The notes beneath the pieces were generated by a model that worked only from the letters and a program-made list of their open reading frames with translations, did not search any database and was not told the DNA's origin. A program made the position numbers and the translations under genes. From a bacterium (lineage in GTDB: Bacteria > Chlamydiota > Chlamydiia > Chlamydiales > SM23-39), in contig JAJZPH010000006.1 of assembly GCA_021811265.1 (NCBI GenBank), positions 1-60,169 on the forward strand: DNA of 60,169 nt, given 5' to 3'. Positions 1 through 60,169 of this stretch are shown here, piece after piece (the stretch's first letter is position 1; each line of letters starts with the position of its first letter).

Positions 1-111
1 TCCGATCTAGCTGCTGTTGTTGCTGTCATCATAATCATCTCTTTCTTTTGTCAAAGGATGATAGTCAATTTGCAAGAAAAAGTCACGAAAAAAATTGGGG
101 ATTGTGAATTC

Positions 112-1689
112 TTAAGTTGTTTCTTCTGAGATGGATAGATTTTTTTGAAGCAGGGGGTCTTCTTTTTGCTCGGTTAGTTCTGAAAATTTACGGTCGAGGA
201 TTTTAATGGAAATAATCCATCCGGAAATGGTGACGATCATTAAAATAAAAATTAAAGGAGAACAGGCAATGGGGGTGGAGAAGAACATAAGTAGAATTTG
301 AAGGACAAGAGAACTGCCCGATTTTCCCAAACGAGAGCCAATGCCGTCGATGGCCGATTTTCCTTTCAACTTTGTTTCGTCAGACAGAGGAATAAAGGCC
401 ATTTCTTTCGTGCTATCGAAGACGGTATATTTGGCAGATCTGCTCATCACGTTTTGCAAAGAGCCGAAAAAGACGCAGAGCATCAAAGGAGATGCTCCTA
501 AAAAGGAGTAGATCAGCTGGCTGGCAAAATCAAAATGGCGCAGAAAGAGAAAGGTGAAAAACCCGATGCCCGTAAGGCCAATGATCACAGGAGTCGCAAG
601 AGCTGCCCAGCGCCAACCGAGGCGGCGAATGATATTTCCTGTAAGAAAATAGGAACCTAAAGTGGCCAACAGCCCTGTGTAAAAGGTAATTTTACTCATA
701 TTGGCCGTATATTTTCCTGGATCGCGATAGAGCTCGTTCATTTGTGATTTCCAAACCACTTCGGTTAAGTTGATGATTAGATTGTAGGCAAGAACAAGAA
801 TTGCAATGTGGATAAGGTAACTGGATTTGGCAATGTAGCGTATGGTTTCACGCAGAGACATTTTGGGTTTTTTGGGAGGAGAAAAGTTGGAGGTGGTGGA
901 TGAAGGAGCGTCTGTAAAAATGTGCTGGTTCATCCAGCGAAAGAGCAGGATGCAGAAAAGACCACACAGGATCACGATTCCCATAAAGAGGAAAAAGGTC
1001 TGATCCCAGGAGGTTTTTGCCCCAAAAAAAACTAAGAAATTTGGAATGGAGGTGGAGTTTTCCATGTGAGAGACGAGAGATTCTCCAAACTCGCCTGCGA
1101 TCATGCCAGACGCGTTGACTCCGATACCAAAAAGTGCATAGAAGCGTTTGGCTTCTGTGACGGAAGTGACTGCATTGGCAAAGCCCCAAAGAAGCACGGA
1201 CAGGATGATGTTGCTCCAGGATTCTGCCATCACGTAAAAAAGAGAGAACATCCAGTAGCGAATCAACGCAATGAGCCCTTTAAATCCCGAAGGAAGAACG
1301 CCTTGTAAAAAATCTGCCAAATGATCGCAATAGAGAGCTTCTCGGTAGGGATAGAGGAAAATGGTAAAGAGGAAAAAGAAGAGAAGAAAGAAACCCATGA
1401 CGGAATAAAATAACTTTTCGCGAGAAAAATGTCCTGCGAGCTTTGTAAACACATAGGTCATGAGAATGGCAGAGGGAAGGACTGCCCAGACTTTCAAAAA
1501 AGGAATGACCTCAGCGCCAGAATGGGGGGCTGTGATGATGAGCGGGTCTTTGAAAATGCGGAGAAGGTGGTAATTGATGGAAACGAGAAAAAAAAGAAAA
1601 AGCATAGGTACGAATTTGAATAGCTCGTACCGGTGAATGGGCCACAAAAACGACCGAATTCTACTGAATCCCGCGTCGTCGACGGCCAT
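112..1689 (-). CDS. Npt1/Npt2 (TLC family) nucleotide / ATP-ADP translocase
   Basis: 525 aa multi-TM protein with TLC motifs: WPIHRYE..KF.PM, KD.LI.TAP.SGAEVIPFLKVW, LWGFAN....TEAKRFY, KY..FD.TKEMAFIPL, KGK.AID..GSRLGKSG. Confidence 0.95.
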   Translation of the reverse strand: MAVDDAGFSRIRSFLWPIHRYELFKFVPMLFLFFLVSINYHLLRIFKDPLIITAPHSGAEVIPFLKVWAVLPSAILMTYVFTKLAGHFSREKLFYSVMGFFLLFFFLFTIFLYPYREALYCDHLADFLQGVLPSGFKGLIALIRYWMFSLFYVMAESWSNIILSVLLWGFANAVTSVTEAKRFYALFGIGVNASGMIAGEFGESLVSHMENSTSIPNFLVFFGAKTSWDQTFFLFMGIVILCGLFCILLFRWMNQHIFTDAPSSTTSNFSPPKKPKMSLRETIRYIAKSSYLIHIAILVLAYNLIINLTEVVWKSQMNELYRDPGKYTANMSKITFYTGLLATLGSYFLTGNIIRRLGWRWAALATPVIIGLTGIGFFTFLFLRHFDFASQLIYSFLGASPLMLCVFFGSLQNVMSRSAKYTVFDSTKEMAFIPLSDETKLKGKSAIDGIGSRLGKSGSSLVLQILLMFFSTPIACSPLIFILMIVTISGWIISIKILDRKFSELTEQKEDPLLQKNLSISEETT

Positions 1690-1808
1690 ACCCCTCCTTT
1701 GTGCGCATGGAAATCAAAGCTCTTCCTCTTTGCATTTATATTATATGGAAAGCAATGATCTTGTCATTGAAAAAAACAATTTTTCTACTTTCAATAAAAG
1801 CTTTGATG

Positions 1809-1896
1809 TATACACAAAGAACTTGGAAAATCGGCTTCTGGAGCACGCCAAAAACTCGGGGTTGAAAGATCGCATTTTCCAAGTTCTTTGTGTATA
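1809..1896. mobile_element. Palindromic miniature element (MITE/RPE-like family A), 88 bp copy
   Basis: Perfect 23-bp terminal inverted repeat TATACACAAAGAACTTGGAAAAT / ATTTTCCAAGTTCTTTGTGTATA; related copies elsewhere in window. Confidence 0.85.
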
Positions 1897-1964
1897 GACA
1901 ATCTCTTATGCCGAAATTGTTTTTTTACATAAGGAAAAATTGGTTTGGGAATAATTTAAAAAAT

Positions 1965-3809
1965 TTATTTTTTTTGCAATAAAGGGTCGAATGCGTTGGA
2001 AAAATAACTGGAGACTTCTTGAAAGGCCGGACTGCTTGTTTCGATCTCTTGATCTTCTAAATTTTTTACTGAGATGATTTCAAATTGCCGCGCTTGGAAG
2101 ATTTTTTTTTGTAGTTTTCCAATCAGACGTCCTTTGGCGTTGAGCAGAGAAAGGAAATAGGGAGCCTCTCCTCCATTTTGGTGGACGGTGAGGATGTAGG
2201 GCCAGGGGTGTGGGGCAAAAAGAGAAACTCCGTCAAAAAAGGAAGAAAAGGAGAGGTCCTGCGTAAGGAAGTGGAGCAGAGTTGGAAAGATGTCGATGTG
2301 CGATGTCATCTCTGTTTGGACTTTCAAATGGTGATGAGGAAAGTGATAAAAAATGGGAATGCGCGTTTGGGGATTATTGAGATGAGTCCCATGAAAAAGA
2401 GCCTCTTCTTCAAAAAACTCCTCTCCATGATCTGCTGTAAAGACAATGATCGATGAGTTGTAGAGATTTTTTTCTTTGAGATGCTCTAAAAAAGATCCAA
2501 AGAGAGAGTCGACGTAGCTGAGGGCATTGTAGTAGCGGTTTTTGACTGCTAGAAGAGAGGATCTGCTTTGAACCAAAAAAAGGTAAGGAATGGTTGCGGC
2601 CATTGGTGCAAAGCGTGTGGGGAAATTTTTAGGGCAGCTGTATTCTGAATGGGTAGAATCTAAAAAAATGATAAAGCAGTTTCCTTCTCTATTCTCTTCG
2701 AGAGAGATGGCATTTTTCAAAAGAGATACAGCAGTTCTATCGCGCTCACAGACCTCTATGCTTTGTTCGATGGCGCAATAGTGGTCGGCCAGTTCATGTC
2801 CTTTTCCAAAAATGGATGTGTCCATGAGAAAATATTCGAGTTCCGCAGAAGAAAAGAGGTGAATTTTGTACCCCAGCTGCTTTAACAGAGCAAGGGGCAG
2901 GCTTCCGTTTTGCTCTCTATATTCTCTCCAGTAGAAGGGAAAGATGGAATGAAAAATCGAAAACCAGGAGATCGGAGAGAAATTCGCAGAAGAGTAGGTC
3001 AGAGGAAGGGCGAGATTCTCTTTTTGAAAGGAAAAAAGGGATGGCGCTGTCTTTGCATCGATGGCATCTTTGCGCAAAGACTCCACAATGAAAAGGTAGA
3101 TGTTGGGAAGAGGAGTTGTTTGTTTTTTATAGTGGGGAAGTAATTTGTGGCATTCGATGGGTTTGAGAGATGAGGAAAAAGAGATTGAGGCGAGAGGATG
3201 TGGAGAAAAAAGATTTGTGCCCCAAGGTAGTCGATGTTGATAGCGATTGTGAAAAGAGGGCAAGAGCGTTGCTGTGATTGCAAGGTCGAAAAAGAGAAGA
3301 AATGAGAAAAAAACTCCCGCAAGTTTGCACACGAGAGAAAAAGAAAGATGGAAAGGTCTTTTTTGCGTAAATCTTTTGGTGAATCTCTCGACCCAAAGAG
3401 CAATAAAAGGCAAAGAGAAAAGAGCTGTTGCAATGAGTAGAAGAATGGGGGTGTTGATATTGGCGGCGCGAAGAGAGAGGAACAGTTTTCCTACCCCCTG
3501 ACCCAAAAAAATGTTGATGCCATGTGAAAGAGGCGCATCCATCAGGGAAAGAAGAAAAAAATCGACGATATAGACCAAAGGCAGAAAGAAGAGCAGAACT
3601 ACCCAGGCCTTGTAGAAAAAAGAGCATTTCTTCTCGATCCAGAAGGTTATTGTGATCAAGACAAGGACGCTGATCATTGTTTGACAAAGGGATTCTCCAA
3701 GAAAGAAAAAACCTCCTTTCGAAAACGGAAGAGAAAAAATTTGAAGAAAAAAGAGCAGAAAAAAAAGAAAACCAAAATAGAGATAGTTAAAAGAAAATTT
3801 TGTCGACAT
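1965..3809 (-). CDS. Inner-membrane sulfatase-like/alkaline-phosphatase superfamily protein (YejM/PbgA/LtaS-like)
   Basis: About 5 N-terminal TM helices, then PNIYLFIVESLR, FLDSTH.EY, RYYNAL.YVD, IVFTADHGEEF, HIDIFPTLL; start placed at MSTKF (3809). Confidence 0.8.
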   Translation of the reverse strand: MSTKFSFNYLYFGFLFFLLFFLQIFSLPFSKGGFFFLGESLCQTMISVLVLITITFWIEKKCSFFYKAWVVLLFFLPLVYIVDFFLLSLMDAPLSHGINIFLGQGVGKLFLSLRAANINTPILLLIATALFSLPFIALWVERFTKRFTQKRPFHLSFSLVCKLAGVFFSFLLFFDLAITATLLPSFHNRYQHRLPWGTNLFSPHPLASISFSSSLKPIECHKLLPHYKKQTTPLPNIYLFIVESLRKDAIDAKTAPSLFSFQKENLALPLTYSSANFSPISWFSIFHSIFPFYWREYREQNGSLPLALLKQLGYKIHLFSSAELEYFLMDTSIFGKGHELADHYCAIEQSIEVCERDRTAVSLLKNAISLEENREGNCFIIFLDSTHSEYSCPKNFPTRFAPMAATIPYLFLVQSRSSLLAVKNRYYNALSYVDSLFGSFLEHLKEKNLYNSSIIVFTADHGEEFFEEEALFHGTHLNNPQTRIPIFYHFPHHHLKVQTEMTSHIDIFPTLLHFLTQDLSFSSFFDGVSLFAPHPWPYILTVHQNGGEAPYFLSLLNAKGRLIGKLQKKIFQARQFEIISVKNLEDQEIETSSPAFQEVSSYFSNAFDPLLQKK

Positions 3810-4008
3810 GTTGGAGAGTGTAGCATTTTTCTTGTTTTTCTCAAGATTTGCAACTATCCTCTTTGTCGGATAGGTTTTTTCTTCGATTTGATAAGGTTTA
3901 GGGCCGGAGCGTGTAGAAATGAACAGGTATCGCAGGATTTTATGGCAGTTGCTTGCAATCTCTTTTGGAGGCAATAAACTGCAGCATTTGTGTTTGGTTA
4001 TTCATCTG

Positions 4009-5682
4009 TTGAAACATCGATGGTCTATGCACAAAGAACTTGGAAAATCGTTTTTTGAAGATACGCGAAAATCCTCGCGGTTGGAAGATCGTAAACTACC
4101 CAATATTAATGAAATATGGGATAGTTTACGATCTTCCCTCCCCGAGCTTTTGGCATGCTTCAGAAACCGATTTTCCAAGTTCTTTGTGTGTAGACGATTG
4201 CACTATGTTTTTCTTTCCCTTTTGATCGTTCCTTCTTTTTTATGCCCAAAGAACTTGGAAAATCGGTTTCTGAAGCACGCCAAAAACTCGGAGTTAAAAG
4301 ATTTTTTCGTAGCTTCAAAAACCGATTTCCCAAGTTCGTTGGGAATACATGCCGAGAGTGAAATTCTTCCTGTATTGATTTTAGGCGGAGGCATGGGAGG
4401 GCTTACTTCTGCCCTATATTTGGGAAGAGGAGGGATCGAAGCTACGGTCATTGAGGGCAAGAGCGCGGGAGGTGCTCTTACCAGTGCGCATTTGGTGGAG
4501 AACTGGCCCGGAGAAAAGAGCATTTCAGGTAGTGCTCTTATAGAAAAAATAAGAGAGCAAGCTGCAAGCTATGGCGCGCGCTTCTTGACGGAAGAGGTGG
4601 TAGAGGTCGATGTGTCCAAAGCTCCCTTTAAAGTGGTGACGAAAGGAGTTTTGGATCAAAAAACGCACGAGAGAAAAGCTTTTTCTTTGATCATCGCCAT
4701 GGGGTCGACTCCCAAAATGCTTTCCATTCCCGGCGAAAGAGAGTATGGGGGAAAAGGGGTCTCTTTTTGTGCAGCATGCGATGGAGCTTTTTATCGAGGA
4801 AAAAAGGTGGTTGTGATTGGAAGCGGCGACGTAGCAATTGGAGATGCGGAGTATCTTTCTCATTTGTGTGAAAAAGTCACTTGCATTGTAAGGAAAGGCT
4901 CTTTGAGGGCAAAAGAGATCAAGCGAAAAGAGGCTCTTGCCAAGAAAAAAAATGTAGAGGTCTATTTTAATACTCAAGTTGTATCCATCGAGGGCAATGG
5001 CCAAAACGTGACCCATATTGTGGTGCAAAATGCTGAAGGGAAAAAAACAAAGCTGGTCACAAATGGCGTTTTTATTGCGATTGGGCACACTCCTAACACA
5101 GAACTTTTTCAAGGGAAGTTAGATCTTAGTGAAGAGGGATATATCCTTCTCAAACATGGGCAAGAAACTTCCCATCCTGGTGTTTTTGCCGTTGGAGAAA
5201 TCGCCGACCCACAGTTTCAGCAAGCAATTACCGCAGCAGCAGAGGGAGCAAGAGCTGCTCTGCAAGCAGAAGCATATTGCTCTTCTGCTCTTTCGGCATC
5301 TTCTGCAAAGGTGCAACTGGCTGAAAAAAAGAGCTCCTATCAGATGGTGGAGATTACATCCACAGAGCAGTTTCGCAAAGAACTCAAAGAGTTTCCCGGA
5401 TACGTTCTTGTGGATTTTTATGCTACCTGGTGTGCGCCCTGCCAGCGTCTTTCCTTTCTTCTCGATCAAAAAATCAAAAACTCCCAAGAAAAAATTAAGG
5501 TGCTGAAAGTCAATGTTGAGCAGCATCTGTTTCTTGCAGAGAAGTATGATGTCCGGCAAATGCCTACACTTCTTATTTTTGATCCCGATAAAAACCTTGT
5601 GGAAAGAAAAACAGGCCTTTTTGAAATTTTAGACAGCCTCTCCTTTCTGGAAAAAGAAGGAGGCAGTCAAAAGGTTAAATAA
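4009..5682 (+). CDS. trxB: Thioredoxin reductase fused to C-terminal thioredoxin; N-terminal region carries in-frame repeat insertions (start uncertain: 4009, 4027 or 4186)
   Basis: GGGMGGL FAD motif, VENWPG, GVSFCAACDG active site, GSGDVA, TSHPGVFAVG, QAITAA; C-terminal VDFYATWCAPC thioredoxin domain. Confidence 0.9.
   Translation: MKHRWSMHKELGKSFFEDTRKSSRLEDRKLPNINEIWDSLRSSLPELLACFRNRFSKFFVCRRLHYVFLSLLIVPSFLCPKNLENRFLKHAKNSELKDFFVASKTDFPSSLGIHAESEILPVLILGGGMGGLTSALYLGRGGIEATVIEGKSAGGALTSAHLVENWPGEKSISGSALIEKIREQAASYGARFLTEEVVEVDVSKAPFKVVTKGVLDQKTHERKAFSLIIAMGSTPKMLSIPGEREYGGKGVSFCAACDGAFYRGKKVVVIGSGDVAIGDAEYLSHLCEKVTCIVRKGSLRAKEIKRKEALAKKKNVEVYFNTQVVSIEGNGQNVTHIVVQNAEGKKTKLVTNGVFIAIGHTPNTELFQGKLDLSEEGYILLKHGQETSHPGVFAVGEIADPQFQQAITAAAEGARAALQAEAYCSSALSASSAKVQLAEKKSSYQMVEITSTEQFRKELKEFPGYVLVDFYATWCAPCQRLSFLLDQKIKNSQEKIKVLKVNVEQHLFLAEKYDVRQMPTLLIFDPDKNLVERKTGLFEILDSLSFLEKEGGSQKVK
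4026..4192. mobile_element. Family A palindromic element, long 167 bp copy with internal hairpin
   Basis: Arms TATGCACAAAGAACTTGGAAAATCG / CGATTTTCCAAGTTCTTTGTGTGTA; internal IR GAAGATCGTAAACTA...TAGTTTACGATCTTC. Confidence 0.85.
4241..4347. mobile_element. Family A palindromic element, 107 bp copy inserted in frame
   Basis: Arms TATGCCCAAAGAACTTGGAAAATCGGTTT / AAACCGATTTCCCAAGTTCGTTGGGAATA; core GAAGCACGCCAAAAACTCGG shared with the 1809 copy. Confidence 0.85.
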
Positions 5683-5683
5683 A

Positions 5684-5702
5684 TCCAAGTTCTTTGTGTA
5701 TA
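5684..5702. repeat. Solo arm of family A element directly after the trxB stop codon
   Basis: TCCAAGTTCTTTGTGTATA is identical to the right terminal arm. Confidence 0.7.
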
Positions 5703-5780
5703 AATCATCTGAAATATCTGCCTTTTTCATAGAGCGGCATATCCAAAACTCGCGTTAAAGCAATGATTTGTTTTTAGAAG

Positions 5781-6347
5781 TTACAAGTTTGCCTCATGTT
5801 GCAGCCAGAACTTTGTGGGATGAGATTTGCGAGATATGAGAGATGAATAGAATTCTTCACTTGCTGAAGTTGAGATTGTGATTTTACCAGCGTGTGGAAA
5901 AAAATGGAGAATCTCGTAGAACTTGGATGTAATTATTGAATCGTTAGTGTCGCATTCGCGGGTTGGCAAGCGTGGAAAAGCGTGAAAAATTCTTATTTGC
6001 GTAGGGCCGTCTACTTGCAAGAGCAGCTTTTCATCGTTTTCGATAAAGGCTGGAGCCTTTTGGCCGAAAAGAAGATTGAGAAGACAAATCACAAAACGCC
6101 CAAGGCAATCTGGGGTCCATTGATTCCCATAGAAAAAAGGATCTGGAGTGGTTATGAGCTTTCGGAAGACCAAAGTGGGTTTTTCATCCTCCGATGAAAG
6201 AAGCGGTGTGGATTCTGAGGAAGATTTCTGTGCAGCTTTCTGAGCTTCTTGATTTTTAAAATAGCAGAACACTCCAAGAGGATTATCGAGAGAGTGATTG
6301 GGAGGGTAACAATAAAAACATTTAATTGCGCAAGAGTCTGTTGTCAT
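5781..6347 (-). CDS. Hypothetical protein
   Basis: 188 aa ORF filling the gap; AAGGAA upstream of ATG; no recognisable motif. Confidence 0.6.
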   Translation of the reverse strand: MTTDSCAIKCFYCYPPNHSLDNPLGVFCYFKNQEAQKAAQKSSSESTPLLSSEDEKPTLVFRKLITTPDPFFYGNQWTPDCLGRFVICLLNLLFGQKAPAFIENDEKLLLQVDGPTQIRIFHAFPRLPTRECDTNDSIITSKFYEILHFFPHAGKITISTSASEEFYSSLISRKSHPTKFWLQHEANL

Positions 6348-6438
6348 GTAAAATTCCTTTATTTATTTTTTTATATATATTTATAATGCTTAGATAAATA
6401 ACAGACACCATAAAGAATTAGTTCTTTTTTTAGAAGAA

Positions 6439-6672
6439 AAAATGTAGATGTTCACCCAATGCTGTCAACTTAAGAATTCGAGAGCTGTGCTTTCGATCTT
6501 TCCCCGAAAAGCTCGCTCTACGGGTATGCCTGTAGAGCGAGCTTTTTTGGAAACCAGTATTAGGTTTCCAAAGGACTTGAAGTCCTTTGGTGGGGTTTTA
6601 AGGGGCAAAGCCCCTTAAATTGACAGCATTGGATGTTCACCTCCTTTGTCGGGAGGTGAACATCTACATTTT
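6439..6672. repeat. Multi-hairpin intergenic element with terminal inverted repeats (family B)
   Basis: AAAATGTAGATGTTCACC-CAATGCTGTCAA pairs with TTGACAGCATTG...GGTGAACATCTACATTTT; five internal stem-loops. Confidence 0.7.
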
Positions 6673-6755
6673 CGAAGTTGTTTTTTATTTCTCGTGTAAA
6701 ATGCGTGTTTGCTTCTATAATAATTGAATTAAAAAACTGAAGAAAGAGGCTAAAG

Positions 6756-7697
6756 ATGTTAAGAGGAGTAGTAAGTTCTGCAGAAGGTTCGGATAAAAGC
6801 CGTGCAATAGGTACAGGGGCAACAAATGTGAGTGTAACCAGTAGAATTGTAGGGATTTTCGGAGTAACCATTGCATCTTATGTCGGCGTTTTTTATCTTT
6901 TACCGCGCGCTCTTTCTTACCTTTCTTCTTCCTCTCTTTTTTCGCAAAAGGCTGTTGTTGGTTTTGCGGGAGTTTTATCTATTTTTTGTAGTGGAAAATT
7001 TATCTACGACCCTTCGGTAGTAAATTTTTTAAGCGTTGCTCTTGCTACTACTGTTTGTGTCGGATCTTTCTTTGTACACCCGATTCCTATTTGTATTTTG
7101 AGCTGTTTGATGATTGCTTTTGAAGAATTACAAGATTTTTCCTCTGAAGAGAAAGGAATACCAAGACGTCTTATTAGTGTTTTTAAAACGCTACTTGCTA
7201 TTGGCGTTCTTTGTTTTAATTCAGTAGAGGTTTTTGCTTTGTTTTCTTTGATGTTGGGCTTGGACGTTCTTGTCGGAAGCAAGAAAAAAGGTGAAAAAAC
7301 AACTTCAATAGAAGGGCGGCTTGGTATCGAAGGGTTAATATTTTTGGCCATGCTGTTTTTTTATTTCGGCAGTAGTTCTTCTTCCGGTGCGCAACCACGC
7401 GAGTGGTTGCAACGGTTGATGAATAAATTGCACGTTTCGGATTTGTCTCAATATGCATGGTTCCAACAGATGCAGAACTTTTTTAAAGCCAACTTACCTT
7501 TGATGAATAAATTGCATGTTTCGGATTTGTCTCAGTATGCATGGTTCCAACAGATGCAGAACTTTTTTAAAGTCAACTTGCCTTCCTTCCAGATCGACGA
7601 GTGGATGCCATTGTTGCAAAGCTTTTTTAATGGTAACCTATCTTCTCTACATCCAAGTGAGTGGATTGGGCAATTAAAAACCCTTTTGCATGTATAG
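6756..7697 (+). CDS. Hypothetical multi-pass membrane protein with C-terminal 28-aa tandem repeat
   Basis: 313 aa; several hydrophobic segments; LMNKLHVSDLSQYAWFQQMQNFFKxNLP twice. Confidence 0.7.
   Translation: MLRGVVSSAEGSDKSRAIGTGATNVSVTSRIVGIFGVTIASYVGVFYLLPRALSYLSSSSLFSQKAVVGFAGVLSIFCSGKFIYDPSVVNFLSVALATTVCVGSFFVHPIPICILSCLMIAFEELQDFSSEEKGIPRRLISVFKTLLAIGVLCFNSVEVFALFSLMLGLDVLVGSKKKGEKTTSIEGRLGIEGLIFLAMLFFYFGSSSSSGAQPREWLQRLMNKLHVSDLSQYAWFQQMQNFFKANLPLMNKLHVSDLSQYAWFQQMQNFFKVNLPSFQIDEWMPLLQSFFNGNLSSLHPSEWIGQLKTLLHV
7416..7583 (+). repeat. 84-bp tandem duplication (2 copies) within CDS
   Basis: Units start at 7416 and 7500; few substitutions, mostly synonymous. Confidence 0.9.
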
Positions 7698-7733
7698 TAT
7701 ATGCTCTCAAAGTCCCTCGCTTTGTAGATCCTC

Positions 7734-9623
7734 TTAGAGGACAGAGGGAAAAATTTTTTGAAAGGCTCTTTGAAATCTTTTGTCTACTTCCTTTTTTATC
7801 TCTTTTCTCGACGAGAGATCGATCGCATCTTTACGATCGGAAAGAAGAAGAAATTCTAACTTGGCCGGTTCGAATAGGGCATTTTGTGATTGGAAGCGCA
7901 CGAGAAGTTTTTTTTCTCCATCATGAAGAAAGAATTCGTAAGGAGGTCTGCTCCCATTGAATCTGGCAGACAGCGCAAACTGCTGTTTATTGGGATCAAA
8001 GATGGATTGTCCGTCAAACTGATTGTGGGTAGGGAGTATTTTAAAAAGATAGTGGAAGAGAGTGGGCAGAATATCGACGTGAGAAATGAGCCTTTGATTC
8101 TGCAGAGGTATCGCATTTTTTCGCGTATTTCCCAGTTTGAAATACAAAGGAACGTTTGTTTGTTCATGAGAAAGGACAGAGGCATGGAAGAGATGTCCAT
8201 GTTCGAAAAACTCTTCTCCATGATCTGCAGTGACAATAATGACGGCGTTTTCGTAGAGTTTTTGCTCTTTTAGCGTTTTGATAAATTCTCCAAAAAGATC
8301 GTCGATCCAGTGGATTGCATTGCGATAGCGATTTTTGATGCTTTCCAGGCGAACATTTGATGGACAAGGAGAAAAGCAGGACAACCTGCCCGACAGCGGG
8401 AGAAAGAGAGATCGTGTATCGGGCCAGCTGTAGGGGAAGTGGGAAGAGTCGAGGAAGGTGATGAAGCAGTTTTTTTCCCTGTTTTCGCTCTGTTTTACGT
8501 CATTGCACAAGGATTGCATGGCATCTCGGTCGCATTGACACAAAGGCGAGGAAGGTAAGTGGGAAAAAAAGTGGGGAGAGTGAATCAGAGAGGTATCTTT
8601 TCCAAAAAGAAGCTCTTTCATGCCGTAAAAAGCAAGTTCGGCAGCGGAGTAGAGATGAGTATGATAGCCTGTTTGTTGTAAAAGATAGGGAAAAGACCTT
8701 TGAGAGCCCAGGACATCTTTTTTGTATTTTTTCCAATAAAAAGGATATTTTCCATAAAGAATGGAAAACCATGAAAGGTGGGTAGAGTTGGAGCCCGAAA
8801 GCGCCAGGTCAAAGGATAGCTCTTCTTTCTTGAAAAGAAAGCGCTTGGGAGTATTTTCTTCGGTAATAAAATCTTCTCTCAAGCTTTCGATGATGAAGAG
8901 ATAGACATTGGCTTTTTCTTTCAACAGTGGATACGAAGAGGAAGAAAAGTCTGAGCGTAAGCATCCCTTGAAGGAAAGCCTCCAAGATGTGGGTTGAAAA
9001 ATGGTGGTTTTCCAAGGAAGAGATTTTTGCATGGGCTGGAAGAGGTTAGCATGAATGGTCCATGCATGTGCAGTGTTCCATAAGAGAAGGGAAAGTGGCA
9101 GCAGGAGAAGGAGGAGAAAAAATGATTGGTGCGCAATGAGTAGCGGCTTTTTGTCTGCTAAAAAAGCACATCCTTTGAAAAAAAGTATGCCAAGGAGCGG
9201 CAGAGCAAAAATACACCCACCAATGAGAAGCCAGGTAGTAAGGGAGATATTTGCGGCTTTGAGAAGTTCTAGAAAAGAAGAAAATGTTTCAAAGCGTATA
9301 AAATTAATTCCTTCAAAAATGCTCAAATCCATCATTCGGGTCAAAAAAAAGTCGACGATTTGTGTGGTCAAAAGAAGAACCAAAACCCCTAGATAGGTAA
9401 AGAAGAGCGCGCGGGGTAGGTGCTTTTCAAAAAAATGGGTAAGATAAACTATGCAGCTGATTTCGGTAAGCGATTGGAGTAGTGCATTGATCAGGAAAAA
9501 GGCTTTTGTTTCGCAAAAGGGATGGTCGACAAGAAGGATATTAACGGAGCTGGAAACAAGAAGAAAAAGAAAAACAGGAGCAAAAAAAAGATAGTTGATT
9601 GAAATCTTGTACTTCAGATTCAT
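7734..9623 (-). CDS. Inner-membrane sulfatase-like protein (paralog of 1965-3809)
   Basis: TM region, then NVYLFIIESLRED, FLDSSHFPY, RYRNAI.WID, IVTADHGEEF, SHVDILPTL; start MNLKY at 9623 with GGAG upstream. Confidence 0.8.
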   Translation of the reverse strand: MNLKYKISINYLFFAPVFLFLLVSSSVNILLVDHPFCETKAFFLINALLQSLTEISCIVYLTHFFEKHLPRALFFTYLGVLVLLLTTQIVDFFLTRMMDLSIFEGINFIRFETFSSFLELLKAANISLTTWLLIGGCIFALPLLGILFFKGCAFLADKKPLLIAHQSFFLLLLLLPLSLLLWNTAHAWTIHANLFQPMQKSLPWKTTIFQPTSWRLSFKGCLRSDFSSSSYPLLKEKANVYLFIIESLREDFITEENTPKRFLFKKEELSFDLALSGSNSTHLSWFSILYGKYPFYWKKYKKDVLGSQRSFPYLLQQTGYHTHLYSAAELAFYGMKELLFGKDTSLIHSPHFFSHLPSSPLCQCDRDAMQSLCNDVKQSENREKNCFITFLDSSHFPYSWPDTRSLFLPLSGRLSCFSPCPSNVRLESIKNRYRNAIHWIDDLFGEFIKTLKEQKLYENAVIIVTADHGEEFFEHGHLFHASVLSHEQTNVPLYFKLGNTRKNAIPLQNQRLISHVDILPTLFHYLFKILPTHNQFDGQSIFDPNKQQFALSARFNGSRPPYEFFLHDGEKKLLVRFQSQNALFEPAKLEFLLLSDRKDAIDLSSRKEIKKEVDKRFQRAFQKIFPSVL

Positions 9624-9656
9624 GAAAAAGCTCCGAACACAGCCCTCTTTTTTCTT

Positions 9657-9728
9657 TATACACAAAGAAGTTGGAAAATCAGTTTTTGGCGTGCTCCAGA
9701 AACCGATTTTCCAACTTCTTTGTGTATA
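9657..9728. mobile_element. Family A palindromic element, 72 bp copy
   Basis: TATACACAAAGAAGTTGGAAAATC...GATTTTCCAACTTCTTTGTGTATA; core in the opposite orientation to the 12423 copy. Confidence 0.85.
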
Positions 9729-9845
9729 ATTGCTTAAAAAAAACATGTCAAGATATCCGCTTCTTTTGTGGAAGTGTTTTTATGCCCAAATTTTAGGAAA
9801 ATGATTTAAGATCTTTGTCGATGAGTAAAGGGTGGGAGGGAAAAG

Positions 9846-10532
9846 ATGCAATGGATTTATGAGTTTCAACTGTTTCTCTTTGATTTCGATGGACTTCTTG
9901 TAAACACAGAAATTATTCAATTTCAAGCATATAAAGAAATGTGTCGGAGAAGGGGGTATGATTTACCCTGGTCCTTTGTCAACTACTGTTCTTATGCGCA
10001 TTCTCCCAATGTGCATGCACTTTCTTACGCCATTTGGGATCTCTTTCCAAAGCTACAGCAAGAAGAGCCCAACTGGAGCGTTCTCTATGCGGAAAAAAAG
10101 CAGATTTACGAAGAGCTGCTTTCCCACTCCAGAATCGAACTCATGCCAGGTGTGGAAAAACTCTTAACTGCTCTCGAGAAGGCTAAAATGCCAAGGTGTG
10201 TGGTGACCAATTCTACGAAAATGCAGATAGAAATGATTCTGCATACAATTCCTGCCTTAAAGAAAATCCCCCATTGGATCACAAGAGAGGACTATCTAGA
10301 GCCAAAACCTAGCCCAGAAGGATATCTTCGCGCGATCACTCTTTATGGGAAAAAGGGGGATCGCATCATTGGATTTGAGGATACGCCCAGAGGAATTGCA
10401 GCGTTGGCACAGACGCCAGCAACCATTGTTATGATTTCTCCTATTCCTCCGGAAATAGAAGGAACTTTTCCCAAAGAGATCTTCCATTATCCCTCTTTTG
10501 AGGATATTCCCGATGATCACTTGGGCGCTTGA
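9846..10532 (+). CDS. HAD-superfamily phosphatase
   Basis: LFDFDGLLVNTE motif I, VVTNS, KPSPEGY, GFEDT.RG. Confidence 0.9.
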   Translation: MQWIYEFQLFLFDFDGLLVNTEIIQFQAYKEMCRRRGYDLPWSFVNYCSYAHSPNVHALSYAIWDLFPKLQQEEPNWSVLYAEKKQIYEELLSHSRIELMPGVEKLLTALEKAKMPRCVVTNSTKMQIEMILHTIPALKKIPHWITREDYLEPKPSPEGYLRAITLYGKKGDRIIGFEDTPRGIAALAQTPATIVMISPIPPEIEGTFPKEIFHYPSFEDIPDDHLGA

Positions 10533-11296
10533 GTTGCTCCATAATGCACCTTTACTAGGAAGAGGCCCTTAGCAGGAGCGGCGCCGGGCGCACGCCTTCG
10601 GTCTTTGGCGGCAAAGAGAGGAGAAATAGCTTCGATCTTCATTTTTTTGGTTGCGATTTCGAGAAGAGTGCCCACGATATTACGGACCATCTTGTAGAGA
10701 AATCCATTGCCTTCGAATTCGAGACGCAGGCCGTTTTCTTCCTCAACGACGTCGAGCCTTTGGATGGTGCGCGTGGCATTTTTTGCGGCGGCTCCTGTTT
10801 TTGCGTTATTTGCAAAAGAAGAAAAATCATGGGTTCCGATAAAACCAAGGGCAGCTTGTTTGAGAAGGGAAAGGTCCAATGGGTAGGGAATGTGCAGGGA
10901 GTAGAGCCTTAAAAAAGGGTTGTGCACAGCGCTAAGATGCAAATGATAATGATAGATTTTCCCCGTAGCAGAATAGCGGGCATGAAAACTGCTATCCACC
11001 TCTTCGAGAAGATGGATGCGAATATCTTTGGGAAGAAGAGAGTTGAGACTGTGGCGTAATTTGCTCACCTCAAAAGCCACGTGCGTGGAAAAATGAGCAA
11101 TCTGAGCAAGAGCATGCACTCCAGCATCTGTCCTTCCAGAGCCAATGAGAGAAACCTTTTCTCTAAGAACGGTCGCTAAAGCTTTTTGAATCAGCGATTG
11201 GATCGAGATAACCTTGTCGGTCTGCGTTTGCCATCCCGAATAGTTGGTTCCGTCGTAGCCGATCGTGAGCTTATATTTTTTTTTCTTTTTGTTCAT
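10517..11296 (-). CDS. truA: tRNA pseudouridine(38-40) synthase
   Basis: YDGTNYSGWQ, GSGRTDAGVHA, FHARYSA, GNGFLYKMVRNIVG, APAKGLFL. Confidence 0.97.
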   Translation of the reverse strand: MNKKKKKYKLTIGYDGTNYSGWQTQTDKVISIQSLIQKALATVLREKVSLIGSGRTDAGVHALAQIAHFSTHVAFEVSKLRHSLNSLLPKDIRIHLLEEVDSSFHARYSATGKIYHYHLHLSAVHNPFLRLYSLHIPYPLDLSLLKQAALGFIGTHDFSSFANNAKTGAAAKNATRTIQRLDVVEEENGLRLEFEGNGFLYKMVRNIVGTLLEIATKKMKIEAISPLFAAKDRRRAPGAAPAKGLFLVKVHYGATQAPK

Positions 11297-11966
11297 ATAT
11301 TTGTTCTGCGAAAAAAAGGTCCATGGGATAGGTGATTTTGATGTTATGGTGATACCCCATCACAACTCTGACTTTTTGTTGCATCAGCTCAACGAGAGAT
11401 ACATCGTCGGTAACCAAAGAGTGGTTTTTTTTAGCCAAGGAGAGAGCTTCTTTTAAAAGTGGGGTTTTGATGGCCTGCGGAGTCTGGATCTCCCAAAGAT
11501 TGTCTCTTTGCAAAGTTTGCACAACCTCTTTTTCTGCAGTGCATTCTTTGATGGTGCTTGTGACGGGCAAGCCCAGTGTGGCGGCTCCCATCTCTTGTGC
11601 AACTTGGATAAGTTCTACAAGAGCTTTTTCTTCGATAAAAGGGCGCACGGCATCATGGATGATCGTCAGTGTGGAACCACTAAAGAGTTTTTCCATGCCG
11701 CGAGCAAGAGATTCTTGCCTCATTTCTCCTGGGTCTGCAAAAGAGATCTGCTTTTTTTTGTCGGAAGAAAAAAGAGAGCGATACTCTTCTGGGCAGACGA
11801 GGATCATTTCGTCAATGAAAGAAAAATGGAGAAATGCATCGAAGCTGTGCAGCATGAGAGGTTTTCCTTTGAGGGCAAGGAATTGCTTAGGGAAACTCTT
11901 TCCCATGCGTTTTCCTAGGCCTCCTCCAAGCAGGATGAGGGAAATGAAGGGTCTTTTGTCTGTCAT
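11271..11966 (-). CDS. ispD: 2-C-methyl-D-erythritol 4-phosphate cytidylyltransferase
   Basis: GGGLGKRM...PKQF, IHDAVRPF, IQTPQ, TDD.SLVE, NIKITYP.D. Confidence 0.95.
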   Translation of the reverse strand: MTDKRPFISLILLGGGLGKRMGKSFPKQFLALKGKPLMLHSFDAFLHFSFIDEMILVCPEEYRSLFSSDKKKQISFADPGEMRQESLARGMEKLFSGSTLTIIHDAVRPFIEEKALVELIQVAQEMGAATLGLPVTSTIKECTAEKEVVQTLQRDNLWEIQTPQAIKTPLLKEALSLAKKNHSLVTDDVSLVELMQQKVRVVMGYHHNIKITYPMDLFFAEQIYEQKEKKI

Positions 11967-12006
11967 GCGTTTTTAATAAAATTGATAGGCTACTATTGTA
12001 ATAAAG

Positions 12007-12043
12007 AAAAAACCCAAAAACAAGGTTTTGTTTTTGGGTTTTT
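12007..12043. terminator. Hairpin / probable intrinsic terminator downstream of SWIB gene
   Basis: AAAAAACCCAAAAACAA-GGTT-TTGTTTTTGGGTTTTT inverted repeat. Confidence 0.6.
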
Positions 12044-12062
12044 GAAAAATATTTTTTCGATC

Positions 12063-12320
12063 TTATGAGAGGTGCTTATTAACTTTCTTTGTCATTTCAA
12101 ACATGTTAATGGAACTTTTTCCTCCAAAAACCTTGGCGAGCTTCTCATCAGGATTGATGTTGCGCTTGTTTTTCTTGTCTTGAAGGTTATTGTTTTTGAT
12201 ATATGCCCATAATTTTTTTGTAACTTCTGTTCGGGGCATAGGGCCTTTGCCAACGATTGCTGCCAACTCTTCGCTGACTTTCATTGGCTGCATGAATTTG
12301 GATTGCTTTTGTTTTATCAT
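12063..12320 (-). CDS. Stand-alone SWIB/MDM2 domain protein
   Basis: FMQPMKVSEELAAIVGKGPMPRTEVTKKLWAYIK..NLQD..NKRNI.PD.KL. Confidence 0.95.
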   Translation of the reverse strand: MIKQKQSKFMQPMKVSEELAAIVGKGPMPRTEVTKKLWAYIKNNNLQDKKNKRNINPDEKLAKVFGGKSSINMFEMTKKVNKHLS

Positions 12321-12422
12321 GACTCATTCTCCTTTGAGGTCAAAGTAAATAAAATACGCTAATTTTCACTTTTATCGCTATGGGGGTATTATAGTCAAAG
12401 CAAAAGTTTGGAAAAAAATTCT

Positions 12423-12494
12423 TATACGCAAAGAACTTGGAAAATCGGCTTCTGGAGCACGCCAAAAACCGATTTTCCAAGTTCTTTGTGTATA
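12423..12494. mobile_element. Family A palindromic element, 72 bp copy
   Basis: TATACGCAAAGAACTTGGAAAATCGG...CCGATTTTCCAAGTTCTTTGTGTATA. Confidence 0.85.
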
Positions 12495-12512
12495 TATGCT
12501 TTTTTGAGAATC

Positions 12513-12896
12513 TCAATGAGGAGCTACAGGAGCAGCAGTGCCAACGTAAAAATAGGCTAGAGCTCCACAAATCAATAGTAAGGAGACAACAGCTCCGCAA
12601 CCAAATCCAAGAATGAACGGGTTATGCAGAGAGGCAAAGAAGGTGCTTATTGTAGAGGAGAGTTGGCTCCAAATCTTTGTAATAACTGCTACACAGTTTT
12701 GGCAGAGTGGGCAACCCCACTCATATATTTTTTGATAGTTAATGGCGAAAATCTGATCCAGCAGCGACTTCCAAATATTTTGTACGAAATGAGCAATCGC
12801 AATAGCTGTTTTTTGCGCAGCAGTTGCAAAATACACACACTTTTGCATTACGACTTGTCTTAGGGAATCACCCTCACAAGGTGTAGTATTGCGCAT
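12513..12896 (-). CDS. Hypothetical protein with C-terminal TM segment
   Basis: 127 aa ORF; AGGAG upstream; hydrophobic C-terminus. Confidence 0.55.
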   Translation of the reverse strand: MRNTTPCEGDSLRQVVMQKCVYFATAAQKTAIAIAHFVQNIWKSLLDQIFAINYQKIYEWGCPLCQNCVAVITKIWSQLSSTISTFFASLHNPFILGFGCGAVVSLLLICGALAYFYVGTAAPVAPH

Positions 12897-13065
12897 TCAA
12901 TGCATCTCCTAAAAGGAAAAAACCTTACATGCTTTTTCTCTTTTCGTAAAGAAAAAAATCGAAGAAGAAATGCAATGAAATAAATTGATAATTGTGTAAA
13001 ATTCATTTTCCTAAATAAAGGTTTTTTTTACTTTGTAGATACTCGCTGAAAGAAAGGAAAATAGA

Positions 13066-14152
13066 ATGAATGTGGAAAAAATAGCAGACATAGAGAAGAG
13101 ACTCGATCAAATGCGGAGGTTTCTTTGACCTGGCGTTGAAAGAGGCCGAGGTCAAGCGACTAGAAAAAAAGATGGAGGATCCCCACTTTTGGGAGGATTC
13201 TGCATCCGCACAAAAGTGTGTCACAGAGTGCAATGAACTCAAATCCTGGACACTACCTTTTCAAGAAGTTAGTACAAGATTTCTCCTTTTGAAGGAGATC
13301 TATCCCGAAGCAGAAGCGACAAAAGACCAAGCATTTCTGGAAGAGTTGCAGCAAGAGATGGACTTGATTGAGAAAAGGCTTGGCACCCTAGAGCTTCGCA
13401 AAATGCTTTCCAAAGAGATGGATCACAATAGCTGTTATTTGAGCATTAATGCCGGGGCTGGTGGCACGGAAGCCTGTGATTGGGCAGAAATGCTCGGAAG
13501 AATGTATCAACGCTATGCTGTAAGAAAGGGATGGAAGGTAGATATCATCGATCGCGTCGATGGCGAGGTTGCTGGAGTGAAGAACATCACATTCCGCTTT
13601 ACCGGAAATGATGCCTATGGTCTTTGCAAATCGGAAAAAGGAGTGCACCGTTTGGTGCGCATTTCTCCCTTTGATAGCAATGCCAAGCGGCACACGAGCT
13701 TTGCATCGGTCGACATAACTCCGATCATCGATGAAGAGATTGTAGTGGAGCTCAAACCAGAGGATCTGCGTATCGATACCTTCCGAGCCTCTGGTGCTGG
13801 AGGACAACATGTAAACCGTACCGATTCGGCGGTGCGCATTACTCACCTGCCCACGGGCATTGTGGTTTCTTCACAGAGCGAACGCAGTCAACTACAGAAT
13901 AAAGAAACCTGCATGAAAATGTTGCGCTCCAAGCTCTATGAAAAAGAGGTGTTGGAAAGAGAAGCTGCTCTTGAACAAATGGGTGGAGAAAAAAAAGAGA
14001 TTGCATGGGGGAGCCAGATTCGTAATTATGTATTTCAGCCCTATACATTAGTCAAAGATACGCGCACCAAATGCGAAACGGGCAACATTCAGGCGGTGAT
14101 GGATGGTGAGATCGATGATTTCGTGGCCGCCTTTTTGAAGGAATTTGGTTAA
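13066..14152 (+). CDS. prfB: Peptide chain release factor 2 (programmed +1 frameshift)
   Basis: ORF1 ATG 13066 MNVEKIADIEKRLDQMRRFL ends CTT TGA C; +1 frame has SPF tripeptide (RISPFD) and GAGGQHVN. Confidence 0.97.
13114..13129 (+). promoter_or_regulatory. prfB +1 ribosomal frameshift site
   Basis: Internal SD GGAGG followed by TTT CTT TGA C. Confidence 0.95.
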
Positions 14153-14653
14153 ATGGAAGAGAAAGTTTCTTTTGATATTCGCTATAGTCAGATGGAGGAT
14201 TTCCATCCACTGCATGCATGGTTGAGCGACCCTGCTACCCATATTTGGTTTCCCCCATCCATTCCGAGAGAAATTGAAGAGTTTGCCAAAAACTGGATTG
14301 GCTTTTCTCGCTTTCGTTCTAGCTTGACTGCAACTGCACAGGGTGTCCCCGTAGCTGTTGGAACTTTGTTTCTTTTGCCCTACAAAAAAGTGGCACACCA
14401 GTGCAGCTTTTATCTGGTCGTAGCACCCGAGATGCGACGCAAAGGGGTGGGGAGTTCTATGGTCAAAAATCTATTGAACTTGGCACAGAATTATTTCCAT
14501 TTCGAGAGCGTCTATGCAGATGTGTATGAAGGATGCCCGCTCCTTCCTTTGCTGGAGAAAAAATTTTCTTTTCAGCAGATTGATTATCAAGAGCGTTTTG
14601 TAAAAAATCCAACAGGGTACCTAGCAAGAATTATTGTAGAACATACTTTTTGA
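14153..14653 (+). CDS. GNAT family N-acetyltransferase
   Basis: VAPEMRRKGVGS acetyl-CoA motif; paralog of next gene. Confidence 0.85.
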   Translation: MEEKVSFDIRYSQMEDFHPLHAWLSDPATHIWFPPSIPREIEEFAKNWIGFSRFRSSLTATAQGVPVAVGTLFLLPYKKVAHQCSFYLVVAPEMRRKGVGSSMVKNLLNLAQNYFHFESVYADVYEGCPLLPLLEKKFSFQQIDYQERFVKNPTGYLARIIVEHTF

Positions 14654-14660
14654 AGGTTTT

Positions 14661-15149
14661 GTGGAAAAGTTGAAGACTCGTTTTAGTGTGGCAGAGGATA
14701 AAAAATATCTAGTGGAATGGATGAGCGATCCTGATGTTTTGCGCTGGTTCCCCATGAGCGATGCGCGCGAAATTGAGGATGCTGCATCGGTCTGTATTGG
14801 ATATGCACGGTTTCAGGCTGTCTTGACTGCAGTGTATGATGATATTCCCTGTGGTATTGCAAATCTTTATTTGCAGCCCTATCGTAAAATGGCCCATCAA
14901 TGCCTATTTGCTATTATTGTGGCAAAAGAACATCGAGGCAAGGGGGTCGGCACCATTCTTTTAACGGAGCTCATGAAATTGGCAAAAGAGAGATTTCAAC
15001 TGGAGATTCTCTGCCTTGAGGTGTATGAGGGAAATCCGGCAATTTCTCTCTATGACAGGCTAGGGTTTGTGACATGCGGCTTTCAAAGACATTTTACCAA
15101 AGAAAATGGCATGTATCGTGGTAAATATTTTAAGCAGAAAATTCTCTAG
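14661..15149 (+). CDS. GNAT family N-acetyltransferase
   Basis: VAKEHRGKGVGT, LEVYEGNPAISLYDRLGF. Confidence 0.9.
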   Translation: MEKLKTRFSVAEDKKYLVEWMSDPDVLRWFPMSDAREIEDAASVCIGYARFQAVLTAVYDDIPCGIANLYLQPYRKMAHQCLFAIIVAKEHRGKGVGTILLTELMKLAKERFQLEILCLEVYEGNPAISLYDRLGFVTCGFQRHFTKENGMYRGKYFKQKIL

Positions 15150-15163
15150 AATGAGGACATCTT

Positions 15164-15895
15164 ATGGCAGGTCATAGCAAATGGGCCAACATCAAACGGC
15201 GCAAAGAAAAGTCAGATCAGAAAAAGGGAAAGGAGTTTTCTCATATTGCAAAAGAGATTATTAGCGCAGTGAAGCAAGGGGGATCGGATCCCAAGTCGAA
15301 CGCTAAGCTCAGAATCGTCATCCAAAAGGCAAAGAGTGCCAATTTTCCAAATGAAAACATCGAACGCAACATCAAAAAAGCGGCAAGCCCCGACCAGAGC
15401 GATTTTAGTGAAGTTACCTATGAACTGTATGGCTACGGAGGCGTGGGGATCATTGTTGAGGCTTTGACGGATAATAAAAACCGCACCTCTTCTGAGATTC
15501 GCATCGCGACCAACAAATGCGGTGGCACGATAGCAACGCCCGGCTCGGTGAGCTATAACTTCGAACGTAAAGGAGTTCTTGAGGTGTTAAAAAAACATGC
15601 ATTGGAAGAGGAGCTCTTTTTACTGGCAAGCGACCATGGTGCTGAAGATTTTGAAACATTGGAAGATCGTTTTCTGATCACCACAACTGCCGAAAATCTT
15701 GGCAAACTAAAAGAGGTCATCGAAACAAATCAGATCATCTGCGATGGGGCAACCCTCGAGATGATTCCTAAAAACTTGGTAGAATGCTCCAAAGAAGACA
15801 TGGACGCAAACTTCAAACTCATCGAATGGCTTGAAAATCTAGAAGATGTCGATGAGGTCTATCACAATATGAAGATGGAAGAAATGTCCATCTGA
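15164..15895 (+). CDS. yebC: YebC/PmpR family protein
   Basis: MAGHSKWANIK, YE.YG.GG, TDNKNRT, LENLEDVDEVYHN. Confidence 0.95.
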   Translation: MAGHSKWANIKRRKEKSDQKKGKEFSHIAKEIISAVKQGGSDPKSNAKLRIVIQKAKSANFPNENIERNIKKAASPDQSDFSEVTYELYGYGGVGIIVEALTDNKNRTSSEIRIATNKCGGTIATPGSVSYNFERKGVLEVLKKHALEEELFLLASDHGAEDFETLEDRFLITTTAENLGKLKEVIETNQIICDGATLEMIPKNLVECSKEDMDANFKLIEWLENLEDVDEVYHNMKMEEMSI

Positions 15896-15914
15896 CAGCT
15901 CTGGTTGATCCTGC

Positions 15915-18900
15915 TTATTTTTCCATTGGTGGTGGTTCGCTTTCCGTTGTGATTTTTTCTTCAGCCACTGGCTTTTCGATTTTTTCATCGGCGGTGGTAT
16001 ATTTCGTGTTTTTCAAGAGATCTTCTAAAGTTGCGGTAGTGTAAGAGACATTTTCTTTTTGCAGCAGCTTTCCTTTATAGAGAATTGCCAATCGTTTGTT
16101 GTTCTCATAGGAGAGGTTCGTGCGGCAAAAAGAGAGAAAATCCTTGTAGGAGAGCTTTTGCAGCGCTTCTATGCGCTTTTCTATCCAAGAAAAATCTTCT
16201 TGGTATTCAAAGGCAAGTTTGCTTTGTAGAAGCACCATTTCGATCAGGTTTTTGGGAGGTGTGGAAAGTTGGAGAGAGAGGTCTTGGGCAAGTGCAGAAA
16301 ATCTGTTTTCTGGAATGTAGTTTGCAATATTTTGTGCAAAATCTTCGATGAAGAACTCAAATCGGTGGATCAGATCTTCGACGTCATGGGAGCTCGATTG
16401 TACGGCAAAGTATAAAAAGAGCTGCCGTTCGACCTCTTCATCCCAGCACTTGGCAATGTAGGCCGTTTTCTGTTTGGAACGCAAAGCTGTAAAAAATGCC
16501 TCTTTTAAAACCGTAGAAAGAATTTGCTGGCAGCCTCTGGATGAGAAGGTAAAATCTCCAAGGCCGAGGGTCAAAATGGCGCCACTACCCAAAGCATCGG
16601 TGGTTTGGACAAGCTCTTGCGGTGGTAAATTTTGAGGAAATAAAAGAACCTGTTTTTTGAAATGTTGCGCAGAGAGATAGGGAGTTGCAGCAAGGGCATG
16701 GAGGATAAAATCCCAATTGGTTTCGGCATCGCTTCTTGTCATGTTTCCTGCAAAGAAGGCTTCGAGGTAAAGGCTTTCAGTGAGCTTTTTTTGGAAAGCC
16801 TGCAATTGTTCCAAGGTAAGCAGGGCAAGGGCTTTAGCCTTTTCTGCTGCAGGGATAGTAGAGGGGGAAAGGAGCGCCGCTTGCTGCTCTCTTGCCTGTA
16901 TTAAGGGAAGTTCGCTTGCTATATTGTCATAGCTTTTTTTCACCAAACGAGACGAACGGTCAAAATCATTTTGCGAAAAAGTGGTTTGTTTCATTGCTTG
17001 GAAAAACTCTTTGAGGAAAAGGGGAGCTTTTTCGCTGTAGCCGCTGAGAAGGATATCGATACTATGGTCAGAGTAATTCATGACAAGGTCGAGCCCTGCG
17101 CTTTTCGCAGTTGTGATCAAAGGGTCTAATTTGTCTTCCAGCATCGACAAAAAGAGCTCTGCCGACGCAGAAGAGACCGCTGTGGCATCCAGCAAGGGAC
17201 TTTGGATCCGAATGTTCCACGCAATAGTAGGTGTTTGATAGTAGTTCTGCTCGGAGAAAAAGAGCTTTCCCATTTCCGAATCGATGAGCCTGATAGGAGG
17301 TGCAATCTTGTTTGATTCTTGAGGAGAAGAGATAATGGCGAGATGGGTGGGAATAAAAGCATTGGGAGCAGGAAGCAGAATAGAGGGATTGGGCGTAGCT
17401 TTTTCCCATAGAGAAAGAGTTTCTTTTGCAATTGGGACGATGGAGTACTCTCCACCAAGCCAAGCCTCTGCTTTCTCCATAGGAACCTTTGTCAGTTTGG
17501 GATCTGCAGTGACATAGAATTGACATTCTTGTGGCGTGAGGGCATTTATGATGTGCGCAATGCGATCTGCGTCGTAATGAGAGGGAAAATAGCTTTTGAG
17601 GGGATAGGTGGCTAAATCTTCGTCTAAAAGTTCTGTCGCATGATTTTTCACCAGGGTAAAGGGATCTTCTCTTTGCTGGTATTGATAGTTGATTTCCCGC
17701 ATCCGCTTCATCTCATCGAACAGGTAGCGGGGAAGAGGAGCTGTTTTTAGATTGGCAATGGCTTGAAAGCTTGCACAGATGACTTTTTCTATCTCTTCTA
17801 CCCCTTTTTTTGTCAAATCAATTTCGATGGAAAAAAGGTGGTAAAGCGATCCAATTTCTTCACTCTGGGCGTTGAGGTTTTCTGCCAAATCTTCTTTTTT
17901 CAAGTATTCCAAAAGACCATGGGGATTGCCGGTAGTCAAAGCATAGGCAATGAGTTCGGCCGATTTGCTCTCATCGCGCATAGAGGTGAAGGGCAGTTCC
18001 CATTGGAGGGTCAGACGCTCTTTTTTTTGAATGGGAGAAATGTAGATAAAGTGTCCCTTTTGTTGCGCAGAAGAGAGAGGCTCTTTAGAGGAAAAGGGAG
18101 AAAGATTTCGATTGGAAATTTTTTGAAACTTTTCTGCCGCCACCTCTTCTAATTTTTCTAAAGGAAGAGAGGAGTAGAGAACCAGATTCATCAAATTGGC
18201 GCTGTAGTGGGTTTCTGCCCAGCGTTTCATCTCTTCTTGTGGAATGCCTCTGAGAGTTTGGGAGTTGCCGGTAGAAAAGAGGGCGTTGGGATGGAGGGGA
18301 TTTCCCGTTTCTTTAAAAATCTGATATTGTCTCCATTCGTCATTTTGGATGTTTTTTCCAAACTCCTGGTCTACTGCAAAGAGCTCTTTTTCAATTTGCG
18401 TTTGTCCGAAAAGTGGGTCGATAAAAAAATGGGAGAAACGATCCAGCGCTTCTAGGTACGAAGGATGATTGATTGAAAACATGTAGACGGTGCGGTCATT
18501 GGCTGTAAAAGCATTGGGATTTCCGCCGTGATCCCAGATAAAGCGCATGTAGCTGGCAGGATCGGGATAGGCGCTTGTTCCCTGAAAGAGCATGTGTTCG
18601 AGAAAGTGGGCCATGCCGGGATAGTTTTTCGGATCGCTCCACGATCCAATATGCACAGAGATTGCCGCGGCATCCTGACTGGCTTTGGGATCCGAAATGA
18701 GATAGACAGAAAGGCCGTTTTTTAGTTGTATCTTGGCTCTTTTTTGATCTTGTAAAGAGGGAGATAAAATGGAAAGGTGGGACTGATCTTCGATGGGCAT
18801 AAAATTGCGCTCTATTTTTTTTTCTTCGAGGACAATGGCGGACTCTTGTAATGGGGTGGTGGTGATTGGTAGGTCCTCTGCACAGCCAAGCGCACAGGCA

Positions 18901-18932
18901 CAAAGAGAGAAGAGAGAGAAAGAGAGTTTCAT
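15915..18932 (-). CDS. ptr: Insulinase family (M16) metalloprotease, pitrilysin-like, with signal peptide
   Basis: GMAHFLEHMLF (HxxEH), NAFT; start placed at MKLSFS. Confidence 0.9.
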   Translation of the reverse strand: MKLSFSLFSLCACALGCAEDLPITTTPLQESAIVLEEKKIERNFMPIEDQSHLSILSPSLQDQKRAKIQLKNGLSVYLISDPKASQDAAAISVHIGSWSDPKNYPGMAHFLEHMLFQGTSAYPDPASYMRFIWDHGGNPNAFTANDRTVYMFSINHPSYLEALDRFSHFFIDPLFGQTQIEKELFAVDQEFGKNIQNDEWRQYQIFKETGNPLHPNALFSTGNSQTLRGIPQEEMKRWAETHYSANLMNLVLYSSLPLEKLEEVAAEKFQKISNRNLSPFSSKEPLSSAQQKGHFIYISPIQKKERLTLQWELPFTSMRDESKSAELIAYALTTGNPHGLLEYLKKEDLAENLNAQSEEIGSLYHLFSIEIDLTKKGVEEIEKVICASFQAIANLKTAPLPRYLFDEMKRMREINYQYQQREDPFTLVKNHATELLDEDLATYPLKSYFPSHYDADRIAHIINALTPQECQFYVTADPKLTKVPMEKAEAWLGGEYSIVPIAKETLSLWEKATPNPSILLPAPNAFIPTHLAIISSPQESNKIAPPIRLIDSEMGKLFFSEQNYYQTPTIAWNIRIQSPLLDATAVSSASAELFLSMLEDKLDPLITTAKSAGLDLVMNYSDHSIDILLSGYSEKAPLFLKEFFQAMKQTTFSQNDFDRSSRLVKKSYDNIASELPLIQAREQQAALLSPSTIPAAEKAKALALLTLEQLQAFQKKLTESLYLEAFFAGNMTRSDAETNWDFILHALAATPYLSAQHFKKQVLLFPQNLPPQELVQTTDALGSGAILTLGLGDFTFSSRGCQQILSTVLKEAFFTALRSKQKTAYIAKCWDEEVERQLFLYFAVQSSSHDVEDLIHRFEFFIEDFAQNIANYIPENRFSALAQDLSLQLSTPPKNLIEMVLLQSKLAFEYQEDFSWIEKRIEALQKLSYKDFLSFCRTNLSYENNKRLAILYKGKLLQKENVSYTTATLEDLLKNTKYTTADEKIEKPVAEEKITTESEPPPMEK

Positions 18933-18948
18933 AAAAAACCTTTTTGTA

Positions 18949-19962
18949 TTATGGAAAGAGTTTTTGGTAATCTTTAAGAACAAGAGAATGAATATAGTCT
19001 GCACGATTTTTTCTGATAAGCTCTTTTTGCGGTGCGTCATTTCCCGGAAATGAGAGCATGTCGATTTCTTCTCCTACACACATGTGCACAGGCGCATAGT
19101 GGGCCAACCTTTTTTCTCCCATTTCTCTTTCTAGGGAGGGGGGAGGAGGTAAAATGTCATGAGTGCGAAGAGCTAGAGGATAGAAATGGGTCGTTCGTTT
19201 CGCTTTTTTTGCCATTAAATAAAACATCTCGATGCTATTGGGGTCCAAAAGAGCCACTTCGACAGTTCCCTGTTTGTTGGGACGGTCTCTGCCCCCGCTT
19301 GGAGCTACGTAAATGGCCTTTCCTCCATCGGAGAGAAGCACACTCATTGTTTCCATCGTATGTTTGTTGTGGAACTGCTTTTGGAGTTTGAGCTCGGGTG
19401 GGTGGTCGATGTGTTTTTTGGAATAGATGCATAAGAGGTTGCGTCCCATGCTGAGCGGGATTGCCAATGGGTCGATGAGTACGCGTTCTCCGGCGACAAA
19501 GATAATTTCTTCGGCAAGTTGTGGATATTTTTTTTCCAATAAAAGACTCATGAGTTGCGGGTCGGGCTCTACCTGGTGGTTGGCAAAAAAAATGACGTTT
19601 TCACCACGCTGCAAATAGTGGGAAATCTCATCTAAAGATTTTTCGCCGAGCAGAGTTGAGCGTTTGAAGTCGACAATGGGTCGAAAGAAGTCGAGGCCAA
19701 AGCGATAGTAATCAAAAGGAGTACGCACTGCTTTGTGGTAGGGCTCAAAAGTGAATGTGTGGGCAAATTGTTGGAGAATGAGCTGGGACAGAGTAAGAAA
19801 AAGAGGAGTATATACCTTCGCATCGGCTCCTGCTGCAGCCAAGGCATTTTTATAGGAGGAATAAAAATCACAAAGGATGCGATGAAATTTCGCTGTCAGC
19901 TTGTTTTCTTTAAGGGCCAAATCGAGAAGGTCAAAGATTTTTTTTTCTAAAATATGCGCCAT
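18949..19962 (-). CDS. plsB: Glycerol-3-phosphate acyltransferase (plastid/chlamydial type)
   Basis: NHQVEPDP, VAGERV..DPL, GRNLLCIYSKKH, APSGGRDRP. Confidence 0.92.
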   Translation of the reverse strand: MAHILEKKIFDLLDLALKENKLTAKFHRILCDFYSSYKNALAAAGADAKVYTPLFLTLSQLILQQFAHTFTFEPYHKAVRTPFDYYRFGLDFFRPIVDFKRSTLLGEKSLDEISHYLQRGENVIFFANHQVEPDPQLMSLLLEKKYPQLAEEIIFVAGERVLIDPLAIPLSMGRNLLCIYSKKHIDHPPELKLQKQFHNKHTMETMSVLLSDGGKAIYVAPSGGRDRPNKQGTVEVALLDPNSIEMFYLMAKKAKRTTHFYPLALRTHDILPPPPSLEREMGEKRLAHYAPVHMCVGEEIDMLSFPGNDAPQKELIRKNRADYIHSLVLKDYQKLFP

Positions 19963-19968
19963 TTTTTG

Positions 19969-21498
19969 TTATACCAACTGTTTGTAGGAGAGGGTAAAAT
20001 CGTTTAGGTGAAGAGAATCATTGCCTTCAAATTCGAGAGAGGAGTGGTTTTTTTTCATCAGCTTTTGGAGGTAGTCGTGATCTTCGATTTGCAGATAGCG
20101 GCGCATCTCGGGGTGAAGAGCAATTTTCACTTCCAAACGCTCCTGCATATGAAGTAGTTTTTTCAAAGACCTCTCAATTTCGATTGAAATGCTCTCTGAG
20201 CTTTTGATTAGGCCAAGGCCTGTGCAATAAGGACAGGGAGTGCAGATGGTTTGCATGAGAGATTCTCGGTTCCTTTGCCTTGTCATTTCGACCAGTCCAA
20301 ATTCGCTCATTCCCAAGATCGTGCATTTGGCGGAATCTTCTTTCATGAACTCGCGCAGACGTTCGAGGACACGTTTTTGATTTTTTCGATAGCGCATATC
20401 GATAAAGTCGCAGATGACGAGCCCTCCAATGTTGCGTAGACGCAACTGGCGTGCAATTTCTTCTGCAGCTTCCATGTTGATGCGCACCAGAGACTCTTCC
20501 ACGTTGCCGGCTGTGGAAGAAGAGCTGCTTTTCCCAGAGTTAACGTCAATGGTATGCATAGCTTCTGTTTTGTCAAAAAATAGATAACCTCCGCTGGGAA
20601 GCCAAATTTTTCTTTTCAAGGACTTTTCGATTTCTCTTTCGACGTTAAAACGTTCAAATATGGGAGTTTTATCTCGGTAAAACTCAATCGATAAAGGATG
20701 CTCCTGTTCATATTTTCGATAGATGCGCTTACAGCGCTGGAAGGTGGCATAATCATCGACAAGAAGACGCTCATATTTTTTATCTACTGCGGTAACCACT
20801 GCTCGTTTGATCAAATCCGATTCTTCATAGAGACAGACAGGACCTGTAGACTTGTGAAATTTTTCCACTACCGTTTGCCAGGTGTTCAAAAGATCGGTAG
20901 CTTCTGCGATAAGCATCTCGGGCGTTGCATGCAGGCTCGATGTGCGGCAGATCAGGCCCATATCTCCTGGCATTTCAAAGGAGCGAATCATTTTTTTTAA
21001 ACGCTCTCTGCTCGTGCGATCTTCAATTTTTCTGGAGACTCCTCGGTGGGGGGTATTGGGCAGAAAGACAAGATAGCGGCCGGCAATGGAAATATTGGAA
21101 GTAAGCCTTGCTCCCTTCGTGCCGATGGGTTCTTTGATCACCTGCACTAGGACGGGCTGGTTGGGTCGTAGAATCTTATTGATATCTCCGTTCTCTGTTT
21201 GGTTTTGCTGCTTTTTTTCCTTTTGAGAGTCGAGATCGAAATCCATATCAAACATTTCTTCGAACTTTCTTGTGTTTTCCAAGATGTCACTGATGTGGAT
21301 AAACCCATTTTCTTCTTCATTAATGTCGATAAACGCAGACTGAATATTGTGGAGGATATTGGTGACTTTGCCGCGGTAGATGTTTCCCGTGATTTGCCGA
21401 GATTTTTTTCTTTCGACGACCAGATCTTCCAACTTTCCGTGTTTCAGATAGGCAAAGCGAACTTCTTTTGACTCAATATTTAAAAGAATTTCTTGCAT
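19969..21498 (-). CDS. cafA: Ribonuclease E/G family protein
   Basis: S1 domain GNIYRGKV, KEPIGTKGARLT, IDVNSG, RQLRLRNIGGL...DFIDM. Confidence 0.95.
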   Translation of the reverse strand: MQEILLNIESKEVRFAYLKHGKLEDLVVERKKSRQITGNIYRGKVTNILHNIQSAFIDINEEENGFIHISDILENTRKFEEMFDMDFDLDSQKEKKQQNQTENGDINKILRPNQPVLVQVIKEPIGTKGARLTSNISIAGRYLVFLPNTPHRGVSRKIEDRTSRERLKKMIRSFEMPGDMGLICRTSSLHATPEMLIAEATDLLNTWQTVVEKFHKSTGPVCLYEESDLIKRAVVTAVDKKYERLLVDDYATFQRCKRIYRKYEQEHPLSIEFYRDKTPIFERFNVEREIEKSLKRKIWLPSGGYLFFDKTEAMHTIDVNSGKSSSSSTAGNVEESLVRINMEAAEEIARQLRLRNIGGLVICDFIDMRYRKNQKRVLERLREFMKEDSAKCTILGMSEFGLVEMTRQRNRESLMQTICTPCPYCTGLGLIKSSESISIEIERSLKKLLHMQERLEVKIALHPEMRRYLQIEDHDYLQKLMKKNHSSLEFEGNDSLHLNDFTLSYKQLV

Positions 21499-21598
21499 AG
21501 AAGACCATTTAAGATTTTAAAACTGTGATATACTTGTTAGGTCTTTATCATAACAGATTTAAAATCATTTTCCAGGGAAAAAACCCAATTCGGTAGAT

Positions 21599-22585
21599 TT
21601 ATAAAAATTTTCTTAAAAAAGTAGGGAAATCTTTTGAGCTCCAACCTACGGCCATGGCAACTGCTGAAAGAAATGCTTGTGGAGAGGAGTAGCTGTGGCA
21701 CTTGATGACACACCCCTCAACTCCTAACAAGAAAGCTCCTCCATATTCAGCATAGGAGAGCAGTTTTTGCATTTCGCGAAAGAGAGGAGTTTTTTTTAGA
21801 AAATCGAGAACAAAGGAAGAAAAACCTTCTGCGGTTTTTAAAAGCACGTTGCCAGTAAAGCCATTGGTTACAAGAACATCCACATTTCCTTCAAAAATAT
21901 CTTTTGCCTCGATGTTTCCTTCGAAGAGAAATTTTTTTTCTTTGGCAGTTTTTTGAATTTCGCCAAATGCGAGCTGGATCTCTTTCGTTCCCTTTTTTGC
22001 TTCGGATCCAATATTCAAAAGGCCCACTTTGGGCCGGTCGATGTTTTGAAATTTTTGTAGAGCTACTCCCATCAATGCAAACTCTTTTAGTTCGTGGGCG
22101 CGCGCTACGATGTTGGCTCCTGTGTCAATCAGTGCAAGAAGATTCTTTTTTGTGGGAAGAAAAGCTAAAAGCGCGGGCCGATGGATTTTCCGCATCGGTA
22201 TTTCTATGCTTGCCGAAGCAACAAGGGCTCCCGTGTTTCCGAAAGAGACGAGAGAGTCTATCTTTTTTTCTTTGAGAAGGCGCATGCCTACGGCAATGGA
22301 AGACCCTTTCTTTTTACGGATAGCAAAAAGAGGATTTTCTTCGAGCAGAATGGCTTCTTTTACGGGAAAAAATGTAAAAGAAGAGTTGGCGCCTACCTTC
22401 TTTGTATAAGAGCGGCACATCTCTTCCGTTGCCAAAATAAGAAAGGAACATTCTTCTTGCTTTAGCTTTTCCCATGCGACAAGAGCATCAAAGAGCGGCT
22501 CTGGGGAATTTTCTCCTCCTAAAAGATCGATTCCGATCTTAGGATTTTTTGGGTTCTTCCGAGGGGAAGTAAGATCTGTTTGCAT
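21599..22585 (-). CDS. plsX: Phosphate acyltransferase PlsX
   Basis: IGIDLLGG, VSFGNTGAL, RPAL, DTGAN, GLLNIGSEAKKG, GFTGNVLLKTAEG; start overlaps rpmF 3' end. Confidence 0.93.
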   Translation of the reverse strand: MQTDLTSPRKNPKNPKIGIDLLGGENSPEPLFDALVAWEKLKQEECSFLILATEEMCRSYTKKVGANSSFTFFPVKEAILLEENPLFAIRKKKGSSIAVGMRLLKEKKIDSLVSFGNTGALVASASIEIPMRKIHRPALLAFLPTKKNLLALIDTGANIVARAHELKEFALMGVALQKFQNIDRPKVGLLNIGSEAKKGTKEIQLAFGEIQKTAKEKKFLFEGNIEAKDIFEGNVDVLVTNGFTGNVLLKTAEGFSSFVLDFLKKTPLFREMQKLLSYAEYGGAFLLGVEGCVIKCHSYSSPQAFLSAVAMAVGWSSKDFPTFLRKFL

Positions 22586-22730
22586 AATATCCACATGAGG
22601 GGCAGATACGATGGGGAAGGATAGTATTTTTGCAATTGGAACAGGTTGCCGTTGTTTTGGGCTTTTTGGCCATATGCGAACGCTTGGAATTTTTTCTCGC
22701 ATTCGAGTGGCGGTTACGTGGGACTGCCAT
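22539..22730 (-). CDS. rpmF: 50S ribosomal protein L32
   Basis: MAVPRNRHS..RK..RSH, CxxC...PHR.CP.CGYY. Confidence 0.97.
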   Translation of the reverse strand: MAVPRNRHSNARKNSKRSHMAKKPKTTATCSNCKNTILPHRICPSCGYYANRSYFPSEEPKKS

Positions 22731-22748
22731 TGTTTTCTCCTTAAAAAA

Positions 22749-23204
22749 TTACTTTAACTGTTCGAAAGGAAAATATTTAGGATTTTTCTTTTCCGCTCTT
22801 TTGTTGCAATAGCATTCCATATTTTTTCTTTCCGGGCAAGAGCCTTGGCATTCTGCGAACTGCGGAACTTCTAAAAGAATGGCTTCGCGTACCATCTCTG
22901 TTGCATCAAAAGTGTTATCTTTGATTTCTGCAACTTCCTTACTCAGTTGTACATTGTTTAAGACAATGGGACAAGAAGTCCACTCGTTGCAGATGGAGCA
23001 GGGCAAAAGAGCTGTGCATTGGGCGTTGATTTCCAGCAAGATATGATCACAAGCGCGCCTGGCTTTTCCTTGAATGGATATTATTTCTAAAAATTTAAGT
23101 TCCTTTTCGTGGATGTCCAAAAAATCTGAGGAAAAAATTGCATGGATATCTACTTCATTTCCTTCTGTAAAAAGGCTAAGAGAAATTTTTAATTCATCTG
23201 CCAT
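22749..23204 (-). CDS. YceD/DUF177 family protein
   Basis: PCSIC and C-terminal Cys pair, REAILLEVP, PFEQL; upstream of rpmF. Confidence 0.85.
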   Translation of the reverse strand: MADELKISLSLFTEGNEVDIHAIFSSDFLDIHEKELKFLEIISIQGKARRACDHILLEINAQCTALLPCSICNEWTSCPIVLNNVQLSKEVAEIKDNTFDATEMVREAILLEVPQFAECQGSCPERKNMECYCNKRAEKKNPKYFPFEQLK

Positions 23205-23377
23205 GGCATACTCGTTGTGAAAATAGAACCAATGTACAAAAAAAGCACATAAAAAGCTACCGCGTACGCATTCCCAGTTTGCAGACTTTCTTTCTCGAGG
23301 AGAAATAGTCTAATAAAAACTTGAGTTTTTATTGGAAAGCTTTTACCATTTTTTCTTGTTTTCCCAAAGGAGATTTT

Positions 23378-23698
23378 ATGTTTATTGTAGGTGTCATAAC
23401 TTTAAGTTTGCCCATGGTTGGCCCTCTGGTAGACCTAGGAGTAACGCAGCGAATAACTCGTAGAGAACTCGCTGAAGCACGACAAGATCAATTGGAAGAG
23501 TTGAAGAGTGCAAATATGGTTTTTCTCAGGTGTGATACCGTAGCTCTTACCGTGACTGTTGCTACGATGTGTTTTGGCTTATTAGGAACAACTTTAGGAG
23601 GGATTGCTATAGGATGGAGCGTTGTTGCCCTACTTGGAAGAGCCTGGCTTTGGAATTCTATAGCTACAAAAGTTCTGCAAGAAGAATCAGCTGATTGA
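23378..23698 (+). CDS. Small hydrophobic hypothetical protein
   Basis: AGGAG then ATG 23378; long hydrophobic hairpin-like segment. Confidence 0.6.
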   Translation: MFIVGVITLSLPMVGPLVDLGVTQRITRRELAEARQDQLEELKSANMVFLRCDTVALTVTVATMCFGLLGTTLGGIAIGWSVVALLGRAWLWNSIATKVLQEESAD

Positions 23699-23719
23699 AA
23701 TTCACGAGGACTAAAAAAT

Positions 23720-26700
23720 ATGTCACAAATGATTATCCCTTACTCTTCCTCGCAAAAAAAAGACTCATCGAGCTTTCTTTTGCGTATTTCTTTATCTCTA
23801 TCTCCTTCTTTGGTGGCCGACTTGGCCCTTCCTGTTTTTATTTCTCTTCGCCAAGTCTGGTCTCCTTGCCGCCTGTTTCTTTCTTCGGAGAGCCTTGGCT
23901 CTCCAAGCAAGCTGTCTTATTCCGTTCGTATAGAAAATTTGGAAGACGCGAACATACTGGAAAGTCTGGTTAGTGTCATCCAAAGGCAGCAAATACATGC
24001 TCTTCCTCCAAAAACTGTTGTTCAAATCGTTAGCCATTATGCAGATGCTTTAAGAATACAAAAAGGTTGTATCAGCCAAAAAACCATCGATGAACAAGAA
24101 ATTTTTCCTTGGAGAATGCTCAGTTTTTTTCATCAATGCGTTCAAGAAAACAGCCATAATCCGTTTATTCTATATTTAGAAGAAAAACTCTGCGAAGCGT
24201 TGCTCCAAGACCTTCCTTTGCTTCAAGAGTTAACTGACTTCGAGAATGTTGTTCACAAAATACCCGCCTTTTCTCTTCATTACTATCGAACCTGCATTCG
24301 AGAATATTGGGAACGATTTCTATGCCCTTCGGTATCAGGCGATCCCGATCATGTACTTCCGTTTCTGCGTTGTGAATGGGAGGAACAAATTACCAAAATC
24401 GAAGAGAGAAAAAATCTTTCCTATCCGAAAAAAATCCAAGCCGCAAAGCAAATTTGGGAAAAATTAGCAAGCCACGAGCCCTTAAAAAGAGAGGTGTTGG
24501 CTACAGAGAGTGTTCAACTCATCGACCAACAGCTTCAACGGCTTCGACAAACACAGCAAAGGCAAGAAGAAAAAATAAAACGCCTTATGGCCAAAGGGGC
24601 CACGCGGCATATTGCCAAAGCCATAGAAATTTTTTATGAGAAAAAGAACTTAGAGGTCGCCATTGATTGTGTTCACCGGTTGCTTGAAAGAAAGGAACCT
24701 CTTCCCGCCCGGGCTTTAGCCCAACTCTTTGTTCTCTTGGGAGAGGCTGTCTCTCTGATCTTTCCGGATGCTCAACTCAATTTGAGCTCTCGCAAAAACG
24801 TGACGCTCACTAGAAAAGCCTTAAAAACTATTAGAGATTGCCTAGAACATCCAGAGGACTATTTTCTAAAAACTTCTTCGGGAAAACGGGGAATACCAGA
24901 AGAGAGAATGAGCTGCTTGGCTGAAGCAATCCCGCAGTTACTCCGGCTTATGGAGCAACGGCTGCAGAGAATCAATCAACTCATAAAAGAGCACCCAGAG
25001 AAATGTCCTGAGGGTCTTTTGGAGACCTTGATCTCCCGTCCTTGCTCTTCTTCCCAACCAACAAATTTTCGTTTGGAGTCCCTCCAAGCAGAGCAAAAAA
25101 GGAGTTTTTTGGAAGAATACTTCCCTCAATTATGGAAGCTTTACCAAGAAATCACTCTTCACAAAACCTCCTCTTCTGCTCAATCAGTTCTAACACATCT
25201 TTTGTCTTCTTTGGAAAGCATCAGAAGAGAAGTAGACCCTTTCTCTCGAGAACAATTGTCAATCCGCTTACAGCAAGATCCTATTTTTCGCCTCGCTCTT
25301 CAAAGGCAGGTCAGTCAAAGTTATCGACTTTTAGAGCAATTGCTGGAAGAGGCTGAGCATTTACCCTCTTCTTTTGGCCTCGAAATGGTGGAGATAGATT
25401 TTGCGTCACTGAAAGAGGCAAGGAACTTTCAAACGCATGATTTGTGGCGCAAGAATGAAAAAAAACTCATTAATATTCTCTATCTTTTAAGTTATAAACT
25501 TCCGCTCTCTATTCGGGGCCTAGTTTCTCCGGCAGGACATTTTGGTGAAGATACGAAAGAAGTGCAGTTAATGTCGGCCACAGCCATAGGCTCTCTGACC
25601 AAAGAACAACTCCTCTTCGCCCTGGACCAGCAACATATCTCTATTGATGCTCAAGACTACAAACAACGAACCCTTCTTCATTTTCTGGCAGACCACCCCA
25701 GTCCTTTTCATCTCGAAATGGCCAGGGTACTTCTCGAACGAGGAGCTAACCCCCATTTAACCGACTATGAACATTGCGCGCCCTTGCATTATATCTGCCA
25801 ATCCGGGTTCGAGGATCTATTGCCTTTTTTACTAGAAAAAAAAGTAGTAGTGGATAGCCCATCTAGGTATGGAACGCCTTTAGAAATAGCACAAGAACGT
25901 GGCGATCAACATCTTGTAGATGCATTGCAGGCTTTACAAAGCGAACAGAGAGAGGAAAACGCATTTGCTTTACTTCGCGCGGTGCGAAACTTTCATGTAG
26001 AAGAAGTACAGGAGCTTTTAGAGAAGGGAGCACAACCTTGGATTGATTTCCAAGGCAAGCTACCTCTGGTCTCTCTCTTTGCTGTAGAAGACCGAGACCC
26101 TCTTCTCCAAAGAAACATAGCAGAATTATTAGTGCGCCACGGTGCTGATATCAACCAACAAGAGCCCCTTTCTGGAAAAACTTGCCTTCATCAGGCCGCC
26201 ACTACTGTTGTAGACCGAGAACTTATCCAATTTCTGCTCGGGTTACAACCCCTGGTAAATATACAGAATACAGCTGGAGAAACTCCTCTTCATAGTGCAG
26301 TCCTCTGTCGACAAGTCCATTGGGTTCAGGAGCTTCTCTATTTGGGCGCTTCGCCCAATATCTGCGATTGTATGGGGTATTCTCCCTTTCTTCGGTGCTG
26401 TGGAAGTTACTCTAGAACAGATGAAATTCTAAAGTTATTATTGCAGCACGGAGCCAATCCTAATGCGCACCTTTTCTTCGGAAGCGCTCTTCATCTCCTT
26501 GTTGAGAAGAACCGACCAGAAGCAGTTTATCTTTTGCTGCAAAAAGGAGCTTCTCCTCTTGCTTGTGACAGAGAAGGTCGCTTTCCCCATGAAGTTAGTT
26601 CTCATTTTTTCACTCGCAACATTATTTGGGAACAAGCTCAATACATTCTTCGCCATCTGCTTCCTCAAGAGCGCTCTTTAGTAAAAAAACTGTTCGAAAG

Positions 26701-26722
26701 ATCGGTTTATTTTTTAAAGTAA
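23720..26722 (+). CDS. Large ankyrin-repeat protein
   Basis: C-terminal repeats: RTLLH..LLERGANP, APLH, GTPLE.A, LVRHGADIN, GKTCLH.A, GETPLH.A, LLQHGANPN, GSALH. Confidence 0.9.
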   Translation: MSQMIIPYSSSQKKDSSSFLLRISLSLSPSLVADLALPVFISLRQVWSPCRLFLSSESLGSPSKLSYSVRIENLEDANILESLVSVIQRQQIHALPPKTVVQIVSHYADALRIQKGCISQKTIDEQEIFPWRMLSFFHQCVQENSHNPFILYLEEKLCEALLQDLPLLQELTDFENVVHKIPAFSLHYYRTCIREYWERFLCPSVSGDPDHVLPFLRCEWEEQITKIEERKNLSYPKKIQAAKQIWEKLASHEPLKREVLATESVQLIDQQLQRLRQTQQRQEEKIKRLMAKGATRHIAKAIEIFYEKKNLEVAIDCVHRLLERKEPLPARALAQLFVLLGEAVSLIFPDAQLNLSSRKNVTLTRKALKTIRDCLEHPEDYFLKTSSGKRGIPEERMSCLAEAIPQLLRLMEQRLQRINQLIKEHPEKCPEGLLETLISRPCSSSQPTNFRLESLQAEQKRSFLEEYFPQLWKLYQEITLHKTSSSAQSVLTHLLSSLESIRREVDPFSREQLSIRLQQDPIFRLALQRQVSQSYRLLEQLLEEAEHLPSSFGLEMVEIDFASLKEARNFQTHDLWRKNEKKLINILYLLSYKLPLSIRGLVSPAGHFGEDTKEVQLMSATAIGSLTKEQLLFALDQQHISIDAQDYKQRTLLHFLADHPSPFHLEMARVLLERGANPHLTDYEHCAPLHYICQSGFEDLLPFLLEKKVVVDSPSRYGTPLEIAQERGDQHLVDALQALQSEQREENAFALLRAVRNFHVEEVQELLEKGAQPWIDFQGKLPLVSLFAVEDRDPLLQRNIAELLVRHGADINQQEPLSGKTCLHQAATTVVDRELIQFLLGLQPLVNIQNTAGETPLHSAVLCRQVHWVQELLYLGASPNICDCMGYSPFLRCCGSYSRTDEILKLLLQHGANPNAHLFFGSALHLLVEKNRPEAVYLLLQKGASPLACDREGRFPHEVSSHFFTRNIIWEQAQYILRHLLPQERSLVKKLFERSVYFLK

Positions 26723-27846
26723 GTCAGAATAAGCTTAGCTGCATTGCGCAAAGAGTTTTCTTCTGCCAAATGATGCCGCAGGGCGCGGCATTGTTCTTTT
26801 TTTGTTTCGAGAATCTCTGGTTTTTGCAAAAACTCTCGTATAAGGCGGAACAGATTTTTTTGAGTTAGATTAGGTCCGTAGAGCTCGGGAAAAATCTCTT
26901 GTTTCATGAGGATATTCACGATGCAGTAATGGGGAAGGTTGATGCGTAAAAGGTAGCGTACGAGAAAGAGATCGAGGGGTTTGATTGCATAGATCACAAT
27001 GGTAGGAATTTCATGCAAAGCAAGCTCTAATGTGATTGTTCCCGATTTTGCAATGGCAAAAAGAGTTTCTTCTATCAGCTTTTCTTGTGTTTCCGGTGTT
27101 GAAAAAATCAGATGTTCTTGCATCTCTTCTTTGAGATCCTGTGCGAGTGAAAAAATGAGGGGTGCATATTTGGGATGAGCAACGGAAATGTAAAAAGAAA
27201 GAGAGGGGTCTATATGAAAAAGATGGCGGATGGCATCGATCTGGAAGGGCAGATTTCTCACGATCTCTTTTTTGCGACTTCCAGGGAAAATACCGATGGC
27301 TTTCTTAAGGGATGGGTTTTGGCGAATGGGCGGTGGGATTTTTTTTTCTAAAGGGTGTCCCACATACTCCACGCGCAAAGAGCTTTTGGGGAACAGCTCT
27401 TTTTCAAAGGGAAAAAGAGTGAGGAGCAGGTTGACATTTTTTTCCAAAAGAGAAATGCGTTTTTTCCCCCAGGCCCACACAGTGGGCGCAATGGCATGCA
27501 CGATGGTTCCAGAAAAGCCTTTTTTTCGTAAACTTTTCTCTAAGCGAAGAGTAAAGCCTGGATAATCGATGAAGAGGGCGATCTGTGGATTTATTTTTAA
27601 AATTTCTCTTCGTAAAAAAAAGAACTTCTTCAAAAGAGAGGGAAGAGAAAACAAAACGTCGAAAAAGCCAATCACCTGAAAATCTTCCATAGGAAGAAGT
27701 ATAGAGACACCCACTTCTCGCATCCTGGGGCCCGCCACGCCAAAAAAGCGAAGAGAGGGATTTTCTTTTTTCAGTTCAAAGAGGAGCTCTTTTCCATAAA
27801 GATCGCCACTTGCTTCTCCTGCAAAGACAAAAAGATCCGAATTCAT
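26707..27846 (-). CDS. lpxB: Lipid-A-disaccharide synthase
   Basis: AGEASGD, IDYPGF, PTVWAW, FPFE, VGHPL, PGSRKKEI, SGTITLE. Confidence 0.95.
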   Translation of the reverse strand: MNSDLFVFAGEASGDLYGKELLFELKKENPSLRFFGVAGPRMREVGVSILLPMEDFQVIGFFDVLFSLPSLLKKFFFLRREILKINPQIALFIDYPGFTLRLEKSLRKKGFSGTIVHAIAPTVWAWGKKRISLLEKNVNLLLTLFPFEKELFPKSSLRVEYVGHPLEKKIPPPIRQNPSLKKAIGIFPGSRKKEIVRNLPFQIDAIRHLFHIDPSLSFYISVAHPKYAPLIFSLAQDLKEEMQEHLIFSTPETQEKLIEETLFAIAKSGTITLELALHEIPTIVIYAIKPLDLFLVRYLLRINLPHYCIVNILMKQEIFPELYGPNLTQKNLFRLIREFLQKPEILETKKEQCRALRHHLAEENSLRNAAKLILTYFKK

Positions 27847-27895
27847 GCTATCTCCAGGGCGATGGGATCGATTGAGTGTTCAACTAACTTCAGGT

Positions 27896-29110
27896 TCATC
27901 GTTTTTTGGGACGCAACTCTTGAGTATGGTGTTTGTGAAATTTAATGAGATGGTCGTTCCAGAGGGTGTAGGTGGGCAAAAGATGCTCATCGAGAGAACA
28001 GCGGATCTCGAAAAATTGGAGGGCAGAGGAAAACTCGGGATCGGAAGGAATGCGGATTTTTCTGTTTTTGGCACTAAGAGGAGGGGTGAGACGAAACTGA
28101 TGGGTCAGAATCGAGGTAAGAGCTCCGCTCATATTGCGTGAAAGCTGAAAAAAGGGAGAAAAAAAGTCTTGGATCTGCTCTCGCGTTTTTTCTGCAATGT
28201 GCCCCAAATGAATTTTTGGATTTTTTTTCGCCATTTGCTGCACGCTTCTATCCAAAGAAGGAAAGAGGAGACAAGCAAGAAGTAGGGCTCTATTGGGAAG
28301 CTGGGGGAAATGTTTGCTCGTTAGAATGTCGGATGCATGGAGATAATCAGTCGTAGTTTTTTCATTTTTTAAAGCTAAAGAAAATTTGGGCCACAAGAGA
28401 GGTAAAACTCCATACTCTTCTAAAAGGTGAAAAAAACTTTTTGCATGGCCCGATTCTAGCATGCGCAACAGCTCTTCGAAAATTCTTGGTGCAGAGCTTT
28501 TTTTGATTTCTGCTTTACACTCGATTAAGGCTGTGAGTGTTTCTTCATCTATTTCGAAGCCAAAACGTGCACGAAACTTGAGTAGACGAATCATGCGTAC
28601 GGGATCTTGGATGAAGCGCAGGCGGGGATTACCGATAGTGCGGAGCATCTTCTTTTTTGCATCGCCAAAACCATCCACATAATCAATGATGTTTTGCGTC
28701 TGAGGGTCGTAAAAAAGCCCGTTGATGGTAAAATCTCTTCTTAAAGCATCTTCTTCTGCAGAACCCCAAATGTTATCTCTGAGAACAAGTGCATTGGAGG
28801 CAATATCACCTGCACGGAAGGTGGAAACCTCTAAAATTTTTTTTCCAAAACGTACGTGGGCAAGTCGAAATCTTTTGCCGATCAGGATGCAGTTGCCGCG
28901 AAAAAGCCGTTTGATCTCTTCGGGCTGTGCCGCGGTGGAGATGTCAAAATCTTTCGGCCGAGCACTGAGCAGAAGGTCGCGCACGCTTCCTCCTACAAGA
29001 TAGGCTAAAAAGCCCGCAGATCGTAGCTTTTCGATCACGTAGAAGGCATGAGGGTCGATCTTTTCCGGCGGAATTTGATGCTCTCGATATGTGTAAATCG
29101 TCGGTTGCAC
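27896..29110 (-). CDS. pcnB: Poly(A) polymerase
   Basis: LVGGSVRDLLL, PKDFDIST, IGKRFRLAHV, RRDFTINGL, DPVRMIR; start uncertain (29110 GTG or 29179). Confidence 0.93.
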   Translation of the reverse strand: MQPTIYTYREHQIPPEKIDPHAFYVIEKLRSAGFLAYLVGGSVRDLLLSARPKDFDISTAAQPEEIKRLFRGNCILIGKRFRLAHVRFGKKILEVSTFRAGDIASNALVLRDNIWGSAEEDALRRDFTINGLFYDPQTQNIIDYVDGFGDAKKKMLRTIGNPRLRFIQDPVRMIRLLKFRARFGFEIDEETLTALIECKAEIKKSSAPRIFEELLRMLESGHAKSFFHLLEEYGVLPLLWPKFSLALKNEKTTTDYLHASDILTSKHFPQLPNRALLLACLLFPSLDRSVQQMAKKNPKIHLGHIAEKTREQIQDFFSPFFQLSRNMSGALTSILTHQFRLTPPLSAKNRKIRIPSDPEFSSALQFFEIRCSLDEHLLPTYTLWNDHLIKFHKHHTQELRPKKR

Positions 29111-29277
29111 AATGGAACAACTGTTTCGGGTTTGCAAAGTTTTTTTTCTAAAAAAGAGATCAAGCCAAGTATAGATCAAGGGGAATTTTTTCTCTCGGAC
29201 TTTTCGCTTTTTTTTTATAATAGCTGTGGCAGAAAAAAAGGATTTGCTAATTTAATCCAAGTGGCCGGAGGTGGACA

Positions 29278-29880
29278 ATGGCTAAACTTTATTTTCGTTA
29301 CGGGACTGTGGGAAGTGCAAAAACGTTGAATTTGCTTGCAGTCTGTCATAATTATCGAAGCCAAGGAAAAGAAGTTTTTTTGGTCAAGCCCGAACTAGAC
29401 GTTCGTTTTGGAAGGGAAAAGGTGCGTTCGCGTGCAGGGCTTGAGATGAATGCCGATCTTTTGGTGTGCAAAGAAACGATCATTCCAAGAGAGAAACTAC
29501 AAGGAATCAGTTGCATTTTGGTCGATGAAGCGCAGTTTGTCTCTAAAGAAATTATTGATCAGCTGAGGGCCATTTCTTTGGAAATGGATATCCCCGTAAT
29601 ATGCTATGGTTTGCGCACTGATTTCAAAACCTATCTTTTTGAAGGTTCGCGGCGTCTTTTGGAACTTGCAGACTCGATTGAAGAGGTGAAATCGACCTGC
29701 TATTTTTGTAATAAGAAGTCCATATTCAATTTGAAACATGTCAATGGGGTTGCAACAAGAGAAGGTCCCAGCATTCAGCTCGGAGCCGAAGAACTCTATT
29801 TTCCCGTCTGTAATCGCTGCTATGTAGAAGCGTTCGAAAAGGCTAAAGAGAAACAGGGGCTCTCTGCATGCGCGCACTAA
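29278..29880 (+). CDS. tdk: Thymidine kinase
   Basis: LYFRYG..GSAKT, LVDEAQF, CYGLRTDF, FEGS, zinc-binding Cys pairs. Confidence 0.95.
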   Translation: MAKLYFRYGTVGSAKTLNLLAVCHNYRSQGKEVFLVKPELDVRFGREKVRSRAGLEMNADLLVCKETIIPREKLQGISCILVDEAQFVSKEIIDQLRAISLEMDIPVICYGLRTDFKTYLFEGSRRLLELADSIEEVKSTCYFCNKKSIFNLKHVNGVATREGPSIQLGAEELYFPVCNRCYVEAFEKAKEKQGLSACAH

Positions 29881-30356
29881 TTTTTTGATAAAGAGAGTAA
29901 GAGATTGTAGTTTTTTTCTAAAAAATCTTCTCGCCAATAGTAGTGGTCGAGAAGATTTTTATTTTCCAGATGTAGGGTTTGGTAGGCCAAGAAAAGCGCT
30001 TCGATCGAAGCCAGTCCAGAGGTAGGGTCGGGACAATGGGTCTGTTTGCGAGGGTATGCGCTCTTTGCCTCCTTTGGCAGTGAGCGAAGGGGGATGTTTT
30101 GTTCTGATAGCAGCCTTTTTTCCATGACGCTTGCATAGTGCCAGGTGGCGTCGATGAGGCAAATTCCCTTGCCTTTGTCTTCTTCTGTCAGAGGATCTGC
30201 TTGCATGGAGAGCAGAAAGTAAGAGGAGAGATCTATGAAGGAGTCTTTTGGATAGGTCAAAAAGATAAAGTTAGGATTTGTTTCGAAAGGGGTGAGGGAA
30301 CATTTGTTTCGGTTTTCTTTTCGATGGCGCAAGATTACAGTAGGCAGTTGCTTCAT
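29877..30356 (-). CDS. Tsr3/DTW-like (aminocarboxypropyltransferase-like) protein
   Basis: H..E...KCS, IDATW, RSLP, GLASIEAL, Y.W...FL..N. Confidence 0.7.
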   Translation of the reverse strand: MKQLPTVILRHRKENRNKCSLTPFETNPNFIFLTYPKDSFIDLSSYFLLSMQADPLTEEDKGKGICLIDATWHYASVMEKRLLSEQNIPLRSLPKEAKSAYPRKQTHCPDPTSGLASIEALFLAYQTLHLENKNLLDHYYWREDFLEKNYNLLLSLSKN

Positions 30357-30424
30357 TGCTTTAAAAAAAATGCTGAAGAAGATAAACAGAAGATTGCTCT
30401 TTCATGAAAGATATAGGGCCCGTA

Positions 30425-31453
30425 ATGAAAAAAACCATCCCAATAATTGTAATTCTTTTTGTTCTTTTTCTTCAATGGAAAGCTGCGACATTTTTGCATC
30501 TGGTTCCTGTGGCAGATTCCTTAAGAGAGCAAGAGGTGGCGATTTGCTGGCAGACGCATTTGGATAGCGCTGTGAAAGAGGCGGCTGAGAAGAAAAAGCC
30601 CCTTTTTCTCATTTTTGAGAAAAAAGATGCTCCCTGGTGCGTGAAAATGCAGAAAGAAATTTTAGAAGACCGCGGGTTTATTCAAGAGATGAAAGATTGC
30701 TGTGTGTTTGCACGTTTGGATGCTGATCTAGCGGAAAACGAAACCGCTTTGTTTGGCATTCAACAGCTTCCCACCGTTGTTTTTTTAGACCTGCAAAAAA
30801 AGAGCGCTTCTCACATCAGCTACCTTCCTTTTACAGGCAAGAAATATGCAGAAGAGTTGAAGAAGATCATTGCTCTGGATGTGGCGTATCTAGAGAATGA
30901 AAAAGGGGCGTTTCTTGAAGGAAAATTGGAAAAGGGTAGTCAAAATCCGCTGCCTCTCTTTTATGCGGGACGTTTTTTTTCCTCTCTATTGATCCACTAC
31001 GCAGAACTATTGGAAGAGAATGAACATGAATCTTCGCATGTATTGGAAAAAAGAAGAGAGATTGAAAGCCTAGATCCCCATAATCACTTGGGCCTACATT
31101 TGCACCTGGCTTTGCTGGAATTTTATTCAGCATCCAAGAGATCTACTTCTGAAAGGGCCATTGGGCCTCTCGTTCGCTACATTGAGCATTTTGGGAAGAA
31201 GAAAAAAGAGGACCTTTGGCTTTTGCAGATGACGATTGCACAATATCTTTTTCAGAAAAAAGAAAGGGAAAAAGCGCTTGATTTCGCAAGGAATGCCTAT
31301 GCAAACGCTCCCATTGCTGTCAAAACGGAGTTGGCACGATCGATTCACTATATCAAATTCCAGAAAGATCCACTTTCTACTCCAGAGCTTTCCAAGAGAC
31401 ACAGTGCAGAAGATCCTTTGGAATGTCCAAAAGAAAGCGCGAAGGGTGAGTAG
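30425..31453 (+). CDS. Exported thioredoxin-fold protein with helical/TPR-like C-terminus
   Basis: Signal-like N-terminus; KKKPLFLIF....PWCVKM (single Cys), FGIQQLPTVVFL. Confidence 0.7.
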   Translation: MKKTIPIIVILFVLFLQWKAATFLHLVPVADSLREQEVAICWQTHLDSAVKEAAEKKKPLFLIFEKKDAPWCVKMQKEILEDRGFIQEMKDCCVFARLDADLAENETALFGIQQLPTVVFLDLQKKSASHISYLPFTGKKYAEELKKIIALDVAYLENEKGAFLEGKLEKGSQNPLPLFYAGRFFSSLLIHYAELLEENEHESSHVLEKRREIESLDPHNHLGLHLHLALLEFYSASKRSTSERAIGPLVRYIEHFGKKKKEDLWLLQMTIAQYLFQKKEREKALDFARNAYANAPIAVKTELARSIHYIKFQKDPLSTPELSKRHSAEDPLECPKESAKGE

Positions 31454-33371
31454 GGATCTGTTTTTCTCCTCGTCTTCGAGAGCGCGCCATGCTGAGTGTT
31501 AAAAATTGCATGGCCCTTGTCAAAGCGACGTAGAAAAGACGCCTCTCCTCTTCCAGTCCCTTTTCTTTCATGCTTTTTTCATGAGGAAGGATAAGGTCTT
31601 CGAGACCCACTAAAAAGCAGGCGCGAAACTCGAGCCCCTTGGCGCCGTGAAAAGTCATGAGCTGGATGGCATCTTCTCTTTTTTTGCCCTTTTCAGAAGA
31701 GTTTGCATGCTGGTCTAAACTGAGAGTTGCGATGAAGTCTTCAAGAGAGGCTCCTTTGTTTTCTTCTTCGAAAGATCCAAGCGCATTGATGCACTCCTGC
31801 ACGTTTTCCCACTTCCAAAGCCTAGCCTCTGGACTTTTGACCTCTTCTTCGATGGCTTTTTGATAATGGATGGCCTCGACAAACCATTCGAGTGCATGTG
31901 CAAGAGAGCCTTTGGAAAAACGCCTTTCTGCTTCCATCATAGTATCTACAAAAGAATAGATCCCCGATTGCGTTCTTGGCAGCAAAGACAGTGTGCGCTC
32001 GCCCATCTTGATTTTTTTCAAGAGGGGCCAAAGAGCGATCTTTTCTTCTTTTGAGATACGGTGCAACTGTTCGAGTGTTTGGTCCGAGATGCCTCTTCTG
32101 GGGACATTGAGTATGCGCAAAAGAGCTTCCTGATCGAGGGGATTGACAATCTGGCGCAGATAGGCGAGAAGATCTTTTACTTCGCTTCTTTGGGTAAACT
32201 CTACGCCTCCCCAAATCTCATAAGGGATGCCGCGCATCCATGTGCCTTCATTGTTCCAATTCTGCTGCATGAGGGCAATTTCCAAATTTCTGGATTGGGC
32301 ATGCGAACGATAGAGAATGGCGATCTGATTCCATGCCAGATGATGGTGTTCTTTTAACGAAAGAATTCGTTGCACCACGCTTTCGGCCTCGTCGATTTCC
32401 GTGGGTGCGTGGAAGAGAATAATTTTTTCTCCTCTTGTCTGTGCGCTCCATAGATTTTTTTTATGTCGGTGTTCATTTTTCGCAATCACTTCGTTGGCAG
32501 CATCTAAAATCGTAGGGGTAGAGCGGTAATTTTGCTCGAGCTTGATGACTTTATCTGCACGAAAATGGAGGATGTGGTCTACCTCGGCCCCTCTCCATCC
32601 ATAGATCGATTGGTCATCATCCCCAACGACAAAGAGGCGTTTGTGATGGGAAGCTAAGAGTTCTGCGATGCGGAATTGAACTGCATTGGTGTCCTGATAC
32701 TCGTCGATGAGGATGTGCTCCAGGCGCTGGCTTAAGGAAGCGCAAACTTCTGGATGCTCTTCGAAGAGGCGCTGTGTCAACAAAAGGATGTGGTCAAAGT
32801 CTACGGCGTTGTAGGCGCGAAGAGATTGGGCGAGCTGCTGGTAGATTTTGCGAAAAAAAAGATCTTCTTCACTACTTCCAATCGATGGAAGCTCGTTTTC
32901 GCTCAAGCCTCGACTTTTTGCGGTAAAAATAGCCGTAGTAATTTTACCTAAAGAGAGGTCTTCGGGAGCTGAAAGTTCTTTGGCGCATCTACGGATTAAA
33001 CGTCCTAAGTCGTTCTCGTCGTAGAGGCTAAAACGGGGAGAATAACCCAGATGGTGAATTTCTTTGCGCAGCACTTTCATGCAAAAGCTGTGAAAGGTGG
33101 AGAGCGTAATCTCTTTGCTTTTTTCTTTTCCTACCATGGAAGAAATGCGCTCTTGCATTTCTCTGGCTGCTTTGTTGGTGAAGGTTAGTCCCAGAATAGA
33201 TGCAGGAGAGACTCCTTCTTGGATGAGATGTGCGATGCGATGGACAATCACACGTGTTTTTCCGCTTCCCGCTCCTGCAAGGACGAGAATGCGGTTTTCT
33301 TTTGCTACCACGGCAGAAAGCTGTTCTGGATTTAGCCCCAGTTTCTTTGAGGATATAACATTAGGAGGCAT
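31377..33371 (-). CDS. uvrD: UvrD/Rep/PcrA family helicase
   Basis: LAGAGSGKT, TFTNKAAREM, IDEYQDTN, VGDDDQSIYGWRGA, LEQNYRS, HGAKGLEF, EERRLFYVALTRA. Confidence 0.93.
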   Translation of the reverse strand: MPPNVISSKKLGLNPEQLSAVVAKENRILVLAGAGSGKTRVIVHRIAHLIQEGVSPASILGLTFTNKAAREMQERISSMVGKEKSKEITLSTFHSFCMKVLRKEIHHLGYSPRFSLYDENDLGRLIRRCAKELSAPEDLSLGKITTAIFTAKSRGLSENELPSIGSSEEDLFFRKIYQQLAQSLRAYNAVDFDHILLLTQRLFEEHPEVCASLSQRLEHILIDEYQDTNAVQFRIAELLASHHKRLFVVGDDDQSIYGWRGAEVDHILHFRADKVIKLEQNYRSTPTILDAANEVIAKNEHRHKKNLWSAQTRGEKIILFHAPTEIDEAESVVQRILSLKEHHHLAWNQIAILYRSHAQSRNLEIALMQQNWNNEGTWMRGIPYEIWGGVEFTQRSEVKDLLAYLRQIVNPLDQEALLRILNVPRRGISDQTLEQLHRISKEEKIALWPLLKKIKMGERTLSLLPRTQSGIYSFVDTMMEAERRFSKGSLAHALEWFVEAIHYQKAIEEEVKSPEARLWKWENVQECINALGSFEEENKGASLEDFIATLSLDQHANSSEKGKKREDAIQLMTFHGAKGLEFRACFLVGLEDLILPHEKSMKEKGLEEERRLFYVALTRAMQFLTLSMARSRRRGEKQIPTHPSRFLLDIPKDLLHCVSWKALE

Positions 33372-33699
33372 GGCGCATGGAAGAGAGGAGTTCTTGTCGG
33401 ATATGGTCCATTTTTACTCTCCAAGAAGAGTGTTTGGGGCGAATGTGTATCTCTAATGAGGAGGGAAGATAGGAAATCGATGTGCGAAAAGCCTCTCGGA
33501 TCATCCGCTTGAATCGGCTTCTGATCGCTGCTTTTCCAAAGCGCCTCGAGACAGTCATGCCAAGTTTTGGCATGTCCGTGTTTCCAAAAAGAAGATGGGC
33601 CACGATATATTTGCCTTCAAAAATAGTGCCCTTTCTGAGAATGCGCTGAAACTGAGAGGATTGCACCAGTCTGCTTGCTTTCGAAAATCTGTTTTTCAC
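33361..33699 (-). CDS. rnpA: Ribonuclease P protein component
   Basis: RL....[19 protein letters not shown]; downstream of rpmH. Confidence 0.93.
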
Positions 33700-33830
33700 A
33701 CGCAGAGTCTTTTTCTTTTTACTCTTCTTCGTCTCGATAAGACTTTTCGGCCATTGGGGCTTCTCATTTTGATGCGAAAACCAAGCGTTTTTTTACGCCG
33801 TCTCTTGCTAGGTTGATAGGTACGTTTCAT
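33696..33830 (-). CDS. rpmH: 50S ribosomal protein L34 (absent from the ORF track)
   Basis: Manual translation [44 protein letters not shown]. Confidence 0.95.
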
Positions 33831-33958
33831 GAAAGATCCGTTTTTAAAAAGATTTTTTCGACATTAGTAGCAAAAATATACCAAGAAGACCAAAGAACTG
33901 TCAAACAATAAAATTGCCTTCAGAAAGGCCGCAGCAATCCTTACGACAAAGCAATTTT

Positions 33959-34627
33959 CTACAGGTGCTTTAATAATTCAGTAAGTGCCGTTGCTGCTGT
34001 CTGTATTGCCTTTATTGCTAAAGGAGTCATTTTTGCTGCTTCTTGCATAGATGGGAGATTTTTATCTTCCATTGCTGCAAGCATTGCTCCTGATACTGTT
34101 AGTATTGCATCCGATGTTGCATCTAGTCCTTGTGTGAAGAGGAAATCGGTTTTTGCTATTCGTTCGGCTTTTTGCACATTTTGTTCTGCTTCTTTTGCTA
34201 GAACCTTTATTACTATTACTCGTTTTTGGCCTTTTTGTTCTACTTCTACTGATTGAACTGCTTGTATTAATGCGCATGCTGCTTCTTGTATGGTTTTTGT
34301 TGTATCTGCTGCAGCGCGGGTTGTAGCTGCTGCTGTAATTGGTGCTCTTGCTAGTTGTTGTTTTGCCAATTCCATTAACATCGCTGTCCCCTTTATTGCA
34401 GAAGCTTCTTCTTGAGCTGCTTGTTCTACCATTTTTACGGCATTTATTGGCAATTGTTTTGCTAGTCGTTGAGCTGCTGTTGCTAGTGCGATTGCTTTTC
34501 TGGCTGAGAATATTATTTCTTTAAGAGTTAGCTTCACCAGTTGAATTGAGATGTCTTCTTTATCAGCTGTAGCAAGACGTTGATGGGTTGGTTGAGATAA
34601 TGGCTTTGTGGTTGTTGAAAATGACAT
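33959..34627 (-). CDS. Ala/Thr/Gln/Lys-rich helical hypothetical protein
   Basis: 222 aa; AAGGAG RBS; strongly A-ending codons. Confidence 0.7.
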   Translation of the reverse strand: MSFSTTTKPLSQPTHQRLATADKEDISIQLVKLTLKEIIFSARKAIALATAAQRLAKQLPINAVKMVEQAAQEEASAIKGTAMLMELAKQQLARAPITAAATTRAAADTTKTIQEAACALIQAVQSVEVEQKGQKRVIVIKVLAKEAEQNVQKAERIAKTDFLFTQGLDATSDAILTVSGAMLAAMEDKNLPSMQEAAKMTPLAIKAIQTAATALTELLKHL

Positions 34628-34700
34628 TAAATCTTCTCCTTTATTATTTTTTTGTTTATCAGTTTAACATTAAATGTTATTTTATTCGATATGTTTTATT

Positions 34701-34904
34701 TATACTCAAAGAGCTTGGAAAATCAGTTTCTGGAGCGAAAGTCCTCGTGGTCGAAAGATAGTAATCTACCCATATTTTGTTAACACTGGGCAGCTTGCGA
34801 TCGTTGTGCATGCGCGAAAATTTGGATATCGTAAGTTATACAACGTTAACGACGTAGAGACAGCTTACGATGATTATTGAAAAGAAATCTCATTTTCCAG
34901 TATA
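34701..34904. mobile_element. Degenerate long family A element with two internal hairpin modules
   Basis: Left arm TATACTCAAAGAGCTTGGAAAATC; decayed GATCGTAA..TTACGAT-type modules; truncated right arm ATTTTCCA-GTATA. Confidence 0.65.
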
Positions 34905-34938
34905 AAGTCGTGTTTACATTTATACCTTAGGATAAAAA

Positions 34939-35076
34939 ATGAAAGTCAAATCTTCTGTAAAGGCCGACTTTTCCAAAGGCGATAAGATCGTCCGACGCAA
35001 AGGACGTGTTTACGTAATTAACAAAAAGGATCCCAACCGTAAGCAGAGACAAAAGGGACCTGGTCGAAAAAAGTGA
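34939..35076 (+). CDS. rpmJ: 50S ribosomal protein L36 (absent from the ORF track)
   Basis: Manual translation [45 protein letters not shown]. Confidence 0.95.
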
Positions 35077-35082
35077 GGAGCT

Positions 35083-35388
35083 ATGGCTAAAAAATCTTCC
35101 ATTGCAAGAGAAAAGAAACGCGCACTTATGTCGCAACTCAAGTGGGAAAAGAGGCAGGATCTTAAAAAAATCATTTTAGACATGAGCAAAAGCGACGAAG
35201 AGCGCATGAATGCTGTCTATCTGCTCAATAAGATGCCTAAAAACTCTTCTCCCGTAAGAAGAAGAAATCGATGCCTTATGACGGGAAGAAGCCGAGGATA
35301 TCTGCGCAAGTACAAACTTTCGCGCCTTTGCTTTAGAGAAATGGCTTCCCAAGGATTGATTCCAGGCGTTGTGAAAGCAAGCTGGTAG
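35083..35388 (+). CDS. rpsN: 30S ribosomal protein S14 (long form)
   Basis: [38 protein letters not shown]. Confidence 0.97.
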
Positions 35389-35411
35389 GCATTTTTTTCA
35401 AACTACCCTGT

Positions 35412-35813
35412 TTAGCAGAGAAGTTCTTGTAGTTTTTTCCATTCCGCAAGGCTTTCGTTCCACACAAGGAAGGAAAGAGAAATAGTTCCATTTCGAATTT
35501 TTTCCTTTAATAGGTCATGGCTAATGGGACCGACCTGCTGGCTGTTTGCGTCTACGTAGTACCACACTTTTTCAGCATAGATAGATAGCGCATGCAAGGC
35601 AATGGGTTCATCTTTTTGCTTTTCTGGCCCTTGTTGTGCAAGGACCTTTTTTTGTTTGGACTGGTTCAAAATTTGCACTAAGAGAAAGGCGAGTCCAAAA
35701 ATTCCAAAGCAGAACCCAATGGCAAACCAGAGAAAAGGATTTTTTTGCTTTTTAAGAGCAAGATAAGAGCAGGATGCACCAAAAAGAGCAGAAGAAAGAA
35801 GTAATTGCAGCAT
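35412..35813 (-). CDS. Membrane protein with GYF_2/DUF4339-like domain
   Basis: 2 TM, then WYY....QVGP, LVWNESLAEWK. Confidence 0.8.
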   Translation of the reverse strand: MLQLLLSSALFGASCSYLALKKQKNPFLWFAIGFCFGIFGLAFLLVQILNQSKQKKVLAQQGPEKQKDEPIALHALSIYAEKVWYYVDANSQQVGPISHDLLKEKIRNGTISLSFLVWNESLAEWKKLQELLC

Positions 35814-35957
35814 ATAGACTTTTTTAAAGGTTCTTTTCCATCCATTTTAGAATGTAGAGATAGATTCGTGGAAGAAAAAAATCGGAGCTATTTCTCTACT
35901 TTTTTCTTTAGGAGTAATGTTTATCTTAAAAATACTTAAGCCCTATGCTCTGTTCTT

Positions 35958-35986
35958 TTGCAAAAAACGCAATTCCGCTATATACT
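35958..35986 (+). promoter_or_regulatory. Putative sigma66/70 promoter
   Basis: TTGCAA-17 bp-TATACT upstream of 36077. Confidence 0.5.
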
Positions 35987-36076
35987 AAAATCACTTAAAA
36001 ATTGGCTTCAAGTGTGCCGAAAGTGGGCCCCTTAGTTTGATTTTTAATAACTTTAGTTTGCAACAGGGAAATTTTT

Positions 36077-36544
36077 ATGATGCCCAAACTGCGCAAAGAT
36101 CCACTACAAGAGATGGACCAGCGGGAGCTAGAGCTTCCCGAAACTCTTTTTTCTAGGGATATTGAAAGCAGAGTTTTTCAATCGATTGTCCTACAATGCA
36201 TTGGGAAAATCGAGGGAGTTGCTCTTCTTGGAGGAACGCTGATAGACAACCTTCTGGGAAGAGAAGAGAGCATCAAGGGAATCTCGATTGAGCAGGATCT
36301 CAAACAGCATTCCGTTTCTATTGATGTCGAGGTAAATATTCTGTATGGAATGTCAATTCCCGAAAAGGCGGAAGAGATTCAAAATCGGATCGTAGAGGAA
36401 GTAAGCAGCTTGACAGGTTTGCATGTTTCTCGCGTCCATGTAATTTTTAGAGGATTGTTTCTGAACGGAGTGAATCAGATACCAGACACTGTAGAACCAG
36501 TGGAGGCAAAATCCGAATCCATCCCTTATGGCGATGGCTTTTAA
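36077..36544 (+). CDS. Asp23/Gls24 family protein
   Basis: IEGV, KGISIE, IDVEVNILYG.SIPE.A..IQ......LTGL.V..V.V. Confidence 0.85.
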   Translation: MMPKLRKDPLQEMDQRELELPETLFSRDIESRVFQSIVLQCIGKIEGVALLGGTLIDNLLGREESIKGISIEQDLKQHSVSIDVEVNILYGMSIPEKAEEIQNRIVEEVSSLTGLHVSRVHVIFRGLFLNGVNQIPDTVEPVEAKSESIPYGDGF

Positions 36545-37023
36545 TGAAAACGATTTCAAGTCTTTTTCACCTCTTCCTTGCTCTTTTCCTTTTGGCCATG
36601 GGGCTTCTCTTTTTTACCCTTCCTCTTTCGCAAAAACTCGCTTCCTTGTTTTTTTTACACCAGTCGCTCTTTTCGCTTTTAGGTCTGACCCTTCTTCTCT
36701 TTGGATTTTTTTTTCTCATGGGCGCTTCTTCGGCTTACTTTCATCCTTCTTTGACCCTAAAAGTAAGCTCTTATGAATTAAGCCTCAATTTAATCCAGGA
36801 ATCTCTCCAACGCTATTGTGAAAAACTGTTTCCACAGAAAAAAATGGAAATAGAGGTTTTTTTGAAAAGAAAACAGCGCTTGGAAATTGTGGTCCACCTA
36901 GAAATGCAACAGATACTTGCTGTCGAAGATCCTTTTCTTCAATCTCTCAAAAAGGAGATCAAGCAATATCTCTCTGGGCAGTTTGATTACCACCGCACTT
37001 TTTTTCTTACCATAGTTTCTTAA
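36544..37023 (+). CDS. Hypothetical membrane protein
   Basis: Two N-terminal TM helices; start overlaps stop of the Asp23 gene. Confidence 0.7.
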   Translation: MKTISSLFHLFLALFLLAMGLLFFTLPLSQKLASLFFLHQSLFSLLGLTLLLFGFFFLMGASSAYFHPSLTLKVSSYELSLNLIQESLQRYCEKLFPQKKMEIEVFLKRKQRLEIVVHLEMQQILAVEDPFLQSLKKEIKQYLSGQFDYHRTFFLTIVS

Positions 37024-46557: not shown

Positions 46558-48321
46558 ATGCCCATTTTTACAAAAGAGAGCTTGGAAAAACTCAGAGAGA
46601 GAATTGATCTCGTCGAAGTGCTTTCTCCCTATGTACAATTTACAAAGGCGGGAGCTTTTTTCAAAGCTTGCTGTCCTTTTCATGATGAAAAGACCCCCTC
46701 TTTTATGATCCAGAGGGGGGACAGCCACTATCATTGCTATGGCTGTGGAGCACATGGAGATGCCATTGGCTTTCTCATGAATCATCAAAAGATGAGCTTT
46801 TTGGATGCCGTAGAATCTTTGGCAGAAAAGTTTCAGGTTTCTTTAGAGATGGTGGCAGGACACAATGATGAAGATAAGCAGAAAAGAGCGCTTCTCAAGG
46901 AGGTAAATGAAAAGGCGGCCTATTTTTTCCATTTTCTTCTTTTGCATAGTGAAGAGGGAAGAGAGGCTCTTTCCTATCTCTATGAGCGAGGAATTGATTT
47001 GGAGATGATCCAAGCTTTTCAGCTGGGATTCGCTTCTAAAGATCCGAAGCTTTTTCAAAAGATGCTCACTGCCCAAAAGATCAAGCGAGAGCTTTTAGAA
47101 GAGGCTGGCCTCGTCCATCCTTCGGGAAGAGATTTTTTCCAAGAGCGTATTATGATTCCGATCCAAGATGCGATGGGCTCTGTGGTCGGATTCAGCGCAA
47201 GGAAGTTTCGCGAAGAGACCTTTGGCCCCAAATATATCAACACTCCAGAAACCCTTCTTTTTAAAAAATCAAAGATTCTTTTTGGCTACTTCCAGTCACG
47301 TAGAAAAATTGCCAAGCAAAGAGAGGCGATTATTGTGGAGGGGCAGATCGATGCAATGCGCCTGATTCATGGGGGATTCGACTATACGATCGCGTCGCAA
47401 GGGACCGCTTTTACCGAATCGCACGCCGAAGAGCTGATCCATTTGGGGGTGAGTAGAGTTTTTCTTGCCTTTGATGGAGATTCTGCTGGGCAAGAGGCGG
47501 CTGCTAAGGTAGGACACCTCTTTCAAAAGCGGGCCATTGAGGCCTTCGTTCTTTCTCTTCCTGAAAAACAGGATCCCGATCTGATCTTGCGAGAAGAGGG
47601 CCCGGGTGCCTGGCAGGACTATTTGGACAAGAGCCTTGACTATTTGACCTTTCTTGTGAGAAAGCATGCGGAAAAAGTCAATATGGACTCTCCTGCTGCC
47701 AAGGCGGAGATGGTAGAATCCCTTGCCCATAAAATCCGCGAGTGGGACCAGCCGCTGATGGTCCATGAGAGTCTTAAAAAATTGGCACGACTGACGCAGA
47801 CATCAGAATCGATGCTTTTGCACAACGAAGAAAGTCCCAACCTCTTTTTGAAGAGCTTCGACCATGTGACGGCCTCCGCCTTTGATCCCGATCTGATTTT
47901 GGAAAGCGATCTATTGCGTCTTCTTATTTTTTTTGGCGCAACGAAAAAAGATCTGATCGCCAAGGCTTTTTTGCACTTAAAAGAGACAGATTTTAGAACT
48001 GATGTGGGCCGGCGTCTCTTTCTTCTCTGTTCAGAGGCAAACCAGCAAGGCCGTTCTTTTGATCTTCTTTCTTTAGCCATCGACCTCAAAGAAGAATCCG
48101 ACCAGACCTTTCTCTCCGAGCTTTTGGCAAAAAAACTTCCCGAAGAAAGAGCAGAAGATTTTTTTATCCAGACTTTGCAAAAAATTTTAGATCGCGAATG
48201 GATGAGCCGCCGCGAGGTAATACGCCAAAAGATTCAAAGCGCAAAGTGTTCTCACGAAGAAGCCCTTCTTTTGGCCAAAGAATTTGACGAAATCAAAAAG
48301 AACCGTCCCCAAATTTTGTAG
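46558..48321 (+). CDS. dnaG: DNA primase
   Basis: CPFHDEKTPSF, CYGCG, PKYINTPET, IVEGQID, FDGDSAG. Confidence 0.97.
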   Translation: MPIFTKESLEKLRERIDLVEVLSPYVQFTKAGAFFKACCPFHDEKTPSFMIQRGDSHYHCYGCGAHGDAIGFLMNHQKMSFLDAVESLAEKFQVSLEMVAGHNDEDKQKRALLKEVNEKAAYFFHFLLLHSEEGREALSYLYERGIDLEMIQAFQLGFASKDPKLFQKMLTAQKIKRELLEEAGLVHPSGRDFFQERIMIPIQDAMGSVVGFSARKFREETFGPKYINTPETLLFKKSKILFGYFQSRRKIAKQREAIIVEGQIDAMRLIHGGFDYTIASQGTAFTESHAEELIHLGVSRVFLAFDGDSAGQEAAAKVGHLFQKRAIEAFVLSLPEKQDPDLILREEGPGAWQDYLDKSLDYLTFLVRKHAEKVNMDSPAAKAEMVESLAHKIREWDQPLMVHESLKKLARLTQTSESMLLHNEESPNLFLKSFDHVTASAFDPDLILESDLLRLLIFFGATKKDLIAKAFLHLKETDFRTDVGRRLFLLCSEANQQGRSFDLLSLAIDLKEESDQTFLSELLAKKLPEERAEDFFIQTLQKILDREWMSRREVIRQKIQSAKCSHEEALLLAKEFDEIKKNRPQIL

Positions 48322-48329
48322 GCATTTTC

Positions 48330-49712
48330 TTAGAGATCGAGCTGCAGATGCTCTTGTACAACAGGGACAAGATCGCCGATGGCAACGCGTTTCTGTTTCA
48401 GAGTGTCGCGATCGCGAATAGTTACTGTCTGATTTTCTAAAGTTTCAAAATCTATTGTGATGCAATAAGGAGTGCCCAGCTCATCTTGACGACGATAGCG
48501 GCGGCCAATGGCTCCCCCTTCGTCATATTCTGTGTTCCAATGTTTTTTTAGCAAAAGATAGACTTCACGTGCTTTTTCTACGAGAGCCTCCTTTTTCATC
48601 AAAGGAAAGACAGCGCATTTCACAGGTGCAATCTTGGGAGAAAAATGGAGAACGGTGCGCATTTCGCCATTTTCAAGCGTCTCTTCATCATAGGCGTTGC
48701 ATAAGAGGGCCAAGATAGTGCGATCCACTCCAAAAGTGGGTTCCACGACGTGGGGAATGAAACGTTCTTTAGTTTCAGGATTGGTATATTCGAGAGGAAC
48801 TTTGGAAAATTCAGCGTGGCGTTTCAGATCAAAATCGGTGCGGTAGGCGATGCCATAGAGCTCGCTTCTTCCAAAGGGAAAATCGTAGACGATATCCACA
48901 GTTCTTTTGGAATAATGAGAAAGCTCTTCTTTGCTATGCTCTTTTTCGTGCACTTTGTTCGGATCGAGTCCAATGAGCGCACACCAGTTATGCATACATG
49001 AGAGCCAATCGGTAAATGTTTTTTCCCAATTCTTCTCTTCAATAAAATACTCGATTTCCATTTGCTCGAATTCAATCACGCGAAAGATGAAATTCCCCGG
49101 AGTGATCTCATTGCGAAAGGCTTTACCAATTTGGGCAATTCCAAAGGGGATCTTGACCCGCATGGTATCGATTATGTTTTTGTAGTCCAAAAAGATGGCC
49201 TGCGCCGTTTCAGGACGCAGGTAGGCTACCTCTTCTCCGCCCGTTTTGCTCATAGGAGTATGGAACATCAAATTGAAGGTGCGGGCATCGGTAAAGTTTT
49301 TAGATCCGCATTTAGGACAATGGATCCCTTTTTCTTTAACAAAAAGAGTCATGTCGCTCAGTGACATTCCCACTACTTCTTTTCCTAAAACATCTTCGAT
49401 AAGATGGTCGACGCGGAAACGGCTTTTACAATCTTTGCAGTCGATGAGTGCATCGTTAAAACCCTCCAAATGTCCAGAGGCTTTCCAAGCTTGCGGATGC
49501 AATAAGATCGGTCCGTCAATACCCACCATGTCTTCGCGTTCATGCACAAAAGTTTTCCAGAAGAGATCTTTGACGTTTTTTTTCAGCTCTGCGCCATAGG
49601 GTCCATAGGAATAGGTGTTGGCAAAGCCTCCGTAAATTTCCGAACCTGGATAGACAAAGCCTCTTCTCTTGCAAAGAGCGACAATGGGTTTTAAAGAATC
49701 GATCTTAGACAT
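48330..49712 (-). CDS. glyS: Glycine--tRNA ligase, homodimeric (alpha2) type
   Basis: LCKRRGF..GSEIYGG, WKASGH, LRPETAQ, FRNEITPGNFIFR, IGRRYRRQDE.GTP. Confidence 0.93.
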   Translation of the reverse strand: MSKIDSLKPIVALCKRRGFVYPGSEIYGGFANTYSYGPYGAELKKNVKDLFWKTFVHEREDMVGIDGPILLHPQAWKASGHLEGFNDALIDCKDCKSRFRVDHLIEDVLGKEVVGMSLSDMTLFVKEKGIHCPKCGSKNFTDARTFNLMFHTPMSKTGGEEVAYLRPETAQAIFLDYKNIIDTMRVKIPFGIAQIGKAFRNEITPGNFIFRVIEFEQMEIEYFIEEKNWEKTFTDWLSCMHNWCALIGLDPNKVHEKEHSKEELSHYSKRTVDIVYDFPFGRSELYGIAYRTDFDLKRHAEFSKVPLEYTNPETKERFIPHVVEPTFGVDRTILALLCNAYDEETLENGEMRTVLHFSPKIAPVKCAVFPLMKKEALVEKAREVYLLLKKHWNTEYDEGGAIGRRYRRQDELGTPYCITIDFETLENQTVTIRDRDTLKQKRVAIGDLVPVVQEHLQLDL

Positions 49713-49815
49713 ATAGCACCATAAAAAGCCGCTAAGGGCTCTTTTTTCCTCAACTTTTATCAGGTTGACCTGAAAAGGAAAAGAGATTTATTCTTTCATA
49801 GTAAGAGAAAAAGCC

Positions 49816-50598
49816 ATGAATATTGAGCCTCCCTTTTTTTCCATTGTTCTGATCGTGCCCGACTCTTACCATCTTGTCCTTGTGACGATCAACAGCTTGT
49901 GCGAGCAAACCTTTCAAGATTTTGAGCTGATCGTTGTCGAACATGGTCTTCCTGAAAGCGACATGGAGATGTTGAAAAATTCACTGCCGCAAATTACCAA
50001 AATACATTCTTCTTACCTGCAAGATCATGCTCGTTTGATGAATAAAGGGCTTGGTTTTGCAAAAGGAAAGTATGTGCAGTTTCTTCTGCCAGGAGATGTG
50101 CTGCTGTCCAAACATGTCCTATTAGAACTTAAAAAGAAGATGGAGGAGAATGATTTTCCTCAGATTGTAGCAAGCGGATATTTGGATCGCGAAGAGAAAA
50201 AAACAGGCGATGTCATCTGTCGTCCTCTTTTATTGGATGTCTTAAAAAAAGGACAAATGCCTACCCGGCTACAATCCATCTATTTTTTAAGAATCGTTTT
50301 AGAAGAGGCGCATGGATTCAACAAACGTTACCAGTATCGCGAAGATTTTGAGCTTTTATGTCGTTTATTAAAAAACAAAAAGAGAAAGATTTTCTTTGTT
50401 CCACGCATCTTTGTCGATTATGTCTTTAGAAGAAAAAACACGAAGCAATTCCTCGGAGTAGAATGGGAAACCATGCGCGTTCTCTATCGACATTTTGGTG
50501 TGGTGACCCTTTTTCTCTGGCTTTTTTTTCAAAACCACTTTCACCTGTTCGAATGGTGGTTCCGTTCCATCAAACAAGACTTTTTTCGCAGAGCCTAG
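49816..50598 (+). CDS. Family 2 glycosyltransferase
   Basis: FSIV, QTFQDFELIVV, MNKGL..AKGKY, EDFEL. Confidence 0.8.
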   Translation: MNIEPPFFSIVLIVPDSYHLVLVTINSLCEQTFQDFELIVVEHGLPESDMEMLKNSLPQITKIHSSYLQDHARLMNKGLGFAKGKYVQFLLPGDVLLSKHVLLELKKKMEENDFPQIVASGYLDREEKKTGDVICRPLLLDVLKKGQMPTRLQSIYFLRIVLEEAHGFNKRYQYREDFELLCRLLKNKKRKIFFVPRIFVDYVFRRKNTKQFLGVEWETMRVLYRHFGVVTLFLWLFFQNHFHLFEWWFRSIKQDFFRRA

Positions 50599-50756
50599 AC
50601 AGCTAACATATTCACAATGAGAGACTTTTAATCTGCCAAATGCAAATTGTTTCGCAGAAGCAAGGCAATTACAAGAAGGCCAGACTTTTCTCAGAAACAG
50701 CTTGAAAATTTTACCCATTTGAGATAAAATGCTTTCTGTTTTTAGGAGCAAATGAT

Positions 50757-50975
50757 ATGGAGATCGCACAAGTTGGTATACATCCTCAGCTGCGCATGCA
50801 GAAAGAAGTTTGCTATGCGATTTTGCGTATGCATGCTCTCAATGATTCTCTTATAAGGCAAATGCTTGCCAATATACAAAAGGTGATAGAGGCGCATCAA
50901 GAAGCTTCTTGTCAGATGCATATGGCCCGATGTGCTATTGAACAGAGGCTTGTGCGTTTTGTTCCGATCCTTTAA
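50757..50975 (+). CDS. Small hypothetical protein
   Basis: 72 aa ORF with AGGAG upstream; fills gap before pgsA. Confidence 0.35.
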   Translation: MEIAQVGIHPQLRMQKEVCYAILRMHALNDSLIRQMLANIQKVIEAHQEASCQMHMARCAIEQRLVRFVPIL

Positions 50976-51010
50976 TCTTTCAGATATCTTCAGATTTTTT
51001 GGGCTGTTTC

Positions 51011-51598
51011 ATGTACATTGCGCATTATTTTACTTTTTTGAGGATTCTCATTATCCCATTTTTTCCTCTGGTCTATCTGGAGTATGAAAAGTTAGGCATT
51101 GGCCCTACAAAGATGCCTTATGTTTTGCTGGGAATTTTGTTTATTTGCGCGCTCAGCGATCTGGTGGATGGCTTTATTGCAAGGAAAAGAAATGAGGTGA
51201 GTGATCTTGGGAAAATATTAGACCCCATGGCAGATAGTATCACCAACATCATCGTTTTTTTTACGTTTACACAAGGATGGGTCTCGATCCCTCTACTGCT
51301 TGTTTTCGTTTTTATTTATAGAGAGTTTATCATCAGCACTCTGAGAACTGTCTGCGCGTTGAAAGGGTGTGCTCTTGCAGCCAGAAAAAGCGGCAAGATC
51401 AAAACCATTTTGCAGATAGGGGTTAACTTTTTCATTGTCTTTGCGCTGGTGGTCTTTACTCAGGGCTTGGTTTCTATAGAAGATCTGCGCTTGTGGAGTT
51501 TTTATGCAGTAGCTATTGCTGCTTTCTACAGCGTTTTTTCTGCAATCGACTATCTCTATTCCAACCGTATCTACTTGAAAAAAGTCTTTGTGCCCTAA
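51011..51598 (+). CDS. pgsA: CDP-diacylglycerol--glycerol-3-phosphate 3-phosphatidyltransferase
   Basis: D..DG..AR.....S..G..LDP.AD motif, REF, GK.KT. Confidence 0.92.
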   Translation: MYIAHYFTFLRILIIPFFPLVYLEYEKLGIGPTKMPYVLLGILFICALSDLVDGFIARKRNEVSDLGKILDPMADSITNIIVFFTFTQGWVSIPLLLVFVFIYREFIISTLRTVCALKGCALAARKSGKIKTILQIGVNFFIVFALVVFTQGLVSIEDLRLWSFYAVAIAAFYSVFSAIDYLYSNRIYLKKVFVP

Positions 51599-51601
51599 AA
51601 A

Positions 51602-53059
51602 TTAACTGACAAGCTTTCTGTAAAGCTCTAGGTATTTGTCAGCAGATCGTTTCCAAGAAAAGTCTTGCCTCATGATCCTTCCGACCAGATGGTGCCAGCG
51701 CTCGGTTCCGGTAAGCCATAGCTGAAGAGCACGATCTAGTGTTGCTTGTACTTTGTCTTTGGAAAACTCTTCGAAGACAAAGCCATTTCTGTCTTTTTCT
51801 GGCGTCTTTGACTCCTGGAGGTCGAAAACAGTATCGGCGAGCCCTCCCGTTTTGCGCACGATGGGAATGGTGCCATAGCGCAGAGCAATCATCTGCGTCA
51901 GGCCGCAAGGCTCAAATTGCGAAGGAATGATGAGCATATCGCTAGCGCCATAGAGAAGGTGGGCAAGTTTTTCATTAAACTCAAAGCAGAAAGAGACGTT
52001 GGGGTTGGTTTTCAACTCTTCCTTGAGAGCAGAAAACTCTTCTTGGAGCTCAGGCGTTGGCGAGGAAGCTAGCAAAACAAATTGTCCGCCCTGTTTTAGA
52101 GTATGAAGAAGAGCCTCGCGAATCAGCTCTGGCCCCTTTTGCACAACGAGTCTACCGATGCAGGCCACAAGAGGCATTCCACTTTCTTTGAGGCGCAGCT
52201 CTTTGCGCAGGGCTTTTTTATTTTTTTCTTTGGCTTTGAGAATTTTTTTGAGAGGATCGTTGCTGGCGTAGGTGGCAAAAAGCGAAGGATCTTCCTCGGG
52301 GTTCCAGATAGAGGTGTCGATGCCATTGAGAATGCCGACGAGCTTTTTTTGATGGTAGGCGAGAGTGGGTTCAAGGCCCTCTGCTCGATGTAGGATCTCT
52401 TGGGCATAGGTAGGAGAGACCGTTGTAATGAGGTTGGCGTAGCCAATGCCTCCTTTGAGCAGGTTGAGCATATGAGGAGAAGAAGGATCTTGGAGTTTGT
52501 CATAAGAAAGAAAGGACGCTGCAGGCACTCCCAAGTGATCGAGATCGATAGGGAGGCATTTTCCTTGGTAGGCGATATTGTGAATCGTGAGCAGAATTTT
52601 TTTCTCTTTGAGAGAGGGATAATAGTCGCGTGCAAGGGGAGCAATCAGTGAAGTGTGCCATTCATGAATATGGATGAGATCAAATTCGTTAGATCTTTGC
52701 GATAAATAGTCGGCACAAGTTTTACTAAAATAGAGAAAGCGTAACAGATCATCCTCGTAGCCGTAGATTTGGCCTCGGTCAAAATATCCGGAGGGATGGT
52801 GGGGTTCGACGAAAAGAAGTCTAACCTTTCCCGACCTTCCTTCCCAGATGGTGTTCTCGTAAAGGAACCCTCTTTCAAATGTTTTGGTCACTGCGAGAGC
52901 TTTGAGTCCCTTATTGGGTATGGTCTTGTATTTGGGGAGGATGACAGTGATCTCGTGTCCCTCTTCTGCTAAATGATGGGAAAGGCCATGGAGAACATCG
53001 CCAAGACCTCCCACTTTTGCAATGGTTGCCATTTCTGCAGCTACATGGATGATACGCAT
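51602..53059 (-). CDS. glgA: Glycogen synthase
   Basis: KVGGLGDV, HIHEWH, TIHNIAYQG, RLVVQKG, PSQFEPCGLTQM, TGGLADTV. Confidence 0.96.
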   Translation of the reverse strand: MRIIHVAAEMATIAKVGGLGDVLHGLSHHLAEEGHEITVILPKYKTIPNKGLKALAVTKTFERGFLYENTIWEGRSGKVRLLFVEPHHPSGYFDRGQIYGYEDDLLRFLYFSKTCADYLSQRSNEFDLIHIHEWHTSLIAPLARDYYPSLKEKKILLTIHNIAYQGKCLPIDLDHLGVPAASFLSYDKLQDPSSPHMLNLLKGGIGYANLITTVSPTYAQEILHRAEGLEPTLAYHQKKLVGILNGIDTSIWNPEEDPSLFATYASNDPLKKILKAKEKNKKALRKELRLKESGMPLVACIGRLVVQKGPELIREALLHTLKQGGQFVLLASSPTPELQEEFSALKEELKTNPNVSFCFEFNEKLAHLLYGASDMLIIPSQFEPCGLTQMIALRYGTIPIVRKTGGLADTVFDLQESKTPEKDRNGFVFEEFSKDKVQATLDRALQLWLTGTERWHHLVGRIMRQDFSWKRSADKYLELYRKLVS

Positions 53060-53232
53060 ACAATACCTTGAGTTAAACAGCCTTGCACGCTCGCTTCCTT
53101 AAAATGGAGTGGCTTGTTTGATTTGAAGGAAACAGAAAATTATTTTTTCTGCAAGAGAAAAGCTCCTATAAGTTTTCTTGTGAAAAACGCTATAAAACAG
53201 TACAAAGAAAAATGCTCAAGACAATCCGATCC

Positions 53233-53261
53233 TTGAAAAAATACTCTTCCTTGCATAAAAT
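53233..53261 (+). promoter_or_regulatory. Putative sigma66/70 promoter for tRNA-Gln/prs
   Basis: TTGAAA-17 bp-TAAAAT, 30 bp upstream of the tRNA. Confidence 0.5.
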
Positions 53262-53291
53262 GAGCACATTATTTTCTTTGTTTGATTCCAT

Positions 53292-53363
53292 TGGGGTGTC
53301 GCCAAGCGGTAAGGCAGCGGGTTTTGGTCCCGCCATGCGGAGGTTCGAATCCTTCCACCCCAA
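53292..53363 (+). tRNA. tRNA-Gln(TTG)
   Basis: Acceptor TGGGGTG/CACCCCA; anticodon stem GCGGG-TTTTGGT-CCCGC; GGTTCGAATCC T-arm; CCA not encoded. Confidence 0.97.
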
Positions 53364-53380
53364 ATTTTTTTCAAGGCCGT

Positions 53381-54319
53381 ATGGGTCAAAGCGATTCTCT
53401 TTTAATTTTTTCTCTCTCTTCTCATCCTCTTCTCGCGAAGGAAATTGCTTCCCATTTGGGCAAATCTCCAGCAGAAGTATTGATCAAAAGCTATCCCGAT
53501 CATGAGACGGGAGTTCAGATTCTGGAAAGCGTGCGCAACAAAGATGTGTTTGTGGTACAGACCATTGCTCTTGAGCCCAACCACTATCTCATGGAACTAT
53601 TGATCATGATCGATGCCTTAAAAAGGGCGTCTGCCAGGTCCATTGTTGCAGTGATTCCTTATTATGGTTATGGAAGGCAGGATCGCAAGGACAAGGGGCG
53701 GGTTCCCATTACGGCAAAACTTGTAGCAGATCTTTTACAAAAGGCGGGGGCAACTCGGGTCATTACCATGGATCTGCATTCCGACCAGATTCAAGGTTTT
53801 TTTGATATTCCCTTAGATCATCTGCATGCGCTTCCCTTCTTGGTAGAGGGAATTCAAAAATTGTCTTTTCACAAAGGGATGATCGTGGCTCCTGATGTAG
53901 GAAGCAAGAAACTTTCGATCAAAGTAGCCGAGTGGCTAGGCTGGGATGTGGCGATCATTGACAAAAGACGTTTGGATGAGAACCGAGTAGAGATGAATGC
54001 GTTGATAGGAGATGTAGAGGGAAAAGAGGTGGTGATTGTAGATGATATCTGGTCAACGGGAGCCACACTCTCACTTTCCGCTCTGCTTTGTAAGAAAAAG
54101 GGGGCAAAAAGGATTGCCGCTGCCGTTGTTCATGGACCTTTTTCTGAAAATCCGACAGTGCCCAACGAGGTAGAAAAAATTTTAACTACCAATACGATTC
54201 CTTGTAAACATCAGTTGGATAAGGTTGAGGTAGTGTCTGTAGCATCTTTATTTGCTCAGGCAATTTCATGCATTTTGCATGCAAAATCTCTCTCTTCTCT
54301 CTACCATCAAGAACCTTGA
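53381..54319 (+). CDS. prs: Ribose-phosphate pyrophosphokinase
   Basis: LMELLIMIDALKRASA, PYYGYGRQDRK, DLHSDQIQGFF, VAPDVG, IVDDIWSTGAT; true start lies after the tRNA. Confidence 0.95.
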   Translation: MGQSDSLLIFSLSSHPLLAKEIASHLGKSPAEVLIKSYPDHETGVQILESVRNKDVFVVQTIALEPNHYLMELLIMIDALKRASARSIVAVIPYYGYGRQDRKDKGRVPITAKLVADLLQKAGATRVITMDLHSDQIQGFFDIPLDHLHALPFLVEGIQKLSFHKGMIVAPDVGSKKLSIKVAEWLGWDVAIIDKRRLDENRVEMNALIGDVEGKEVVIVDDIWSTGATLSLSALLCKKKGAKRIAAAVVHGPFSENPTVPNEVEKILTTNTIPCKHQLDKVEVVSVASLFAQAISCILHAKSLSSLYHQEP

Positions 54320-54468
54320 GAGCCTGCAAAGAAAAATCCCTCAAAAATCTTAAGATTTTTGGCTAAGGATAGGGCCTGTGTAGAAAAAAGATCTTTTTTT
54401 ACTTTCGCAAAAGGGCCCTCCGGATTAAAATAATCCATTCGAAGTAAAGTAAAAAAGCAGGAGAAGAA

Positions 54469-55032
54469 ATGGAACTTGCAATATTCCCGCGAAAAAGAAC
54501 CACTAAAGGTGATTTGAAAAAACTGCGCAAAGAGGGAGCTATCCCAGCGATCCTTTACTCTAAGGGACAAAAGAATGAGGATCTGTTTGTCAACGCCCAT
54601 GATTTTAGGAAAATTTTAAATGAAACAAAAAAGGGGCGGCTTGCGACCAGTGTATTTACATTGAAAGGCTCCAAGGAAAAATTTTCCGCGATCGTGAAGG
54701 AAATTCAATATGATGTGACCAGTTATGAAATTCTACATCTAGATTTTGAAAAACTTTCCGAAAAAGATAGGGTCAAAGTTTCTGTCCCTGTGGAATGCGT
54801 TGGCGAAGAGAATTGTGTGGGTGTTAAAGTAGGCGGTATTTTGAGACAAACCATTCGTTCATTGAGGGTTAGCTGTCTGCCACGCGATATTCCCCAATCT
54901 TTTCAATTGGATGTGAGTGGCTTAGAATTGGGACAGAACAAAAGAGTAAAGGACATAGAACTGCCGAAAGATGTAAAACCTTTAGCCAAAATGCAAGAAG
55001 TTATTGTTCTTGTCACAAAGCCACGTGCTTGA
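54469..55032 (+). CDS. rplY: 50S ribosomal protein L25/Ctc
   Basis: LRKEGAIPAILY, KEIQYD, ILHLDF, GVKVGG. Confidence 0.95.
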   Translation: MELAIFPRKRTTKGDLKKLRKEGAIPAILYSKGQKNEDLFVNAHDFRKILNETKKGRLATSVFTLKGSKEKFSAIVKEIQYDVTSYEILHLDFEKLSEKDRVKVSVPVECVGEENCVGVKVGGILRQTIRSLRVSCLPRDIPQSFQLDVSGLELGQNKRVKDIELPKDVKPLAKMQEVIVLVTKPRA

Positions 55033-55033
55033 G

Positions 55034-55627
55034 ATGGAAAGTTCCTCCGAGATCTACCTGATTGTAGGGCTTGGTAATCCTGGAAAGAAGTATGAAAAGA
55101 CCCGGCATAATGCGGGTTTTTTATCCGTGGGAGCTCTTGCGGAAAAGTGGGGGTGGAGTTATAAAAAATCGCTCAAGTTAAAGGGCTGGTTGGCAAAAGG
55201 AGTGATAGAAGACAAACATGTGGTGTTGCTGCTTCCCGCGACCTACATGAATTTGAGTGGGGAGTCGGTGGGATGTGTAGTAGACTATTTTGCAGTCAAG
55301 ACCAGCCATCTGCTCGTGGTTGTTGATGATGTGTATACCCCTTTTGGGGAGTTGCGCATGAGACAGAAGGGCAGTTGTGGAGGACATAAGGGACTGCAAA
55401 ATATAGAAATGGTTTTAGGGACGCAAGATTATACGCGACTGCGGATTGGTATTGGAGATAGGACAGAGGGAAGTTTGGAAGATTATGTACTCACATCCTT
55501 TAGTCTGTCGCAAGCAAAGGAGCTTCCCCAGATTCTACAGGAGTCTGTAGAGGTGATAGAGCTCTGGATAAAAGAAGGGATGAACCCAGCAATGAATCGA
55601 GCCAACAGGTCTCGGAAAAAAATTTAG
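55034..55627 (+). CDS. pth: Peptidyl-tRNA hydrolase
   Basis: LIVGLGNPG..Y..TRHNAGF, TYMNLSG, GGHKGL, RLRIGIG. Confidence 0.97.
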   Translation: MESSSEIYLIVGLGNPGKKYEKTRHNAGFLSVGALAEKWGWSYKKSLKLKGWLAKGVIEDKHVVLLLPATYMNLSGESVGCVVDYFAVKTSHLLVVVDDVYTPFGELRMRQKGSCGGHKGLQNIEMVLGTQDYTRLRIGIGDRTEGSLEDYVLTSFSLSQAKELPQILQESVEVIELWIKEGMNPAMNRANRSRKKI

Positions 55628-55641
55628 AGAGGTGCAACAGG

Positions 55642-55989
55642 ATGAAAACAGGAAAAGAGTGTCTTTACGAGGGGATGTACATCATTAATGCTACACTCAG
55701 CGAAGAAGCGAGAAAAAAAGCTTTGGACAAGATCATTAGCGGCATTGTCGAAAGAGGAGGAGAAGTACACAAGATCCACGACCAGGGAAGACGGCGCATG
55801 GCTTATGAAGTTCAGGGCAAAAGAGAGGGGTTTTACTATCTTCTCTATTTTTCACTTTCCCCTGTAAAGCAAAAAGAGCTGGTCAATGATTACCAGCTTC
55901 ATGAAGATCTCCTTCGATTTATGACGATGCGAACGGAAAAGATCTTAGAAACTTTGGAATTCAAACCACTCAAACCCATCGAGAGGTAA
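55642..55989 (+). CDS. rpsF: 30S ribosomal protein S6
   Basis: YEGMYI, GRRRMAYE, G.YYL; order rpsF-rpsR-rplI. Confidence 0.95.
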   Translation: MKTGKECLYEGMYIINATLSEEARKKALDKIISGIVERGGEVHKIHDQGRRRMAYEVQGKREGFYYLLYFSLSPVKQKELVNDYQLHEDLLRFMTMRTEKILETLEFKPLKPIER

Positions 55990-55992
55990 ACA

Positions 55993-56277
55993 ATGTCAAC
56001 AAGAGGATCATCGCCTACTGCAGAATATAAAAAACCAGGCATGTATGGTGCAGAGAGCGGCTTTGTGAAAAAGAAAAAGGAGTGTCCTTTTACTGCTGCT
56101 GGAGTAAAAACGATCGATTATAAAGATACAGAGACTTTGAAACAGTTCATCACGGAAAGAGGAAAAATTCTAGCAAGACGCATTACGGGAGTTTCTTTTT
56201 TTCACCAACAACTTTTAAAAAAGGCGATCAAGAGAGCGCGCTATATGGCTCTTTTACCCTTTGTAGCCGAAGATTGA
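55993..56277 (+). CDS. rpsR: 30S ribosomal protein S18
   Basis: [29 protein letters not shown]. Confidence 0.97.
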
Positions 56278-56288
56278 GGGAGTTTTTC

Positions 56289-56771
56289 ATGAGAAAGAAT
56301 GTTTTACTTATTGAAGATGTCGATGATTTGGGAAACAGTGGAGAGATCGTTTCCGTTCGTACTGGTTATGCTCGAAATTTTCTCCTTCCTCAAAAAAAGG
56401 GTATTATTCCTGGAAAACATACCCTCCGCATGCAGGAAAGGTTAAAAGAAGAAAGGGCCAAACGAGCTGTTTTGGATCGCACTGAAGCAGAAGAGTTGGC
56501 AGCCCGCCTTGCAGATGTCGTTTTGACAGCCCACGTCAAAGTAGATCCCGAAGGCAAGCTGTATGGTTCTGTTTCGGCACAAGATATTCTTGCCCTATTT
56601 CCTCCTGGACAGTTTGCTTTAGAGAAAAAGAATATTCATCTCAAAAGACCTATCAAAGAAATTGGAACGCATGAAGTTCTTTTGAAATTGAAAGAAGGCG
56701 TTTCGGTCACCATTCACTTAAAAGTGGTAGCCGAAGCAGAGAAGAGTGGAGAACCCCATCAAGAGAAATGA
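56289..56771 (+). CDS. rplI: 50S ribosomal protein L9
   Basis: DVDDLG..G.IVSV..GYARNFLLP, GKLYGSV, IK.IG. Confidence 0.96.
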   Translation: MRKNVLLIEDVDDLGNSGEIVSVRTGYARNFLLPQKKGIIPGKHTLRMQERLKEERAKRAVLDRTEAEELAARLADVVLTAHVKVDPEGKLYGSVSAQDILALFPPGQFALEKKNIHLKRPIKEIGTHEVLLKLKEGVSVTIHLKVVAEAEKSGEPHQEK

Positions 56772-56780
56772 TCTCTCTTT

Positions 56781-56852
56781 AGGAACTATCCAAGAATAAA
56801 ATGAACTATTTCGCGCTGGTCAAATAGTTCATTTTATTCTTGGACAGTTCCT
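56781..56852. repeat. Long near-perfect palindrome (31-bp arms, 10-nt loop)
   Basis: AGGAACTATCCAAGAATAAAATGAACTATTT-CGCGCTGGTC-AAATAGTTCATTTTATTCTTGGACAGTTCCT; one mismatch. Confidence 0.85.
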
Positions 56853-56922
56853 TGGGAGCCAGTAGCCCGGTGCTTTGGCGCTTCTTTAATAAAGAGCGTT
56901 CGAGACTATTTACGAGGAAAAA

Positions 56923-60169: not shown

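What the first reader, a model, noticed from the sequence alone, without database searches (positions are those of the whole stretch)
4009..4360. Two palindromic elements inserted in frame in one ORF, one splitting a signal-peptide-like sequence (RPE-like behaviour)
Removing each element plus one TA deletes 165 bp (4028-4192) and 105 bp (4243-4347). Both are multiples of 3 and stop-free, although the two copies lie in opposite orientations. The reconstructed N-terminus is (M)KHRWSRRLHYVFLSLLIVPSFLHA-ESEILPV, which looks like a Sec signal ending L-H-A. The intact intergenic copies give 86, 70 and 70 bp, none a multiple of 3. This parallels Rickettsia palindromic elements that add peptides to proteins. 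The first insertion is coding only if translation starts upstream of 4186.
Basis: partly seen in the sequence, partly recalled or inferred. Interest (0 to 1): 0.75.

Follow-up and report, generated by a model that had tools for sequence, protein, structure and literature searches.

The report
Mobile palindromes inside a signal peptide
Two copies of a small mobile palindromic DNA element sit, in frame and without stop codons, inside the export leader of a thioredoxin-reductase/thioredoxin fusion gene of an uncultured chlamydia-like bacterium, a new example of "selfish DNA inside genes" as known from Rickettsia.

Summary
Window 4028-4190 (163 bp) and 4243-4345 (103 bp) are two copies, in opposite orientation, of a palindromic MITE with TA target duplications. 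The family has 82 loci in this 1.5 Mb genome. Removing each copy plus one TA takes out 165 and 105 bp and leaves KHRWS | RRLHYVFLSLLIVPSFL | HAESE. This matches the uninterrupted leader that all 18 relatives' orthologs with a readable N-terminus carry just before the FAD motif (sister species: MRSHRWIFFLFFLSFSSFSFAEKE).

The same family lies in frame inside at least one other gene. In contig C27 the insert sits between two conserved protein segments, and the sister ortholog lacks it. It probably does so in a third gene (C18, also a signal peptide).

Two cautions apply. First, 165 bp is the family's standard size, and its consensus is stop-free in 3 of 6 frames, so the in-frame, open state is partly a family property. 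Second, translation through the inserts is not shown: in-frame start codons lie in the elements' ends (GTG 4186, TTG 4339).

My best reading, at 0.7, is that the leader is kept and at least the second insert is translated. This is a new member of a known kind: an IS630-type MITE that behaves like Rickettsia palindromic elements (RPEs).

The parts
3919..5682 (+). Open reading frame of the TrxB-Trx fusion (587 codons from ATG 3919). The enzyme body starts about 4348.
   Evidence: Pfam gives Pyr_redox_2 at residues 152-443 and Thioredoxin at 478-562. Motifs CAAC, WCAPC, GGGMGG and GSGDVA are present. 57 of the 61 columns invariant in 14 orthologs are kept.
3906..3921 (+). GGAG (3906-3909) followed 9 nt later by ATG 3919. 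This is the best Shine-Dalgarno-backed in-frame start upstream of both elements.
   Evidence: duplex -7.0 kcal/mol. Scores of -7 or lower occur at 19% of first ATGs of 669 long ORFs against 4.6% of internal control sites.
4009..4025 (+). TTG-AAA-CAT-CGA-TGG-TC..., the remnant of the ancestral N-terminus ((M)KHRWS). It is homologous to ATG-CGC-TCA-CAT-CGC-TGG of the same-genus ortholog.
4026..4027 (.). Left TA target-site duplication of element 1.
4028..4190 (+). Element 1, a full-length 163-bp MITE copy. It is 93.9% identical to the family consensus and is read in element frame +1 as 55 residues (MHKELGKS...SKFFVC). It contains ATG 4027-4029 at its left edge and GTG 4186 in its right end.
4191..4192 (.). 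Right TA duplication of element 1.
4192..4242 (+). Spacer encoding RRLHYVFLSLLIVPSFL, the positive end of the n-region plus the hydrophobic core of the ancestral leader. Its last two bases are the left TA of element 2.
   Evidence: Maximum Kyte-Doolittle 11-residue mean is 2.43 at VFLSLLIVPSF.
4243..4345 (-). Element 2, a 103-bp copy in the opposite orientation. It belongs to a subfamily with a 60-bp internal deletion and the CCCAAAG end variant. It is read in element frame -2 as 35 residues (CPKNLENRFLKHAKNSELKDFFVASKTDFPSSLGI). It contains in-frame TTG 4339.
4346..4347 (.). Right TA duplication of element 2.
4348..4395 (+). HAESEILPVLILGGGM: the end of the ancestral leader (L-H-A | E) and the first strand plus glycine motif of the FAD fold.
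1811..1894 (.). Intergenic 84-bp copy of the family with TA on both sides.
9659..9726 (.). 68-bp short copy in the 5' leader of the minus-strand gene 7734-9625.
12425..12492 (.). Intergenic 68-bp short copy.
34703..34823 (+). Partial copy: left end and inner core, no right end.
60131..60169 (+). Partial copy cut by the contig end. The repeats break the assembly.

Best explanation
The two palindromes are copies of a non-autonomous, TA-duplicating transposon (MITE) specific to this lineage. It is of the IS630/Tc1-mariner type and is mobilised in trans. Both copies landed at TA dinucleotides inside the DNA that encodes the N-terminal export leader of a conserved TrxB-Trx fusion enzyme.

The full element plus its TA adds exactly 55 codons, and the 103-bp subfamily adds 35. 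The family sequence is free of stops in three of six frames, so both insertions left the reading frame intact and survived selection.

The gene is still functional. Translation most likely starts upstream of the hydrophobic core and reads through at least element 2. My split is: about 0.5 for a start upstream of element 1 (ATG 3919 with its GGAG, or TTG 4009 or ATG 4027), and about 0.25 for GTG 4186 inside element 1's end.

The hydrophobic core would therefore still target the enzyme to or across the inner membrane. The 35 extra residues now separate the core from the old L-H-A cleavage motif. The protein is then probably a tethered signal-anchor form rather than a cleaved periplasmic one.

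Shown: the element family, the TA duplications, the exact insertion points, the ancestral leader, an intact enzyme body, and an unambiguous in-frame coding copy in another gene.

Inferred: which start codon is used, translation of the inserts, and the fate of the leader.
For: Family:
- The consensus is 163 bp, and the family has 82 nhmmer loci.
- Of these, 41 have both ends, and 38 of the 41 are flanked TA/TA.
- The element is not found in the complete same-genus genome.
- In 60 relatives, only 2 other genera match, and only the inner core.

Possible source:
- A 1205-bp TA-flanked IS with a DDE_3 transposase lies at C29.
- Its right end matches the MITE end at 24 of 35 positions in register.

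Ancestral leader:
- All 18 orthologs with a readable N-terminus have a leader.
- Synteny with the divergent sulfatase-like gene is kept in the sister genome.

Frame compatibility:
- The consensus is open in 3 of 6 frames, with P about 0.0004-0.0009 in shuffles.
- 165 bp is the modal size, at 15 of 41 complete copies.

Selection filter:
- The 4 copies placed inside coding sequence by orthologs are all multiples of 3 and stop-free. These are C47 (two copies), C27 and C18.
- Among the other copies, 14 of 37 are multiples of 3 (one-sided Fisher p = 0.03).
- The chance of an in-frame, open insertion is 0.16 per copy.

C27 proof of principle:
- The insert lies between GGFRVGK...KEESM and EPSNEILSILHQPFVYLDQGCQ.
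- The sister ortholog has ...GGFRMGKIFLEKDLQLPAK|EPSSELLALLDQPFFYLDQGCQ with no insert.
- A gene caller's 349-aa protein includes the insert, on 4 contigs.

Gene alive:
- 57 of 61 otherwise invariant columns and all redox and nucleotide motifs are kept.
- The G000 branch of 0.59 equals the median end branch.

Start codons:
- After element 2, the only in-frame starts before the glycine motif are TTG 4339 and TTG 4375. Both lack a Shine-Dalgarno match.
- ATG 3919 has one.

Assembly:
- The 551-aa protein spanning both inserts is on record from 3 contigs.
Against: - No RNA or protein data exist for this organism. The one RNA run of the same study held nothing here.
- Because the family is open in about 44% of frames of full-length copies and 165/105 are fixed sizes, finding both copies open and in frame would happen by chance about 1 time in 5 even if they were untranslated 5' leader. 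The frame argument is therefore modest for this gene alone.
- The ends of the elements supply in-frame GTG or TTG codons 2-3 codons before the junction (GTG 4186, TTG 4339; also in C5 and C18). Translation could restart there.
- The transcript would fold into very strong hairpins: -201.6 kcal/mol over 3900-4400, z = -11.3. Ribosomes would have to unwind them.
- The G000 branch is 1.7 times the sister's.
- The peptide encoded by element 1 shows 8 amino-acid changes from the consensus reading (compared by eye). There is thus no sign of constraint on the inserted peptide itself.
Confidence: 0.7

Rival explanations
1. The inserts destroyed the leader. The enzyme is now made without it, from TTG 4339 (inside element 2's end, giving MGIHAESE...) or TTG 4375, and works in the cytoplasm. 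Both elements are merely structured 5' untranslated sequence. Their open, in-frame state is a by-product of the family's fixed sizes and stop-poor sequence.
For: - In-frame TTG codons exist at 4339 and 4375.
- The same end-of-element start option exists at C5 and C18.
- Frames -2 and +1 are open in 15 of 15 and 14 of 15 copies of 163 bp, including intergenic ones. An open frame therefore needs no selection.
- The genome also keeps a leaderless canonical TrxB (C20), so cytoplasmic TrxB chemistry is normal.
- 53% of first ATGs in this genome lack a Shine-Dalgarno match of -4 kcal/mol or better.
Against: - All 18 readable orthologs keep a leader, so the function of this paralog appears tied to export or anchoring, and the enzyme body is still constrained.
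- A start at 4375 would leave only M-I-L before the glycine motif.
- Neither TTG has a Shine-Dalgarno match (-0.2 and -2.4 kcal/mol).
- TTG 4339 sits in a hairpin arm.
- The chance of both copies being open and in frame is about 0.2.
- C27 shows the family is carried inside a coding sequence.
Confidence: 0.15
2. Only element 2 is coding. Translation starts at GTG 4186 in the right end of element 1 (MCRRLHYVFLSLLIVPSFL...). Element 1 then acts as an upstream untranslated hairpin that happens to donate the new start codon.
For: - GTG 4186 is in frame and restores a textbook basic-plus-hydrophobic N-terminus.
- A GTG at the same position of the element could serve the pseudopilin-like gene at C5. 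Its sister ortholog starts MILFRKIAFFSLMEIL, and no other start lies between the element and FFSLFEIL.
Against: - GTG 4186 has no Shine-Dalgarno match (-0.2 kcal/mol).
- It lies in the stem of a 41-nt, 88% complementary hairpin.
- No sigma-70-like promoter was found on the plus strand within 3600-4500.
- Element 1 is nevertheless open and in frame with upstream starts. This costs a factor of about 0.44 if unselected.
Confidence: 0.25
3. The gene is an early pseudogene, knocked out by the insertions. It has simply not yet acquired stops or frameshifts.
For: - The G000 terminal branch (0.59) is longer than the sister's (0.34).
- The genome is reduced: 1.5 Mb against 2.1 Mb.
Against: - 57 of 61 columns invariant in the other 14 orthologs are kept. 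The four changes are conservative, and this loss is within the range of 0-9 seen in the others.
- All catalytic and cofactor motifs are intact.
- The 587-codon frame has no stop.
- Element 1 is already about 6% diverged from the consensus, so there has been time for damage.
Confidence: 0.05
4. Assembly artefact: repeats mis-joined in a metagenome bin.
For: Short-read contigs of two public runs break at the elements. Several copies lie at contig ends.
Against: - The three unique pieces (before, between and after the elements) are collinear with the ortholog's leader, and the upstream synteny is kept.
- The identical 551-aa protein spanning both inserts is recorded from 3 contigs, the longest 137 kb.
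Confidence: 0.02

Closest known systems
Rickettsia palindromic elements (RPE; Ogata et al. 2000, cited through the review PMC10969869, of which I read the matching passages)
   Same: - Short palindromic repeats of about 100-165 bp in a reduced genome of an intracellular-type bacterium.
- Many copies.
- Inserted in frame into unrelated protein-coding genes, so that a family-specific peptide is added.
- The family sequence carries open frames.
   Different: - Different phylum: Chlamydiota-like relatives.
- Clear TA target duplications and 23-35-nt terminal inverted repeats, which tie it to IS630-type transposition.
- Only 3-4 of 41 complete copies are in coding sequence, whereas the review passage says nearly half of the RPEs lie in ORFs.
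- All coding copies here lie in N-terminal leaders or linkers, not in folded domains.
- Sequence relatedness to RPEs was not tested, because no RPE sequence was on hand.
IS630/Tc1-mariner-derived bacterial MITEs with TA duplication (Correia/NEMIS of Neisseria, RUP of pneumococcus; names recalled, not retrieved in any call)
   Same: - TA target duplication.
- Terminal inverted repeats.
- Size of 70-165 bp with internally deleted variants.
- Strong hairpins in transcripts.
- Mostly intergenic or in 5' leaders.
- A DDE_3 (IS630-type) transposase is present in the same genome.
   Different: - The ends match the resident IS only distantly: 24 of 35 at one end and 15-17 of 35 at the other. The mobilising enzyme is therefore not identified.
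- The standard size plus TA is a multiple of 3 and three frames are open. Related elements of two sister genera do not share this: 160 bp with 1 open frame, and 157 bp with 0 open frames.
Intragenic ERIC elements, QMITE1 of Coxiella, MITEb/MITEe of Anabaena (listed in PMC10969869, passages read)
   Same: MITEs that carry open frames and give in-frame fusions with host genes. The review calls this 'not unusual'.
   Different: These are unrelated organisms. None is reported there in a signal peptide or twice in one leader. The words 'signal peptide' and 'Chlamydia' have 0 occurrences in that review.

Membership tests
IS630/Tc1-mariner-type MITE | TA target-site duplication | tested here: met
   38 of 41 complete copies are flanked TA/TA. 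The other 3 differ by one base on one side. Both copies in the finding are TA/TA.
IS630/Tc1-mariner-type MITE | Terminal inverted repeats, small size and no transposase gene of its own | tested here: met
   The consensus is 163 bp with inverted ends TACACAAAGAACTTGGAAAATCG. Deleted forms of 68-158 bp exist. No ORF beyond the element's own open frames can fit.
IS630/Tc1-mariner-type MITE | Ends homologous to those of an autonomous IS630-family element | tested here: inconclusive
   The C29 IS is 1205 bp, TA-flanked, and has a DDE_3 match at 113.6 bits. Its right end matches at 24 of 35 positions in register and its left end at 15-17 of 35. The background mean is 13.2. The C16 IS has unrelated 45-nt ends.
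IS630/Tc1-mariner-type MITE | Evidence of past mobility | tested here: met
   The 82 loci have different flanks. Orthologous sites are empty in the sister genome for the TrxB-Trx, C27 and C5 genes. No match to the element was found in the sister genome. No present-day empty-site allele was seen.
Rickettsia palindromic elements (RPE) | Palindromic repeat inserted in frame in protein-coding genes, adding a conserved peptide | tested here: met
   C27 is firm. The two C47 copies are supported by the ortholog leader. C18 is probable.
Rickettsia palindromic elements (RPE) | Sequence membership in one of the described RPE families, or occurrence in Rickettsiales | tested here: not met
   The nearest named relatives of the host gene are Chlamydiae, Parachlamydiales and Chlamydiota MAGs. 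Direct sequence comparison with RPEs was not possible, as none was on hand. There is no Rfam match at gathering score.
Sec-type (SPase I) signal peptide, for the ancestral leader | Basic n-region, hydrophobic core of 10-15 residues, and small residues at -3/-1 before the mature part | tested here: inconclusive
   Hydropathy of 2.06 or more over 11 residues was found in 12 of 14 ortholog leaders scored. The other two were cut short by my automatic choice of ATG. Leaders end ...FSFA|EK...CFA|DV...LFA|EP and so on. No signal-peptide predictor was available, and cleavage was not tested.
Thioredoxin reductase-thioredoxin fusion | Pyr_redox_2 domain with CxxC, followed by a thioredoxin domain with WCxPC | tested here: met
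   Pfam E-values are 1.3e-44 and 2.7e-19. CAAC and WCAPC are present.

The most novel reading that the evidence does not exclude
This MITE family has been shaped for life inside genes. Its standard insertion adds exactly 55 codons and two to three of its reading frames are kept free of stops, while related elements in sister genera are neither. It persists preferentially in the export leaders and membrane-anchor linkers of secreted proteins. There it lengthens n-regions or uncouples the hydrophobic core from the cleavage site. It would thereby turn cleaved periplasmic proteins into tethered ones and rewire the envelope proteome of a chlamydia-like bacterium. Its ends can also donate new GTG or TTG start codons to downstream genes.
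Probability: 0.2. Interest if true: 0.7.

Novelty: new member of a known kind. Interest (0 to 1): 0.5.

Why it matters
In-frame carriage of selfish palindromes by genes is best known from Rickettsia. This finding shows the same outcome arising independently in a chlamydia-like lineage, from an identifiable transposon type: TA-duplicating and IS630-like.

The case is also cleanly dated. The sister species has empty sites. It shows where such inserts are tolerated: signal-peptide n- and c-regions, and the linker behind a membrane anchor.

It gives a directly testable question: does a 35-residue insert between the hydrophobic core and the cleavage site convert a secreted enzyme into an anchored one?

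For annotation, it warns that gene callers choose starts inside or at the edge of such elements. Here the caller chose ATG 4027 and the leader was missed.

Separately, a leader-bearing TrxB-Trx fusion conserved across this bacterial family is itself worth attention. A flavoenzyme that needs NADPH is not expected outside the cytoplasm.

Tried and rejected
Expression data:
- No RNA holder was listed. Two DNA metagenome runs of one study hold the stretch.
- When laid, their contigs break at the repeats. No contig joins across an empty site, and the RNA run of the same study placed nothing on the gene. This says nothing either way.

Closer relatives that might show filled or empty sites:
- The metagenome-contig scan gave a best match of 46% identity.
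- The genome-contig scan gave a best match of 48%. Records near the window's own genome may have been left out of it.

Protein database searches with insert-encoded peptides:
- The element 1 peptide found only this organism's own proteins: 2 proteins.
- The C27 insert peptide found only this organism's own protein: 1 protein.
- The tool states that finding none among longer proteins is weak evidence.

Other searches:
- Earlier notes of this scan held nothing.
- Rfam at gathering score matched only a tRNA elsewhere in the window.
- At E up to 1, Rfam gave only far-sub-threshold matches to plant and animal microRNA-precursor hairpin models and similar. For example, 49.5 bits against a 211-bit cut-off. 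I read these as generic long-hairpin matches.

Candidates examined and dropped:
- An apparent 1.35-kb 'element' between two ends on C9 is an MFS transporter gene flanked by two partial copies, not an autonomous IS.
- Six other copies had spanning open frames after excision: C1:43935, C20, C8, C7:15505, C2 and C30. The frames look like non-protein sequence and were not counted as genes. This was judged by eye only.
- C5 was dropped from the coding set. Its upstream 'MGKSK...' frame overlaps the end of the preceding gene, and a GTG in the element's end fits the ortholog's start.

Promoter scan:
- No plus-strand sigma-70-like site was found in 3600-4500.

Literature:
- Two searches for MITEs or palindromic elements in Chlamydiae found no report of such a family. 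Only the listings were seen, and none was on topic.
- One search for a periplasmic TrxB-Trx in chlamydiae was also unhelpful.
Full report
**What is there.** The window is contig C47 of a 1,504,286-bp, 51-contig genome with 42.7% G+C. ORF 3919-5682 on the plus strand encodes a pyridine-nucleotide disulphide oxidoreductase domain followed by a thioredoxin domain. Pfam gives Pyr_redox_2 at 1.3e-44 and Thioredoxin at 2.7e-19.

Two palindromes lie in its first 430 bases:
- Element 1 spans 4028-4190. Its arms 4020-4060 and 4158-4198 are 88% complementary.
- Element 2 spans 4243-4345. Its arms 4241-4276 and 4312-4347 are 89% complementary.
- Each is flanked by TA on both sides.

The right part of element 1 is the reverse complement of the left part of element 2 (56 nt, 88%). 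nhmmer places them on opposite strands. Element plus one TA is 165 and 105 bp, and both are stop-free in the gene's frame. Every number in the finding checks out, including the 86, 70 and 70 bp of the three other complete copies in the window.

**The element family.**
- The 17-nt end motif with up to 3 mismatches occurs 12 times in the window against 0.65 expected. None of 100 shuffles reached 12. It occurs 157 times in the genome.
- A profile built from 18 full-length copies finds 168 hits, which merge into 82 loci. Of these, 41 have both ends recognisable, and 38 of the 41 are flanked TA/TA.
- The consensus is 163 bp. With one TA, the sizes are 165 bp (15 copies), 105 (2), 117 (1) and 23 copies of other sizes. 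So 18 of 41 are multiples of three.
- My end-motif rule missed some short copies, for example window 1811-1894 and 9659-9726. These are not multiples of three and are non-coding.

TA duplication, inverted ends and internally deleted derivatives are the marks of IS630/Tc1-mariner-type MITEs.
- The genome holds two DDE_3 transposase genes.
- The 1205-bp, TA-flanked IS on C29 has a right end that matches the MITE end at 24 of 35 positions in register. Its left end matches at only 15-17 of 35, against a background mean of 13.2.
- The IS on C16 has unrelated ends.
- A mobilising enzyme is therefore plausible but not identified.

**Distribution.**
- The complete genome of the same genus has no match to the element.
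- Among 60 relatives, only two genomes of other genera match. They match only the inner core (76-83% identity), and their ends are different.
- Those related elements add 160 bp (1 open frame) or are 157 bp long (0 open frames).
- The nearest named relatives of the host gene are MAGs labelled Chlamydiae, Parachlamydiales or Chlamydiota.

**The ancestral leader.** I searched 40 relatives with the enzyme body, and 39 matched.
- 15 have one match spanning the fused protein.
- 3 more have two matches in one open frame.
- For the 19 best loci I read the frame upstream of the first aligned residue. One locus is cut by its contig end.
- All other 18 have a short leader, with a basic start and a hydrophobic stretch, that runs straight into the GGGxG motif.

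The same-genus ortholog reads MRSHRWIFFLFFLSFSSFSFAEKEVLPVVVLGGG, with a stop codon immediately before its ATG. The divergent sulfatase-like neighbour is conserved.

In the window the three unique pieces read (M)KHRWS, then RRLHYVFLSLLIVPSFL, then HAESEILPVLILGGG. Element 1 therefore sits in the basic n-region, at the TA of TCT-AGA. Element 2 sits between the hydrophobic core and the L-H-A motif, at the TA of TTA.

Hydropathy supports this. The core peaks at 2.43 over 11 residues, and both inserted peptides are hydrophilic, with means of -0.61 and -0.51.

**Does this family really live inside genes?** I excised every complete copy in silico and looked for long frames spanning the junction. I then checked candidates against orthologs.

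- C27:1900-2062 (165 bp) is unambiguous.
  - The host protein has an N-terminal membrane helix and the family-wide motif GGFRxGK upstream of the insert.
  - It has QPFxYLDQGCQxYVF downstream.
  - The sister ortholog (61% identical) and 10 further homologs run through without the 55 residues.
  - The recorded gene-caller product of 349 aa contains the insert.
- C18:18697-18799 is the only other 103-bp copy. It shares element 2's 60-bp deletion and end variant.
  - It lies between MMKKI and GIRLLLFVHCLLISTSLSA of a DUF6829 protein.
  - One ortholog starts MHKTKKIGLYLLVG....
  - This is probable, but a TTG in the element's end could be the start.
- C5:3359-3521 is ambiguous and was not counted.

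So four copies are in coding sequence: two in C47, one in C27 and one in C18. All four are multiples of three and stop-free, against 14 of 37 multiples of three among the rest (one-sided Fisher p = 0.03). The average chance that a copy is both in frame and open in a random frame is 0.16. One copy, at C42, truncates the last 26 codons of an ATPase gene. Most other copies are intergenic or in 5' leaders.

**Why the frame argument must be tempered.**
- The consensus with its TA flanks is stop-free in 3 of 6 frames. At least 3 open frames appeared in 7 of 20,000 composition-matched shuffles and in 17 of 20,000 palindrome-preserving shuffles.
- Among the 15 copies of exactly 163 bp, frame -2 is open in 15, +1 in 14, +2 in 8 and -1 in 3.
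- The four coding copies use +1 (element 1), -2 (element 2) and +2 (C27, C18), which are all frames open in the consensus.
- Hence a full-length copy dropped into a gene keeps the frame always and stays open about 44% of the time.
- Whether this stop-poor, 3n design is an adaptation or an accident cannot be decided here. The related elements in sister genera lack it.

**Is the gene alive, and where does translation start?**
- The enzyme body keeps 57 of the 61 columns that are invariant in the 14 other orthologs aligned. The four changes are F>V, D>S, D>E and D>E. Other taxa lose 0-9.
- CAAC, WCAPC, GGGMGG and GSGDVA are present.
- Its tree branch is 0.59. That equals the median end branch but is 1.7 times the sister's 0.34.

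In-frame start candidates:

| Start | Notes |
|---|---|
| ATG 3919 | GGAG 9 nt upstream, duplex -7.0 kcal/mol |
| TTG 4009 | Homologous to the ancestral start region |
| ATG 4027 | At the edge of element 1; the recorded 551-aa product starts here and is seen on 3 contigs |
| GTG 4186 | In element 1's right end |
| TTG 4339 | In element 2's right end |
| TTG 4375 | Would leave only M-I-L before the glycine motif |

A duplex of -7 or stronger is found at 19% of first ATGs of 669 long ORFs against 4.6% of internal control sites.

The transcript would fold strongly: -201.6 kcal/mol for 3900-4400, z = -11.3. This disfavours initiation inside the stems (4027, 4186, 4339) relative to 3919.

The leader is universal in orthologs and the enzyme is still constrained. 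I therefore put 0.7-0.75 on the leader being retained, with at least element 2 translated. Within that, about 0.5 is on a start upstream of element 1 and 0.25 on GTG 4186. I put 0.15 on a leaderless enzyme, 0.05 on a dying gene and 0.02 on misassembly.

**Likely consequence (inference).** The hydrophobic core is intact and still preceded by arginines, but it now sits 35 residues from L-H-A. Signal peptidase I cuts close to the end of the core. The old site is therefore probably out of reach, and the enzyme is likely tethered by an uncleaved signal anchor with a 35-residue linker. The 55-residue element 1 peptide has 11 K+R and 8 D+E. If translated, it would be a cytoplasmic N-terminal extension.

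**Comparison with what is known.** The 2024 review of prokaryotic MITEs (PMC10969869; I read the matching passages) states two things:
- In-frame fusions by intragenic MITEs are not unusual.
- RPEs of Rickettsia are the extreme case, with nearly half of the elements in ORFs.

That review does not contain the words 'Chlamydia' or 'signal peptide'. My two searches for such elements in Chlamydiae returned nothing on topic in the listings. This is not a proof of absence, and supplements were closed.

The element works like an RPE but is not one by taxon. By anatomy it is an IS630-type MITE. I rate it a new member of a known kind, with interest 0.5. The double hit in one signal peptide and the 3n, stop-poor design are attractive. 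But the phenomenon is established, and translation is unproven.

Noticed in passing
window 4348-5682, with orthologs L002-L019: A thioredoxin reductase-thioredoxin fusion carrying a signal-peptide-like leader is conserved in all 18 readable orthologs from relatives of this chlamydia-like family. It exists alongside a canonical leaderless TrxB (G000 C20:28938-29852). An exported or anchored NADPH flavoenzyme is unexpected. One literature search gave nothing relevant.
   Followed up: partly
G000 C27:1739-3684 (L025 539-2484): Tandem paralogs share one architecture: an N-terminal membrane helix, a GGFRxGK motif, and a roughly 240-residue domain with no Pfam match. They are expanded in relatives, with up to 12 matches in one genome.
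   Followed up: partly
G000 C5:2854-3594 (L026 855-1595): A pseudopilin-like gene (FFSLFEILIV) has a 163-bp copy directly upstream. The GTG in the element's end is the only start that fits the sister ortholog's MILFRKIAFFSLMEIL. The MITE may therefore have donated the start codon.
   Followed up: partly
G000 C29:2134-3338: A 1205-bp TA-flanked IS630-type insertion sequence has an intact-looking DDE_3 transposase frame (386 codons open). One of its ends resembles the MITE end at 24 of 35 positions. A second IS630-type element on C16 has 45-nt ends, and its transposase is split into two frames.
   Followed up: partly
L217, L220 (G050) and L218 (G049): Related MITEs occur in two other genera. They share the inner core (GATCGTAAGCTACCCAATATT...) but have different ends. 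In L220 one MITE is nested inside another at a TA. This looks like a MITE superfamily with a conserved core of unknown role.
   Followed up: partly
G000 C9:23219-24565: An MFS transporter gene is bracketed by two partial copies of the element in inverted orientation. It resembles a composite unit, but nothing shows that it moves.
   Followed up: no
window 3880-4008: About 100 nt upstream of the ancestral start have no counterpart in the sister genome. They contain ATG 3919 with a GGAG and a frame that reads MNRYRRILWQLLAISFGG..., itself slightly signal-like. Their origin is unknown.
   Followed up: no
window 6756-7697: The 313-aa ORF contains a direct internal duplication of about 27 residues (NKLHVSDLSQYAWFQQMQNFFK(A/V)NLP twice), seen in the translation.
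   Followed up: no
G000 C42:44563-44724, C43:39916-40055 and C35:9001-9037: Copies at the 3' ends of open frames would replace or extend C-termini with element-encoded residues. For example, an AAA-type ATPase frame loses its last 26 codons. The reality of the C43 and C35 frames was not checked.
   Followed up: no
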